Shown: in pieces, positions 1 through 64,000 of the stretch
Position numbering within the stretch: the first letter of the stretch is position 1
Layout of the letters: the number at the start of each line of letters is the position of its first letter
NCBI GenBank assembly: GCA_963821525.1
Contig: CAWGED010000005.1
Coordinates: forward strand, 64,001-128,000
Source: an uncultured Gemmatimonadales bacterium
Lineage (GTDB): Bacteria > Gemmatimonadota > Gemmatimonadetes > Gemmatimonadales > GWC2-71-9
Length of the DNA stretch: 64,000 nucleotides
Direction: 5' to 3'
Position numbers and translations under genes: made by a program
Notes under the pieces: generated by a model
Database searches by the model: none
Seen by the model: the letters and a program-made list of their open reading frames with translations, nothing else
Told to the model about the DNA's origin: nothing

Positions 1-561
1 GATCGGCTGGACCTTCACCTGACCCGAGCCGAACACCACTCCCAGCGGCGCGCCGGCCAGGCGAGCCAATCCCTCGAGCACCGGGCTGCCCGGTCCAAAG
101 ATCATCGTAGGGCGAACAATCGCGTAATCCAGTCCGCTGGAGCGCACGAGGGCCTCGGCTTCGATCTTCGATTCGGCGTAGTGATACGAAGCGCGATTGC
201 GAAACCGTGCGGCGATGCTGCTTACCAGGATGAACCGACGGAGTCCAGCGCAACGCGACTCCTCGAGGACCCGGCGAGTACCCTCGACGTTTACCGCCCG
301 GAACCGTGCCTCGGAAGCCTTACCAGTCGCGGCGGCTAGATGAAGCACTACCTCGTGACCGGGCAGGGCATGGACCCAGGAGGCCGTGTCATCCAGGTCG
401 CCCTCGATGTAGCGCCAGCCGGAACGCGGGGGAATCGTCCGGGTCAGCGACTCGCGATCACGAGTGAGACAGGTAACAGGATTGAAAGCGCCGCCGGGTA
501 GGCTGCGAAGCAACGCGCGGCCGACCAGGCCGCGGGCGCCGGTCACGAAGAGTGAGGCCAT
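1..561 (-). CDS. NAD-dependent epimerase/dehydratase (extended SDR), 3' end runs off window
   Basis: Manual translation from ATG at 561: MASLFVTGARGLVG (GxxGxxG), HLAA, FILVSS, YAESK (YxxxK), IVRPTMIFG; not in ORF track. Confidence 0.85.
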   Translation of the reverse strand, partial: MASLFVTGARGLVGRALLRSLPGGAFNPVTCLTRDRESLTRTIPPRSGWRYIEGDLDDTASWVHALPGHEVVLHLAAATGKASEARFRAVNVEGTRRVLEESRCAGLRRFILVSSIAARFRNRASYHYAESKIEAEALVRSSGLDYAIVRPTMIFGPGSPVLEGLARLAGAPLGVVFGSGQVKVQPI

Positions 562-599
562 GCGTAACTGGCGGGATTTCGAGTGGAGTTCAGGGAACG

Positions 600-860
600 A
601 TGCGCTTGGAGACGGCGGCTGCGTGGCACGACTGAGAAAGCAGGCGGCTGCACTTGCCGCCCGACATCGTCAATTCCATCGGTCGAGCCGTTGTCCACGA
701 TCACGCGCCAGCGCCAAGTCACGGCGTTGTCAAGGAATCCGCGTACTATTGCGATGCTCTTGGCCAGCACGTGGGCTTCGTTCAGTACCGGAATGACAAC
801 GTCCACCAGTAGCTCGGCGCCTGGTTCCTGGGTCAATGTGGGCTCTGGAATCTGAGGAAT
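600..860 (-). pseudogene. Truncated GT2 glycosyltransferase N-terminal remnant
   Basis: VDVVIPVLNEAHVLAKSI...WRVIVDNGSTDG in the 543..1289 frame, then similarity collapses; no start codon nearby and no DxD half. Confidence 0.6.
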
Positions 861-910
861 GAACAACCTTCGTCGACTCAGCCGTTGGTACCACTTCTCT
901 GCCTTGAGAT

Positions 911-2428
911 TCATGCCTCCGGAGGTTGGGCAGGGTCTCGAATGGTCCACACGACGGTGATGAGTACTCCCAGCAGCATGAAGAAGGGAAGGGCGTTCAC
1001 CGGAGCCTCCAGCCAGGGAAGGTACTGCTTGGAAGTTTTTCCCAGAACAGTGAGCCAGGGTAGCTGGAAGCCGGCCACGAAGACTTGGATCAGATTGTCT
1101 ATCACACTGCCCTGACTGCGGACCATCGAGATGGACCAGTTGATGACGAATGAGACCAAAGCGAGGGAATACCCCAGCCAGCGCGGCAGTCGCAGCAGCA
1201 CCGCGGCGGCCAGCAGGAAGAGGAACGGAATGACCGGAACGAGATAGCGAAGTCCCGTCACGTATTGCACCCGGGTGTACTGGACGCATCCGAAGAAGAG
1301 GATGAAGACCACCGCATAGGCCAGGGAGAACCAGATTTCACGCGACGGCAAGAATGAAGTACCCCGCCGGCTGAGCCAGGGCGCCGCGAAGGCGAGCAGG
1401 GTGATGGGAGCGACGATAAACAGGCCGTAGCGCGGGTCGATGAGGAGAAGCCGCACCAACTCGGTCGAGAGGCCGCCCACACCCTTGTAGCCCACATCGG
1501 TCCCTTCCACCGCTGGCATCCAGTGTTGTGCCGGGTGGAACCAGTCGCCGAAGCATGCCCATTGGTAATAGAACAGCATCAGAACCGGCGGGATGGCGCC
1601 TGCGGCATACCACAAGGAGTCCCGGAATCCCCGGCCGAAACCATGCTCGTCTCGCCCGACCCACAGCGCATAAAGGCCCAGCAGACCGAGGGAGAGTCCT
1701 CCGCTGTAGTCGATGAGAAGGCAGAACCCGCCCAGGAAGCCGGCCAGCAGGTATCGAGTTCGAAGCGACCAGCGGAGGTGCCCACCGGGATTCCAGATCA
1801 GCACGAACGCGAAGAGCGATGCGACACCGATGCCGAGGTTCTGGTTCAGGAAGGCGGTGCGAAAGAAGACCGGCGTGCCGAAGGCGTAGAGAAACGTGAG
1901 TGCCAGAGCCACTCGACGTCCCAGGCCGAGGTGGCCTAGCAGGCCGAAGATCACCACCGCGGAATAGGCGCTGAGTGGAGCCATGCAAAGGGCCTGGGTG
2001 ATCGCGCCGACCAATCCGAAACGCACATCCAGCCCCAGTCGCCGCACCTTCTGGTAGAACTCTACCCGGCGCCACCGCGGATCGTTGTACTGGGCTGTGG
2101 TGTCCGCCCGCCCTCGCGCGGCGAGGGCCTTGGCGACCACGAGATCTACCGCCGGCTTGGTGAGGAAATAGGGGATGGCTCCCACGAAGGAAATTCCGGG
2201 ATTGGCATCCTGATGAGCCCCGCCATGGGGTGCCGTCGGCGGGTTCTGGAAAATGTCGACGTGCATCCCCAGATACGGGTCCAGCCGGAAGGTGTGGTCC
2301 TCCACGATGCTCAATACCAGATAGTGCTCGCGCACGAAATCGGTAGCAAAGTGAAGGACGTACACCATCCAGCAGGTGAGGAAGAGTCGGATCTTCACCG
2401 AGCGGAGGGAGAGATCGGCGAGGCTCAT
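911..2428 (-). CDS. Polytopic membrane protein, probable GT-C fold glycosyltransferase
   Basis: 505 aa, many hydrophobic segments, LYAFGTP and LRYLVPVIPFL motifs resembling GT-C proteins; glycan-cluster context. Confidence 0.6.
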   Translation of the reverse strand: MSLADLSLRSVKIRLFLTCWMVYVLHFATDFVREHYLVLSIVEDHTFRLDPYLGMHVDIFQNPPTAPHGGAHQDANPGISFVGAIPYFLTKPAVDLVVAKALAARGRADTTAQYNDPRWRRVEFYQKVRRLGLDVRFGLVGAITQALCMAPLSAYSAVVIFGLLGHLGLGRRVALALTFLYAFGTPVFFRTAFLNQNLGIGVASLFAFVLIWNPGGHLRWSLRTRYLLAGFLGGFCLLIDYSGGLSLGLLGLYALWVGRDEHGFGRGFRDSLWYAAGAIPPVLMLFYYQWACFGDWFHPAQHWMPAVEGTDVGYKGVGGLSTELVRLLLIDPRYGLFIVAPITLLAFAAPWLSRRGTSFLPSREIWFSLAYAVVFILFFGCVQYTRVQYVTGLRYLVPVIPFLFLLAAAVLLRLPRWLGYSLALVSFVINWSISMVRSQGSVIDNLIQVFVAGFQLPWLTVLGKTSKQYLPWLEAPVNALPFFMLLGVLITVVWTIRDPAQPPEA

Positions 2429-3468
2429 GGCTTGGGACTCAGCGCTATGGCCCTGGACTCCGCACTGCTCTGGTAGACCGCGTTGGCGATCTCAACCGCG
2501 CGGAAGCCGGCGAATCCGTCCGCGAGCGGCACCGTCTCCCCATTGATCATGCGAAGGAAATCGGCCAGCTCTTCCTGAAACGAGAGCAGCGCGGTCGAAG
2601 TCCAGCTCTTGAGCTTTTCCCGCACCATGATTTCCGGATAGAGTTTGCGGATTTTCCGCCGTGCGCCACCCGGTTTGTCCTGGGTAACCAGGAGATTGGA
2701 CATCGGCGCGTAGTACCCCTTCACCATCCCGCGGTCGCCGTACGCTTCGACGTAAAACCGATAACCCTTCCACTCGGTCCAGGTCGCTTCGTAGGTCGCC
2801 GGAACACCGGATGGGCTGCGGAACACGGCTACCGCGTTGTCCTCCGAGCCGGGGACCTTCCAGATATGGTTGCTGGACACCCCGTAGACTTCGGTGACAT
2901 CACCCAGGATGTACCGGGCGAGGTCAGTCATGTGAATGCCGACGTCCATCATCGCGCCACCACCTGACTCTGGCGCCTTGTATTGCCAGTCGGCCCTGAA
3001 GTTGTGGAGGCCGTCGTGCCCGCCGAAGACGCGGACGTGGTCCAGCGTCCCGATCTGCCCCTCGTCGATCGCCCGCTTGAGAAACTTGATCGCCGGGTAG
3101 TAGCGATGATTGAATCCCGTCGCGAGCCGCTTGCCGCTCGTGCGGGCGGCATCGAGCATGCGCCTGCAGGAGTCCACGGTGTTGCCCAGCGGCTTCTCGC
3201 ACAACACGTGTTTCCCCGCGCGAAGAGCGGCCACGACCGCCTGCTCGTGGAACTGGAGTGGCGACGACACGATGACCGCTTCGAGGCCCGGCAGCTCCAA
3301 CAACTGCTCGAGTGACTGGCACACCCGGGCCCCGGTGCCCGCGGCCGCCTTGGCGGCGTTGGCCTGGGCTACGTCGAGCACGCCGGCCAGCTCGGTTGCG
3401 GGATTCGCACGGATCGTCTGGGCACGGAGCTGGCCGATGGTGCCGGCTCCAACAACGGCAAAGCGCAT
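2425..3468 (-). CDS. Gfo/Idh/MocA family oxidoreductase
   Basis: MRFAVVGAGTIG, HVLCEKP, GGGAMMDVGIH motifs. Confidence 0.9.
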   Translation of the reverse strand: MRFAVVGAGTIGQLRAQTIRANPATELAGVLDVAQANAAKAAAGTGARVCQSLEQLLELPGLEAVIVSSPLQFHEQAVVAALRAGKHVLCEKPLGNTVDSCRRMLDAARTSGKRLATGFNHRYYPAIKFLKRAIDEGQIGTLDHVRVFGGHDGLHNFRADWQYKAPESGGGAMMDVGIHMTDLARYILGDVTEVYGVSSNHIWKVPGSEDNAVAVFRSPSGVPATYEATWTEWKGYRFYVEAYGDRGMVKGYYAPMSNLLVTQDKPGGARRKIRKLYPEIMVREKLKSWTSTALLSFQEELADFLRMINGETVPLADGFAGFRAVEIANAVYQSSAESRAIALSPKP

Positions 3469-3473
3469 TGCGT

Positions 3474-4899
3474 TCAATCCTCCACTACGTGGGTGGCAAA
3501 GACCTTCCGATACTCTGTCCACTTGTCCTCGTTGAACCCGGCAGGCTCGAGACAGTCCACCGCGGCGCGTGCCATGTAGAGCGCGTGATGGGTGTTGTCA
3601 TGGGCGAAGAGACCCTGCCTGCCATAGGTCAGCAGCCGGGGCAGACTCTCGGCCCAGTGATCCAGGGTTCCGAATGGTCCCTCGTAGCCCCTGGTATAGA
3701 TGGGATACGCCTGCCGCAGACGCCGGGTGTGGACCGCGACCGGGGGCGCCGGGAGGGGGATGCCCGCTCGGGCCAGATCGTCGGCCACCTGGCGACCAAG
3801 CCCCGCATCGTCCATCCGCCACACCTCATCGTCGGCCTCGCATGGCAGCTCCGCGCACAGCGTGGTCCGCCCGCGGGGTTCCGCGACGACCGCATAGTTC
3901 TTGGGCTCGGACAGTCGGGTGATGCTCACGTCCGCGGACGGGAAGTAGTGGGCATCGTACTCGGTGAATTGGTCTACCGGCAGCTCGAGGTAGACCAGTA
4001 TCATCGCCCGATACTCGATGCCCGCGCTCGCGTCCCGCACTTCGTCAGGGACCCGCCCGCTCAAGGATCGGGCGAGGACAGTGATCGGGATGGTGGACCA
4101 GACGTAATCCGCCGTCACCTCCGTGGTCTTGCCGTTGCGATCGAGCTCGATGATCCAGGGGGCCTGCGCGCTGGACGGGCCGTGCAGCTTGGCAACGCGT
4201 GAGCCCAATCGGAAATCCGCTCCATTCTTCTGTGCTGCAGCGGCGAACGCTTCCGATATCTGTCCGTAACCCTTCTTCGGATAGAAGAACCGTCCAGCTC
4301 CCGGTGGCTTGAGCCCAGGAACCTGGGATCAGGACTTTTCGCACCAGCTTTCCGAACGATCCGGCCGAGACTCGACGCCGGGCCTGAATTCCCGAGAGGG
4401 TGTCCGGATCTCTACCCCAGATCTTCCGGGCATATGGGAAATAGAAATCGCGGCAGATGGTGGGTCCCAGATTGGCCAAAAGGACACTGGCGAAGCTGTC
4501 TCCTTCATCGCGCTTGCCACCCAGGGCTTTTCTCCCCATGTCGGTGAGCGAGCCCAGGGCGAACTGAGGATCCAGCCGCAGCATCAGATCGACTGGCTTG
4601 AGCGGGAAGTGAACGAACTTGCCCCGCAGGTGAATCCGGCCATGTCGCGGCCGGTCCAGCAGGTCGTCCCCGAGCAGGTCACGAATCTCCGCCAGAATCT
4701 CCGGGTCGCATGCCGGGTGCAGGCGGTGGCTTCCATAGTCCAGCCGTTGACCTCCAGCCTCGAAGCTGCCGGCGTTTCCACCAACAACCGTATTCTGCTC
4801 GACCACGGTGACCTGGGCCTTGCGGGTCTTGCGCAGCCAATGGGCCGCGCCGACCCCGGCAGGGCCGGCGCCGAGGATCACGATCCTGGGTTCAGGCAT
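3474..4899 (-). CDS. FAD-dependent oxidoreductase (protoporphyrinogen-oxidase/UDP-galactopyranose-mutase-like), frameshift at ~4330
   Basis: [16 protein letters not shown] in ORF 4045..4998 joins ORF 3474..4208 (QAYPIY, GRQGLF) after removing one base near 4330. Confidence 0.8.
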
Positions 4900-5860
4900 G
4901 TGACGAATGAGTCTCCACGGCGGGCCGGATTGCCGCGCCAAATGGTGCGCCGCGCCGGCGACCGAGCAGCAGCCAGACGAGGCCGCCAATGAGGCCACCC
5001 GCGATGAGTACGGTCTGCCAGAGGAGCGAACACACTACGCCGACCGCGAAGGGGACTCCGAACGGTGCGAGCAGGGCAGCGAGGGTGGTTTCCCGCACGG
5101 CAAGGCCGCCGAGGCTGATCGGCATGAGTCCGGCGATCTTGGCCAGGGGCCAGACCAGGAACCACACCGTCAGGGGTACTCGAATCCCCAGTTGCCAGCC
5201 AAGCCACGCGTTGAGGAGGACGAAACTGCCCTGAATCGTGAGCGAGAGACACAACGTCTTGGCGGCACTACGGGGATTCCGCGCGAGACGGCGCAGCGCA
5301 ACCAGGGCACGACCGATTGGCCTGCGCAGACGGCGCGGCCAGCGATTGAGCCGGCGCCGCAGCATGAGCGGCAGGAAGATCAACAGCACCGCGCTGCCCA
5401 GGATCAGGGAAACCGTGATCAGGTTCCCGCCAACCCCGGGCAGCGCGTCGTGGGACAGTAATCCGCCGGCGGCAACCAGGATCGTCATGGCGATCATGTC
5501 GGTCACTCGGTCGAGCACGCCGCCCAGGAAGGCCGCTTCCGGTCGCCGGGTGAAGCGGCTCGCAAGGGCAGCCCGCAGTACATCGCCCCCAACGATGCTG
5601 GGCAGGCACAGGTTGGCGAAAAGGCCGGCGCCATAACACAGCGCCGCGTCGGCGAAGCCGAGGTCTGAGCGGCCGGCGTTCACGAACGTCCGCCACTTCA
5701 CGACGCCGAGCGTGTGCCCAAGCACAAAGCCGAGCAACACACCCACCCAGACGATTGCCGAGAGGCGCAATAGCGCATCCCGAACCTGATGCCACGGAAG
5801 CAACAGGAAGAACGCCGTGAGCAGTCCGACGCTGACTGCGACCTTGAGCCAGAGTTTCAT
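4892..5860 (-). CDS. Lysylphosphatidylglycerol-synthase TM-domain (UPF0104, flippase-like) protein
   Basis: [30 protein letters not shown] motifs; about 8 TM segments. Confidence 0.8.
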
Positions 5861-6750
5861 CGTCTCAGTCCGAGCCGCACGTTCTGGTCGGCGAGGAGCC
5901 CGACGGCCCAGACGATCAAGGCACCCAGCAGCGCCAGGACGGCGCTCTCGGAGAGGTTGTCCTTGTACACGTCGTAGCCGAACTTCGCCAAACCGAGGAC
6001 GGCCAGAAACGCGCCTAGCGGAACGAAGACTTTCAATGGATTGAAGTAGACGATGGTCCGCAGGATGAGCAGGGTGAAGTCGTACGCGTGCCGGGGCCGG
6101 ATCTTCGATTCACCCAGCCGGGCGCGGTAGTTGATCGGCAGGTACTCGACCGCGTGGCCGTTACAGATCGCCGCGAGGGTTATCGTTGTCGTGAACGAGA
6201 AACCCGCCGGCAGCAGGTGCTCGTAGCGCAGCACCAGGCTCTTCCGCATGAGCCGCATTCCGGAGTTGATGTCCGGGATATCCCGCTCCGACAGATAGCT
6301 CGCGAGCCAGCGCAGGAAAGCCTTCGCCGGTCGCCGGGCCAGCGGCACCCGCACCGACTCGCCGGTCCGCGCCCCAACCACCATCTCATTGCAACCCGTC
6401 GCCGCCAGCAGCTCGGGGATCGCCTCGACCGGATAGGTGCCGTCGGCATCGGTGATCAGGATCCATTCGTGCTGGGCCCGGTGAATCCCCAGTTTCAGCG
6501 CCGCGCCGTATCCCTGGTTCTGGCGCCGCCGGAGCACCCGGACTCCGTCGAGATCCGCCGCCTGAGCCGTGCCGTCCTTGGAGCCGTCGTCCACCACGAT
6601 GATCTCGTATTTCCATCCGGAGTCGCGCATTACCGCGTCCACCGCGCGGATCTGCTCCGCGACGTGGGCAGCCTCGTTGTATGCCGGAATGACGACCGAC
6701 ACCGCGCGCTCGCGGGGGCCCGACTCGTCAGCAACGATCTCTTCGATCAC
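5857..6750 (-). CDS. GT2 glycosyltransferase (DPM/polyprenyl-phosphate type) with C-terminal TM helices
   Basis: VVIPAYNE, VVDDGSKDGT, TDADGTY; GTG at 6750 with GAGG upstream. Confidence 0.9.
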   Translation of the reverse strand: MIEEIVADESGPRERAVSVVIPAYNEAAHVAEQIRAVDAVMRDSGWKYEIIVVDDGSKDGTAQAADLDGVRVLRRRQNQGYGAALKLGIHRAQHEWILITDADGTYPVEAIPELLAATGCNEMVVGARTGESVRVPLARRPAKAFLRWLASYLSERDIPDINSGMRLMRKSLVLRYEHLLPAGFSFTTTITLAAICNGHAVEYLPINYRARLGESKIRPRHAYDFTLLILRTIVYFNPLKVFVPLGAFLAVLGLAKFGYDVYKDNLSESAVLALLGALIVWAVGLLADQNVRLGLRR

Positions 6751-6760
6751 GCGAGGCGCC

Positions 6761-8419
6761 TCACGTCGGGGAATTGGAGGAACGAGACACCAGGACCACG
6801 ATGGCACCGCCGCCCACGCTGCCAGGGAAGACCGCGGCGGTGTCGTACCGGCTCTCGAGCCGCGACCAGATCTCCGGCTGGACCGCCGCTAACCGGATCG
6901 GGAACGTGTACAGCACCCAGGTACGAGCGTGCTGGCCTTCCGCTGCTTCGAGAGCCGCGAGATTGTCCACCTCGTCCCAGGACTTCCCGAAGTACCGGGC
7001 GTAAGGATAGCGGGTCAGATCCAGCGTGACGATCACGTCGTCGGGCGCCCGCCGAGCCTCGACGAAGCCGGCGGCGCCGGCGTAGTCCTGCTTGGGCTGC
7101 CAGGCCCGGGGCACCGTCAAGGCGCTCCCAACGGCGACCAGCACCATAGCGGCAGTAGCGAGCAACTCTCCCCTGGTCTTGAAAAGCAGCCGCGAGATCG
7201 TGAAAACACCTCGAACCGCGATCATCACCGCGAAGCCGGCGCTGAAGAAGAAAAACCTCGGCCAGAGGTTATGCGACATCGCCAGCACCGCAAACATCGT
7301 TATGACCCCAGGGAGAATGAAGAGCGATACCACCGTGAGACTCTGGCGTGCGTAGCTCCAGAGCCCCGCACCGGCAACGACGAGACCGCCGACGAGCGCA
7401 ATCCATCCTCCCGGAAGTCCTCGCGCCAGACCGCCCAGCGTCTCGGTCAAGAGCCACAGCGGATCCTTCCACGCGGTGTCGGTCCCCGCCATCGTCGGAG
7501 TGAGCAGCGTGTCGAAGAACTGAGGCAATACCAGCGCGTAAAGCTGCAGCGAGAAAGTGCCGGTGAGGATGATCGCCGCGAGTGCTCGGCGGACCGGTGT
7601 GGTCAGGCTTCGGCCCTGGCGCCACCAAATCACCAGAGCGATGAGGGCGTGCGCCACTACGACGAACGCGGCGGTCACGTGGGTGTAGATCGCCAGGGCC
7701 ATGCACGCAGCGTAGAACACCGCCGTCTTCCACCCGGCCTGAGACGATCCGGTCAGGCGCAGAAATGCCTCGGTCCCCAGCAGAGAAAACAGCAGGAGCC
7801 CGGAATAGCCCCGGGCATTCTGAGAGAACCAGACGTGATGGTAGGAGAACGTGAGCAGGAGAGTCGCGAGCAAGGCCTCACGCTCGGAGGTCAACCGCGA
7901 CGCGAGGCGATACGTCGCCCAGAGACTCGCGGTCCCCATCAGGGCTGCCGGCAGGCGAAGACTCCAGCCGCTGTCGCCGAAGAGATCAACCGATAGACGC
8001 GCCAGGACCGAATAGAGCATGTGCTGGTTCTGGCTGTCGTAGGTCGTCAGGATCTGACCCAGCGGCAACCGGACGTAGTCCACCATGGTCTGGATCTCGT
8101 CGAACCAGAGTCCGACGCCGAGATCGTGTAGCCGCAAGGCCAGACCGGTGATCAACAGGCCCGCCAGCACCATCCGGGTCCCTGAGCTCGGTATTGCGCG
8201 AGTGGGCTCGGCTGCGGCCCCGTCAGTTCCAAGCGGAAGTCGCGGGGCCAGGGCAAGAATTACCGCGTGAAGTGCCAGTGTCGCCTTGAATATCCAGACC
8301 CCTATTTGAACCGAGGCCAGGTGGGGCGAGCTTCCAGCCAAGGCCGCGGCCGTCCAGTGTGGGGGCAGCAGGACAGCGACGACCAACAGCAGAAGGGCGG
8401 TGGCCTTGCTTCGTTCCAT
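6761..8419 (-). CDS. GT-C glycosyltransferase (GT39/GT83, PMT_2-like)
   Basis: GLWFDE, SLRLPAAL, SQNARGY motifs; multi-TM. Confidence 0.85.
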   Translation of the reverse strand: MERSKATALLLLVVAVLLPPHWTAAALAGSSPHLASVQIGVWIFKATLALHAVILALAPRLPLGTDGAAAEPTRAIPSSGTRMVLAGLLITGLALRLHDLGVGLWFDEIQTMVDYVRLPLGQILTTYDSQNQHMLYSVLARLSVDLFGDSGWSLRLPAALMGTASLWATYRLASRLTSEREALLATLLLTFSYHHVWFSQNARGYSGLLLFSLLGTEAFLRLTGSSQAGWKTAVFYAACMALAIYTHVTAAFVVVAHALIALVIWWRQGRSLTTPVRRALAAIILTGTFSLQLYALVLPQFFDTLLTPTMAGTDTAWKDPLWLLTETLGGLARGLPGGWIALVGGLVVAGAGLWSYARQSLTVVSLFILPGVITMFAVLAMSHNLWPRFFFFSAGFAVMIAVRGVFTISRLLFKTRGELLATAAMVLVAVGSALTVPRAWQPKQDYAGAAGFVEARRAPDDVIVTLDLTRYPYARYFGKSWDEVDNLAALEAAEGQHARTWVLYTFPIRLAAVQPEIWSRLESRYDTAAVFPGSVGGGAIVVLVSRSSNSPT

Positions 8420-8470
8420 TATGGAACTTCAGGGCTAGGGCGAGGGGCTAACATTCGGCGCCGTGACGGG

Positions 8471-8486
8471 AGCAATGTCCGTTCCA
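8471..8486 (-). promoter_or_regulatory. Sigma-54 (-24/-12) promoter for the 8419-to-1 operon
   Basis: Minus strand TGGAACGGACATTGCT = GG-N10-GC, close to TGGCAC-N5-TTGCW, ~52 nt upstream of ATG 8419. Confidence 0.7.
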
Positions 8487-8619
8487 GATCGTAGTTTAGC
8501 ACCGCTCCGAGGGATGGGCATCCCAGCCATTCTCCTCGTGGGGTCCGACTCAACACTTTCGATCAGCGGAAAGCGGAGGTGACGGCATTAGCACCGATCC
8601 TGCACCAAGTCCCGGGTCC

Positions 8620-10368
8620 ATGGCCGCCCCTCTGACAACCTCCGAGCCACATCCTGCTCCCCGTCGTTTTTGGGTCGGACTTCTGGTCGCGACCGCAGGA
8701 TGGCTTGCCTATATCCTGTCGCTCGAGCTGCTCAATCCGCGATTGGTCCCGTCCTGGCACGGGTTTCTGCACACCGCCATCGTTCGGCGTTTCCCCTCTC
8801 CCGGCCTGATTCCTGAAAATCCGTTCTTCGCCGGTGAGCCACTCAAGTACTACTGGTTCTTCCACTGGATGGGTGCCGGAGTGTCGCGGGTGTTTGGGGT
8901 GGATCCACTCACGGCACTCCGCTTCCTGGCGCTGGCCGGCCTTGTGTTGCTGACTCTCGCGGCGGGGCTGGTCGGTCGCAGAGTCTACGGCTCACTCGGA
9001 GCAGGACTTCTCATCGGTGTCTTCGCGCTTGCGGGGGCCAATCCCCTGGGACCGGCCATCGCCGTCGGGCGTCATCTGGTCCAACACCGTCAGCTCCTCG
9101 AGCGCACCGTGCATTCGGCCGAGCTTGAGACGGTCCACGTGAGCGACGATCTCGCCGATAGCCTCATGAGTCGGCCCCTGCTCCCTGCGATGTATCTCTC
9201 GGCGGATTGGCGGAACGGGCAAAACATCGTCTGGTTCGTAGACATCTCGTCCCGAGGGCTCGCTCTCGGCGTCATGATGCTGATGCTTTATTTCCTTCTC
9301 GATCCCCGCGCGGGACCCCTCTCGCTTGCCGGGACGGCAGTCACTGGCGCCCTGCTTACCGCTCTCAATCCGATCGTCGGTCTTGCTGCCTGCTTCCTCC
9401 TTGCCGGCAGCGTGACGGCGGTGTGGCTCCTGCATCGATGGAGGGGAGGAGATTCGGGCCCCATCGCGCCAGCGATCGCGCGGAGTGCTGCGCTCGTGAT
9501 CGGCGCGGTCGCGGCTCTGCCTACGTACTACCACCTGTTCGGCCAAGGCGGTTCCGGACGGATTTCACCGGTAGATCTTCTGGTGCTCAAGCTCGTCGTG
9601 ATCGCGGCCAATTTCCTGATTCTGCTGCCGCTCACGGCCCTCGGCATTAGATCGGTCCGAGGCGCGGCCGCGCCGGGGCTCCAGGGCGTTGCTCTCGCCG
9701 GCGTCCTCCTGTTAGGGCTGGTTCCTCTGATTCAGCTGGAGAAGGGCAACGAGCACAATCTCGCCAATGCGGCCTACGTGCTGCTCGCGGTGCCGGCTGT
9801 CGCATGGCTGGTCAGAGATATCAACGGTTCCCTGCGGCCTCCCCAAACCCAGCGTTCCCGAGTTCTCATCGCGGCGCTGGTCTGCCTCCCGATGACGGTG
9901 GGAACCTGGATCGCCTTCCACGGACGACCTCCGCTGCCATTCCTGGCCCACGCGGGCGTGCTCCAACGAACCCCCGAGACCGATCCGGTTGCGCAACTCT
10001 ATCGCTGGATCGGAAGCAATACCGATCGCGACGCCGTGTTTGTGGTGGATCCTTCGGATGTGGTCAAGATGTCGGGCAACGTCTCGGAGCTGCCGGCATT
10101 CACCGGCCGCGCGATCTTCACCGATCAGCCGAGTTACATGACGACGCCCTATCCTGATGCGGATCGGAGAACCACGATCTCGGGGAAGCTGGTCAGAGGA
10201 GAGGAACTGACGGTTGACGAGGCGGGGTACGTCCGCGGGCTGGGGCGTCCGGTGTACGTCATTACCTGGCACGCCGATGACTCGGGTCTACTCGAGCGGC
10301 TCAAGGGCCGCTACGGATCGCCCTCGTTCAGTGCGGGATTCGTCGCGGTGTTCGGACTGCGTCCCTGA
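8620..10368 (+). CDS. Polytopic membrane protein, probable GT-C-like transferase
   Basis: 582 aa, PENPFFAGEPLKYYWFFH loop, many TM segments, soluble C-terminal domain (WIGSNTDRDAVF...PAFTGR). Confidence 0.6.
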   Translation: MAAPLTTSEPHPAPRRFWVGLLVATAGWLAYILSLELLNPRLVPSWHGFLHTAIVRRFPSPGLIPENPFFAGEPLKYYWFFHWMGAGVSRVFGVDPLTALRFLALAGLVLLTLAAGLVGRRVYGSLGAGLLIGVFALAGANPLGPAIAVGRHLVQHRQLLERTVHSAELETVHVSDDLADSLMSRPLLPAMYLSADWRNGQNIVWFVDISSRGLALGVMMLMLYFLLDPRAGPLSLAGTAVTGALLTALNPIVGLAACFLLAGSVTAVWLLHRWRGGDSGPIAPAIARSAALVIGAVAALPTYYHLFGQGGSGRISPVDLLVLKLVVIAANFLILLPLTALGIRSVRGAAAPGLQGVALAGVLLLGLVPLIQLEKGNEHNLANAAYVLLAVPAVAWLVRDINGSLRPPQTQRSRVLIAALVCLPMTVGTWIAFHGRPPLPFLAHAGVLQRTPETDPVAQLYRWIGSNTDRDAVFVVDPSDVVKMSGNVSELPAFTGRAIFTDQPSYMTTPYPDADRRTTISGKLVRGEELTVDEAGYVRGLGRPVYVITWHADDSGLLERLKGRYGSPSFSAGFVAVFGLRP

Positions 10369-10374
10369 ACCTGC

Positions 10375-11109
10375 TCAGCCTTTGCGGTAGCGCCAGAACG
10401 TCTTGGTGCCGATGAACCAGTCCCGCAGCCCGATCTTTTTCCCTTCGGCCTTGGTCCGGGGGAAATAGCGGATCGGCACCTCTCTGATGTTTTTCTTCCG
10501 AGCCAGGAGGCGCGAGGTGATCTCGTGATCCAATTCGAACCCGGTGGTTTCCAGGGGGAGGGACTGGATCAGCGGGGTAGGGAAGAGCTTTAGCGCGGTC
10601 ACGGTGTCGGTGAGATAGCGGCCAGTGCAGAGCAGCGCCACGAAACTGAGACTCTGCCCGCCAAGGTATGCCATCCAGCCCTGACCGGGATGTTTGCCCG
10701 CGAGAAGGTTCACCAGCCAGCCATCGTTCGGGCGTTTGAGATACCGGCTGCCGTACACCGCGTCCACGCCTGCCTCCTGCAGCTTGCGAAACATGGGGAT
10801 GTAGTCGGCCGGCTCGTATTCCAGATCCGCATCCTGAATGATGAGATACTGGCCGGTGGCGAGCCCGATTCCGGTACGAACCGCGGTCCCTTTCCCTCCG
10901 TTCTTCGGCTGATTGTGCAAACGCACCGCGGGGAATGACGCGACGATCTCCGCGGTGCGATCCTTCGAGCAGTCGTTCACGACGATGATTTCCTTGTCCA
11001 GCCCAAGGATGCTCAGGTCGAGTGCCAGGATCCGCTCGAGCAGAGTGCCGATGAATCGCTCCTCGTTGTAGGCCGGGATCACTACCGACAGGACGGCGCG
11101 AGTTGTCAC
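10375..11109 (-). CDS. GT2 dolichol/polyprenyl-phosphate glycosyltransferase-like
   Basis: VVIPAYNEE, VNDCSKD, GKGTA, QDADLEY, GFELDHEIT, EGKKIG. Confidence 0.9.
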   Translation of the reverse strand: MTTRAVLSVVIPAYNEERFIGTLLERILALDLSILGLDKEIIVVNDCSKDRTAEIVASFPAVRLHNQPKNGGKGTAVRTGIGLATGQYLIIQDADLEYEPADYIPMFRKLQEAGVDAVYGSRYLKRPNDGWLVNLLAGKHPGQGWMAYLGGQSLSFVALLCTGRYLTDTVTALKLFPTPLIQSLPLETTGFELDHEITSRLLARKKNIREVPIRYFPRTKAEGKKIGLRDWFIGTKTFWRYRKG

Positions 11110-11112
11110 CGG

Positions 11113-11856
11113 TCAGGCTCCCCGGCCCAGGAACGCCGCCACTCGGCCCAGATCCTCTACCGTGTTGATGCCGATCGCTTCCATCGGATCGGATGCGGGG
11201 AAAGTCTCAATCAGCGCCTGAGCCGCGAGCCAGGGAATGAAGGGAAGGAAATTCCGCTCACGAGTGCTTGTCCCAACGGGCGCCGTTTCGGCGAACCGAG
11301 GCAGCAGCTCCCGGTAGGCCATTCCGCTCAGTCCGAACAGCCCTATGTCGCTCTCTCCGACCGCAGGCATCGCGTCGCCCTCACGTCGCTGGAGCACCCG
11401 GAGGATTCGTCCTTCCCCATCCCGCTCGAAATGGATGTAGGGATTCTCCCCCTTGAGCGTTGGCATGGCCAGATCCGCGGGCGACTGGTCGAGTGTCCTG
11501 GCCAGCCGGTCGGCCGTCGCGCGGGAGACGGCGATCTGATCGCACCAGGTGATCCAGACCTGATCGGCCGACCGGAGGATCGGAGAGCGCGCCGGGACCA
11601 GGATGGCGTCGAGCATCCCTGTGGGCGAGTCCTGGACCGCCAGCTCGATGGGAAATCCGGTCGCGAGGCAATGAGATCGCACTATCGCGAGTGCCTCGGG
11701 ACTCACGACGATCACGAAGCGATCAACCAGGCCGCTGTAGCGCTCCAGGATGTAGTCGAGCATCGCGCGCCCGTTCACCGGCACTACCACTTTGGGGAGT
11801 GCCGATCCCAACCGGGAGCCGCGGCCGGCGGCCGGAACCACCATCACCCGCCTCAT
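11113..11856 (-). CDS. Sugar-phosphate nucleotidyltransferase (GlmU N-terminal-like)
   Basis: VPAAGRGSRLG...PK, WCDQ, GINT motifs. Confidence 0.85.
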   Translation of the reverse strand: MRRVMVVPAAGRGSRLGSALPKVVVPVNGRAMLDYILERYSGLVDRFVIVVSPEALAIVRSHCLATGFPIELAVQDSPTGMLDAILVPARSPILRSADQVWITWCDQIAVSRATADRLARTLDQSPADLAMPTLKGENPYIHFERDGEGRILRVLQRREGDAMPAVGESDIGLFGLSGMAYRELLPRFAETAPVGTSTRERNFLPFIPWLAAQALIETFPASDPMEAIGINTVEDLGRVAAFLGRGA

Positions 11857-12500
11857 TGATCAGAACTCTCGATCATGGCCGCGAGGGAGCGCAGATCGGG
11901 GAAATTCCCGAGGAACCGGGGGCCGGAATACCCAAGATTGTTGCGCACTGCTGCCGACCAAGTGCCTGCGGCGGTCGCGGCCCTGAGCCCAGAGAGGCTG
12001 TCCTCGACGACCAGAGTCCGGTCCGGATCTCCTCCCGAACGCCGTAGCGCCTCCAGATAGGTATCGGGCGCCGGCTTTCCCTCTCGCACGTCGTCGCTCG
12101 TCACCAGGACGGGGATGAGCGGCAGGACTCCGATCTGCCGCAGCAGAAGCTCCGCCGTGTCGCGCGAGGCGCTGGTCCCCACCGCAATCGCAGTTCCTGA
12201 CGCCGTCAATTTTTCCAGGACTTCACGGGTGTCGGGGAATGTCACGGTTTCTTTCTGAAGGTATACGCGAGCTCGCTCCTGCTTGAATCGGATCCACTGC
12301 TCCTCCTGCTCGGTCGTGGGCGCTAGATCCCTGGTAATCTCGCGGATCACCTCGCCGGTCGGCCTGCCCATGATCGAGTCATAGCGTGGTCCTTCGACCC
12401 CGATCTCCTTCCAGAGATCCTGGTAGGCGCGAGCGTGACAGGGGGAACTGTCGGCAAGCACGCCATCCATGTCGAAGATGATCAGGGAGAATCGCGCCAT
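11853..12500 (-). CDS. HAD-family phosphatase/phosphomutase (beta-PGM-like)
   Basis: FDMDGVL, GKPAPD, VVEDS motifs. Confidence 0.9.
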   Translation of the reverse strand: MARFSLIIFDMDGVLADSSPCHARAYQDLWKEIGVEGPRYDSIMGRPTGEVIREITRDLAPTTEQEEQWIRFKQERARVYLQKETVTFPDTREVLEKLTASGTAIAVGTSASRDTAELLLRQIGVLPLIPVLVTSDDVREGKPAPDTYLEALRRSGGDPDRTLVVEDSLSGLRAATAAGTWSAAVRNNLGYSGPRFLGNFPDLRSLAAMIESSDQ

Positions 12501-12509
12501 TCCCGCGCG

Positions 12510-14579
12510 CTACTTTGAGAGCGACACGGTATCCCGCGGCAGGACCACCGGGTCCGTTTCGGCTCGCGGAGTGGGAGGCGCGGCTGGCGCGGCAGGCAGC
12601 GCCGACCAGCGGAGACGCAGGATCGTCGCCAGCGACCGCAACCCGTCACCCATTGTCGTGCGGCGAACCTTCTCCGGCGAAATGGGGAAGTAGTACACCG
12701 GCGTTTCGAACACCTCGGCTCGCTGGCGGAGAAGGTTGGAAAGCAGCACCTGGTTGAATTCCCGTTGGCGGTAGTCGAAGGGCCCGCTGCGGAGGAAGCT
12801 GGAGCGCACCACCCGCGCTCCCGAGAGTGTGTCGGAAATGAAGCGCCCGTAGAGCGTGAAATAGGCGAGGCTCAGGACGTGCGACCCGATGTAGCTGACG
12901 ATGCTCTTGAGCGTCTTGCTCCGGTACACGAGCTGGTAGGCCGCCTTGATGTCGTTGACCGACAGACGACGGCTTCCCCATACCGCATCGAGCCGTCCGC
13001 CCTCGAGGTGCCGTGCCAGGCTCACGATGTCCTCGCCCTTGTACATGCCGGAGGATTCGAACAGTAGCACGTAATCGTATCCCGGATCATTCACGACTCG
13101 GGCGAATGCGGCCTCTATGGACGAGCCCTGGGTCGCGAGATTCCTCGCCTCGAAGGGAAGGGAGTTCCCGAAATCTTCGTCGAAGGATTCGGGGCCCTCG
13201 TAAAACAGCGTCACCACGACCGGAAGCTGATCTATTCCGGCGCGGACCATCTCGATGATGGTCTGCCCGGTCTTGTTGAGCGACTGGCCCTCCACCAGGA
13301 GCACCGCCAGCCGCAAACGCTCGTCCCGTCGCAGGAACGACTTGATGAACGGGGTGAGGACCTTGGTCGCGTCGTGGCGGCCGGTTACTCCGTCCTCGTA
13401 GTTCCCGATACGGACCAGTCGCGGGTCCTCGATACTGTCGAGGTGGCCCAGCGGAACGTACGGCGCGCCGCTTTCGCTCCGGCCTGGGTCGTTGATGAAA
13501 TAGTGGGTGATGAGGCACGGAGTGGGAATGCTCAGCTGCCCCTTTTCCCGCAGGTAGTAAAGTGCTTTGTCTACCAGGTCCACGGCGCTGCTGCCGGAAA
13601 TCTCCGCGTCCTCATGCAGGTTGGTGATCAGGACCTTGACCGCCCGGAGATTCCGAGCGATGGCCCTGCCGATGCCCGGCGTGAAGTATGAGGGGAACAG
13701 GCTCGAGTGCTGGGTGCCCGGCGCGAACACGATGATGTCCGCCTCGGCAATCCTGGCGAGCAGGCGCGGGTTGGGAACCGGCTTGACGGAATTGGCGGCA
13801 AGGAAGCGCTGCAACGCAGCCGGCCCTTCTCGCCCCAGTTGCTTTCGCTCTTCGGCGGTCGTCAGTCGGCGGAGGAGATAAATGTCCTGCAGGTACTGTG
13901 GCTTGTCGGCGGTGACGATGTCGGCCTCGGTGGCGAGCAGGTTCCCGTCACCGTCAACCGCGACCAGGCAGAGATTGGCGCCGTTGGTCACGTTTTCGAT
14001 CATGCCGGCGGGAATTCCCATCAGCCCGGTGTAGTCCTCGACTGCGCGGTTGAAGTCGCGGCCGACCTCGAGGAAGCATCCGGCGAAAACCAGATTGCCC
14101 AGGCTGCAATCGGCGAAGCTGAACCGGTACCCGGTGCGGGCACGCTCCTGCTCGAAGCGATCGAGACGGTTCGCCAGAAGGTCGGCGGTGCGACGGTCGA
14201 TCCCGCCGACCAGGTTCCGCAACGTGCGCTGGAACTCATCCGCCGCTGGCGGCCCGCCTTCACGAAGTTGAGCGAACGATGCTCTCGCCTGCTCGAAACC
14301 GTACTCATCGGGAAAGCGGAGATCGAGCAGTTTGACGAGCCGTTCATCGCAGGTATGCAACTCGGTCGCGAGCCGCGACGCGTTCTTCCGGAAATCGGAG
14401 GGGCCAAGACAGTCGCCGAGGAAACGACGCACCTCGCCGGTGGACAGCCCGTCGTCGTACCCATTGATCGCAAGGGTGAGCGCGATGCGCTCGCTGCGAA
14501 TGAGCTCCTGCGAGAGCACGCTCGACCCGCGTCCCCCGGTGAAGAGGACTACGCGAACCGGGTTCTGGGAGCTGGCCAT
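12510..14579 (-). CDS. YvcK/CofD-family domain fused to a degenerate GT2-like domain
   Basis: N-terminal FTGGRG, NGYDDGLSTG, PSDFRK, FAPGTQHSSL; C-terminal DAVWGSR, SDTLSG, ETPVYYFP parallel the neighbouring GT2; start could be 14633. Confidence 0.75.
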   Translation of the reverse strand: MASSQNPVRVVLFTGGRGSSVLSQELIRSERIALTLAINGYDDGLSTGEVRRFLGDCLGPSDFRKNASRLATELHTCDERLVKLLDLRFPDEYGFEQARASFAQLREGGPPAADEFQRTLRNLVGGIDRRTADLLANRLDRFEQERARTGYRFSFADCSLGNLVFAGCFLEVGRDFNRAVEDYTGLMGIPAGMIENVTNGANLCLVAVDGDGNLLATEADIVTADKPQYLQDIYLLRRLTTAEERKQLGREGPAALQRFLAANSVKPVPNPRLLARIAEADIIVFAPGTQHSSLFPSYFTPGIGRAIARNLRAVKVLITNLHEDAEISGSSAVDLVDKALYYLREKGQLSIPTPCLITHYFINDPGRSESGAPYVPLGHLDSIEDPRLVRIGNYEDGVTGRHDATKVLTPFIKSFLRRDERLRLAVLLVEGQSLNKTGQTIIEMVRAGIDQLPVVVTLFYEGPESFDEDFGNSLPFEARNLATQGSSIEAAFARVVNDPGYDYVLLFESSGMYKGEDIVSLARHLEGGRLDAVWGSRRLSVNDIKAAYQLVYRSKTLKSIVSYIGSHVLSLAYFTLYGRFISDTLSGARVVRSSFLRSGPFDYRQREFNQVLLSNLLRQRAEVFETPVYYFPISPEKVRRTTMGDGLRSLATILRLRWSALPAAPAAPPTPRAETDPVVLPRDTVSLSK

Positions 14580-14610
14580 ACCCGCTCGAGTGCTGGAAGT
14601 GGAGGCTGGA

Positions 14611-15948
14611 TCAGGCGCCATCGGGGGCCGCAAATGGTGTGCCCGGAACCCGGGCCTGCCAGGCGAAGAAAAGGTCCTTGTACCACACCAGCCACAGGAG
14701 ATACAGTAGCAGCGTGCCGCTCTTCACCAGGCTCACCGCAAAGAGGGCAGCGTTGCTTTCTATCGCCACATGGGAGCGGAAGAACATCACGAAGATCAGG
14801 TTCTGGAAGAGCGCCACGACGAAGATGGCTGCCAGCAGTCGGCGTGCGGGACGGGTGAGCTGCGGCCCCGCCGCGATGAGGCAGGCGAGAGGGAGAAACA
14901 ACACCGCCAGATAGTGCTCCCACACTACCTGGGAAAGCAGCAGGCAGAAGCTCGTCGCGAGCAGAAAGTTGAAATGGCGGCGCTGGGGCGGGCTTCCATT
15001 CCTGCTTGCGGCTTCGCAGCGCGAGCCAGATGAAAACGCCCAGCACCGCGACTTTGAGTGCGGTGCGCAGCAAGTCCGGGAGGGGGCCGCCAGCCCCGGG
15101 AATCGGAGCCGATCCTTGTATCGGCCGAAATGCGTCGGCCAGGATATACAGGGAGCTGTTGAAGAACCACGGCGTAGGCCGTTGGCTTCCCCGCAGCAGG
15201 ACGTCGATGAATTCCCGGTGCAGCGGCCAACCAAGCAGTAGAATCGAGAGCAGGCCCGCAGTGCCGAACACTCCTGCGATTGCGAAAAACAGCCGCCGAT
15301 CCGAAAGCAGCACCAACAGCGCCGGAGCGATCAGGAACGCGGGCTTGAATAGCACCGCGGCAAGCAGCCCCAAAGCAGTGGCGATCGGCTGGTTCCGCTG
15401 ATGTGCCAGGAGAGCGAGGAGAAGAAACAGGAATACGAATGGAGTGGTCTGCCCGCCGACCCGGTACATCGTCCAGAACGGTTGATAGACCAGCGCCGCC
15501 AATGAGAAGACGGCGGCAAAGCGCGCCTGGTCGAGCGGTGAGCTCGACGCCGTGCCCCGCAGGTGCCGGTAGAGGAGGACGAGACCACCTGCGTATGCGA
15601 GACTTCCGCCGAGCTTGAAGAGGATCAGAGCGACTTCGGGAGAGAACACGCTCAGCGGAGCGTAAAACCAGGCGGAGATCGGTGCTCCCCAGAACGCCAT
15701 GCCCTCCCTGAGGTGCCTGAGCCGGCAATCGTGGCGGTCGGGTCATAGATAGTCATCAACTGACCCGCCGCCGCTCGACGACCCGTATCGTAGAAGTTGG
15801 CAAAGTCCCAACCCAGACCGGCGGGAACCAGAATGCCTGTGATCGCCACCAGCCCGATGCCGGCACACGCGGCGATCGTGACGGCGCGCCAGATCTGAAT
15901 CTGGGCGGCTTCCGAGTCGGGCAGTGTCAGGGCACTTTGTGCGGTCAT
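14611..15948 (-). CDS. GT87/DUF2029-like GT-C glycosyltransferase, frameshifts at ~15720 and ~14990
   Basis: WDFANFY, GQTTP, LFKP, NSSL, VWEHY motifs across three frames. Confidence 0.75.
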
Positions 15949-15979
15949 GGAATCCGGGTTATGGTCGGCTGGGTGGTGT

Positions 15980-15995
15980 TGCAAATCAGGGTCCG
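15980..15995 (-). promoter_or_regulatory. Putative sigma-54 promoter for the 15948-to-10375 operon
   Basis: Minus strand CGGACCCTGATTTGCA, GG-N10-GC with TTGCA, ~32 nt upstream of ATG 15948. Confidence 0.5.
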
Positions 15996-16064
15996 CACGC
16001 CTCTTGCTGCAGAAGGCCGCTCGAAGGAGCTTAATAATCGACCGGATCCGGGATAGAATCCAGC

Positions 16065-16788
16065 TTGCAAAATATTGCCACCAAATCGGTTAGAGAACAT
16101 CCCTCCGGGTCAGGAGACTTTGCCTGGTTGGCGACCGCCCGCCAGACGATCCCCCGGCTCTTCCGGCTGATCGGCTGCCTGCGGCCTACCCTCCACATTT
16201 CGGATATCCGCCAACTCGAACCCGCGATTCTCACCGACCGGGGGATCAGCGCGGTGCTATGGGACGTGGACGGTACCCTGATGAAGCATCACGGAGATCG
16301 GGTAGATCCCGAGTTGCTTCCCGCTTTCGAGCGGCTTGTCGCTCAAAATGGGGTCCAGCATGCCATCCTCTCCAACTGTGGCGAGGGACGCTTCATCGAG
16401 CTGGGCAAGATTTTCCCTAATCTCCCGGTCCTGCGCGCCTATTCACTTTCCGGGCGCGTGGTGCGTCGCAGTCTGTTCCAGGGTCAGGACTGCTGGAGCG
16501 ACCCTGCGGCGCAGGCGTTTCACCCGCATCAACTGCAGCGCATCAGCAAACCCAGCGACACCCTCCTCCATTGCGTGATGGAGGAACTTGGGGCTTACCG
16601 ATCCTTCCACCCTGATGATGGTCGGCGACCAGTACTTCACCGATGTGGCGGGCGCGAATCTCTGTGGTGCCGTTTCCGTGAAGGTATCAACTTGGCGGCG
16701 GGATAGCTTTCCCCTGGCACTACGGCTGTTCCAGCGGGCGGAGAAGGTAGTCTACGCCGTCCGCTACGGCGGCGAGGCATCCGCCTGA
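16065..16788 (+). CDS. YqeG-like HAD IIIA phosphatase, frameshift at ~16590
   Basis: WDVDGTL, ILSN, SKP, then MMVGDQYFTDVAGAN in the next frame; start uncertain. Confidence 0.75.
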
Positions 16789-16799
16789 AACCGCTCGCT

Positions 16800-17892
16800 G
16801 TGGTGCACGCCGTCGCCCCCGGAAAGGTGGGAGGCCTGGAGAGCGTCGTTCAATCCCTGGCGATCGGTCAACACTCCAACGGGTGTCGAGTTAGTGTCTG
16901 CTCGGTCGTGTCGCCGGGGGAAGAAGACCTCCCGCTGCATCAGGCACTGGTGGCCGGTGGTGTCCCGGTGACTCCCGTGGTCATTGGCGGACGGCAATAT
17001 CTGCGGGAGCTGCGTCAGGTCACCGAGGTGCTGCGACGGGCCGCGCCTGACATCGTGCATACCCATGGATATCGATCGGACTTGGTCGCCGGCCGCGCCG
17101 CGAGGAGCCAGGCTTAAAGACCGTCTCCACCGTGCATGGGTTTACCGGCGGCGACTGGAAAAACCGGCTGTATGAACGGTTGCAATCGAGGTCCTTCCGG
17201 CGGTTCGACGCCGTGGTTGCGGTGTCGCGTCCCTTGGTGGCACGCCTCGCCGGACAGGGGGTTCCCCACGAGCGGATCCACCTGATTCCCAACGGGTGGG
17301 GTGGCTCTGCCCCGGCGTTCGACCGAGCCGAGGCTCGGCGGGTTCTGGGTATCCCACTGGACGAGTTCGTCGTGGGGTGGGTGGGAAGGCTGAGCCGGGA
17401 AAAAGGCGCCGACGTTCTGCTCGATGCATTGCCGATGATCTCCGGCTCGGCTTCTCTCTCCATTCTGGGGGAGGGTCGAGAATCCGATCGGCTTCGGACC
17501 CAGGCCGAGTCACTAGGTATCTCGAACCGAATTCGGTGGCATGGCACGATTCCGGGAGCCAATCGCCTGTACCGGGCGTTTGATGTGTTTGCCCTGAGCT
17601 CGCGTACTGAGGGGACCCCCATCGCGCTGTTTGAGGCCATGGCTGCGGGCGTTCCGGTTGTGGCGACGGCCGTCGGTGGTGTGCCCGATGTCGTCGGCGA
17701 TCAGGAGGCGCGATTGGTGCCGGCTGAGTCTCCCGGGAATTGGCCCGGGCCATCGTGGGGCTCCGGGAAGCCCCGGGTCGGCGGAAAGCCCTGGCTGATG
17801 CGGCGACAGCGCGGTTGGCCGACGCCTATGCGCTTCCCGCGTGGGTCGCGCGATACGCGGGTCTCTATGGCTCGCTTCTCGTCTCACGGTGA
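16800..17892 (+). CDS. GT4 glycosyltransferase, frameshifts at ~17110 and ~17740
   Basis: GGLE, PDIVHTH, TVHG, GRLSREKG, SRTEGTPIALFEAMA, VGGVPD; reconstructed stop TGA at 17890-17892. Confidence 0.8.
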
Positions 17893-17896
17893 TTGG

Positions 17897-19063
17897 ATGA
17901 CTGCTCTGGAATACACACTGATCGGGCTGCCCGTGGTCTTCGCGATCTATGCCTACCTCGGCTATCCCGTTCTGCTCCGCCTCATGAGTCTTCTCCGGCC
18001 GGCTAAACCGCGACCCGCCGATCCAGAGCAGTGGCCGAGCATCAGTATCAGTATGCCGGCTTACAACGAGGAGGCTTCGATCCGCGGGACCATCGAAAGT
18101 CTGCTCGCGCTCGACTACCCTCGTGAGCGCTGCCAGATCGTGATCATTTCGGATGCATCCACCGACCGCACCGACGAAATCGTGAGCGAGTACGCCGATC
18201 GCGGCGTCGACCTGCTGCGGTTGGGGAACCGGAGTGGCAAAACCGCTGCTGAGAATGCCGCAGCCTCGCGTCTCCGGGGCGATATCGTCGTCAACACCGA
18301 CGCGACGATCCGGATTCTCCCGCAGTCTCTGAAGCCGCTGATCCGAGCCTTCCAGGACCCCACTGTCGGGGTAGCGTCGGGCCGGGATCTCAGTGTGGGA
18401 GATCTGAACGTCGTGGCGACCAGCGATGAGTCCCGTTATGTGGGCTATGAGATGTGGCTGCGATCGCTGGAGACCTCATGCGGTTCAATCGTCGGCGCCA
18501 GCGGCTGCTTCTATGCCATTCGCCGGGAACTGCACCAGAGCCTCTTTCCCGAAGCCCTGAGCCGGGATTTCGCGTCGGCCCTGGTCGCCCGGGAGCATGG
18601 ATTCCGCGCGGTCTCGGTCGATGAGGCGGTTTGCCTCGTGCCTCGAAGCGTGTCCCTGCCACGCGAATTCCATCGCAAGGTCCGCACGATGGCCCGCGGG
18701 CTGGAGACCCTTTGGTTCAAGCGCCAGCTGCTCAATCCGTTTCGCTATGGCTCCTTTGCCTGGATGCTGGCGAGCCATAAGCTCTGCCGCTGGCTGGTGT
18801 TTCTTTTTGCTCCCCTGCTGCTGATCGGGTTGGCAATGCTCAGCTTGAGATCGCCGATCGCCGCATTGCTTTTCCTTGCGGGACTCATGGTGCTCGTGAC
18901 CGGTGCAATCGCTCTGCGGTGGCCGGAGGGGAGGCCGATGCCGCGTCTCATGGGCGTGTGCGGATTCGTTGTCGCGACCCATCTGGCGGGACTGCTGGCG
19001 TGGGCCAAGGCACTGCGAGGCGAGCGCAACCCGATCTGGGAGCCGACCCGGCGGGCGGCTTGA
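17897..19063 (+). CDS. GT2 glycosyltransferase with TM helices (PgaC/IcaA-like)
   Basis: PAYNEE, SDASTDRT, GKTAA, NTDA, GASGCFYAIRR, SHKLCRW. Confidence 0.85.
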   Translation: MTALEYTLIGLPVVFAIYAYLGYPVLLRLMSLLRPAKPRPADPEQWPSISISMPAYNEEASIRGTIESLLALDYPRERCQIVIISDASTDRTDEIVSEYADRGVDLLRLGNRSGKTAAENAAASRLRGDIVVNTDATIRILPQSLKPLIRAFQDPTVGVASGRDLSVGDLNVVATSDESRYVGYEMWLRSLETSCGSIVGASGCFYAIRRELHQSLFPEALSRDFASALVAREHGFRAVSVDEAVCLVPRSVSLPREFHRKVRTMARGLETLWFKRQLLNPFRYGSFAWMLASHKLCRWLVFLFAPLLLIGLAMLSLRSPIAALLFLAGLMVLVTGAIALRWPEGRPMPRLMGVCGFVVATHLAGLLAWAKALRGERNPIWEPTRRAA

Positions 19064-19067
19064 TGAA

Positions 19068-19700
19068 CTAGGCTGGGAGGGAACGAAAGACGGCGGGAAC
19101 CAGGTCCGCAGCCACTCGGCTCGCCTGGTCGACTGCCTGGCTCTCGGTGACTTTGTCGTTGAGGAACACCACGACTCGCACCAACGCTTCCTCCGACCGG
19201 CCTCGAAGCGCCGCATCCCGCAGCAATTCCCATTTCACCTGATATTCGCTCGCCGCGACCCGGCCCCGCCCCTGGTACCAGTAGAACACCAGGGCCTGTT
19301 GGTTCTTGTTCTGGAGCAGGTACCGGTTGACCGTGACGGGACCGTTGGCCGTGGTCACCGCGATCGGTGCCGCCTCCAGAGCCTCCCATCCCGATCCCGG
19401 AAGACAGTTCTTGGGCGAGTGGATCGTTTTGCCCTGAGTCTGGTGATCGTAGTAGCCGACGTACACGCTGATGGGGGACGGTCCTTCCTCGAACACCCGG
19501 AAGATGTAGGACGTCATACCCGCGGCGACGCGCTCGTTCTCCGCGATCTCCAGATCGCGTCCGGCCCTTCCCCCCAGCGTCATCGGGATCGAGTCGAGCG
19601 GCTCGGCAAGCGGCATGTTGCGCTGCCGATCCACGCCGAGCGTAAGGAGACAACCGGCGCCCAACAGAAAGGCCGGTATCCACCGAGTCATCGCGATCAC
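19068..19700 (-). CDS. epsI: Exosortase-associated EpsI family protein
   Basis: YVGYY, HSPKNCLPGSGW, FYWYQ, ALVRV motifs. Confidence 0.85.
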   Translation of the reverse strand: MIAMTRWIPAFLLGAGCLLTLGVDRQRNMPLAEPLDSIPMTLGGRAGRDLEIAENERVAAGMTSYIFRVFEEGPSPISVYVGYYDHQTQGKTIHSPKNCLPGSGWEALEAAPIAVTTANGPVTVNRYLLQNKNQQALVFYWYQGRGRVAASEYQVKWELLRDAALRGRSEEALVRVVVFLNDKVTESQAVDQASRVAADLVPAVFRSLPA

Positions 19701-20569
19701 GCGGCCTTCCTTTCCGTCATCCACCGCTCAACTCCCGCCACGACCCAGGTGAAGGCACCCAGGAGCAGGAATGCGATGACGAACAGAAGCCAGCCTTCAC
19801 TCAGGTGCATGAAACCTTCGCCCAGATCCGGAGAGACGAAGTACACCAGGAAGCCGGTCAGGAAGACTCGGAAGGCGTTGACGACCATCGCCACAGGAAT
19901 CGCCGCGAGGACCAGCAGGATGCGACCCGCCGGATGTCGCAGCCAGAGGCCACCTACCAGGACTCCGAGACTCAGCAGCGCCGTCAGGGAACGCAGGCCG
20001 CTGCACGCCTCGGTGACGAACAGCTGGCGTCCCGGAAGCTGGATGACGTTACCGGAAAGGTTCACCGGAACATGCCGGAACTCGAGCAATGCCGCTCCCC
20101 AGCGAGAGGCACGCAGCTGAAGCGGCAGGGCTAGGCTGCTGGTGACTATGTCCGGCAGCGGAATGGACAACACCAGAAGGATTACCGGGAGCCACCAGTG
20201 AAGGAGTTGTCGCCAGCCACACCAGAAGACAACCAGCCCGGCAGCGCCCATCAGTAGGGAGAGGCGCATGGTGAATAGCTCGGCGGCGAGTCCCGAGAGG
20301 TACCGGAGCAGCACGGCCCCAGTGAGAATCAGGGCCCCGCTTACCCGCGCCGGCCGCGCCGCGACCAGGCCGCTACGCCATGCCAGCCAGATAGCGAGGG
20401 GCGCCAGCAACAGGCCGTGTCCCGCGTCCGGGTCGTTCCACCAGTCGCGGACGAGAAGGACTGCGGGTTTGCTGAAGAGAATGGCGAACGCGATCGCCGC
20501 CAGAACCGCTGGACTATGATCGGCGAGTCGGATCGCGGGCGTGGAGACCGGCTCTGCAGTCGCCGCCAC
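19697..20569 (-). CDS. Exosortase (EpsH/XrtA family)
   Basis: GHGLL, LPLQL, VTEACSGLRSL (catalytic Cys), NAFR (Arg), FMHLSEG (His); GTG start at 20569 inferred. Confidence 0.9.
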   Translation of the reverse strand: MAATAEPVSTPAIRLADHSPAVLAAIAFAILFSKPAVLLVRDWWNDPDAGHGLLLAPLAIWLAWRSGLVAARPARVSGALILTGAVLLRYLSGLAAELFTMRLSLLMGAAGLVVFWCGWRQLLHWWLPVILLVLSIPLPDIVTSSLALPLQLRASRWGAALLEFRHVPVNLSGNVIQLPGRQLFVTEACSGLRSLTALLSLGVLVGGLWLRHPAGRILLVLAAIPVAMVVNAFRVFLTGFLVYFVSPDLGEGFMHLSEGWLLFVIAFLLLGAFTWVVAGVERWMTERKAA

Positions 20570-20577
20570 AGGGTTAG

Positions 20578-21336
20578 TTACCAGCCGCCCCGCTTGAAGA
20601 GCACTACCGGGAGGGTCTTGACCATAATGCGGATGTCCTCCAGCAGACTCTGGCGGCGGAGATACTCGAAGTCGAACTGGAGCTTCTTGCGCACGTCGTC
20701 CAGGCACTCGTCGTACTGGCGGCTGACCTGAGCGAGGCCGGTGATCCCAGGGCGGACCCGCTGCCGGGCCTCGTAGTGCGGGATGCTCTTCCGCAGTTCG
20801 GTGAAAATACTGGGCCGTTCGGGACGCGGCCCCACGATGTTCATATCGCCCTTCAGCACGTTGAACAGCTGGGGGAGCTCGTCGAGCCGGTAGGCCCGGA
20901 GCCAGCGGCCCACTGCGGTGACCCGCGGGTCTTCCCTCGCCGCCCATACCGCGCCCGACAAATGCTCGGCGTTCACGCACATCGTGCGGAACTTGTAGAT
21001 CAGGAAGACTCTGCCGCCGAGGTCATGCGCCCGCTTGTGCTGTTCAGGTGCGGTCCGCGACCAGCGCCGGTCCAGCCCAACCCGGGTCTGGGTGTAGAAC
21101 ACCGGACCGCGGGAGGTGAGCTTCACCGCCAGCGCGAGGAAGAACATGAGCGGCGACACGAAGACGAGGGCGACCAGCGCAAGGCTGAAGTTCATCGCCC
21201 GGTTCACCGTTTCGGAGCGGGCCGCCGGCTCCACCGCCTGGTCGGGTTCCCCGACGAGGCGGAGCCATCGATCTCGGGTGGTTGGAGTCTTGACGCGTGA
21301 GCCGGTCGCCGACGCCATTGAGGATCCTGGAGTCAT
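20578..21336 (-). CDS. Priming sugar transferase (polyprenyl-phosphate glycosylphosphotransferase)
   Basis: YKFRTM, DPRVT, LDELPQLFNVLKGDMNIVGPRPER, PGITGLAQV. Confidence 0.95.
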   Translation of the reverse strand: MTPGSSMASATGSRVKTPTTRDRWLRLVGEPDQAVEPAARSETVNRAMNFSLALVALVFVSPLMFFLALAVKLTSRGPVFYTQTRVGLDRRWSRTAPEQHKRAHDLGGRVFLIYKFRTMCVNAEHLSGAVWAAREDPRVTAVGRWLRAYRLDELPQLFNVLKGDMNIVGPRPERPSIFTELRKSIPHYEARQRVRPGITGLAQVSRQYDECLDDVRKKLQFDFEYLRRQSLLEDIRIMVKTLPVVLFKRGGW

Positions 21337-21342
21337 CCGTGT

Positions 21343-22164
21343 CTAGTTGAAGAGACCGAACAGCCTTCCGAGTCCATACAAACTGATGATGAGGGCCGGG
21401 ATGATCGCGACCGTACGTAAAGTCGTAAGCCAGTTCGTCGTGCTCTTGGTTCCGACCTCGATCTCATCTCCTGCCCGCAGATTCAGTGCATCCAACGTCC
21501 GTCCCACGGTAATCGCCTCGTAGAACACTTCCTTGGCAACGATCTCTTCTTCTCCACGCTTGATCGTTGAATTATGCAGATCGGTCGCGTTCCCGATCCC
21601 GCCGGCCGCCTGAAGAGCATCGCTCAAAAGCATGCCGGAGTCCAGTTGGTAGAAACCCGGCTTGCTGACACCTCCCAGTACCGAGAGCCGGATCAGAGAC
21701 CGGGCCTCCACCTCGGGGTTCTTGATCCATTTGGACAGCTGCTGCTTGAGGTAGTCGTTCACCTCGGACCGTAGCACGCCGGTCATCGGGATGTCGCCGT
21801 AGTTGGCGATCGAGATAATCTTCCCAGGACCCACGGTCATCGTGCCGCTCAAGGTGGAATCTCCCTCGACGTGCACGGTGATCTGATCGCCTACCTGAAA
21901 GTCTCCCTCCCGCAAACGCTCGCGTATCAGGGCCGCTTCGGCCCGTTTCTGATCGCGGAGCTCCGCACTGTATCCGTCGGATGCGGCTATCTGCTCGGCC
22001 TGGGTCAGGGCTGATTCGAGATCGGCCCGGGTGGCGATCGGCTTTCGGCCAGCGTCATCGGCGGGGAGCGAATCCTGGCCGGTAAGTCTGGCCGGAGCCA
22101 AGGCCAGTAGAACCAGGAGAAAACTCCAACGCCGCGAAGGCACCACCCTCGATCCCAAAGTCAT
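21343..22164 (-). CDS. Polysaccharide export protein (Poly_export/SLBB, Wza-like)
   Basis: Signal peptide, FQVGDQI, VLGGVSKPGFY, LRAGDEI, C-terminal amphipathic helix. Confidence 0.8.
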   Translation of the reverse strand: MTLGSRVVPSRRWSFLLVLLALAPARLTGQDSLPADDAGRKPIATRADLESALTQAEQIAASDGYSAELRDQKRAEAALIRERLREGDFQVGDQITVHVEGDSTLSGTMTVGPGKIISIANYGDIPMTGVLRSEVNDYLKQQLSKWIKNPEVEARSLIRLSVLGGVSKPGFYQLDSGMLLSDALQAAGGIGNATDLHNSTIKRGEEEIVAKEVFYEAITVGRTLDALNLRAGDEIEVGTKSTTNWLTTLRTVAIIPALIISLYGLGRLFGLFN

Positions 22165-22242
22165 GGACCCGCCTCCGTTGCATCCAATATGCTAGCGGCC
22201 GCGCCAATCGCGACTGGCTGGGGGAGACTTAAACTAATTTGC

Positions 22243-22258
22243 TGCAATACTTTTACCG
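22243..22258 (-). promoter_or_regulatory. Putative sigma-54 promoter for the export/sugar transferase/exosortase operon
   Basis: Minus strand CGGTAAAAGTATTGCA, GG-N10-GC with TTGCA, ~80 nt upstream of ATG 22164. Confidence 0.45.
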
Positions 22259-22633
22259 AATAGTGCCCGATCTGCGCAACACGGCCTCGGACTTCTGTGG
22301 GCCCGGCGCCGCATTCATTGCCGCGTCTACGCAACGAATAGGCCGTGGCTGACACTGTCTAGGGTAGAATTTCATCCTCGGGGTGCCGACCCCTGGAATA
22401 CCCCCTTGACATCCCCTTCGAATTTTGGCGCAACTCGTTGTGGCGGCACTGCTTCCCAGCTTCCTGCATACTTGCCCGCATTGCGTCCTAAGGCTAAGTG
22501 CCTTATTGTCTTAAGCGCGTTGGAACCATTCGCATGAGACCTGCAGGCACCGTGAAGCGTAAGGCGCCGCTCCCCTCGAACTGCCAGAAGTCCCTGAGAA
22601 GGGTTCGGCCAAGGCCCTCAGCATCGAGAGTCA

Positions 22634-23582
22634 ATGCCCGATCGCGACATGTCGCAGCGTCCCCCGCTGGTTTTGATCGCTAACGACCAGGAGTGGTCGG
22701 CTCGCTCTCTCGAAAGCATCCTCGCTCCGAACGGCTACGCCGTGCTTCGGGCCTACACCGGTATTCAGGCCTTGGAGCGCGCCCGCACCGCACGGCCTGA
22801 TCTCGTCATCCTCGATGCCCAAATGCCGGACGTTCACGGGGTGGACGTTTGCCGTGAGCTCCGCAATGATCCGCGATTCAGCGCCACCACTCCGATCATC
22901 ATTACTACCGCCGGCCCTTCCGGGCGCACTCAGCGTCTCGAGGCTTACCGCGCCGGCGCCTGGGAGTTTCTGGGCCAGCCGCTCGACGGGGAAGCCCTTC
23001 TCCTCAAGCTGGAGACTTTCCTCAAGTCAAAGCTTGAGGTGGACCGGATCCGCGATGAAAACCTGCTGGATCATCCGAGCGGGCTATACAACATGCGGGG
23101 ACTATCCCGCCGTGCTCGTGAGATAGGTTCGGAAGCCGTGCGCCTCCGCCAGGCGCTGGCCTGCGTCGTATTCGCCCCGGAGCCGGGAACCGAGCCGGAA
23201 ACGACCGATACTCTCGCTTTGAAAATCGGGGAACAGGTAGGCAAGGTTCTGCGGGAGAGCGGTCGGGCTTCCGATGCTATCGGACGCTTGGGGCCCTGCA
23301 GAATTCGCGGTGATTGCCCCGGCGACGGAAGCTCAGGGCGCCGTCAGAATGGTCGAGCGCTTGGGCGATGTGCTGGAGCGAATGCCGATCTCGAATGGGA
23401 CCGTTGACCATACCCTGCGAGTTCGGGCGGGGTACTGCGCGGTTCCCGATTTTGCGGCTTCCCCGGTCGATGCCGTCGAGATGCTGCTGCGCGCTACTTC
23501 GGCGCTCCGCCATCTGCGTGCGGAAGGCAATAACGATCGGGTCCGTGCCTTCGAACAACTTCCGGTAACTCCCCTCCACTAA
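22634..23582 (+). CDS. Receiver domain plus degenerate GGDEF protein, frameshift at ~23292
   Basis: PDLVILDAQMP receiver; DHPSGLYN, RASD...GPAEF, VRAGYC, LLRATSAL. Confidence 0.8.
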
Positions 23583-25981
23583 GCTCCGTTCCCGTTTTCC
23601 GACTTCCCCGCCAGTTGCGGGGCAGCGTCCTCGTCGGCGGTGTATCCGTACAGGTAGGAGTAGTACCGGTAGATGCCCTCGGCCTGGATGTCGTTGAGCA
23701 CCGCGCCCAGCACGCGAACCGGCAACCGGTCCAGCAGGCGCAGCTTGGCATCCGCCATCTGCCGATCGGTTTCACCGGAGCGGAAGACCAGCATCAGGTG
23801 GCCGGTGGCAGTGCCGAGCACGAAGGGATCGATACCGGCGCCGAGGGGAGGGCTGTCCACGATCACCACGTTGAAGCGGCTCTTCACTGCGGAGATCAGA
23901 TTGACCATCGCGGCGGATCCCAACAGCTCGGGCCCATGGTGGCGCCGCGTTCCGCAGGGGATGACTGACAGGCCTTTGTGCGGACTTGGACGGATGATGC
24001 CGTCTATAGTCGCCTGCCCGGTGAGATAGTCGAGCAGTCCGGGCCTGCGGTCTACCCCAAACATCCGGTGCAATTCGCCCCGGCGGATATCACCATCGAT
24101 AAGGAGCGTCTTGTAGCCGGCCTCGCCGAACGAAACCGCGAGGTTGGAGGAGACGAGGGACTTGCCGTCACCCGCGCCAGGGCTCGAGACGGTGAGCAGC
24201 ACCGGGCCAGCCGCACCATAGGAGTGGGCCAGGTTGAGGCGGATAGTTCGGAAGGCTTCGACTACCTGGGAAGCCTCCTCCGGCTTCAATTCGCCCTTCT
24301 TGCTCTTCCGGATTGCCGGGATTGCGCCGAGGATGCTCAAGCCGAGCTCGCGCGACACCTGCTCCGGATAGCGGAACCGCTTGTCCAGCTGGTCGAGCAG
24401 CAGAGCGAGACCCACGGCGAGGCCCAGACTGGCGGCGAAGGCCATGAAGATGATCTTCGGCGCGCTGTTGCTGCTGGGCTTCTGCGGGATGGTGGCCCGG
24501 TCGAGGATCTTGAGGTCGGGGATGGCGGAGACCTCAGAGAGCTTGGCCTCTTCATACCGCTCCTGAAGCGTCTTGAAGAGGTCCTCTGCCGCCGAGAAGT
24601 CCCGCACCAACCTCGTTTCGGTGGTGGCCCGCGCCGGGACCTGTTCCAATCCCTTCCCAGCCACATTGATGCGCTTCTCGAGATCTGCTTCCTGTACCTT
24701 CAGCTGATCGATCAGGGCCTGGGCGAGTGTGGGGATTGTCTGGGTCTTCAGGATCTCGAGGTTGGCGAGATTCTGCTGGATCCCGCGGTACTCATCGGTA
24801 TAGCGATACCGCAGCGCCCGGGTATCCGCCTCGAGGTTGGACACCTCGGTGAGAGCACGCACCAGATCGGGCGCCTGACGCACGGCGCCGATGGTCTGGA
24901 AGGCATCTACCGTGATGGCGCCTCCCTTGGCCCGCGCGAGCACATCCTCGATCTGCTTCCGGTCGGTGCGCAGCGCCTCAAGCTGCGTCTTCTTGGTAAA
25001 GAAGTCGGTGGTGACCGCCTGGGAAGTCGTTGACAACCCGCCGGGTACCGGTACTCCTTCCGTCGGCTCGGTGATGGTACCGACCCTGAAGCCCTCCAAC
25101 TTGGTTTCGGCCTCCTTCAAGTTGCGAGCGGCGATCACCAACTGGGAGTCGAGCGCCAGGCGCATCTCGACCAGCTTGCTGCGCTTCAGCTCGGCCGCGA
25201 TGTCCACGAACTGGTCGGTAATCGCGTTGAGTTGAGGAGCCAGCCCGTAGCGCTCCTCGCCATTGAGTGAGATGCGGAGGAAGTTGGCGTCCTCGGCCGC
25301 CATCGAGGTCTTGAGGTTCTCCATCAAATCATTGGAGACCTCGCGAGGGTTCTTGAGCGTGAACGCGATGGTCTTGCCCTTCCGGAGCTGCTGCGCCGTC
25401 GGTGCCCAGCGCCAGCCGAGCTTCTCACCGATCGAGTCGCCAACCGTCCCGGAAGCGATTTCCGCCCCGCTGCGGGAGAGAGTCCAGTGAGATCCGGTCG
25501 GGTCGGTCTTAATGGTGAAATCGCCGGTGTGGAATTTGTCGGCGATATCGAAACCGGTGAAAGCGATGCTGTCGGCCCGGTCCTTTGTAGTCAGGTAGAG
25601 GCGCTGCCGGTGGACGACGGGATCGAACACCACGTAGGTCTTGAGCAATTCGGTCCAGGCCTGCTGAGCAAGTAGCTGACCCGGCCGGATCGGGCCGGTC
25701 TTGCCGCCGCCTTCCTCAATCCAGATGGTGGCCTTGGCGGTGTAAATCGGAGGCAGGAACCTGGTGGCGACAACTCCACCGGCAGTCCCGAGCAGAACGA
25801 TCAGCAGCATCAGCCACTTGTAGCGCCGCAGCGCCGCCGTGTAACGGCCCCAGTTGACCTTATCGTCATCCACCGCTGGAGCGCCCATGGCAGCCGCCAT
25901 GGTTCCCGCCTGGGGAACCATTTCGATCTCAACGTCCGGCTCTTCGGGCGATCGGTTAGCGGGGATCAGAGTATCGGCCAT
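23579..25981 (-). CDS. wzc: Polysaccharide co-polymerase tyrosine autokinase
   Basis: Two TM segments, coiled coil, EAFRTIR, Walker A SPGAGDGKS, IDGDIRR, VDSPP, Tyr cluster YRYYSYLYGY. Confidence 0.92.
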   Translation of the reverse strand: MADTLIPANRSPEEPDVEIEMVPQAGTMAAAMGAPAVDDDKVNWGRYTAALRRYKWLMLLIVLLGTAGGVVATRFLPPIYTAKATIWIEEGGGKTGPIRPGQLLAQQAWTELLKTYVVFDPVVHRQRLYLTTKDRADSIAFTGFDIADKFHTGDFTIKTDPTGSHWTLSRSGAEIASGTVGDSIGEKLGWRWAPTAQQLRKGKTIAFTLKNPREVSNDLMENLKTSMAAEDANFLRISLNGEERYGLAPQLNAITDQFVDIAAELKRSKLVEMRLALDSQLVIAARNLKEAETKLEGFRVGTITEPTEGVPVPGGLSTTSQAVTTDFFTKKTQLEALRTDRKQIEDVLARAKGGAITVDAFQTIGAVRQAPDLVRALTEVSNLEADTRALRYRYTDEYRGIQQNLANLEILKTQTIPTLAQALIDQLKVQEADLEKRINVAGKGLEQVPARATTETRLVRDFSAAEDLFKTLQERYEEAKLSEVSAIPDLKILDRATIPQKPSSNSAPKIIFMAFAASLGLAVGLALLLDQLDKRFRYPEQVSRELGLSILGAIPAIRKSKKGELKPEEASQVVEAFRTIRLNLAHSYGAAGPVLLTVSSPGAGDGKSLVSSNLAVSFGEAGYKTLLIDGDIRRGELHRMFGVDRRPGLLDYLTGQATIDGIIRPSPHKGLSVIPCGTRRHHGPELLGSAAMVNLISAVKSRFNVVIVDSPPLGAGIDPFVLGTATGHLMLVFRSGETDRQMADAKLRLLDRLPVRVLGAVLNDIQAEGIYRYYSYLYGYTADEDAAPQLAGKSENGNGA

Positions 25982-26040
25982 TCTGCTCCGGATTGCTTAG
26001 GAATCGAGCAAGCTGCTCGTAATCAAGACGCCCGACCTCA

Positions 26041-26056
26041 CGCAAAGTCGGTACCG
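26041..26056 (-). promoter_or_regulatory. Sigma-54 promoter upstream of wzc
   Basis: Minus strand CGGTACCGACTTTGCG, GG-N10-GC, ~60 nt upstream of ATG 25981. Confidence 0.55.
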
Positions 26057-26151
26057 AACAGGGCTTTTTGTGCGGGCGAAATATACGGGGCGGCTGATTG
26101 CGAGGTCGTGACAAACCGGCCTCTACAGGAGTTGGCCGTTCTGTGGCGACA

Positions 26152-26167
26152 TGGCATCAGTGTTGCG
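26152..26167 (+). promoter_or_regulatory. Sigma-54 promoter upstream of the activator operon
   Basis: TGGCATCAGTGTTGCG, near consensus. Confidence 0.65.
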
Positions 26168-26229
26168 TATCAGCAACAGCCAGAATCGGGTAATACCACA
26201 CGGTGTTGCTTGATTTGTGCTATAGGGTG

Positions 26230-26245
26230 TGGTACTAAAGATGCT
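26230..26245 (+). promoter_or_regulatory. Second sigma-54-like promoter
   Basis: TGGTACTAAAGATGCT, GG-N10-GC. Confidence 0.5.
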
Positions 26246-26371
26246 GTGAGTGACCCATCCCGCGGGTCCCGCGGGGACTCGCAAGCCAAAGTGTCCGAGC
26301 ACGACTGCGCGCCACAGTTGAAGGACCGCACGCGCGGGCGTGTGGGTCGGGCGCATCACAGGAGCCGTGCA

Positions 26372-27898
26372 ATGGGATCGAGCATCGCTGACGCGAATCG
26401 TCGACCGGAACCCCCGCCAGGGGAGATCGGCGGCCGCGATCCGCTTGCTATCCCCGCCGAAGTCAAAGCCAGCATCAGGATCCTCGTCGTTGACGATGAG
26501 CGTACTCTGCGGGAGAGCTGCGCCAGCGTCCTGCAGATGGACGGGTATAACGTCACGCTGATCGGACGGGGCGAAGAAGCTCTCGACACAGTCAAGCGCC
26601 GCAAGTTCGACATCATCCTTGTCGATCTCTACATGTCCCAGACGTCCGGGATGGATATTCTCCGGACCGCGCTGGAGCACAATCGCGATACGATCGTCGT
26701 CGTCATGACCGGAAATCCCAGCGTCGCGAGCAGCATTGAGGCGCTGCGAGCCGGTGCCTGGGACTACCTCCCCAAGCCCTTCTCGGCAACTCACCTCCAG
26801 GTGCTGATCGGCCGCGCCTCCCACGCGGTGATGGTCTCACGGGAGACTCGGGACCTGCGCCTGCAGCTGATGAAGCAGAACGGGCACAGCGACAAGATTG
26901 CCCTCATCGGGATCTCTCCGCTGTTCCGCAAGGCCGTGGATCTGGCGCGCAAGGTGGCCGCGACCGATGCCTCGGTCTTCATCAGCGGGGAGAGCGGTAC
27001 GGGTAAGGAAGTGATCGCCCAATTCATCCATCAGCACAGCCGCCGGGTTGGCCGAACCCTGGTTCCGATCAACTGCGCTGCCCTCCCGGAGCCGCTGCTC
27101 GAGTCGGAGATGTTCGGCCATCGGAAGGGTGCGTTCACCGGGGCCGACCGCGACAAGCCGGGTCTGCTGGAAACCGCCAATGGCGGGACGCTCTTCCTCG
27201 ACGAGATCACCGAGATGTCGATGCCGCTGCAGGCCAAACTGCTGCGGGTCATTCAGGATGGAGTGGTGCGCAGGGTAGGTAGTGAGAGCCAGGACGCCCA
27301 AGTGGACGTCCGGTTCATCTCCGCCACGAATCGGGATCCCCAGGACGCGGTGAACTCAGGCGTATTGCGTGGCGACCTCTTCTATCGCCTGCGGGTCGTG
27401 CCCATCAAGCTGCCGCCGCTGCGCAAGCGGCCGGAAGACATTCCGCTGCTCGCCAATCACTTCCTGACCTACTACTGGCAACGCCATCGCCAGATGGGCG
27501 ATCGGGTGCCCAAGCTGAGCGAGGCGAGCATCGTGTTCCTCCGCTCCCGACCCTGGCGGGGCAACGTCCGGGAGCTGCAGAACGTCATCGAGCATGTGGC
27601 GGTGCTGGCGGAACCGGATCAGGTCATCCAGCCCAACGATATTCCGATCTACGAAGACGCCAGCGAATGGCCGTCCGAGGGCGTCATTTCCACCGCGGTA
27701 ATGGACGACGCATATCACCTGGCCAAGGACCGAATCGTCGCCCAGTTCGAGAAAGAGTACCTCACCACGGCTGATCGGCCGGGCCGGCGGCAACATGTCG
27801 AAGGCGGCGCGGCTGGCCAGCATCGATCGGACGACTCTCTACCGCCTCATGGACAAGCACAGCTTCCATCGCGACGAGCTGCGGGGACGCCTGAGTGA
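26372..27898 (+). CDS. NtrC-family sigma-54-dependent response regulator (compensating frameshifts ~27765 and ~27872)
   Basis: CAGGAG RBS; VVDDE, DLYM, GESGTGKE, GAFTGA, WRGNVRELQN; HTH NMSKAARLASIDRTTLYRL in alternate frame. Confidence 0.92.
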   Translation: MGSSIADANRRPEPPPGEIGGRDPLAIPAEVKASIRILVVDDERTLRESCASVLQMDGYNVTLIGRGEEALDTVKRRKFDIILVDLYMSQTSGMDILRTALEHNRDTIVVVMTGNPSVASSIEALRAGAWDYLPKPFSATHLQVLIGRASHAVMVSRETRDLRLQLMKQNGHSDKIALIGISPLFRKAVDLARKVAATDASVFISGESGTGKEVIAQFIHQHSRRVGRTLVPINCAALPEPLLESEMFGHRKGAFTGADRDKPGLLETANGGTLFLDEITEMSMPLQAKLLRVIQDGVVRRVGSESQDAQVDVRFISATNRDPQDAVNSGVLRGDLFYRLRVVPIKLPPLRKRPEDIPLLANHFLTYYWQRHRQMGDRVPKLSEASIVFLRSRPWRGNVRELQNVIEHVAVLAEPDQVIQPNDIPIYEDASEWPSEGVISTAVMDDAYHLAKDRIVAQFEKEYLTTADRPGRRQHVEGGAAGQHRSDDSLPPHGQAQLPSRRAAGTPE

Positions 27899-28942
27899 CC
27901 GTATGGCGCTCACTCGACGAGGCCGTGAGCCACGTCGAGGCTGGATGGCAACAGGTCGTCGAAGACAGCCCAGCCCAGGAGGAAGTTCGCACCCATCTGG
28001 TGCAACTCGCCGGGGCGATTCGCGCCGCCGCCGACGGCGGTGAGCCGTTGACGGACGAGGTTCCTCGCACCGTCCTGACCCGCCGCCTCCTCGAACTGAT
28101 CCGCCGTGAGCTGCTGGAAAGAATCCGGCGGGATCCCGAACCTCCCGACAGCAAATCCATCCTCACGGTCCTCGGCGCCATCGAACAGGTGCACGCCCGG
28201 CTGGAGCCGGACTGGGCGCAGCACTTCGCCGATCGCCTGTCGGGGCCCGACGGTCTGGAGCTCGTGGTGGAGGTCGCGCACGACCTCCGGTCGCCACTGA
28301 CCTCGATCCTGTTCCTGGCGGAGACCCTGCAACGGGGGCGGAGCGGGAACATCAATGCTGTGCAGGAGCGCCAGCTCGGCCTGATCTACAGCGCGGCGTT
28401 TGGTCTCAGCTCTCTCGCGAGCGATGTCATCGAGCTGGCGCGGGGAGGTGACCGTCTCGTGGATCTGGATCCGATTCCCTTTTCCATCAGCGACATCCTG
28501 GAATCGGTGAGAGACATCGTGCAGCCCATCGCGGAAGAGAAGGGTCTGACGGTGCGGCTGGAGGCTCCGGAGTCGGACTTCCGGGTGGGTCACCCGGTCG
28601 CGCTCTCGCGGGTCCTGCTCAACCTGACGACCAACGCACTCAAGTTCACCTCGGAAGGGTTTGTCGAGGTGGCCGGCAAGCAGCTGGACGACACCCGCGT
28701 TGAGTTCTCGGTGCGGGATACCGGGCGCGGGATTCCCTCTCAGGCGATGCTGACGCTTGTTCGAGCCATTCCGCCGGCGTCAGAAGCAGGGCGAGTACGC
28801 GTTCTCCGGCGCCGGACTCGGTCTGTCGATTTGTCGGAAGCTGGTCGAGGCGATGCGCTCAACCCTCCGGGTGGAAACCGCACCCGACTTCGGCACCCGG
28901 TTCTACTTCGAGCTTGCCCTTCCTCTGGCGGACGATCACTGA
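27895..28942 (+). CDS. Cytoplasmic sensor histidine kinase, frameshift at ~28757
   Basis: H-box AHDLRSPL, N-box NLTTNALKF, DTGRGI, then FEPF, GAGLGLSI in the next frame. Confidence 0.88.
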
Positions 28943-30063
28943 TGACCAGCCTGCTGCATGTTGTCGGGGCTCGGCCGAACTTCATGAAGGTCGCCCCCGT
29001 GCTCCGCGCCGCTGCTGCACTGCCTGGTACCCGGCAGTGGCTGGTCCACACCGGCCAGCACTACGACGCGGCGATGAGCGACAGCTTCTTCGCCGACCTG
29101 GAGCTCCCGGAGCCCGAAGTCAACTTGGGTGTAGGGTCGGCCACCCACGCGGTTCAGACCGGGCGGATCATGATCGAGTTCGAGCCGGTTCTCGATCGGC
29201 TCAAGCCCGATTGGGTCGTGGTCTATGGCGACGTGAACTCAACCGTCGCCTGTGCCCTCGTTGCGTCCAAGAAGAGAGTGAAGGTTGCCCACGTCGAGGC
29301 TGGGCTGCGCAGCCGAGACCGAGACATGCCGGAAGAGATCAACCGCATCCTCACCGACCAGCTGGCTGACCTCTGCCTCACGCCCAGCCGCGACGGCGAC
29401 GCCAATCTGGCTCAGGAAGGCATTGCCCCGGAGCGGATCCGCTTCGTCGGAAACGTGATGGTTGACACGCTGCTGCATCTCCAGAGCCGAGCCCGGGAGC
29501 TTCGGGCACCAGAGACCTACGGAGTGGCGGGAAAGCCCTATGCGTTCGTGACCCTGCACCGGCCATCGAACGTTGATCAACGGGAAACCCTTGCCGAACT
29601 GTTGAACGCTCTGGATGATCTCGCGGGCCAGATGCCGGTGGTGTTCCCCATACATCCGAGGACCCGGCAGAGAATCCAGGACTTTGGTCTCAGCGACATC
29701 GCGCGGCGGGTGACCCTGCTCGAGCCGCTGGGGTATCTGGAAGCCCTGTCCCTGGTGGAGAAAGCGAGCCTGGTGCTCACCGACTCTGGGGGGCTTCAGG
29801 AAGAGACCACGGTCCTCGGGGTACCTTGTCTCACCGCCCGGTCCAACACCGAACGTCCGGTCACCGTTACCGAGGGGACGAACCGCCTCGTCGCCTCAAC
29901 CCGCTCGGCGATCAACGCTGCCGTGGCCGACGTGCTCTCCCGCCTGGGCAACGGAAGCTTCCGGCCGGGACGCCCCGAAGGGTGGGACGGCCGGGCAGGG
30001 GAGCGCGTTGCGGCCGCACTGGTCGAGCCCTCCGCCCTACCAGCCGCGGGGGCTCGTCGATAG
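28942..30063 (+). CDS. wecB: UDP-N-acetylglucosamine 2-epimerase (non-hydrolysing)
   Basis: VGARPNFMK, HTGQHYD, HVEAGLRS, MPEEINR, TDSGGLQEE; TGATG coupling to the kinase. Confidence 0.95.
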   Translation: MTSLLHVVGARPNFMKVAPVLRAAAALPGTRQWLVHTGQHYDAAMSDSFFADLELPEPEVNLGVGSATHAVQTGRIMIEFEPVLDRLKPDWVVVYGDVNSTVACALVASKKRVKVAHVEAGLRSRDRDMPEEINRILTDQLADLCLTPSRDGDANLAQEGIAPERIRFVGNVMVDTLLHLQSRARELRAPETYGVAGKPYAFVTLHRPSNVDQRETLAELLNALDDLAGQMPVVFPIHPRTRQRIQDFGLSDIARRVTLLEPLGYLEALSLVEKASLVLTDSGGLQEETTVLGVPCLTARSNTERPVTVTEGTNRLVASTRSAINAAVADVLSRLGNGSFRPGRPEGWDGRAGERVAAALVEPSALPAAGARR

Positions 30064-30103
30064 ATTGTTCCCCGCACAGACGCGAGACGCCGACTCGGGA
30101 GCC

Positions 30104-30352
30104 ATGAGGCCCCAGTTGCTCCGGCCCTCGCGACTGGCACTCCCGGACCGGCCGACCCGCCCAGAGTCCGCGACAATCGGCGACCCGGCCGACCCCTCGC
30201 GTAGCCTCCATTTGGTCGAGACCATCATGTGCGGCAATGCCGTCATCCGGGGGTTCGCGCTCCGCGGCATTGTGCCGCCGTTCAGGATTCTCCAAGCGTC
30301 TCTCTGCGGCCGGCGACTTCCCGAAGATCCGGGTCCGGGAAGATCTCCGTAG
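30104..30352 (+). CDS. Possible small hypothetical protein (82 aa)
   Basis: GGGAG RBS before ATG 30104; fills the wecB-NYN gap on the same strand; no recognisable motif. Confidence 0.3.
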   Translation: MRPQLLRPSRLALPDRPTRPESATIGDPADPSRSLHLVETIMCGNAVIRGFALRGIVPPFRILQASLCGRRLPEDPGPGRSP

Positions 30353-30391
30353 CAGCGCCAGAGACGCGAGGAAGCTGGAGTTCAACCTCTC

Positions 30392-31897
30392 GTGAATAAG
30401 CCACCCATCCGTAGCATCCGCGGGGGCGAACCGCCCCTGCACGCTCCCAACGCCGCCCTTCTGATCGACTTCGACAACGTCACGCTCGGCATCCGTTCGG
30501 ACCTCACCAAAGAACTGAAGACGCTGGTCAGCAGCGACCTCATCAAGGGGAAGGTCGCGGTCCAGCGGGCGTACGCGGACTGGCGGCGCTATCCGCAGTA
30601 CATCGTCCCGCTGTCGGAGTCATCGATCGACCTCATCTTCGCGCCGGCTTTCGGGACCAACAAGAAGAACGCGACCGACATCCGGCTCGCGATCGACGCC
30701 ATCGAGCTGGTCTTTACTCGTCCTGAGATAGGCACATTCATCCTGCTCTCGGGTGACAGCGACTTCTCGATGCTGGTGATCAAACTGAAGGAGTACGGGA
30801 AGTACGTGATCGGCGTCGGGATCCGGGAGTCGGCCAGCGACCTCCTGATCCAGAACTGCGACGAGTACTACAGCTACAGCGACCTCGCGGGACTCACCAA
30901 GGAGACCGACATCCCGTCGACCCAGCGGGATCCATGGGCGCTGGTCAAGGATGCTGTCGCGATGATGGCGCAGAACCACGACGTGATGCGCTCGGACCGG
31001 CTCAAGCAGGTCATGCAGCAGATCGACCCGAACTTCGACGAGAAGAACGCGGGCTTCAACCGGTTCAGCAAGTTCGTGGTGGAAGCCGGGCAGAAGGGCC
31101 TGCTCCGCGTGAGCAAGATGGACAACGGCCAGTATGAGGTCGCCCCGCTTGCCGAAGCAGCTGCGCCTGCGGCGCCGGCGACGGAAGCAGTCGCTCCCAA
31201 TGGCGAACGCCCTGGTCGCGGTCGGGGACGGGGAAGGGGACGCGGACGAGGCGGGCGGCGGGACGAGCCCAGGTCGACTGCGGAGCCATCGCCTGTGCCT
31301 GTGTCTGCTCCTGCACCCGCGGCTCGTACCAACGGTCTTACGCTCGCGAGTGCCTTCGACCTCATGCGCCGTGCCCTGTCTGAGCTGCCGCGGCCGGTAG
31401 AGCATGAGTCCCTTCGCCTGAGGATGGCGGCGCTGAACGGCCGGATGGACCCGCTGATCGAGCCCGCGCGCTTCCACCGGTTGCTTCGTCAGGCCCACGA
31501 TGCCGAAGTCGCCGACGTGAGAAAGATTGCCGATGACGAGTATGAAGTGCTCTCGCGGCCGTCCGAGGGCCAACCGCTGGTAACCGCCGAGCGTCCGATT
31601 CCCGAAGGCGCACAGGAGCAGGCCCAGCCGGGTGGCGGCCCGAGCAACGGGTCGGCCCGGGGGGGAGTTCGGTTCCGTCGGGGGTCCCGCCTTCCTGCAG
31701 CAAGCCGTGAGATCCCCATGGTTGGGGTTGTCAGTCTGGACGAGACTCCCACGACGCAGGAGCCAGCGGCGCCAGCGGTGAAGCCCGCCCGGCCCCGCCG
31801 AACAAGGTCCAAGGCAACTCCCGCAACGGAAGCGGAGGCACCTTCCCCGCCGCGCAAGAAGGCCAGCCGACCTCGAACCCGAAAGGCGGCGGAGTGA
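30392..31897 (+). CDS. NYN (LabA/DUF88) domain protein with OST-HTH/LOTUS-like domains and disordered RG-rich linker
   Basis: IDFDNV, KNATDIRLAIDA, SGDSDF; FDEKNAGFNRFSKFV. Confidence 0.88.
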   Translation: MNKPPIRSIRGGEPPLHAPNAALLIDFDNVTLGIRSDLTKELKTLVSSDLIKGKVAVQRAYADWRRYPQYIVPLSESSIDLIFAPAFGTNKKNATDIRLAIDAIELVFTRPEIGTFILLSGDSDFSMLVIKLKEYGKYVIGVGIRESASDLLIQNCDEYYSYSDLAGLTKETDIPSTQRDPWALVKDAVAMMAQNHDVMRSDRLKQVMQQIDPNFDEKNAGFNRFSKFVVEAGQKGLLRVSKMDNGQYEVAPLAEAAAPAAPATEAVAPNGERPGRGRGRGRGRGRGGRRDEPRSTAEPSPVPVSAPAPAARTNGLTLASAFDLMRRALSELPRPVEHESLRLRMAALNGRMDPLIEPARFHRLLRQAHDAEVADVRKIADDEYEVLSRPSEGQPLVTAERPIPEGAQEQAQPGGGPSNGSARGGVRFRRGSRLPAASREIPMVGVVSLDETPTTQEPAAPAVKPARPRRTRSKATPATEAEAPSPPRKKASRPRTRKAAE

Positions 31898-32535
31898 GCC
31901 GGATTCGACGGGCAGCCCCGCTGCCCGTCGCCTTTTTCAGGAGGGATACGATTGACGTCGCGCGTGAGCTACTGGGAGCGCGGCTGGTCTCGAGCCGTCG
32001 TGGAGTTCGCACTGTCGGACGGATCGTCGAGGTAGAGGCATATCTTGGCGCTGAGGATCCTGCCTCGCACGCATATGCCTATCGTCGCCACCGGCAGAAC
32101 GAGTCTCTCTACGGGCCCATCGGAAGCTGGTATGTGTATCTCTCCTACGGGATGCATTGGTGCGCCAATCTGGTAGCGGGACCGCCGGGCCTGGGGTCCG
32201 CGATCCTGATTCGAGCGCTGGAGCCGATGGAGGGACTGCCCGCAATGCGCCGTCGTCGAGGAGAGGTACCAGACCGGGCGCTATGCTCCGGACCCGGGCG
32301 GCTAACTCAGGCGATGGGGATTACCCGGGCGCTCGACGGCCACTCAATGCCCAAGGCCCCGATCGTGATCGTGCCGGGCGAGCCACCAGCCGAGGAGTCC
32401 ATTGCCACGACGCCTCGAATCGGACTCACCAAGGCCGCGGATTGGCCACTTCGTTTTGCGATCCGCGGCTCGCCATGGGTATCGGGGCCACGGATTCGCG
32501 AGTTACCAGCAAAGAAAAGCGGGGGCGATGGTTGA
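31894..32535 (+). CDS. mpg: DNA-3-methyladenine glycosylase (AAG/MPG family)
   Basis: GRIVEVEAY, YVYLSYGMHWCAN, LIRALEP, GPGRLTQA, TPRIG. Confidence 0.93.
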   Translation: MSRIRRAAPLPVAFFRRDTIDVARELLGARLVSSRRGVRTVGRIVEVEAYLGAEDPASHAYAYRRHRQNESLYGPIGSWYVYLSYGMHWCANLVAGPPGLGSAILIRALEPMEGLPAMRRRRGEVPDRALCSGPGRLTQAMGITRALDGHSMPKAPIVIVPGEPPAEESIATTPRIGLTKAADWPLRFAIRGSPWVSGPRIRELPAKKSGGDG

Positions 32536-32553
32536 TCGCCCCCGCTTCATTTT
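32511..32553. terminator. Bidirectional intrinsic terminator
   Basis: AAGCGGGGGCGAT-ggttg-ATCGCCCCCGCTT stem with A-rich and T-rich flanks, between convergent genes. Confidence 0.8.
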
Positions 32554-32569
32554 CAACGCTCAGGACTGA

Positions 32570-33235
32570 TTAGTACCCGCTGGTCACGTCCTCGCGAGCC
32601 GAACCGAGGCTGATCCGGATACCGCCGGCGAAGGCGAAGGAAGCGCCGGTCAGCAGTTTGCCCGAGCTCGGTCCCGTCATGACCTGGGCCTGGCCGAAGA
32701 GGGCGACTCCGCCAGCCTTGGCCTGCAAGCCGATGAGCCCGGTCCCGAATCCATAGCTGCCCAGCGAGTTGGCCACCGCGGTCAAGCTGTCCTTCTCAAC
32801 CTGGGTGACGGTGTTCTGGGGGTACTCGTTGCCAGTCTGAAGGATCCCGAGACCCACGCCCAGGAACGGCTGCAGATGGCCGCGAAGGGGGTAGGCGACG
32901 AGAATCGCCGAGTACTTGCGCAGATCGTTGAAGGTGACGCTCCGCACTCCGCCCGGGGCGCTGGGATCAGCAAACGAAGTCTTCTGATCCTGCGCGATGC
33001 CCTCATCGAACGAGAGCAGGAGGCCGGTCCGCCGAGCCATGATCAGGAAGTGCCCGCCGACCGAGGGGATAGCACCCTTGGTCTGATTGGGCGTCTCGAA
33101 GATGATGGTCCCGCCCTGGGGGCCGATATACCAACTAAAGGCGTCCCCACTCCTCTTCTCCTGAGCACCCAAGCTGGGCGACAGGGTAAGAGCGGCTAGC
33201 GCGACCACCGGGATGATGCGACTGAGCATGCGCAT
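32570..33235 (-). CDS. Outer-membrane beta-barrel-like exported protein
   Basis: AGGAGG RBS, signal peptide, amphipathic strands QPFLGVGLG and FAFAGGIRISLG. Confidence 0.65.
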   Translation of the reverse strand: MRMLSRIIPVVALAALTLSPSLGAQEKRSGDAFSWYIGPQGGTIIFETPNQTKGAIPSVGGHFLIMARRTGLLLSFDEGIAQDQKTSFADPSAPGGVRSVTFNDLRKYSAILVAYPLRGHLQPFLGVGLGILQTGNEYPQNTVTQVEKDSLTAVANSLGSYGFGTGLIGLQAKAGGVALFGQAQVMTGPSSGKLLTGASFAFAGGIRISLGSAREDVTSGY

Positions 33236-33465
33236 CACGATACCTCCTGGGATTTCGGCGGCACAGGGCAAGGGGGGGCAATCCGCCCCTTGCTGGCATC
33301 TTACTGGGCCCCAGAAATCGCTGATTCCTGATGCCCGGCTGATGCCCTAGATTATTTCGTTGTTTCGGCTTGGGCAACTAGGTTAATAAACTACTTGAAC
33401 TTTTGCCAGCCGACGATCTCTTGACACCACCGAACGGATACCGATACCGCTTAGTTGGTGACGCC

Positions 33466-34665
33466 TCACACTATCGCAAGGCGTCGGCCAACCTTCCGGA
33501 TGGCGTCCAAGGCCTGGTCCAGATCGGCCTTCGTGTGCGCGGCGGAAATCTGACATCGGATCCTGGCTTGGCCCTGCGGAACCACGGGATATCCGAACCC
33601 GGTTACGAAGACACCCTCCTCCAAGAGTTGACGGCTCATGTCGATCGCCCGAGCGGTTTCCCCTAGGATTACGGGGATAATGGGAGTCTCCCCGGGCAGG
33701 GGCTTGAAGCCTGACGCGAGAAGCTGTTCGCGGAAATAGCGGGAATTCTGGCGCAGATTCTCGACCAGCTCCGGGTGTTTTTCGAGGTATTGGATGCTGG
33801 CCAAAGCGCTGGCCGCGACCGTCGGGGGGAGGGCATTGGAGAAGAGCTGAGGTCTGGCGCGCTGCGTCAGATAGTCGCAGACCGCCTCGGTGGCCGCCGC
33901 GAAGCCACCCGCCGCCCCGCCCAGGGCCTTCCCCAGGGTGGAGGTGATGATGTCCACCTCTCCGACCATTCCGAAATGCTCAGGGGTCCCCCTGCCGGTC
34001 TTGCCCAGAACCCCGGTCCCATGTGAATCGTCCACCACGAGGGTGGCCCGATGGCGGCGGCAAATCTCGATGATGTCCGGTAATCGGGCGATGGCACCCT
34101 CCATCGAGAACACCCCATCGGTGATCACCATGCGGGTCCGGCGGTCCTTGGCGGCGGAGAGTTTCTCCTCCAGGTCGGTCATGTCGGCGTGCTTGTAGAC
34201 CGCGGTCTGACACCGGGTGATCGCCTTGGCGAGCCGCACCCCATCGATGATCGAGGCGTGGTTGAGCTGGTCGCTGATGACGATGTCTTCTTCGCCGAGG
34301 AGCGTTGCAGGCACTGCCTCATTGGCGTTCCAGCAGCTCACGAAGCTGAGCGAGGCGGCAGTCCCTACCAGCCGGGCGCAGCCGGCCTCCAATTCCCGGT
34401 GTACGGTGAACGTCCCACATATGAAGCGAACCGAGGCGGTACCGGCGCCATAGTGGTCGAGCGCAGCCTGCCCGGCCGCGACGACCTCGGGCTCGTTGCT
34501 CAGGCCCAGATAGTTGTTGGAGGAGAGCACGATGACTTCGCCGCGTCCTTCCATCCTGACGCGGGGTGCTTGCGGGCTCTCGATGTAGTTCAGGTGCTTG
34601 TAGACCCCGTCTCGGCGAAACTGGTCGAGCTCCGCCTCGATGCGGGAATCGAGCGGGGATTTCAT
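33466..34665 (-). CDS. kbl: Glycine C-acetyltransferase (2-amino-3-ketobutyrate CoA ligase)
   Basis: SSNNYLGL, SVRFICGT, NHASIIDG, DDSHG, TLGKALGG; coupled to tdh. Confidence 0.93.
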   Translation of the reverse strand: MKSPLDSRIEAELDQFRRDGVYKHLNYIESPQAPRVRMEGRGEVIVLSSNNYLGLSNEPEVVAAGQAALDHYGAGTASVRFICGTFTVHRELEAGCARLVGTAASLSFVSCWNANEAVPATLLGEEDIVISDQLNHASIIDGVRLAKAITRCQTAVYKHADMTDLEEKLSAAKDRRTRMVITDGVFSMEGAIARLPDIIEICRRHRATLVVDDSHGTGVLGKTGRGTPEHFGMVGEVDIITSTLGKALGGAAGGFAAATEAVCDYLTQRARPQLFSNALPPTVAASALASIQYLEKHPELVENLRQNSRYFREQLLASGFKPLPGETPIIPVILGETARAIDMSRQLLEEGVFVTGFGYPVVPQGQARIRCQISAAHTKADLDQALDAIRKVGRRLAIV

Positions 34666-35705
34666 GCGCCGATCTCCAGGATCACTTTACCGGCCTGGCC
34701 GTCCTTGATGACCTGAATTGCCTCCGCCATCCGATCCAGCCCGAAACGGTGGGTGATCACTGGGCGGGGGTCGAGCTGGCCCGAGCGTACCAATCGCCGC
34801 ATCACGTCCCAAGTCTCATACATGCGCCGCCCAGTCACGCCGTAGAGGGTGAGACCTTTGAAGATCACGTCGCGGGCGAAATCCACTTCGGTGGTCTTGC
34901 TCGGAGTGCCCAGCAGGTTGACCCGACCGCCGAGGCGGGCAGCGGCAAAGGCCTGCGCGTGGCCAGAGGGGTGGCCGCTCATTTCGCAGACCAGGTCTAC
35001 CCCATCCCCATCGGTCAGCTCCTTCACCCGGGCCACGACGTCATCCGACCCTGGATTGAGGGTGACGTGGGCGCCCATGACCCGGGCCAGCTCGAGCCGC
35101 CGGGAGTTGAAGTCGCTGGCGATGACAAGAGCGGCTCCTGCGGCTCGCGCGACACCTACGGCAAAGCACCCGATAGGCCCGCAGCCCAGAACAAGGACCC
35201 GGCTTCCAGCCACCATTCCGCCCTCGAGGACGGTGTGCACCGCGTTTCCGGTCGGGTCCATGATGGCGCCGACCTCGGTCGGAATTCCGTCCAGCTTCAT
35301 CACATTCGCAGCGGGCATCGCAATGAACTCGGCAAATGCCCCATCTCGATCTACTCCAATGATCTGGGTGCGCCGGCAGAGGTGGGCTTCACCGATTCGG
35401 CACTGGAGACAGTGTCCGCACACTATGTGGCCTTCGGCCGTCACCAGGTCGCCGGGCTTGAGCAATCCGGCTGAAGCAGCTTCTCGACCCAGCTTGGCGA
35501 CCTCGCCGGCAAACTCGTGGCCGATGACGACCGGCGGTTTGAGCCTCGCGCTGGCCCAGGCGTCCCATTCCCAAATGTGGAGGTCGGTCCCGCAGACACC
35601 GGCGTGGTGGACCTTGATCAGCACATCGCTCGGTCCGTACTCGGGGACCGGGACATCGCGCAGCTCCATTCCAGGGCCTGGGGCTGGCTTTACGAGGGCG
35701 CGCAT
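34662..35705 (-). CDS. tdh: L-threonine 3-dehydrogenase
   Basis: GVCGTDLHI, GHEFAG, EGHIVCGHCLQC, GVTGRRMYETW. Confidence 0.95.
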   Translation of the reverse strand: MRALVKPAPGPGMELRDVPVPEYGPSDVLIKVHHAGVCGTDLHIWEWDAWASARLKPPVVIGHEFAGEVAKLGREAASAGLLKPGDLVTAEGHIVCGHCLQCRIGEAHLCRRTQIIGVDRDGAFAEFIAMPAANVMKLDGIPTEVGAIMDPTGNAVHTVLEGGMVAGSRVLVLGCGPIGCFAVGVARAAGAALVIASDFNSRRLELARVMGAHVTLNPGSDDVVARVKELTDGDGVDLVCEMSGHPSGHAQAFAAARLGGRVNLLGTPSKTTEVDFARDVIFKGLTLYGVTGRRMYETWDVMRRLVRSGQLDPRPVITHRFGLDRMAEAIQVIKDGQAGKVILEIGA

Positions 35706-35711
35706 TGCTTG

Positions 35712-35829
35712 AGGTGTCAGGGTTCAGGGATCAGGTGTCAGGGATCAAAGGTCCCAGCTCGGCGACAGAATCGCCTCCCAAGTGGGAGGGCAAAGTAACC
35801 CTTCGCCTGAAACCTGACACCTGACCCCT
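35712..35829. repeat. Inverted pair of heptamer tandem arrays (AGGGATC/AGGTGTC vs CCTGACA)
   Basis: 5 units at 35712-35746, 3 units at 35806-35829, small internal hairpin CCTCCCA-ag-TGGGAGG. Confidence 0.85.
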
Positions 35830-36614
35830 CACAGGATTGACCGCGTCATCCCGCCGTCCACCGACAGCACCGTCCCCGTGATATAGCGGGCCGGCTCCGA
35901 GGCCAGGAACACAACGGCAGCGGCGAACTCGTCCGGAGTACCGATCCGGCGAATGGGGAGGCTTTCTCCCATGTCGGCCAGCACGCGATCGACCGGTCGG
36001 CCATCCTTACGCCCGCGAACCTCCGCCAGCTCACGGAGGCGATCGGTCTCGAACAGGCCCGGACAGAGAACATTGACCGTGATGCCCTCGGCGGCTACCT
36101 CGTCGGAGAGTGCCTTCGAAAAGCCGAGGACTCCGGCCCGGGCAGTAGTCGAGAGAATCAGGGCGGAGGAAGGCTGCCGTGCCGCGACGGAGGTCAGGCA
36201 CAGGATTCTGCCCCAGCGTTTGGCTCGCATATGAGCCACGGCCGAACGGCTCAAATGCACGGCCGAGAGCAGACTCGTGTCCAGCGCGGCCTGCCAAGCT
36301 GCCTCGTTGTGCGCTTCGAATGCCCCCGGTGAGGGCCCGCCGGAATTGCATAGCACGATGTCGGGGCCACCCATGGCCTGGTGGACACCGTTGACGAGGG
36401 CAGAGCACTCGGAGGCACGGCTCACGTCGGCGGGATAACTGCGTACTTCGCCGAGCGAGGAGAGTTGGGAGACTGCGCGGTCGAGCTTGGTTCGGTCCCG
36501 CCCGTTCAGGGCGACGCGGGCTCCTTCTCCCAGCAACCTCTCGGCGACGGCGTAGCCCAGCCCGCTCGAGCCTCCGCACACGAGAGCAACGCGTCCCCGC
36601 AGTCCCAGATCCAT
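35829..36614 (-). CDS. Short-chain dehydrogenase/reductase
   Basis: GGSSGLG, NSGG, ITVNVLCPG, YITGTVLSVDGG. Confidence 0.9.
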   Translation of the reverse strand: MDLGLRGRVALVCGGSSGLGYAVAERLLGEGARVALNGRDRTKLDRAVSQLSSLGEVRSYPADVSRASECSALVNGVHQAMGGPDIVLCNSGGPSPGAFEAHNEAAWQAALDTSLLSAVHLSRSAVAHMRAKRWGRILCLTSVAARQPSSALILSTTARAGVLGFSKALSDEVAAEGITVNVLCPGLFETDRLRELAEVRGRKDGRPVDRVLADMGESLPIRRIGTPDEFAAAVVFLASEPARYITGTVLSVDGGMTRSIL

Positions 36615-36632
36615 CGTCAGGCCCCCACGCTG

Positions 36633-38534
36633 CTACAGACCGTATTCCCCCCAACGGCGATCCACGAGACTCACCGTTGCCGGATCCATTTCCAGCGGCA
36701 AAGGGTAGCCCTCTTTCCACGTGGCGTCGATCCCGATCGGTCCGCGATAGACCGGCCGGGCTCCGATGAACTCTTGTCCCGTGAAGATCATGTCCCGCCC
36801 CGGATCGAACCGAGTAAAGATCCCCCAGAGGAGGCTCCACTCTTCGGAGAGATCGACGTCCTCGCTCACCGCAACGATGAAGCGAACCGGACCGAGGTCT
36901 TTCCAGGTCAGCAGTTTCTGGATTACATCGCGGGGATCCTGCTTCACGACTACCACGAGAAAGCCGCCTTCCAGCAGACGGTGGCGCACGACTCGACGGT
37001 CCATCGCCGCGGGGTTGGAGACGTCCCGGGGCGGGGACTCGGTCGTGAGGGCCTCACCGGTGGCATCGAGCACGAGCTTGCTTCCCACATGCATCCGGTA
37101 GGAGGTGTAGTCGAGGGTATCCAGCGGGGCGATCGGCAGCAGCAGCATTCGCTCGCCCGGCTCGAAGCGATACCAGAGCTCGCGGAGCAGCGTGTTGAAG
37201 TTGCGGGGATTCACGTCCTCCCGCACCATGATCGCCACCTTGGTGAGCGAGAGCTGTCCGGTGCCAAGCAGGCCTAACGCGGTCTTCAAGACTTCTTTGG
37301 GATGACGCTCCTTCAACGAGACGCCGAGGAGGTTGTGGAAGCTCGCGTTCTCGAAGGGATAGAGATCCACGATGTTGGGATTCACCAGACGGATGAGGGG
37401 TCCCACCATCTCGCCGACGGCGATCCCCATCGCCTTGTCCTCCTGGGGCGGTTTGCCGACGACGGTAGCGGGATAGATCGCATCGCGGCGACGGGTCACC
37501 CGCTCGACGTGGAATACGGGAAACTCGGAGGCCTCGGAGTAATGGCCGAAGTGATCGCCGAAGGGGCCTTCCATCCGGCGTTCGCCCGGTTTCACGTAGC
37601 CCTCGAGGATGAATTCGGCGTTGGCCGGAACCAGCAGCTCGTTGGACTGGGCTCGAACCAGCTGAGTCGCTTCGCCGCGGAAGAAACCGGCGAAACCCAG
37701 CTCGTCGAAGTCCTCGGGCAGCGGAAGGATCGCGGCCAGCATCAGGACGGGATCGCCGCCCAGGACGACTGCAGCCGGTAACCGCTGTCCCAGTCGCTCC
37801 GCCTCGTAGTGATGGGCCCTTCCACCCTTCATGCTCTGCCAGTGCATCCCGGTCTGGTCGGGACCGTACACCTGGAGCCGGTACAAGCCGTAATTCCGGC
37901 GCCTGGTCACCGGGTCCTGGGTGATGGTCGGGCCGAAAGTGATGAACGGTCCGCCATCCCGGGGCCAGCTGGTTACCGCAGGCAGCAGATCGAGCCGGGG
38001 GGCTTCGACCACCTCGTGAACCGGCGCCCGACTCACCACGCGAGGATGAAGGAACCGCGCACGCGACAGGACTCCCCTCGAATTCCACAGAGTCTTGAGC
38101 GACGGAGGATTGAGGCGGAGCAGGGTCTCGACGAGCTCCTGTCCGATCTGCTGCGGGTGCCGGCCCAGGGCGATCTCGATCCGCTCCATAGTGCCGTACA
38201 GGTTCATGACGAGCGGGAAGGAGCTGCCTTTCGGTCGCTCGAACAACAGGGCGGGGCCCTGGCGTCGAATGACCCGCTGCACGAGCTCGGAGGCCTCGAG
38301 CCGAGGATCCACTTCGGCGGTGATGCGGCGAAGCAGGCCGCGACGCTCCAGCGCCCCGATGAAGGAGCGGAGATCGGGGAAGGGAGGTCGGTCGCGGTGT
38401 GTCAGACGAGGAGGCGGTGTTGCGGAATTACGCCGTGGCGCCGCGGGATTGCCGGGTTGCCACTCGGAGTGATTCGGGTTCGGCTGGCTTGCTGACCAGC
38501 AGCCCGGCCGACTTGGCCTGGCGTCGCTTCTCAC
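36633..38534 (-). CDS. UbiD-family decarboxylase (menaquinone-pathway type); true start probably near 38400
   Basis: DLRSFIGAL, MNLYGT, NYGLYRLQ, EGPFGDHFG, GKPPQED, DTLD, GIDATWK. Confidence 0.88.
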   Translation of the reverse strand: MRSDARPSRPGCWSASQPNPNHSEWQPGNPAAPRRNSATPPPRLTHRDRPPFPDLRSFIGALERRGLLRRITAEVDPRLEASELVQRVIRRQGPALLFERPKGSSFPLVMNLYGTMERIEIALGRHPQQIGQELVETLLRLNPPSLKTLWNSRGVLSRARFLHPRVVSRAPVHEVVEAPRLDLLPAVTSWPRDGGPFITFGPTITQDPVTRRRNYGLYRLQVYGPDQTGMHWQSMKGGRAHHYEAERLGQRLPAAVVLGGDPVLMLAAILPLPEDFDELGFAGFFRGEATQLVRAQSNELLVPANAEFILEGYVKPGERRMEGPFGDHFGHYSEASEFPVFHVERVTRRRDAIYPATVVGKPPQEDKAMGIAVGEMVGPLIRLVNPNIVDLYPFENASFHNLLGVSLKERHPKEVLKTALGLLGTGQLSLTKVAIMVREDVNPRNFNTLLRELWYRFEPGERMLLLPIAPLDTLDYTSYRMHVGSKLVLDATGEALTTESPPRDVSNPAAMDRRVVRHRLLEGGFLVVVVKQDPRDVIQKLLTWKDLGPVRFIVAVSEDVDLSEEWSLLWGIFTRFDPGRDMIFTGQEFIGARPVYRGPIGIDATWKEGYPLPLEMDPATVSLVDRRWGEYGL

Positions 38535-39294
38535 CCGGCGCCGGTTCCCGATTCCAGCCGCTGTAGAACGAGACGAAAGCCGCCGGTGCCAGAGATCGGT
38601 TACTGGGGAGCACCAGGTGCGCGCCTCCGGGCTCGGTGTGATCCTGGAAGGTGAGCAGGACGTCTCGCCGCTCCCGAGGCGAGAGAGGCTCCAGAGTGCC
38701 CGTGTCCATCACCAGAACGTGAGCCCGCGCGATGACCTCCGTGGGCCAGCGGCCGGCCGGTGCGACGTAGGTAGTGCACCACTCGCTCAAGCCTTCCTCC
38801 GACACCCGTGATTCCACCTGATCCACGTAGGTCATGTCGCTGCCGATGTATAGGACCGAGACCTCGTGGGCCGCCAGCAGAAAAGCCAATGGTGTCGCAT
38901 CGGGGCCGATCACGACCGCCGTGTCCCCCTGCTCCATGCGGGGAAGGAACTGGAGCGGGCAGCGGCGATCGATACCCCAGTGGGTAGGCTCCCGCTGGGC
39001 GGCGCGCAGCTCCTTGAACTGGGAAAGCCATCGGCGATAGGAGGGAAGCCGAAGCCGGCGATTGATGAGCCGATCCACGCAGTCGGCCATGAGCACTTCA
39101 GTCAGCACGAACTGGGCTTCCTGCGTCGTACCCATCTCGGCAAACGCCTCGTTGGCGAGGTTCAACAACTCATTCCGCCGGAGGCCATTCTTGTAGTCTT
39201 CGATGCGTTGCAGGATGTATTCGTGGTACAACTGCTTGAGCGACGGCAGGGGCCGACGGGGGCGTTGCTGCTCGAGTTGCAGGGCGCTCAGCAT
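38428..39294 (-). CDS. Hypothetical protein (helical N-terminus, degenerate methyltransferase-like C-terminus)
   Basis: 288-aa ORF with typical codon bias, co-oriented with the operon; domain call is tentative. Confidence 0.6.
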   Translation of the reverse strand: MLSALQLEQQRPRRPLPSLKQLYHEYILQRIEDYKNGLRRNELLNLANEAFAEMGTTQEAQFVLTEVLMADCVDRLINRRLRLPSYRRWLSQFKELRAAQREPTHWGIDRRCPLQFLPRMEQGDTAVVIGPDATPLAFLLAAHEVSVLYIGSDMTYVDQVESRVSEEGLSEWCTTYVAPAGRWPTEVIARAHVLVMDTGTLEPLSPRERRDVLLTFQDHTEPGGAHLVLPSNRSLAPAAFVSFYSGWNREPAPGEKRRQAKSAGLLVSKPAEPESLRVATRQSRGATA

Positions 39295-39396
39295 AGCGCG
39301 CGTTCGACCACTTTGGCAGGTGAGTGGCTACAAGCTCATTGAGTATAAGGGGATAGTCAATAAGCAGTCCTTTGACGGTGGAGCGAGCGGGGAAAT

Positions 39397-39491
39397 GCCA
39401 TAAGCCTTAAGCCGTAAGCCTTGGGCCCCGCCAGCCCGAGTCCAGGCTAATGGCCTAAGGCTTTTGGCTTAAGGCTTTTGGCTTAAGGCTA
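39397..39491. repeat. Inverted pair of heptamer tandem arrays (GCCTTAA vs GGCTTAA/GGCTTTT)
   Basis: 4 units at 39397-39424, ~6.5 units at 39445-39491, overlapping the rlmI stop. Confidence 0.85.
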
Positions 39492-40664
39492 TCCAACGGT
39501 CAGCACCGCACCTTTCAGATAAGCCGTCTCCGGGATCGAGAGGATTTCGGGATGGTCGGGAGCCTGCCCCAGCAGCTGGCGCAGGGTCACCCGACGACCG
39601 CTGTCCTCGGCCGCTCGGGCCAACATCTCCTGGAAGGCGGCTCGTGCGACGTGGTAGGAGCAGGAGGCGGTGAGAAGAGTCCCGCCCGGATTCAGAACGC
39701 GAAATCCCCGCAAGTTGATCTCGTTGTATCCCCGGAGCGCCTGGGGCACCGTACTCTTGGTCTTGGCGAATGCTGGTGGGTCGAGGACCACGAGGTCGAA
39801 GCGCCGTCGCTCGCGCTCCCAACTCCGCAGGAGATCGAACGTGTCTCCCTCGAGAAACTCGATGTTGGTCATGCCATTGAGCCGGGCGTTCTCCCTGCCG
39901 CGCTCCAGGGCATCGGCACTCGAGTCGAGGGCGACGACTCGTCCAGCCCTGCGGGCAAGATGGAGCGCGAAGCTGCCGTGGTAGGAGAAGCAATCGAGCG
40001 CCTCGCCGCCGTGCGGGCAGGCACGGGCAGCGAGCATCCGGTTTTCCCGCTGGTCCAGGAAGGCACCGGTCTTCTGTCCGGTCCACGGTGCCGCGAGGTA
40101 GCGTACTTCCGCTTCCCGCACCTCGATGTTCCGGGGCACGTCGCCATGGACCAGCTCCACCCGTTCCGCCAGCCCCTCGTGCCGCCGAACCGCGACGTCA
40201 TTTCGCAGCAGGATGCCTTCGGGAGACAACACCTCGACCAGCGCGTCGACGACCGTCTCTCGCTGGGTCTCCAGCCCGGCGGAGAGGAATTGGGCGACGA
40301 CCCAGCGATCGTAGCGGTCCACGATGAGCGAGGGGAGCCCGTCGCCCTCGGCATGCACGACGCGAAAAGCGGTTGCGTCTATGCCGGTGCGCTGTCCCAC
40401 CGCTCGGGCGAGCCGCTCACGCCACCACGCGCGATCGATCGGGCGATCCCGGGTTTCGAGCAGGCGAAGGCGGATTTCCGAGCGGGGGGAGCAGAGTGCT
40501 ATTCCGAGGAATTTCTTCTTGGTGTCGAATACCCGGCAGAGTCCGGGGTCGCCGGGCGATTCCAGCACATCGCTGCGATAGATCCAGGGGTGACCACGAA
40601 CCCAGCGAGATGCGCCCTTGGCGGTGACACGCGCCAGAGGCAAATCGCCGGCGGTGGGGCTCAC
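39489..40664 (-). CDS. rlmI: RlmI-like class I SAM-dependent rRNA methyltransferase (PUA domain)
   Basis: GHPWIYRSD, GQKTGAFLDQRENR, VLDPPAF, TASCS, PETAYLKG; GTGA overlap with aroH stop. Confidence 0.85.
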   Translation of the reverse strand: MSPTAGDLPLARVTAKGASRWVRGHPWIYRSDVLESPGDPGLCRVFDTKKKFLGIALCSPRSEIRLRLLETRDRPIDRAWWRERLARAVGQRTGIDATAFRVVHAEGDGLPSLIVDRYDRWVVAQFLSAGLETQRETVVDALVEVLSPEGILLRNDVAVRRHEGLAERVELVHGDVPRNIEVREAEVRYLAAPWTGQKTGAFLDQRENRMLAARACPHGGEALDCFSYHGSFALHLARRAGRVVALDSSADALERGRENARLNGMTNIEFLEGDTFDLLRSWERERRRFDLVVLDPPAFAKTKSTVPQALRGYNEINLRGFRVLNPGGTLLTASCSYHVARAAFQEMLARAAEDSGRRVTLRQLLGQAPDHPEILSIPETAYLKGAVLTVG

Positions 40665-41050
40665 TTCGCGGGCTGGGCCCGGTCCGGCCGCAGCGCGGTG
40701 GCTCGCCGCAAGTAGCAATGCTTGATTTGATTCGGCGCGAGCCGGCTGTAGGCGTGCACCAGGACGCGGATGCAGCGCGGGAGGGATCCGGGTACCGGGA
40801 TCTCGGTAGCGTGCAGGATGGCTACCTGGTCCCACCCATAGGGTTGGGAAGCACGGGCGGGAAAGGTCGAGATCAGATCCTGAGTGACCGTGAAAACGGC
40901 GCTCACGATATCGAGCGGATCGATGCCATTGGCTTCCACCAGCGAGCGCAGGAGCTCGTCGGTTGCGCCCAGGATCTCCTCGGGACGATCCTGTTCGACG
41001 GTAGTGGCGCCACGGAAGCCGCGGAGACGCAGCGGCAGAGGCTCGGACAT
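40661..41050 (-). CDS. aroH: Chorismate mutase, AroH class
   Basis: RGATT, FTVTQDL, FPA, EIPVPGSLPRCIRVL, LRPD. Confidence 0.92.
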   Translation of the reverse strand: MSEPLPLRLRGFRGATTVEQDRPEEILGATDELLRSLVEANGIDPLDIVSAVFTVTQDLISTFPARASQPYGWDQVAILHATEIPVPGSLPRCIRVLVHAYSRLAPNQIKHCYLRRATALRPDRAQPAK

Positions 41051-41672
41051 GGTGCAGAATCTAGCGAATCACCTGCGACTGATGCTCGTCACCGATGACC
41101 TGCTACTGGGAGAGCGTGACCCGGTGGCGGTGTGTCGGGCGGCGGAGCGGGGTGGAGTCACGGCGGTCCAACTCCGACTCAAGCAGGCCTCGCCACGGGC
41201 TCTGCTCGACGTGGCCCGGCGGCTTCGAGCCGCACTCCGGGTGCCGGTGATCGTAAACGACCGTCCCGACGTCGCGCGTGCTGCCGGATGCTGGGTGCAT
41301 CTGGGCCCCGATGACGTACCGGTCTCTGTCGTCCGGAGCCTCTTTACTCAAGGCGAGGTCATCGGAGCCTCGGTCGGATCGCTCGAGGAGGCGGCGAGGG
41401 GAAGCGAGGCCGACTATTGGGGAGTCGGGCCGCTTAATGGCAGCGCTACCAAACTCGATGCGGGTCCATCCCTCGGCATCGCCGGGTTTCGACAAATCGT
41501 CGCTCAGGCCGGAGGGCGGCCCTGTATCGCCATTGGAGGCGTGAGGCCTGAAGACGTGAGACCGGTGCTGGAGGCTGGAGGCGCTGGTGTTGCCGTGGTG
41601 TCGGGGATTCTTGGTTCGGCGGACGTGGAGGACGCGGTAAAAAAGTACCGAGTACCGAGTACCGATTACTAA
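41049..41672 (+). CDS. thiE: Thiamine-phosphate synthase
   Basis: VQLRLK, IVNDRPD, VHLGPDD, IGASV, SATK, AIGG, AVVSGI. Confidence 0.9.
   Translation: MVQNLANHLRLMLVTDDLLLGERDPVAVCRAAERGGVTAVQLRLKQASPRALLDVARRLRAALRVPVIVNDRPDVARAAGCWVHLGPDDVPVSVVRSLFTQGEVIGASVGSLEEAARGSEADYWGVGPLNGSATKLDAGPSLGIAGFRQIVAQAGGRPCIAIGGVRPEDVRPVLEAGGAGVAVVSGILGSADVEDAVKKYRVPSTDY
41644..41665. repeat. Heptamer AGTACCG x3 at the thiE 3' end
   Basis: Three perfect copies at the convergent thiE/mltG junction. Confidence 0.7.
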
Positions 41673-42679
41673 TCTTTTCGTCTTCGTACTTCTCGAATGG
41701 CCCGATTGTGCTCGGCGAGGGTTCGGCTGAAGATGTGATAGCCGTCGGGCCGGGCGACGAAGAAGAGATAGGGAACCTGGGCGGGATAGAGGGCAGCACG
41801 GATGCTGGCCAGGCCGGGTGAATTCACCGGTCCGGGAGGCAGCCCCGGATGGAGGTAGGTATTGTAGGGTGAGTTGGTCTCGTAGTCCCGAAAGTACAGT
41901 CGCGGCTTGCGCTGGCCGGTTCTAAGCTGGAGAGCGTACTGAACGGTCGGGTCGGCCTGCAGCGGCATCATCAGTCGCAAGCGATTGGCGTAGACTGCGG
42001 CGATCACCGGCCTCTCCTCGTCGTGCCGGGCTTCCCCTTCCACGATCGACGCCAGGGCCATTACCTGGTGCCGGGTCCAGCCCAGGCTATCGAGTCGCAG
42101 ATCCCACGCCGGATCCCACTGCCGCAGAAATTCCGTTCCCATGCGATGGACCAGCTCCCGTGCGGTGACCGCGAGCGGAAGTTTATAGGTCTCGGGAAGC
42201 AGATACCCCTCGAGCGTCGGAGCCGGGACACCGACAGCGCGTCGAGCCGCCGGGTCGCTGGCTGCCACCAGGACTGATTCGGCGGGAAGGTGCAGCTCGT
42301 CCTGTACCATCCCCGCCAGCTCCAGGAGGGTGATCCCCTCCGGAACGGTGAAGCGGACGACAACCACGCGCCCCGAAGCAAGAATCGTCAGCATCTTCCA
42401 CGGATTGGAGCCCCGCGGAATTTCATAGGTGCCGGCTTGCAGGTTGCGATCGACGCGCCTGATCCTGGCGAGCAGCTGAAACCAGGAGCGGGAGCCGAGA
42501 AGACCGTGGGCTTCCAGACTATCGGCCACCACGCCGAGGCTGGCTCCGCTGGGAATGGTGACGCGTTCAGGTGCGGCCGGGAGACCGGGAGAACCGCAAC
42601 CGATGGAAAGACCGGCTACAAAGGCCAGCCAGATCAGCAGGACCCCAATCGCCAGCCTCGTCCCAGGCGCGGAGCTCAC
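41669..42679 (-). CDS. mltG: Endolytic transglycosylase
   Basis: TVPEG, EGYLLPETY, ASIVEGEA, LQADPTVQY, YNTY...GLPPGP. Confidence 0.93.
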   Translation of the reverse strand: MSSAPGTRLAIGVLLIWLAFVAGLSIGCGSPGLPAAPERVTIPSGASLGVVADSLEAHGLLGSRSWFQLLARIRRVDRNLQAGTYEIPRGSNPWKMLTILASGRVVVVRFTVPEGITLLELAGMVQDELHLPAESVLVAASDPAARRAVGVPAPTLEGYLLPETYKLPLAVTARELVHRMGTEFLRQWDPAWDLRLDSLGWTRHQVMALASIVEGEARHDEERPVIAAVYANRLRLMMPLQADPTVQYALQLRTGQRKPRLYFRDYETNSPYNTYLHPGLPPGPVNSPGLASIRAALYPAQVPYLFFVARPDGYHIFSRTLAEHNRAIREVRRRKD

Positions 42680-43123
42680 GTGGCTCCGCCTCTCCGGGCA
42701 TCCAGGCAATTCTGCAACAGGACCGACGCGGCCATCGCGTCTACTTCTTCCTTCCGACCGCGAGTGGATCCACGCTGTTCGCGAATCAGCTTCAGGGTTC
42801 GCGTGGTGGTGAGACGCTCGTCGCTGAGTTCGACCGGCAGGCTGGTGCGGCGGGCGACTAGTTCGGCCAGCTCGCGGGCCGAGGCGCTCGATTCGGTTTC
42901 GCCTCCCTCGGGTGAGAGGGGGAGGCCAACGACGATTCCGACCGGTTGATGCTGGCTGACGAGTTCGAGGAAGCGGGCGATGGGGAACCGCTTGCCCCGC
43001 CGGCGGGTGAGCGTTTCGAGCGGGGAGGCGAGGGTCTGGGTCTCGTCGCTCAGGGCGAGGCCGATGCGTAACTCACCCCAGTCGATGGCGAGGAGCCGTC
43101 CGGTTCGTGGGCAGGGGGGTCAT
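42676..43123 (-). CDS. ruvX: RuvX/YqgF nuclease, +1 frameshift just after the start
   Basis: Manual translation: GRLLAIDWGELRIGLALSD, VVGLP, DERLTT, VDAMAASVLLQ; absent from ORF track; ruvX-mltG synteny. Confidence 0.9.
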
Positions 43124-43220
43124 TGCCGATTGGCGATTGCCGATTCCCGATTGAACGATTGCCCGGCTCGATACGACGCCTTGGTCAATCTTCAATCGGA
43201 AATCATCAATCATCAATCCC
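43122..43220. repeat. Inverted pair of heptamer tandem arrays (ATTGCCG vs CAATCAT)
   Basis: 6 units at 43122-43164, 5 units at 43186-43220; spans the whole rho-ruvX gap. Confidence 0.85.
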
Positions 43221-44533
43221 TACTGGGCCATGGTCGCGAAGAATTCCTTGTTGCTCTTGGTGCGCTTCATGCGCTCGAGCAGGAATTCCAGGGCCTCCAC
43301 CGGGGGCATGTCGGCGAGGAAGTTTCGCAGCAGGTAGACCCGGTTGAGCTCGTCCTTGTCCATGAGGAGCTCTTCTTTCCGGGTCGAGGTGCGCTGGATG
43401 TCGATGGCGGGATAAATCCGGCGATCGGCCAGACGGCGGTCGAGCACCAGTTCCATGTTGCCGGTTCCCTTGAACTCTTCGAAAATGACCTCGTCCATCC
43501 GGCTGCCGGTGTCGATCAGCGCGGTGGCAATGATCGTGAGCGAGCCGCCGTTGTCGATGTTACGCGCGGCGCCGAAGAAGCGCTTGGGCTTCTGCAGGGC
43601 GTTGGCATCCACACCGCCCGAGAGGATCTTGCCGGAGTGGGGCACCACGACGTTGTGGGCCCGGGCCAGACGGGTGATTGAATCCAGCAGGATCACGACA
43701 TCCCGCCCATGCTCCACCAGCCGCTTCGACTTCTCGATCACCATGTCGGCCACCTGGACGTGGCGGTCGGCCGGCTCGTCGAAGGTGGAGGAGATGACCT
43801 CCGCCTTCACGTTCTCCTGCATGTCGGTGACTTCCTCGGGCCGCTCGTCGATGAGCAGGACGATGAGCACGACCTCGGGATGGTTCTCGCTGATCGCGTT
43901 GGCCAGCTTCTGCATCAGGATCGTCTTACCGGCCTTGGGCGGAGAGACGATCAGTCCGCGTTGTCCTTTGCCGATGGGCGAGAGCAGGTCCACGACCCGC
44001 ATCGCGAGATCGCCTGTGGTCCGTTCCAGCCGAATGCGCCGGTCGGGGTAGCGCGGCTTGAGGTTGTCGAACGCGATCCGGTGCTTGGTCTTTTCCGGCT
44101 CTTCAAAATTGACGTTCTCGACCTTGAGCAAGGCCAGGTAGCGTTCGCCCTCTTTAGGGGGCCGCACCTGGCCCATGACCGTGTCGCCGGTGCGCAGATC
44201 GAAGCGCTTGATCTGGCTGGGCGAGACGTAGATGTCGTCGGGGCCGTAGAGGTAGTTCCAGTCCTGGCTACGAAGGAATCCGTAACCCTCGGGCAGGATT
44301 TCCAGCACACCCTCCCCGCGGATTACGGTGTCCTGGTCGAGCAGCGATTGCTCGATCCGGAAGATCAGGTCTTGCTTGCGAAGCCCTGAGTAGTTTGTGA
44401 TGTTGAGTTGCTCGGCGAGTGCGTGCAACTCGGCGACCGACTTCTGTTTGAGTTCGGCGATATCCACGGGTGGGCCACTCCGCTGAGGAGAAGCGCTACG
44501 GTCGGCCGGAGGCCGGGTCTTGGGTGCAGGCAA
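43220..44533 (-). CDS. rho: Transcription termination factor Rho
   Basis: [45 protein letters not shown]. Confidence 0.98.
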
Positions 44534-44681
44534 TGGGATTGGAAAGGCGCCAGGAAATGTTGAAACCGGACTGGGCCGGCGATGGTGTTACTGAGGGAAG
44601 AATGGGACGAACGGGAGAGTGCTCAAGGATGACGGAAGCGCCTCATAATAGAGACACCCCCTTATCCAGTCAAGAGCGATC

Positions 44682-45812
44682 GTGGATCCGCTGACCAGGC
44701 ATTTTCTTGCCTGGCGTGTCCTCCGGAACGCGGACCGGGAAATCATTGAATCCATCATAGCCCCGGAACACCGGGGGCCTTCCCCCAGTCTGGCGGCCTC
44801 GCTCAAGGACTGGCGTGGCGCGCATTACTGGGGTTCTCCAGATCACAGCGAATTGGTGCTGATCCGCCCCCTGCGTCCCGGGCGGCGGGAACGGTGGCTG
44901 CTGCACCTTGCCCTCTTCGGGGCGACCCTCATCTGCTCTCTTGGCGCCGGGGCCGCGCTCCAGGGACGGTTCGATCCCCCGATGGGGTACGGACCGCTCG
45001 CGTGGATCAAGGCCGGCCTCCAGTTCTTCGTCGATTTCACATCGGGATCAACCGAACAGATCCTGAGCGGATGGACGTTCGCGGTGCCACTGTTGGGAAT
45101 TCTGCTAATCCACGAGCTGGGCCACTTCGTGGCCGCTCGGCGCTACGCGGTAGACGCATCTCCCCCCTACTTCCTCCCCGTGCCACCTACGCTGTCGCCG
45201 ATTGGGAGCCTGGGTGCATTCCTGAGGCTGCGCTCGGTGGTAGTGGACCGGCGGCAGCTTCTCGACATTGGAGCTGCCGGTCCCTTGGCAGGATTCGTGG
45301 TTGCCCTGGCCGTCCTGATCTGGGGATACACGACTTCCCAGCCGATCCCTTCGGGCGAGGGGCCACAGGGCCTCATCGTGCGTTTTGCCCAGGGATACTT
45401 CGTGGTCGGCGAATCGCTCCTGCTACGGGGGCTGCGCGAGCACTACTTCCCAGGGGTTACTTCGATCCAGCTGAGTCTCCCTGCGTTCGCGGGGTGGGCA
45501 GGCAGCTTTATTACCGGGCTAAACCTGCTGCCATTGAGCCAACTGGATGGTGGGCACGTGAGCTACGGTCTCGTGGGCAAGCGGCAGACTCTGATCGCCT
45601 GGCTCGCCGTGCTGGGACTGCTTTACCTCTCCTGGCACACGCCCGCCTGGCTGATCTGGATTGTGCTCACTTTGCTGGTGGGAGCGGGGCGGTGGTCTCA
45701 CCCGTCCGTCTTATCCCCGGACAGGCCGGTACCGCGGAGCCGGGTAGTTATTGGGTGGATTTGCCTGGTTGTTCTGGCCCTGACTTTTGTACCAGTACCC
45801 TTCAGTCAATGA
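44682..45812 (+). CDS. Site-2 protease (peptidase M50)
   Basis: HELGH, AAGPLAG, NLLPLSQLDGGH. Confidence 0.92.
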   Translation: MDPLTRHFLAWRVLRNADREIIESIIAPEHRGPSPSLAASLKDWRGAHYWGSPDHSELVLIRPLRPGRRERWLLHLALFGATLICSLGAGAALQGRFDPPMGYGPLAWIKAGLQFFVDFTSGSTEQILSGWTFAVPLLGILLIHELGHFVAARRYAVDASPPYFLPVPPTLSPIGSLGAFLRLRSVVVDRRQLLDIGAAGPLAGFVVALAVLIWGYTTSQPIPSGEGPQGLIVRFAQGYFVVGESLLLRGLREHYFPGVTSIQLSLPAFAGWAGSFITGLNLLPLSQLDGGHVSYGLVGKRQTLIAWLAVLGLLYLSWHTPAWLIWIVLTLLVGAGRWSHPSVLSPDRPVPRSRVVIGWICLVVLALTFVPVPFSQ

Positions 45813-45882
45813 AACATTGCGCGCGGAAGCCCATTATCTATATTGGGTTACGTACCCCTTCCCACAGCGCAAGCGGACCAGG

Positions 45883-46077
45883 ATGCCCATGCCCATGACA
45901 GAGGCCGAGCACCTTACAAAGCTTCGGCATGACCTTGCCAATCCGCTGTCTGCTCTCCTGGCGGAAACCCAGCTCCTCCTACTGAATGAATCCAAGCTCG
46001 ATGCCGAAACCCTGACCAGCCTGAGAGAAATCGAAGCCTTGGCGGTCAGGATGCGGACGATTCTGCGGGACGGATAA
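45883..46077 (+). CDS. Stand-alone HisKA (DHp) domain miniprotein, ~60-64 aa
   Basis: LRHDLANPLSALLAETQLL...IEALAVRMRTILR; no ATPase domain. Confidence 0.7.
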   Translation: MPMPMTEAEHLTKLRHDLANPLSALLAETQLLLLNESKLDAETLTSLREIEALAVRMRTILRDG

Positions 46078-47869
46078 CCCCCGGCTCCGCATCCCGGCTC
46101 CCCTGGCTGCGGAGCCAGAGGGCCCCGTTGGCCAGGTAAAGCAGCAGAAACAGAGCGCTCACGGTGCTGACACCGACCCGGAGCGCGACCCCGCCTTCAC
46201 TCGTCGAAACAAATCCTTCGATAGTTCCCGCGATCATCAGGAGCACGATCACGGCGCCGATCATCCGAATCGCCAATCTCCCGTTCAGCACCAGAGCATC
46301 CGCCCGGGTGAGGTCTCCGGGTGCAATCAGCGCGCGTCCCAGCAGAAAGCCGGCGGCGCCGGCAACCCAGATGGCGAACAACTCCAGCACGCCGTGGCCG
46401 ACGATGAAACTCCAGAGGTAGCCCAGCAGTCCCACGTTGGCGAAGTGGGCGGAGACGGCTCCGATCGAGAGGCCGTTGTACGCCAGCAGCACCAAGGAAC
46501 CAACCCCGGCGAAGATCCCGCCGGCAAAGCAGTAGAAGGCGACGGTGATGTTGTTGGTGATGATGCTCGAGGCGATCATCGGCCGCTGGCGGGCTTCCAC
46601 CTCGACGTACCCCTTACCCTGGCCGATCCGTGAGGCACCGGCTTGGGCCCGCTCCAGCATCACGTCGGGGAGAAGCTCGTCTGCCAGTGCGGGGCGCTCC
46701 TTCAGCAGGAGGAACCCCGCGGCTGCCGGGACAGCGAAGGCGAGAAACGCAATCAATACATAGCGTCGAGCCTGGACCACGGCCGCGGGACATTCCCGCA
46801 TGACCACCTGCCAGATCCGATTGATCGAGTTCCGCTCGTCGCGGTAGAGCACGTTGTGTCCGGAGACAACCAGGCGTTCCAAGCGGGCGAGGGTAGAGGG
46901 ATCGGCCCGATAGGTGCGCGCCCGAGCGAGATCGGCGGCGACCTCCCGATAGCGGGCGGCGAAGTCCGGCAGTTCCCGGGCGTTGAAGCTGTCGAGTCCC
47001 TCACGCGCTGCGCGGTCCGCCATGCTCTGAAAGGTTTGCCAGCGCTCGGTCTTCCGCGCGGCCATCCGTTCGGCAACGGTGCCCTGACCGCGGCGCTCCG
47101 TCGCGCGCGGCTCTCCTCGCGCCCCGAACCTCCCTCGACGGCGCGCGAGCTCATCACGGTATAAGTCGGCCAGGAAGGATTCCGGCGAGGCGGCCCGACT
47201 GGGATAGCGGTCGGCGAATTTCTCGGCGAGGCGTGTGGCGAGACGCTGCCGAACCTCCGGGGCCAGAGCCGAGGCCCGTTCGCTGAATTCCCGCAGGAGA
47301 CGGAACTCCTCGTCTCCCAGTTCGGGAACTCCGACCTCGACGGATGCATCGGAGATTCCGGCGGGCCGGACGGCGACCTCGGTGGGTCGGTCCCGAACGA
47401 CGACGGTGCCGGCCACCAGATCCCCGAGCCGCTTGGCACGGGGATGGAGCGCTACCAGGATTCCGCCGATCAGATAGGGTGGAGGGAGGAAATCGGCGGC
47501 GCGAATCAGGTTGCGAACGGCCGCGGTTCCGAAGGTGACCGGATGCCCGGTATCGCGCACCACGCGGATTCCCAGGCGGCGCTTCCCGGGAGTCTGACCG
47601 TTACGAAGCCCCTCGAAGAAGGCGAAATAGCCCCAGAGAGATGTGAAATACACCAGCGTGAAGATCGCCCCGGCCCAGTCCTCGAACTGAAACGACAGGA
47701 GCGCGAAGACGACCAGCAATGCCATGGACCACCCGATCAGGATCAGGGTGTCGATGATGGCGGCGAGGGCGCGTGACCCGAGCCCCGCGATCTCGTAGTC
47801 GAGGACTACATGCTCTGGAGTCTCGACCTCGAGGTGCTGCCGAAAGTCCAGCGGCGCTCGTGTTGCCAT
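46046..47869 (-). CDS. RDD domain plus SpoIIM (DUF95) fusion membrane protein
   Basis: TPEHV, RALAAIID, GQTPGKR, KRLGDLVAGT; IITNN, HGVLEL, AGTIEGFVS. Confidence 0.88.
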   Translation of the reverse strand: MATRAPLDFRQHLEVETPEHVVLDYEIAGLGSRALAAIIDTLILIGWSMALLVVFALLSFQFEDWAGAIFTLVYFTSLWGYFAFFEGLRNGQTPGKRRLGIRVVRDTGHPVTFGTAAVRNLIRAADFLPPPYLIGGILVALHPRAKRLGDLVAGTVVVRDRPTEVAVRPAGISDASVEVGVPELGDEEFRLLREFSERASALAPEVRQRLATRLAEKFADRYPSRAASPESFLADLYRDELARRRGRFGARGEPRATERRGQGTVAERMAARKTERWQTFQSMADRAAREGLDSFNARELPDFAARYREVAADLARARTYRADPSTLARLERLVVSGHNVLYRDERNSINRIWQVVMRECPAAVVQARRYVLIAFLAFAVPAAAGFLLLKERPALADELLPDVMLERAQAGASRIGQGKGYVEVEARQRPMIASSIITNNITVAFYCFAGGIFAGVGSLVLLAYNGLSIGAVSAHFANVGLLGYLWSFIVGHGVLELFAIWVAGAAGFLLGRALIAPGDLTRADALVLNGRLAIRMIGAVIVLLMIAGTIEGFVSTSEGGVALRVGVSTVSALFLLLYLANGALWLRSQGSRDAEPGVIRPAESSAS

Positions 47870-47969
47870 GAAGGATGATCCGTTGAAATCCCTTCCCAAG
47901 TTCTCCCCGCTCCCGCATCTTGGAAAGTCCAATCTCCGCTCCACTCTCCCACCGGCCTGGAGCCTGTCC

Positions 47970-48746
47970 ATGAACGCACCCGCCCTGCGGCCGTTGTCCA
48001 CGGGGGAAATACTCGACGTTTCATTCGGGCTCTACCGGCAGCGTTTCGGGCCGCTGGTGAAGGTGGCACTGGTGACCGCCGCTGTTCCCTTGCTCATCGG
48101 GATTTACGTGACGACGGCGGGAGGGCAGTTCGCGAACCTGGGATTGTCTATCGCCAACCTGCTCCTGAAGACCGTGCTGGATCTCCTGGCACTGGGCGCC
48201 ACGATTTTCATCGTGTCGGAGAGCTACCTCGGGCACGACCTGAGCGCCGCGGATGCGCTGAAGCGCTCGGTCCCGTTTCTGGGCAGGCTGGTCTTTCTGA
48301 GCATCCTGCTCGGTCTCGTGATTGGTGTCGGGTTTCTGCTGTTCTTCATTCCGGGTTGCGTGTTCCTCGCGGGGCTGATCGCCTCCGTGCCGGCTCTGGT
48401 GCTGGAGAATCATCAAAGCGCCCTTGAGGCGATGGGCCGTGGCTGGGGACTCTCGCGGGGATTCCGCCGGAAACAGTTCGTGATCGTCGCGACTGTCTTC
48501 ATCCTGCAGGTGATCCCTGCAATGGCCGCGGGATTCTTCCTCCCGGAATTCTCGAATCCCGCGGCGGTCTATGAGCTGGAAGGCGGAGTCGGAACCGCCT
48601 CAATCATTCTCGGTGTCGCGGGGATCCTGCAGGTCCTGATCTCGCCCTTCGTGTACTGCACCGTCACCGTGGCCTACTACGACCTGCGGGTCCGCAAAGA
48701 AGGGTTCGACCTGGAAATCCTGGCGGCCCGGCTGCAACCCGCGTGA
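47970..48746 (+). CDS. Membrane protein of the MoxR/DUF58 module
   Basis: LRPLSTGEILD, multi-TM, YYDLRVRKEGFDL. Confidence 0.75.
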   Translation: MNAPALRPLSTGEILDVSFGLYRQRFGPLVKVALVTAAVPLLIGIYVTTAGGQFANLGLSIANLLLKTVLDLLALGATIFIVSESYLGHDLSAADALKRSVPFLGRLVFLSILLGLVIGVGFLLFFIPGCVFLAGLIASVPALVLENHQSALEAMGRGWGLSRGFRRKQFVIVATVFILQVIPAMAAGFFLPEFSNPAAVYELEGGVGTASIILGVAGILQVLISPFVYCTVTVAYYDLRVRKEGFDLEILAARLQPA

Positions 48747-49352
48747 GCCAGGTTCCCGCCGACTCGCTGCGCGCCGTCCTCGATAGCGTCTTCGCCGCCC
48801 CGGCCTATCAATGGGTAGAACCGCCAAGGCCTTTCGCATTCCTGGGCCGGTGGTGGCGGGCGCTCGAGGATTGGCTGGCGGCGTTTCGGGAAGGGAACCC
48901 GCAGTTGTTCGAGGTGTTTTTCTGGACCCTCGTGCTGATTCTGGTCATGGTGCTGGTCCACGCTTCGTACGTCATGTTCCAGACCATTCGTGCGGCGGGA
49001 GCATCGACCGAGTCACGCCTCCCGCAGCCGACAGAGCAGCGAAACGCAGCCTGGTACCGGCGACGCGCCGAGGGCCTGGCCTCCGAGGGAAGGTTCCTCG
49101 AGGCGATGCCGCTGGATTTCCTCGCCCTCATGCTCGAGCTCGATGCGCGGCATGTGGTGCGCTTTCAGGGGAGCAAGACACCGGGCGAGTATGCTGCCGA
49201 GGCTCAGTTGCCGGAGGAGCAGCGTGCCTTGTTGCGCGACGCGGTTCGCGGATTGTACGGGCACGTGTTCGCCGAGATCCCCTGCGGGCCCGGACGAGTA
49301 TCTAGCCTGGCGGGATCTCACCGAGGGCAGGCGCTATGCGGCTGCGCACTGA
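48743..49352 (+). CDS. DUF4129-domain protein, frameshift at ~49270
   Basis: TM segment, A...GRFLEA, SKTPGEY; synteny. Confidence 0.7.
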
Positions 49353-50553
49353 GCTCGCCCTGGGTGTTGCCGTGTTGCTGGTGCTCGCTGTCCTGGCGGC
49401 TGGCCTGGGACAGCGCAGCAACCGTACTCCCTCCCAGGATTTTCGGCGATCGACCTATCTCGCGGGTCCCCACGGCGCCCGAGCCGTGGCCGACGGCCTC
49501 CGCCGGCTCGGGGTCCAGGTCAAACAATACCGTCGGCGCTCGCGGGAGCTGATCAATCTCGAGACTCCGCCCGATCGCTACGCGCTCGCGGTCCTGGACC
49601 CGAGCGAAAGCATTCGCCCCGGTGAGCTGGACGATTTTCTGGAGCTGGGGGAGCGAGTTGACCTGGTGCTGGCCGGTCCCGGCGCTGCCCGTCTGATGCG
49701 CTGCTTCGGCTATGCCTACCAGGCGCAATCCGGCGACTCGGTGCAGGCTATCGAGCCGGGCACGACGGTCTCGGAGCGGTCTCCCTGGGTCGACGCCGTG
49801 TTGGGAGCTTCCACCGTGCAAGTTGTCACCGATTCGTCCGGAGCTGGCCGACGCGAGTCTCGCGGCCTGTGGCGTACCGACCGTGGCATTCGCTGAGACC
49901 TTGCTGGTCACCCGAAGCGGCCGGGTCGAGGCTCTCCGGCTTCATCGCGCAGACGTGGACCGTCGGGTGACTCTGGTCGCCGACGGCCATCTCTTCAGCA
50001 ACACTGATTTGCGGAACACGGATGCAGGCCCCTTCGCCCTCGGCCTTGTTCGCGGGCCGGTACGACGCGGTGATGTTCGAAGAATCCCATCATGGCTATC
50101 GCCGCGTCAGGCTCACTCGCCTCGGCCGCGCTGCAATGGAGCAAACGGTCGCCGTGGGGATGGGCCGCGTGGCAGCTCGCGCTGGTGGGACTCATCGCGC
50201 TGCTCTTCGGTGCCGTGCGGTTCGGAGCGCCGCGTCCAGCGATTCCTCGCAAGCGGCGCTCTCCGCTCGAGCACGTGAAGGCCCTGGCCACGGCCCTTGC
50301 CGCGGCTCATGGCCACGATGTAGCAGTCGCGACGATCATCCGGGGGCTTCGCCGCCGCCTCTCTCCCGGTGGACAGTCCGACCCGCGCGCCGACCAGCAG
50401 TGGCTGGAGGCTCTGGAGCAGACTGCCGAGTCTCCGAGGGCGCAGGCCGCGGTGCAAACCCTGAAGCAGGTCACCCGACCAGGGCAGCCCGTCAGCGGGG
50501 TGCTGCTGGCCGCCAACGCCGTGGAGGATGTGTGGGAGGAACTAGGCCGGTGA
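49336..50553 (+). CDS. DUF4350-domain protein, several frameshifts (~49850-50090)
   Basis: STYLAGPHGARA, LFSN, FEESH, RFG...P, RRSPLEHVKALA across frames. Confidence 0.7.
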
Positions 50554-51528
50554 GCCCCGACGATCGTTGCCGAGCATTCCCGGAGCGCGCAGCGAGTCCT
50601 GGACGAGCTGCGCCGAGTGGTGCTTGGGCAGGAAGCGGTACTGCGAGAAACGGTGCTGGCGCTGATCGCGCGAGGGCACGTCCTGCTCGAGGGCGCGCCG
50701 GGTACCGCGAAGACGCTGCTGGTCCGGGTCCTGAGTCAGGTTCTTGGCCTCGAGTTCCGCCGCATCCAGTTCACGCCCGACCTGATGCCATCGGACATCA
50801 CCGGCGTAAACCTGCTCACCGGCCATGGTGAATTCACCTTCCGGCCCGGCCCGCTCTTCGGCGATCTCATCCTGGGTGACGAGATCAACCGGGCGCCGGC
50901 GAAGACTCAAGCGGCGCTGCTCGAGGCAATGCAGGAGCGCAGCGTGACCGTCGATGGAGTCAGCCACGCCCTGAGCCAGAGCTTCACGGTTTTCGCGACC
51001 CAGAATCCGATCGAATTCGAAGGGACCTACCCACTGCCCGAGGCCGAGCTAGACCGGTTCCTGATCAAGAGCCTGCTCAACTACCCATCGGAGGAGGCAG
51101 AGCAGGGGGTGCTGCGGCGAGTTCTCGACGGCTTCGAGGCAGCCGAGCCGTCGAGCTTCGGTGTGACCCGAGTGCTCGACGCGAACGGCCTCGCGCGACT
51201 CCGTGAAGCGGCGCGGTCGATCCGGGTCGAGCCGAGCCTGCAGGCCTATATCACCTCGCTGGTCCGCGCGACCAGGGGCGCCCCCGCCCTGACTCTGGGA
51301 GCGTCACCCCGCGCCAGCGTGGCCTTGCTCAAACTCTCCCAGGCGGCAGCCCTGCTCGATGGCAGAGAGTACGTGGTACCAGATGATGTGAAGATCAACG
51401 CGCCGGCGGTGTTGAGACACCGAATCGCGGTCGCGCCGGAACTCGAGCTGGAGGGAGTCACGGCCGACGCCGCGTTGCGGACGCTGATCGATCGGATCGA
51501 GGCGCCCACGGGAGGGCAGCAGGGCTGA
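50550..51528 (+). CDS. moxR: MoxR-family AAA+ ATPase (frameshift near 5' end)
   Basis: GHVLLEGAPGTAKT, RIQFTPDLMPSD, DEINRAPAKTQAALLEAM, GASPR. Confidence 0.93.
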
Positions 51529-52850
51529 TGGTCCTTCCATCCAAGCGCTGGTTCCTGGTGGCGTCGGTTCTGGCCTTGATTGCGCCGTTGGCGGTGATCT
51601 GGCCTCCGGCGGCGCTGGTACTCCTGGTCTTCGATGCTCTTTGGCTCATTGCTCTTGGAATCGACGCCTCGCGGGTCATGAGCTTCAGGCTGGCCGATCT
51701 GAGCGTAAACCGGATTGCTCCGCCCGCATTCTCGGTCGGACGTCCACTCCCGGTTTCCTATGACTGGCGCCATCCGCTTCATTCTCCGTTGAAAGTGCTG
51801 GTTCGAGAGGAGATTCCTCCGGAACTCGAAATTCGGGGAGATCCCACTCGAGTGCTGGTCATTCCACCAGGGGATGGCCTTAGAGAGACCGTCATGCTCA
51901 ACCCGAGGCACCGGGGAAAGGGCGAAGGAGGGACGCTCGCGCTTCGCATGCTCGCTCCCTGGGGACTCGCCTGGCGACAGGCGACAAAGCAATTGCCTTG
52001 GCGGCCGACAGTGTATCCCAACCTGGTGGGCGCCTCGATGCGCTCCTTGCCGACGCAGGCTCAGCGGCGGCGCGAGGCGGGATTCCGCAACGTCCGACGA
52101 CTCGGCGAGGGGAGAGCGTTCGAGAGCCTGAAGGAGTGGGTGCCGGGCGAGGACACCCGGACCATCGACTGGAAGGCGACCGCGCGGCGCGGCAAGGTGA
52201 TGGCGAGGCAGTACGAGGACGAGCGCAGGCAGCAGGTCCTGATCGTGATCGATGCAGGGCGCATGCTCACAGCGGAGGTCGAAGGAGAGCCGCGGCTGGA
52301 GAGCGTGGTGCGCGCCGCCCTTCACCTCGCGCATAGCGCGGTGGACCATGACGACAACATCGGACTCATGGTGTTCGCTGATGAGGTCCAGCAATTCGTC
52401 CCTCCCGCGCGAGGACGTCGAGCCCTCCGGGCGGTGCTCGATGCTCTGGCCTCGGTCGAGGGGAAGCTGGTGGAACCGAACTATCCCGCGGCATTCGCCT
52501 ATCTCGCCGGCCGCAACCGGAAACGGGCACTCACCGTGCTTTTCACCGACGTCATCGATCGTACCGCGAGCGAATCCCTGGTCGCCCAGGTGGGTACCCT
52601 GCGTCCGCGTCACCTTCCGCTCGCCGTAACGCTGCGAGATCCCGCTCTGGAGAAGCTCGCGGTCCGGCGTCCGGCTACCGTGGGCGTCGCCTACGAGCGA
52701 GCCGCCGCCGAGGACCTGCTTCAGGCGCGAGAGGAGGCACTGGCCGATATGCGGCGGCGAGGGGTTCTCGTGCTGGATGTCCCGCCCAATGGCGCGAGCG
52801 AGGCGGTGGTGGAGCAGTACAACCGGTTGAAACGGCGGGGAGTGTTGTAA
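51528..52850 (+). CDS. DUF58 domain protein
   Basis: FESLKEWVPGEDTRTIDWKATARR, DAGRM, LFTD. Confidence 0.9.
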   Translation: MVLPSKRWFLVASVLALIAPLAVIWPPAALVLLVFDALWLIALGIDASRVMSFRLADLSVNRIAPPAFSVGRPLPVSYDWRHPLHSPLKVLVREEIPPELEIRGDPTRVLVIPPGDGLRETVMLNPRHRGKGEGGTLALRMLAPWGLAWRQATKQLPWRPTVYPNLVGASMRSLPTQAQRRREAGFRNVRRLGEGRAFESLKEWVPGEDTRTIDWKATARRGKVMARQYEDERRQQVLIVIDAGRMLTAEVEGEPRLESVVRAALHLAHSAVDHDDNIGLMVFADEVQQFVPPARGRRALRAVLDALASVEGKLVEPNYPAAFAYLAGRNRKRALTVLFTDVIDRTASESLVAQVGTLRPRHLPLAVTLRDPALEKLAVRRPATVGVAYERAAAEDLLQAREEALADMRRRGVLVLDVPPNGASEAVVEQYNRLKRRGVL

Positions 52851-52995
52851 AAGCGGGGAACAGGGAGACGGGGAACAGGGAACGGGGGTTCCTTGAACAG
52901 GAAACCCTCCGACTGCAATCGGAGGGCTTCCTAAAATCAGTAACTCCTTAATCGGTAACTCCTTTTCACTGTTCACCGTTCCCCGTTCTCCCGCT
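52851..52995. repeat. Inverted heptamer arrays (CGGGGAA/CAGGGAA vs CGTTCCC) around a central hairpin
   Basis: Left ~52854-52889, right ~52963-52995, hairpin AGGAAACCCTCCGA...TCGGAGGGCTTCCT at 52899-52932 between convergent genes. Confidence 0.8.
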
Positions 52996-54130
52996 ACTCA
53001 GGCCACGTCGGCTTCTTTCCCAGGGACCGAACTACCTCACGGTCGAACTGCGCGGAGAGGCATTCGCGAGCGGAGTAGGGTCCGGGAACGTAGGACCGCG
53101 ATTCCACACCGTGCTGGCTCTGCTCGCAGATGTGCCAGTCCTGCCGATTGGTCATGTCCCAGAACGCGATCCCGTCTTCCGGATTGAATTTCGGGTTGTT
53201 GAGCGAATCGGGGTGGAAGAGCCAGTCGCACAGGATCCTGGTGTGCCGCTCGTCGATGGGCCACAGGGTGTGGAACATCACATAGTCGGGATGCAGGCTG
53301 AGGAGCGTGTTCGGGAAGACCGAGTAGTAGTACACCCGGTTCATCTCCTCATCCGGCAGATCCGCAACGTTGATCCCGCAGGCCCGGCCGCTCATGGTCA
53401 TGCTTCCGGTGCCCTCGTTCAACACCATGTAGCCGCCGAGTAGCGGACCCTCGATCAGGTCGTTCTCGCCGCTGGTCGGCGGGGTCAGGGAGGCCAGCAT
53501 GGGGTGTACCGGGGCGCAGTGGTAGCACTCCGAGTAGTTCTGGACCAGAAGCTTCCAGTTGCAGTTCACCTCGTAGACGATCTGGCGCGAGCGCTTGAGG
53601 TTGGGGAGGTTATAGAGGGAGGCGCGCTCGTGGATCGCGTCGAACGATTCGGTCAGCGGTGGAGCCTTGCCGGAGAGGTCAATGAAGAGAAATCCCTCCC
53701 AGGTATCTATCCCGACCCGATGCAACGGATAATTCGCCTTATTGAATCCCTTGATGTCGTGGGTCGAAGGGGCCCCGATGAGGCGGCCATCCAGACCGTA
53801 CGCCCAGAGGTGATAGGGGCAGGTGATTGTCTCGGAGAATTGCCCGCTATGCTCCTCGCAAAGCCGGGTTCCCCGGTGCCGGCAGACGTTGTAATAGGCC
53901 CGGAAGGTTCCGCCTTCGTCCTTGAGGACGATCACACTCTCCCGGCCGACCTCCTGGACGAAGTAATCGCCGGGATTGGGGAGCTGATCGGCACGACCGA
54001 CACAGAGCCAGCGCCGGTAGAAGATGTTTTCCAGTTCCTGGGCGAAGAGCTCGGGCGAGGTGAAATACTCGCGTGGCAGAGTCGTCTGCCCGTCGATATT
54101 GATCTGATTGCGCTTGACGAAAGTGGCCAC
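52994..54130 (-). CDS. Rieske non-heme iron oxygenase alpha subunit (choline monooxygenase/GbcA-like)
   Basis: CRHRG...CPYHLW Rieske site, NYSECYHCAPVH, QDW; GTG start with GAGG RBS. Confidence 0.9.
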   Translation of the reverse strand: MATFVKRNQINIDGQTTLPREYFTSPELFAQELENIFYRRWLCVGRADQLPNPGDYFVQEVGRESVIVLKDEGGTFRAYYNVCRHRGTRLCEEHSGQFSETITCPYHLWAYGLDGRLIGAPSTHDIKGFNKANYPLHRVGIDTWEGFLFIDLSGKAPPLTESFDAIHERASLYNLPNLKRSRQIVYEVNCNWKLLVQNYSECYHCAPVHPMLASLTPPTSGENDLIEGPLLGGYMVLNEGTGSMTMSGRACGINVADLPDEEMNRVYYYSVFPNTLLSLHPDYVMFHTLWPIDERHTRILCDWLFHPDSLNNPKFNPEDGIAFWDMTNRQDWHICEQSQHGVESRSYVPGPYSARECLSAQFDREVVRSLGKKPTWPE

Positions 54131-54140
54131 GGAGATCCTC

Positions 54141-56879
54141 GTGAGCAGTCTGCTGCATAATCTGCCACTGAGGCCGGACTCTGAAAAGGGCGGCCTGGTC
54201 TTCCACCTGATTCCGCACACCCATTGGGATCGGGAGTGGTATCTGCCGCTGGGAGCACTGCGGCCCCGTCTGGTCCGCATGGTGGACGATCTGCTCGACC
54301 GGCTCAATCGGGAGCCAGAGTATCGCAGCTTCTTCCTCGACGGACAGGCCGTGCTGCTGGAGGACTACCTCGCGATCCGCCCTGAGCGACGAGTCGAAGT
54401 CGAAGCGGCGGTGCGGGAGGGCAGGCTCGGCACCGGTCCGTGGTACGTCCTGGCGGATGAGCTGGTGCCTTCCGGCGAGGCTCTGCTGCGGAATTTGCTG
54501 CTCGGCGGCTCGGCGGCTCGGCGGCTCGGCGGTTCGGTGCCGGTCTTGTATTCACCGGACGCGTTTGGGCATCCTGCGGTGCTTCCATCCCTCGGCTTCG
54601 AGTTCGGCATTGAATACGGGGTGGTCTGGCGCGGCATCGCTCCCCGGAAGGCTGGGCGCGATCTCTTCTGGTGGACGGCGCCCGATGGCCGCCCGCTGCT
54701 GGTCTACCACCTTCCGGCTGCCGGATACGAAATCGGCTCGGTGCTGTCGGGTGCCTCGTCCCGGCTCGCGACGGTCTGGAAAGGATTGCGGGAAGAACTG
54801 GTCGCCCGCGCGGCCACGCGGCACGTGGCCGTCTTCATCGGCGCCGATCATCATCATGCCCCTGCCGATCTGGTGTCGATCCGTTCCGGCCTCGCCTCGA
54901 TTGAAGCCGGCAATCAGGTCAGGATCTCGACACTCCAGGAATTCATGGAAGCCGCAGCGGTCGAAGCGGGAGACCTGGCCTGGGTCGCCGGCGAGTTGCG
55001 CGATTCCTACGGATACACCTGGACCCTGCAAGGGACTCAGGGCAATCGTCTCCCCCTTAAGCGCTGGAACTCGGAGCTGGAAAGTCTGCTGGCTCGGCAC
55101 GCGGATCCTCTGGTTGCACTTGCTCTGTGGCGGCGGCTGGATTCGCAGGGTTCGCTCCTGCGACAGGCTTGGCGCGAGCTGGTCCAATGCCAGTTCCACG
55201 ATTCGATCTGCGGTACCTGCAGTGACGACGTGGCGAGATCGCTCGAGGTGCGGTTCGCCGATGTGGAGGCATCGGCCAACGACATTGTTCGTGCGGCGTT
55301 GAATCAAGTGGTCGGCCACGATCCGGATCGAGCCCGGGAGCAACCCGAAGCACGCCGTCCCGCGCTGGTGGTGTGGAACCCGGCGGGTCGAAGGCGCTCC
55401 GGCGTGACGACCGCGGAAATCACCTTCTTCCGGCGCGATGTCCTGGTGGGGCCTCCCGGCCCCCGCAAACCCGCACGGGGTCCCGGCTACAAGTCATTCT
55501 CGCTCCGCAACGCGGCCGGTGAGACGATTCCGGTACAGGCAATCGACGTACAGCAGGGGCTTGAGCGAATCGACGCCCCGCGGCACTACCCCGATCAGGA
55601 TCTGGTGGACGTGGCAATGGTTGCCTTCCGCTCACCGGAGCTGGGCGGAATGGAAACGGCCTTTCTGCACCCGGGTGGTCGCAGTCGTGGGGTGCCACGA
55701 GGGGCGGTGCGAGCAAGCGCCCGGAGCCTTCGCAACGAGGAGCTTGAGGTGAAGGTCTCCCCCGACGGCACCATAGCACTGCACGGACGTCGTGCCACCA
55801 GCCGCTTCGCCGGCCTCCTCGCACTGGAAAGCGGAAGTGACCTCGGTGACACTTACACCTACTGTCCTCCTGCCCGTGACCGGGTGACGCGCCCGCGCGG
55901 CAAGGCTGGTCTGGTCACGCTGGCGAAAGGGCCGTTGCTGGGTGCCTTGTTGATTCAGCAGCGGATGGAGTGCGGCAGGGGGAGCACGCGGGGGAAGGGA
56001 TGGGTCGAGGCCGCTACCACTCTGGAACTCCGTTCGGAAGAGCCCTTCTTGCGACTGATAGTGCACCTCGACAACCAGGCGCGCGACCACCGGCTGCGGC
56101 TTCGGCTGCCCACGGGACTGCGGGGCGTCGAGAGTGTGGCCGGCACCCAGTTCGGAAGTATTCGCCGGCTGCCCGGGTCAATACGAAGCGCCAGGATCGA
56201 GGCACTCCGGGAACGCGGGGGACTCCGCGAGAAACCGGGGGCCACGGATCCGGCACAGCGATACGTCGCGGTGGCGCGGGGGCCTCGTGGACTGGCCTTG
56301 CTCGCTCCCGGCTTCTTCGAGTTTGAACTCACCGGCGACGGCGACCTGGTCCTCACATTACTGAGATCGGTCGGAGAGCTCTCCCGCTCAGACCTCGACT
56401 GCCGTCCCGGTCACGCCGCCTGGCCCATGCCTACGCCCCTCGCGCAATGCCTCGGCAACTCACGGCTCGAGCTGGCATTGGCCCCGATCACGGAACAGGA
56501 CATCGCGGCTCCTTCACGGCTGGAGCGATTGTGGGAGGATGCCTTCGTCGGACTGTCCACCCGTTGGCTCAGGTACTATTGCGGGACCCAGGGTGCGAGG
56601 ACGCCGGGGCTCGACGCCATTGAACTGCAAGGCGACGGTCTCGTGCTTTCGACGCTCAAGCCCGCCGAAAGCGGCGAAGGCATCGTCCTCCGCTGCTTCA
56701 ATGCGCTGGAGTCGGCGGTCGAAGGCGCAATCCTTCTGGGGAGCCCGGCGCGGTCGGCGGCGAGAGTTCGGGCCGACGAATCACATCCGATTCCACTTCC
56801 GCTCGAGAGGGGCGGCCGCCGCATTCCGTTCCGAGCGGAGCCTCGGGCCACCCTGTCGTTCCACCTGAACCCCGCCTGA
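54141..56879 (+). CDS. Glycoside hydrolase family 38 (alpha-mannosidase-like)
   Basis: HTHWDREWY, FFLDGQ, GPWY, PDAFGH, FHDSICGT, DHRLR; start uncertain. Confidence 0.9.
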   Translation: MSSLLHNLPLRPDSEKGGLVFHLIPHTHWDREWYLPLGALRPRLVRMVDDLLDRLNREPEYRSFFLDGQAVLLEDYLAIRPERRVEVEAAVREGRLGTGPWYVLADELVPSGEALLRNLLLGGSAARRLGGSVPVLYSPDAFGHPAVLPSLGFEFGIEYGVVWRGIAPRKAGRDLFWWTAPDGRPLLVYHLPAAGYEIGSVLSGASSRLATVWKGLREELVARAATRHVAVFIGADHHHAPADLVSIRSGLASIEAGNQVRISTLQEFMEAAAVEAGDLAWVAGELRDSYGYTWTLQGTQGNRLPLKRWNSELESLLARHADPLVALALWRRLDSQGSLLRQAWRELVQCQFHDSICGTCSDDVARSLEVRFADVEASANDIVRAALNQVVGHDPDRAREQPEARRPALVVWNPAGRRRSGVTTAEITFFRRDVLVGPPGPRKPARGPGYKSFSLRNAAGETIPVQAIDVQQGLERIDAPRHYPDQDLVDVAMVAFRSPELGGMETAFLHPGGRSRGVPRGAVRASARSLRNEELEVKVSPDGTIALHGRRATSRFAGLLALESGSDLGDTYTYCPPARDRVTRPRGKAGLVTLAKGPLLGALLIQQRMECGRGSTRGKGWVEAATTLELRSEEPFLRLIVHLDNQARDHRLRLRLPTGLRGVESVAGTQFGSIRRLPGSIRSARIEALRERGGLREKPGATDPAQRYVAVARGPRGLALLAPGFFEFELTGDGDLVLTLLRSVGELSRSDLDCRPGHAAWPMPTPLAQCLGNSRLELALAPITEQDIAAPSRLERLWEDAFVGLSTRWLRYYCGTQGARTPGLDAIELQGDGLVLSTLKPAESGEGIVLRCFNALESAVEGAILLGSPARSAARVRADESHPIPLPLERGGRRIPFRAEPRATLSFHLNPA
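54501..54532. repeat. Octamer CTCGGCGG x4 inside GH38 CDS
   Basis: Four perfect tandem copies plus a degenerate fifth (TTCGGTGC). Confidence 0.85.
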
Positions 56880-56921
56880 TCAGGTCTACCCCCTCAGCGT
56901 TCCCCCGATCTGGAGAGCAGA

Positions 56922-57357
56922 ATGCGCATCATGATCGTCTTGGCCCTGAGCACTGTGATGACTTCCGGGATCACGGCTCAACAGAAGGAAGTGCTGAAGG
57001 TCCCAGGCGCGGTCGCCGGCCTCCCATTTTCGCCGGCAATTCGGGTCGGAAACATCATCTATCTCTCGGGGCAGCTCGGGAACAAGATGGGGACCCGGGA
57101 GCTGGTACCCGGAGGGATCGGGGCCGAAACCCGTCAAACGCTGGAGAACATCAAGACGGTTGTGGAAGCAGCGGGCAGTTCGATGGACAAGGTCTTCAAG
57201 TGCACGGTCTTCCTTGCCGACATCGCGGACTACGGGAAGATGAACGAGGTCTATGCCGACCTTCTTCTCCAAGGATCCGCCGACTCGATCGACGATTGCA
57301 GGCAGTGGGTTGGCGTTGGGGGCGAGGGTTGAGATTGAGTGTATGGCCGTACAGTAA
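56922..57357 (+). CDS. RidA/YjgF-family protein with signal peptide, frameshift at ~57260
   Basis: FSPAIRVG, LSGQLG, VFLAD, MNEVY, then PPTRST...VEIECMA in the next frame. Confidence 0.85.
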
Positions 57358-57358
57358 A

Positions 57359-57440
57359 AGCGTGAGAAGTGAGAGGTGAGAAGTGAGAGGGAACAGCCTT
57401 GAGGACGTGAGAAGTGAGAAGGAAAAGCGGAGAAGTGGGA
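57359..57440. repeat. Heptamer array GTGAGAA/GTGAGAG (left arm)
   Basis: ~9 perfect or degenerate units starting right after the RidA stop. Confidence 0.9.
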
Positions 57441-57535
57441 AGGGCGGCGTCCCGCTAACGCGTTATAATTGTTTGCCTGCGGATTACCGGGGTCACTTAG
57501 TAGGCGCTGCTTCGGTGTCCCGATCTTCACGCTGT

Positions 57536-57963
57536 ATGCGCAGATCGACAAGACTCTCCACGCATGGATTGAGGCTCACCGAGTAGTCAACTTGGTCTTC
57601 GATTTCTGCCGAAACCGTCCTGGCGGTCCGTAGGCTAGAGGAGCGGTTTTGACCAGCTGCAGCGAGCATCGCTTTCGCATGTTCAATTGAATATCGCCGA
57701 AGGTTATGCCCGTAGACATCCGAAGCAGTTCCTGAATCGAGCCTCCAGATCGCTTATGGCTCTGCCGAGTTGAAACCACGCGTACTAATGGTGAACTGCT
57801 CCAGACTTCGGCGACGTGGTCTGATCGATGATGGGGCCTGCCCAACAGCGCTGGGGTACTCGAAGCACTCGCGACGGTGCCAGCGAACGTGCTCCGAATA
57901 GGGCCTTCTCGAGCGCGATCCGAGCCCGTCCATCTTACTGACTCACGTCTGCACGCCATCTAG
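57536..57963 (+). pseudogene. Four-helix-bundle protein (23S rRNA IVS protein / Avd-like), multiply frameshifted
   Basis: Fragments KTLHAWIEAHRVVNLVFDFC, DQLQRASLS(H)VQLNIAEGYARRHPKQFLN (57651-), LQIAYGSA (57743-), VET match the family pattern W...QL.RA..S...NIAEG....F...L.IA.GS..E. Confidence 0.8.
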
Positions 57964-57975
57964 CTGCAAACGCTC

Positions 57976-58007
57976 CTTCTCACCTCTCACTTCTCACCTC
58001 TCACGCT
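57976..58007. repeat. Heptamer array CTTCTCA/CCTCTCA (right arm, inverted)
   Basis: Reverse complement AGCGTGAGAGGTGAGAAGTGAGAGGTGAGAAG closely matches 57359-57390. Confidence 0.9.
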
Positions 58008-58776
58008 GTTCCTGTCTCGCCTTAAGGATGACATCCGGCCGGTTAGTCACCATGCCGTTCGCGCCGTTCGCCCACAGTCGGCGGGCTAGCGCGGGATCGT
58101 CTACCGTCCACACATGAACTGAGGCTCCGCGGGCGTGGGCAGCTCGCACGAAGCGTCGAGTCGGGACCGGCAAGAACTTGAAGCGATCGGGAACGGCGAA
58201 ACTGCGGCAGGCAGGGTCGGGCTCGCCCCAGCGGAAATAGAGTCGGGCGATATCGCGCCGCGATGCGCCGAGGTGGAATGGCGGGGCACGAAACGCCTGT
58301 AGCGACCGCCAGTCTGAGCCGGCGAGGACAGCCCGAGCAGCGGCGCCGGTTTCCCGGAGCACCCTCGCAATTGCGTCCTGCGCTCCCGGTTCCTTCACCT
58401 CGATAAGCAGAGGAACGGCTGGAAGATCTTCAATGACCTGGCGCAGCCGCGGAATCCTTACGCCCTTCCCCCGCCACGGATAGTCTCGGCCTGCATCCGG
58501 GGTGAACCGAAAGCCGGCATCCACCTGGTCCAGCTCTTTGAGCGTATGCAGCCGGATAGGGCCGACCGCATCAGTGGTGCGCTCCAAGGTCGGGTCGTGC
58601 AGCACCACGGCCTCGCCATCCCGGGTGACCCGCACGTCGAACTCCAAGGCGTCTGCGCCCTGCTCCAAGGCCAGGTGGAATGAGGCCATGGTGTTCTCCG
58701 GCGCATAGGCGGCCGCGCCCCGATGCCCAATGATGGGTCGGGCGGCGAGATCAAGCAGCAGCGCGGCCGGGTCCAT
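57994..58776 (-). CDS. Glycerophosphodiester phosphodiesterase
   Basis: IGHRG, APENT, EFDV, HDPTLERTT, IEVK, VWTVD. Confidence 0.92.
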   Translation of the reverse strand: MDPAALLLDLAARPIIGHRGAAAYAPENTMASFHLALEQGADALEFDVRVTRDGEAVVLHDPTLERTTDAVGPIRLHTLKELDQVDAGFRFTPDAGRDYPWRGKGVRIPRLRQVIEDLPAVPLLIEVKEPGAQDAIARVLRETGAAARAVLAGSDWRSLQAFRAPPFHLGASRRDIARLYFRWGEPDPACRSFAVPDRFKFLPVPTRRFVRAAHARGASVHVWTVDDPALARRLWANGANGMVTNRPDVILKARQEQRER

Positions 58777-59608
58777 GCTGACGTAATGCGTCACCGATCA
58801 GCGCCGTCGCCAGAACCACGAGCACCAGGGCGATTCCGGGCGCCACAGCAACCCAGGGTGCGTTGACCAGGGTATCTCGACCGGAGGCGATCATCCCGCC
58901 CCACGACGGTGTGGGAGGCTGGACTCCGAGGCCGAGGTAGGAGAGGCCTGACTCGAGCATGATGGTGTTGCCGAGACTGAGTGCAGCCGAGACGACGACG
59001 GGGCCGAGAACGTTGGGCACGACGTGATGCCATAGGATTCTTCGCTTGCCGGCGCCAAGGGCCACCGCAGAGTCGACGAACGGACGGACCACAAGAGCGC
59101 GGGTCTCGCCATAGACCAGTCGCGCCAGCGTCATCCATCCCGTCAGGCCCAGCACCAGAACAACGAGAGTCGCGCTGGGCCGCCACAAAGCAGCGAGCAA
59201 TAGCAACAGGACCACCCGGGGCAGGGCGAGGCCGAAATCAGTGAGGCCCATGAGCAGGATTCCCACCCTTCGCTGCCAGAGCCCCGCCACCGCTCCCACC
59301 GCGACACCGATGATGACCGACAAGAAAACCGCCAGCACGCCGGTACCGAGCGAGATCCTCGCTCCGTAGGCCAGCCGGGCCCACACGTCACGCCCGAAGC
59401 GGTCGGTACCCAGCGGATGGAAGACGCCGTGAAGATCGGTGCTGAGCGGCGGGAGGAAGCGAGTTTGCACGACGTCTCGCTGCAGGCCCGGGTCGATCGT
59501 GGTGATGAGGGGCGCGGCAAGGGCGGCCAGCACGAAAAGCAGCAACACCAACGCCGCGGCCTTGCCGATCGTGTCCAGCGTTCCCACCCACCGCGCCACT
59601 CTAGCCAT
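58751..59608 (-). CDS. Peptide/nickel ABC transporter permease (DppC-like)
   Basis: LGTDRFGRD, HVVPN, ESGLSYLGLG, PSWG. Confidence 0.92.
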   Translation of the reverse strand: MARVARWVGTLDTIGKAAALVLLLFVLAALAAPLITTIDPGLQRDVVQTRFLPPLSTDLHGVFHPLGTDRFGRDVWARLAYGARISLGTGVLAVFLSVIIGVAVGAVAGLWQRRVGILLMGLTDFGLALPRVVLLLLLAALWRPSATLVVLVLGLTGWMTLARLVYGETRALVVRPFVDSAVALGAGKRRILWHHVVPNVLGPVVVSAALSLGNTIMLESGLSYLGLGVQPPTPSWGGMIASGRDTLVNAPWVAVAPGIALVLVVLATALIGDALRQHGPGRAAA

Positions 59609-60570
59609 GACGCACCCTCGGATCGGCCCAGGACACCAGTTGATCGGCGAGCAGGTTGCCCAGGACGACCAGCACCGCGCTCACGGCGGTCGCCGCCATG
59701 ACAACGGGATAGTCCCGAGCCACGACGGCCTCGATCAAGACTCGGCCTACTCCAGGCCAGGCAAAGATTCCCTCGACGAAGACTGCTCCCGAAAAAAGAG
59801 CAGGCAGAGAGAGGCCCAGCAGTGTCACCACGGGAATCAAGGCATTTCGAAACATGTGCCGGTGACGCACCGTGGACTCAGCGACACCCTTGGCGCGAGC
59901 AGTTGTGACGAAGGGAAGGCCCCTCACGTCGAGCATCGCCTCGCGCACATAGCGGGCGATTCCACCGGCGCCGATGAGGGTGAGGGTAATGAGTGGCAGC
60001 GCGAGGTGGCGCAGGCGATCAACCAGGCGCCCCGCAGGCCCCAGAAAATCGGCGTCTACTCCCGCGGCACCGAACGCCGGGAGCCAGCCGAGCCGATAGG
60101 TGAACAGCAACACCAGCATGAGCCCAAGCCAGTAGCCCGGCATGGCGTAGAACGAAAGCGTGACAGCGGAAATCGCGACGTCGGAGCCACGCCGGAGCCG
60201 GGACTGCAAGGTCCCGATTGCAATGCCGATGATGTAGCTGAGCGCGAGGGACAGGACGACCAACAACGCGGTCGCAGGCCACGCGGCGCCCAGCATGGCG
60301 CTCACCGGACGTCCCGTGGAAATACTCGATCCCCAATCGCCACGAACGAATGCACTCAACCAGGTCGCGTACTGGACCAGGAGCGGGCGGTCGAGCCCAA
60401 GCGCGGTCCTGAGGTTGGCGATCTGTTCGGGGGTCGCCGCGGGTCCAGCCAATTGCGAGGCGGGATCTCCGGGCGCCAGGTGCAGCAAGAGAAACGTGAG
60501 CGTGACGACGCCGAGGAGGACGCCGAATCCGGCAAGTAGCCGGGGAAATATTCGGGGGAACGCGCCAGGA
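59601..60570 (-). CDS. Peptide/nickel ABC transporter permease (DppB-like); start uncertain
   Basis: PGDPA, LGLDRP, GDWGSS, TARAKG, RNALIP, FAWPGVG, RDYP. Confidence 0.9.
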
Positions 60571-60679
60571 CCGATTTCAGGTCACCGTTGTGAGAAATGT
60601 CACCACGTGAGTAGAGTCACGGACGCCATTCGGGAGCCGGGGAATTATCCGGCGTAGTCTCCCCTATCCGAGGTACTCA

Positions 60680-61600
60680 ATGTATCGGAACCTGCCCGTG
60701 GGTCCGGCGGCGGCGATCGTCGGAGCTCTTTTCGTGCTCGGCGTTGCCGGCTGTTCGAGCGATTCGACCGGCATGAGCAACGAGACTCTGACTCAAGCCG
60801 AGGCGAATGATGTCGGTCAGGAAGTGGAAGCACAGGTTGCCAGTGTCGTTGGCGCCAGCACCATCGTCGGGATCATGAATCCGGCCGCCGCAGTCCCCCC
60901 TCAGGGCGGCAATTTCGGCGCCTTGGGCCTCGGCTCCGCGGGTTGTCCGGACATCGCCCCGTTTCCCCCCGCTGATACCGATGGCGATCACGTTCCCGAT
61001 AGCGTAACCGTCAGCTTCACTCTACCGGAGTGCAGCTTCACCGGCCCCCGGGGGAGAACTCTCGAGGTAACGGGAGGCGTGACGGTTACCGATCCGTCCA
61101 GCACCTTGGCGGGATTCCGGGTGCGGTTCGACGCCCTGAAACCCAAGATAACCTTCCCCAACGGGTCCTTCTTCGTGCAGCAGTTTGACGGGATCCGTCA
61201 ATTGCTCGCATCCCCCGACGGCTTCTCCGTCAGCGACAGTATCACGGCGAGCTTCGAGTCTTCCGAACGGGGGAGCGCATCGCTGGAAAACGCCTGGCAG
61301 GTGAACTTTGCCGTGGACCAGAGTGGCTCGTTCGAGGCTCACACGCCGCTGCCGAGTGGGACGGCCGATATCAGCGGGACCACGGTACGGACCCACGGCG
61401 AGGTCAGCAAGACGTTCACCATGACCACGCCGGTTCCTTTGCACTACAACGCGTCGTGCACCGAAGACCAGAAGATCGATTCGGGCGAGGTTGACGCCAC
61501 GTTCGTGAGTCCCCGGGGGACTGCGACGGTCACGGTAACGTACACCGCCTGCGGAGTCCGCCCGACCATTACGCTGGTGTCGACGCCCGGAACTACCTGA
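60680..61600 (+). CDS. Beta-rich lipoprotein of unknown function
   Basis: GAGG RBS, lipobox VAGC, several Cys residues. Confidence 0.75.
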   Translation: MYRNLPVGPAAAIVGALFVLGVAGCSSDSTGMSNETLTQAEANDVGQEVEAQVASVVGASTIVGIMNPAAAVPPQGGNFGALGLGSAGCPDIAPFPPADTDGDHVPDSVTVSFTLPECSFTGPRGRTLEVTGGVTVTDPSSTLAGFRVRFDALKPKITFPNGSFFVQQFDGIRQLLASPDGFSVSDSITASFESSERGSASLENAWQVNFAVDQSGSFEAHTPLPSGTADISGTTVRTHGEVSKTFTMTTPVPLHYNASCTEDQKIDSGEVDATFVSPRGTATVTVTYTACGVRPTITLVSTPGTT

Positions 61601-61635
61601 CCTTCCGGGTTTTCGCCAGCGCGGGCCGGGCGACA

Positions 61636-61670
61636 GTGCAGGGGCGGGGTCATAGACCTCGCCCCTACAC
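61636..61670. repeat. REP-like GTAG-family palindrome / hairpin
   Basis: GTGCAGGGGCGGGGTC-ata-GACCTCGCCCCTACAC; minus strand reads GTAGGGGCGAGGTC. Confidence 0.6.
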
Positions 61671-61700
61671 ATTTCTGCTCGCGGCTCCCACCTTTGGGGC

Positions 61701-63109
61701 GTGTCGCCCCGGTCCTGTCTCATTGCGGGCCTGATGGCCATCGCCGGCTGCCGGGCGGCCGCGACGTCGCGCGGCTCGACGGTTGTCTTCGCGTCCGGGG
61801 CCGATCTCCAAAGCATCAATCCGCTGCTTACCGTCCATCCGCTTGCCCGCCAGGTACAGCGCTACGTGCTCCTCACGACCCTGGTGCGCTATGACAGCGC
61901 GCTCGACGGTCCAACCGTATCTCGCGCGGTCCTGGACCTGGTCGCAGGATCACCGGGAGCTGCAATTTCATCTGGTCCCGGGAGTCTTCTGGCATGACGG
62001 GGCGCCCACCACGGCGCGCGATGTCCAATGGACGCTTGACGCGGCTCGGAACCCGCGCACCGGTTATCCGCGGCTCACCGACCTTGAGAAGCTCGAGAAG
62101 CTCGAGGCACCAGACGACTCGACTGTCGTGCTTCATTTCTCCACTCCTCAAGGATCGATTCCGGACGTCCTCACTGACCTGGCGATTCTGCCTCGTCACC
62201 TGCTCGACTCGGTCCCTCTGGACCGGATGCGGCAGGCGGCCTGGAACCAGCACCCGGTGGGGAATGGACCATTTCGTTTCGTGGCGCACGAAGCCAATCG
62301 CAAGTGGGTCTTCGCGGCGGATTCGGCGTTCCCCGCGGCACTCGGTGGGCCACCCAAGCTCTCACGGCTCGTGGTAGCTATCGTAGACGAGCCGATGACC
62401 AAGCTGGCCGCACTCGCCTCGGGTGAGCTGGATTTCGCCGGCATACAGCCCGCCCACGCGGAGTTCGTGAGGAGGAACCCGCGACTGGCGGTGTATGATT
62501 ACCCTTTGCTCTTCAGCTACGTCCTCGTACTGAATACCCGGATTCCTCCATTTTCCGATTTGGCGGCTCGCACCCGTGTGGCGCAGGCCGTCGATCGCCA
62601 GGAGATCGTGGACGGGTTCCTGTTCGGGTTCGGCACTCCGATTTCGAGTCCTAACGGCGTCGCGACCAGAACCGTGAATCGAATCTGACCGGCCGGCGTC
62701 ATCCCCAGATCTCAAATTCGAGTTGCTTACGGTGGGCAGCGGAGAGGCGGCACTCGAACAGCTCCTCCAGCACCAGTTCGATAGTCGGGGCATATCGATC
62801 GGCATCCGGCAGCTCGAACTCTCTGCGTTCCTCGACCGGGTACAGGGGCCGAGTCACGAGTATCAGGCCGCGGTGATGGGAGTTCCGGGCGATCTGGCCC
62901 TCGGCTACCTCGCACCCTTGCTACGTACGGCCGGATTGACACCCGCAGGCGATACCACAGGGCAGCTCAGGCAGCTCGCCGATTCGATTCCGGTGGTGTT
63001 CCTGTATCAGGCCCGCGGGGTTCAGGGAATGAATCGCAGAGTTCACGACGTGCGGATGGATCAGCGCGGGGAGCTTGCGACAGTGGCACGCTGGACGGTC
63101 GTTCAGTGA
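61701..63109 (+). CDS. Peptide ABC transporter substrate-binding lipoprotein, frameshifts at ~61905 and ~62670
   Basis: Lipobox IAGC, PYLARSW, WHDGAPTTARDV, PVGNGPF, AVDRQEIV. Confidence 0.85.
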
Positions 63110-64000
63110 CGACTCAGGAGCGGCGCGTATTCCATGCAGCAGCTCCCGTGCGGCTCGACTTCGCCGGGGGCTGGACCGATGTGCCACCCTTCTCGACCCG
63201 GGAAGGTGGACAGGTGGTCAATGCCGCAATCGGCCTCTCGGTCCGCGCCGAAGTCGAGCTCGGTGGCACCGGCATGTTGCTGCGCGCCGAAGATCTGGGG
63301 GAGGCGGCGGTGATCGCTCATGCCTCGCAGCTCGCAGGCCACGGGCCGCTCCCCCTGCTGCGCGCGGCGCTGCGAATGTTCCCGGCGGGACCGTGCACCC
63401 TGCGCACCTTCTCCGAAGTCCCGGCAGGATCAGGCTTGGGTAGCTCCGGCGCGCTCGATGTGGCCCTGGTGAGTGTGCTCGCGGTGTCCCGCGGGGAGGC
63501 CCTGACCCGCGAACAGGCCGCGGCGTATGGGTGGGAACTCGAAGCGGTGGAAGCGGGACTGCCCGGTGGGCGGCAGGATCAGTGCGCCTCCGCATTCGGT
63601 GGATTTCATCGGTTGGGCTTTGACGACGGTGAACCGACGGTTGAATCGCTGGATCTGGCTGAGGATTTCCTGGCCGCGCTGGAAGCGAGGATTCTCTTGT
63701 GCTTCACCGGACGATCTCGAGTTTCGGGAGACACGATCGCGCGAGTGATGAGCGCCTATGAGCGGGGGGAGTCCGGTGTCGTCGAGGCGTTGCGAGGGTT
63801 GAAAGAGACGGCATCCCGAATGGCCGAGGCCATGAAGCGCGGCGATTGTGAAGAGGTCGGCACCTTACTCCAGCGCAACTGGGAGCTGCAGCAAGCGCTG
63901 GATTCATCGATGAGTACCGAGGAAATGGCTCGTCTCGAAGCAGCCATGACGGAGTTGGGAGCGCTGGGTGGCAAGGCGGCGGGCGCCGGGGCAGGGGGAT
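63106..64000 (+). CDS. GHMP-family sugar kinase (HddA-like), runs off window
   Basis: Manual translation: APVRLDFAGGWTD, PAGSGLGSS, GGRQDQ, GGK..GAGAGG; not in ORF track. Confidence 0.88.
   Translation, partial: MTTQERRVFHAAAPVRLDFAGGWTDVPPFSTREGGQVVNAAIGLSVRAEVELGGTGMLLRAEDLGEAAVIAHASQLAGHGPLPLLRAALRMFPAGPCTLRTFSEVPAGSGLGSSGALDVALVSVLAVSRGEALTREQAAAYGWELEAVEAGLPGGRQDQCASAFGGFHRLGFDDGEPTVESLDLAEDFLAALEARILLCFTGRSRVSGDTIARVMSAYERGESGVVEALRGLKETASRMAEAMKRGDCEEVGTLLQRNWELQQALDSSMSTEEMARLEAAMTELGALGGKAAGAGAGG

Follow-up and report, generated by a model that had tools for sequence, protein, structure and literature searches.

The 64,000-nucleotide stretch of DNA analysed in this work (the window) carries a cassette of ~600 bp at the junction of two convergent genes. 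The cassette consists of a four-helix-bundle gene that is enclosed by inverted arrays of tandem heptamers. Comparison of contigs and genomes shows that the cassette is present, absent, replaced or inverted at this same junction among congeners. Support for the cassette and for its allele states is strong. The window is part of contig C5 of the source genome (G000), which is 81% complete and comprises 19 contigs. The features of the locus are as follows.

56922 to 57357, plus strand: left flank, RidA/YjgF-family gene (ridA; PF01042, 81 bits), an intact 144-aa ORF in the metagenome contig L096
57362 to 57443, plus strand: left arm, tandem GTGAGA(A/G) heptamers in two blocks (units at 57362-57389 and 57407-57443)
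57444 to 57535, plus strand: spacer with a promoter-like motif of putative function (GGT(C)A near 57491-57495 and GATCTT at 57522-57527)
57536 to 57963, plus strand: four-helix-bundle gene (TIGR02436/PF05635), frameshifted in the assembly, intact with 126 aa in L096, L097 and L138
57812 to 57938, no strand: probable blend zone, where sequence comparison places pieces of an opposite-orientation allele interleaved with the 3' end of the forward gene
57976 to 58004, minus strand: right arm, inverse heptamer array, which contains the GDPD stop codon and codes for the last GDPD residues
57994 to 58794, minus strand: right flank, glycerophosphodiester phosphodiesterase gene (GDPD; PF03009, 150 bits), convergent with ridA

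The initial annotation, which was made from the letters of the window, had described GTGAGAA/GTGAGAG arrays and their inverse around a segment of lower GC. The arrays and their inverse are real, with the first unit at 57362, 3 bases after the 57359 that had been given. The arms are complementary over two 22-nt blocks (100%) and a 51-nt extension (80%), and they pair in the folded RNA (z -4.35, 20 shuffles). The GC content of the enclosed segment is indeed lower (0.54-0.56) than that of the flanks (~0.65). The three peptides that had been listed are present in frames +1, 0 and +2. The arms had also been said to touch both flanking stop codons, and this is the case: the left arm starts 4 bases beyond the ridA stop codon (TAA, 57355-57357), and the GDPD stop codon (57994-57996, minus strand) lies within the right arm. 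The ends of the cassette are not sharp because the arms run into and change the flanking stop regions. No long direct repeat was found within 56500-59000.

The proposed membership of the gene in the TIGR02436/PF05635 family was confirmed by profile search. The window fragment 57645-57755 alone is above the TIGR02436 cut-off (26.6 bits against 24), and its PF05635 match is under the cut-off (25.9 against 33.8). The intact forward allele acquired 76.4 bits for TIGR02436 (cut-off 24) and 71.6 bits for PF05635 (cut-off 33.8), and the reverse allele acquired 69.3 and 67.6 bits, both over the cut-offs. The model of the allele from a congener (G003) exhibits four helices (pLDDT 96), and its closest structures are 2GSC (Z 17.5) and 2RLD (Z 17.0). 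The initial annotation had related the family to Avd of diversity-generating retroelements (DGR). This likeness holds at the level of the four-helix fold, which is common to both (4DWL and 8UB7; TM 0.73-0.76, Z 13.6-15.1, identity 11-12%), but it is no better than the likeness to unrelated four-helix bundles, since a plant inhibitor scored as high as Avd (Z 15.3). Avd is described as homologous to PF05635 (PMC10053308), and 2GSC as a homopentamer (PMC4990558; likewise a reference title in PMC10053308). Codon comparison shows that the four-helix protein is under purifying selection, because the forward and reverse genes (77% identical) differ by a dN of 0.10 against a dS of 1.2-1.3. Rows with L015 were misframed and were left out of the dN/dS comparison of GDPD. 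Positions occupied by Q, S, N and E are invariant among 25 sequences of the genus.

The frameshifts of the window copy had been ascribed to decay or to support by a subset of reads. Two metagenome contigs (L096 and L097), whose flanks are 97-98% identical to those in the window, contain the gene intact (126 aa) and in the same orientation. Relative to L096, 57 bases are inserted in the window at 57250-57999, whereas the other 250-base bins have 0-1 each; the excess of indels noticed earlier is therefore established for 56000-59000, the interval that this comparison spans. The frameshifts are most likely a consensus blend, as judged from the contigs, in which a majority of forward reads and a minority of reverse reads were merged. 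Among the 349 8-mers of the window that are missing from the forward allele, the G003 reverse allele contains 17 and the L098 contig's reverse allele 19, against means of 3.5 and 2.7 and maxima of 14 and 12 in 300 shuffles. Both the G003 reverse allele (score 58, shuffle maximum 30) and the 3' end of the forward gene align to the interval 57815-57950, so pieces of both alleles are interleaved. The suggestion of a subset of reads was thus partly right: a minority template is likely, but it looks like the cassette in the other orientation and not like an empty site.

Two other sources of the errors were rejected. A reverse allele of the G004 type explains just 7 of the novel 8-mers and has a mosaic score of 113.5 against a shuffle maximum of 120.5, and only the G003/L098 type exceeds the shuffles. 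An ongoing flip of one sequence, or fold-back reads, is rejected because the reverse complement of the forward allele contains 8 of the novel 8-mers (shuffle maximum 12), no better than shuffles. Contig joints that skip the cassette interior with sides of 22-33 nt were set aside, as they are probably from other arm pairs; the only anchored joint of this kind is in X1 record 2 (56777-57350, then 58027). The RNA run X17 is of low depth, with no contig across 57404-57871.

It is very improbable that the window copy is a real decaying pseudogene. Decay does happen at this junction, where four reverse alleles (L098, L099, L103, and L105) have an internal deletion of ~105 nt. However, the differences of the window are nearly all insertions, and these interleave with the reverse allele above the shuffle maxima. 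The extra bases are absent from short-read contigs of two studies, and ridA exhibits the same kind of assembly error, an extra base near 57258 that is absent from an X8 contig. The bin also contains sister-lineage duplicates that are 91-96% identical. The decay proposed in the initial annotation is unsupported because near-identical contigs contain an intact allele, on which purifying selection acts. The G000 bin is a mixture of sister lineages. Small contigs (C9, C11, C13, C16, C17, C7/C8, and C1) duplicate parts of larger ones at 91-98.5% identity.

The relatives exhibit forward, reverse, deleted, gene-less and armless alleles at the ridA-GDPD junction. The initial annotation had named two outcomes that would refute it, the lack of a profile match after indel correction, and four-helix-bundle genes with neither enrichment for flanking arrays nor variation in presence among relatives; neither outcome was obtained. 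In two congeners (G003 and G004), the arms are the same and the enclosed gene is intact, but it is coded on the opposite strand. Two others (G002 and G001) have gene-less arms built of two other units, and the junction in another genus (G016) is without arms. The 14 closest of 52 metagenome loci, several of which are near-identical and hence not independent, consist of three forward alleles, four internally deleted reverse alleles, four with gene-less GTACC-type arms, one with the right arm only, one with a degenerate 8-mer, and one that is armless. L106 has flanks 95-96% identical to the window, yet it has gene-less arms of a different unit. The arm unit is replaced at this same junction among relatives, and the junction state is discordant with the flank trees.

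Comparison of genes with flanks shows that one allele crossed between species (G003 and G004), because the genes are 95.7% identical (dN 0.012, dS 0.155) and the flanks are 80-81% identical. Both orientations of the cassette exist, but as diverged alleles. The forward and reverse alleles (77% identical) are older than their flanks (88-92%); hence, the flip is ancient or there were two separate insertions. The forward gene of L138 is 99.7% identical to L096 and its left flank is 98.9% identical to L098. L138 may be a recombinant or a mis-assembly and is not counted as proof. In both apparent transfers (L046 against L048 and L138 against L096), high identity ends at about the start codon and the upstream spacer differs. 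At L022 (G049), next to the GDPD homologue, a transposase-like element, recognised by eye, lies beside a heptamer half-array at the GDPD end.

The association of the gene with arms extends beyond this junction. All 13 PF05635 matches of G000, 11 of which are above the cut-off, lie between arrays, each with its own unit that is mostly 7 nt and sometimes 8-11 nt long. Inverted arms, defined as an inverted match with a score of at least 14, bracket 51 of 55 family loci of the genus (5 of 60 were left out as truncated) and 20 of 1554 small host genes. They were also found at 62 of 68 loci sampled from about 310 matches in the phylum, and at 59 of 80 loci from other genomes, which are the best 80 of 517 in a search seeded with one protein. 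Arrays are common, so the arms have to be judged against the frequency with which small genes in general are bracketed (20/1554): G000 contains 910 arrays of period 7, against 20-31 at periods 4, 5, 10, and 11, and contig C5 contains 227, against 3 in a codon-block shuffle. Two claims of the initial annotation, that heptamer arms are enriched around four-helix-bundle genes and that gene and heptamer stem form one unit at gene junctions, are upheld. The 60 loci of the genus represent 22 junctions in five genomes.

The alleles of one junction mostly form clades in the protein tree (104 columns, 6 rows dropped). One protein clade with GGGAGAC/GGGGAAC arms covers five junctions, and G000 has gene-less arms at three of the five. 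This clade, whose related proteins share one arm unit at all five, is in line with movement between junctions. Junction-wise clades are also explained by long residence with fast divergence. The arm unit tracks protein similarity only above 60% identity, and the specificity of protein to unit across genera is not significant (p 0.15).

Arrays without the gene are also numerous. G000 has 84 GTGAGA-type arrays and, over all units, ~195 short gene-less inverted pairs. These short pairs are enriched between convergent genes (43/160 against 345/2561) and depleted between divergent genes (13/160 against 448/2561). The short pairs of G000 have a fixed polarity, with a G-rich left arm in 186 of 237. 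Of 195 pairs, 111 have a stop codon in the left-arm unit and 39 on its reverse strand; a run of three such 7-mers closes every frame. A long palindromic MITE-like element has 25 copies in G000, 19 of which are within 120 nt of a heptamer array; the copies at C7:65.2 kb, C7:66.5 kb, C12:247.1 kb, and C19:393.4 kb are at junctions where relatives have a four-helix gene. Other genes of G000 between inverted heptamer arrays are by eye cupin-like, unknown, CBS-like, and SixA-like (C4:19994-20444, C4:21988-22396, C7:75260-75662, and C12:68227-68749). Such ordinary genes probably lie between neighbouring gene-less pairs and are not cargo.

The abundance and placement of the gene-less pairs are also consistent with a domesticated host system. 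The protein would then be a trans-acting reader of heptamer hairpins throughout the genome, acting in termination or in the stability of mRNA ends and autoregulated by its own arms, and gains, losses and flips would be passive by-products. The purifying selection on the protein and the occurrence of the family in 83 of 121 phylum genomes agree with such a role. However, 12-13 divergent paralogues per genome at variable sites are odd for one housekeeping regulator, 38 of the 121 genomes are without a match at E<=1e-10, and arm units turn over at one junction. We consider the host system unlikely, although it is the most plausible of the rivals to the cassette mechanism described below.

The interior is inverted relative to the flanks at three junctions of the genus, all convergent (ridA-GDPD; G000 C5:407 kb, against G003; and G000 C19:393 kb, G001 against G002/G003). 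Among junctions with at least two filled alleles, three of the 8 convergent ones and none of the 7 co-directional ones are flipped (one-sided p ~0.12 by hand), which is not significant alone. The 22 junctions of the genus comprise 9 where the gene is antisense in a co-directional run, 2 sense, 10 convergent, and 1 divergent; the antisense to sense ratio of 9:2 has a p of ~0.065 by hand. For one of the three inverted junctions, the script called the G000 copy antisense because it overlooked a short neighbour, and the class was taken from G003 and by eye. The 68 loci of the phylum sample comprise 28 antisense, 14 sense, 15 convergent, 0 divergent, and 11 unclassified. Five of these 14 sense loci belong to a distant family (f10), outside which co-directional loci are 28 antisense against 9 sense. 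The 80 loci from other genomes comprise 56 sense, 7 antisense, 9 convergent, 0 divergent, and 8 unclassified. Antisense orientation as a family-wide rule is rejected by these counts, and the antisense bias is lineage-specific because sense prevails in other phyla (56 against 7 in the other genomes). The neighbour strands are from simple gene callers that agree at 45 of 48 test loci. The antisense bias accompanies a longer distance from arm to start (medians of 98 and 79 nt against 26 nt), and likewise the A-n3-T motif and the scarcity of Shine-Dalgarno-like sites described next.

The cassette probably contains an internal promoter from which the gene would be transcribed leaderless, as predicted from two upstream motifs. 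An A-n3-T motif that ends 6-8 nt before the start occurs at 26 of 41 genus loci, against 0-10 in shifted controls and 14.6% in the host. Some 38 nt upstream there is another motif, G(G/A)T(T/A/G). The two motifs occur together at 21 of 41 genus loci, 27 of 54 loci from other genera, and 8 of 77 loci from other genomes, against 2.3% of 1957 host genes; the upstream motif was derived from the very sequences on which it was counted, and kin are not independent. Neither motif is present at 8 of 20 antisense loci of the genus. Sites like Shine-Dalgarno are scarce (4 of 41 genus loci against 30%). A GATCTT-type hexamer ends 6 nt before the ATG of the intact allele, a leaderless layout, and a scan of this allele for sigma-70 promoters and terminators returned 0 sites.

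Our preferred reading, to which we assign a probability of about 0.5, is a self-expressed and selected cassette without a mobility enzyme of its own, which host recombination at the arms would swap, delete, flip and install. The cassette would consist of an inverted heptamer arm, an internal promoter, a leaderless four-helix-bundle gene, and an inverted arm, and would fill the space after gene ends. Lineages would exchange junction alleles through homologous recombination by the host. At the arms, recombination or template switching would invert the interior or remove it, which would leave gene-less hairpins; short inverted repeats permit such inversions. New junctions would be entered by conversion into existing arm pairs of matching unit. 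With its own promoter, the gene would work in either orientation, so flips would survive between convergent genes, and the antisense orientation would be retained inside operons of the source lineage. The protein would most likely be a nucleic-acid-binding pentamer, as DGR Avd is, that binds arm RNA or single-stranded arm DNA and favours the upkeep of hairpins. The genomes of the genus are 75-98% complete; hence, a mobility enzyme may be missed.

An enzyme encoded elsewhere is the first of two further explanations. The cassette would be a non-autonomous element, like a REPtron or TIRtron, that depends for its movement on a Y1 (HUH) transposase, a GxxExxY nuclease or a DUF559 nuclease. Genes for these are available in the genus (PF01797 in 4/5 genomes, PF13366 in 5/5, and PF04480 in 4/5), and most examined copies are bracketed by inverted repeats of their own, which implies that families of gene plus repeat thrive here. 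Their repeats, however, are palindromes or arrays of 8-10-mers unlike the heptamer arms, which themselves vary in unit from locus to locus, and neither a target-site duplication nor a shared terminal tag was seen by eye across the junction alleles. Mobilisation in trans therefore seems improbable. The four PF01797 genes of G000 are located elsewhere, with other repeats (C1:35911-36358, C12:7132-7579, C12:49440-49781, and C19:590173-590517; L322, L320, L315, and L324). REP-like palindromes of two types enclose these genes (the C1 copy, and the three whose flanks were examined) as REPtron/TIRtron-like units. The GxxExxY genes (PF13366) at C5:948723, C4:251119, and C8:120644 of G000 (L298, L304, and L309) lie between inverted 8-10-mer arrays with gene-less copies nearby; 11 of 12 genus loci have an inverted-repeat score of at least 14, a cassette-like layout with a nuclease-fold gene. 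The DUF559 genes include C19:1071286 and C19:770210 of G000 (L329 and L331), and C-rich palindromic repeats bracket 5 of 6 genus loci examined.

The second explanation is an intervening sequence (IVS) at the level of mRNA. The arms would pair in the transcript, RNase III would excise the loop as in 23S rRNA, and the Avd-like protein with a reverse transcriptase (RT) in trans would copy it to new sites. The pairing of the arms in the folded RNA, the fold match to Avd, and the scarcity of divergent sites (1/22 genus junctions; 0/57 and 0/72 other classified loci) are in line with this, as is the IVS of Coxiella burnetii, which is described with this ORF, a 28-bp stem and heptamers (PMC4990558). 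On the other hand, no match to the RT profile PF00078 was found in 4 of 5 genus genomes, including G000 (81% complete) and G001 (98% complete). The loop excised from an operon transcript would usually be the antisense strand in the source lineage, the gene appears to have its own promoter, and a cut of mRNA without re-ligation gives no way back to DNA. We regard the mRNA-level IVS as doubtful, nearly on a par with mobilisation in trans.

Among known systems, the cassette is closest in its way of working to an ORF-bearing 23S IVS transplanted to mRNA junctions, and its layout is that of a REPtron, but it departs from each in a defining property. The 23S IVS of Coxiella burnetii (S23p) is described as having a terminal stem whose loop codes for a protein of this family, a 5' arm with tandem heptamers of variable copy number, and a weak or absent Shine-Dalgarno sequence (PMC4990558). 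The cassette has the terminal closing stem as well, but it lies between protein genes (ridA and GDPD in the window) and not in an rRNA gene, and it occurs at 22 junctions in five genomes. It is also inverted, often antisense to the host transcript, and has a promoter-like motif inside. Purifying selection acts on its ORF, whereas that of Coxiella is described as degenerating (PMC4990558).

REPtrons and TIRtrons are likewise described as small genes flanked by inverted repeats, of which many further pairs lack the gene (PMC3733652), and such dispersed pairs are found here. The gene enclosed here is an all-helical PF05635 gene and not an HUH tyrosine transposase (RAYT/TIRYT), and the arms are tandem heptamers, whereas REPtron palindromes are described as GTAG/CGTC-tagged (PMC3733652). 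The cassette differs from a DGR in having no RT beside the gene, whose neighbours are ridA and GDPD, nor a PF00078 match in its genome. Dispersed tandem arrays of 7-8 nt are also reported in Xanthomonas and Nostoc (PMC4692102), Geobacter (PMC2700814), and Beggiatoaceae (PMC4679880). Inverted pairs are among those of Xanthomonas (PMC4692102) and Geobacter (PMC2700814), and the Xanthomonas repeats are stated to be rarer between divergent than convergent genes (PMC4692102). In contrast to these repeats as described, a gene family lies inside the pairs here and many units coexist per genome. The term "four helix" is absent from the text available for PMC4692102 and PMC4679880, and no published link of the PF05635/TIGR02436 family to heptamer arms outside rRNA was found in the open-access literature, supplements and subscription journals aside. 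To the initial annotation this work adds the orientation dimorphism, the replacement of the arm unit at one junction, the internal promoter-like motif, the lineage-dependent orientation relative to operons, and the transfer of an allele between species.

A bolder extension, which is speculative and improbable at present, is that the four-helix protein would be the trans-acting factor of a widespread enzyme-free repeat system, binding arm RNA or single-stranded DNA and promoting template switching or conversion. If true, the cassette would copy, flip and shed the gene-less heptamer hairpins, a long-standing puzzle of bacterial genomes, and a flip at a convergent junction would redirect antisense transcription into either neighbour. 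The findings also imply that long-read bins can make orientation-dimorphic cassettes look like false pseudogenes. PF05635 is large and structurally characterised but has no known function. The cassette ties this family to intergenic heptamer repeats, for whose excess no cause has so far been given. Within the genus, one junction naturally occurs as forward, reverse, deleted and empty alleles, and the cassette has a predicted internal promoter, which makes expression, arm binding and flipping directly testable.
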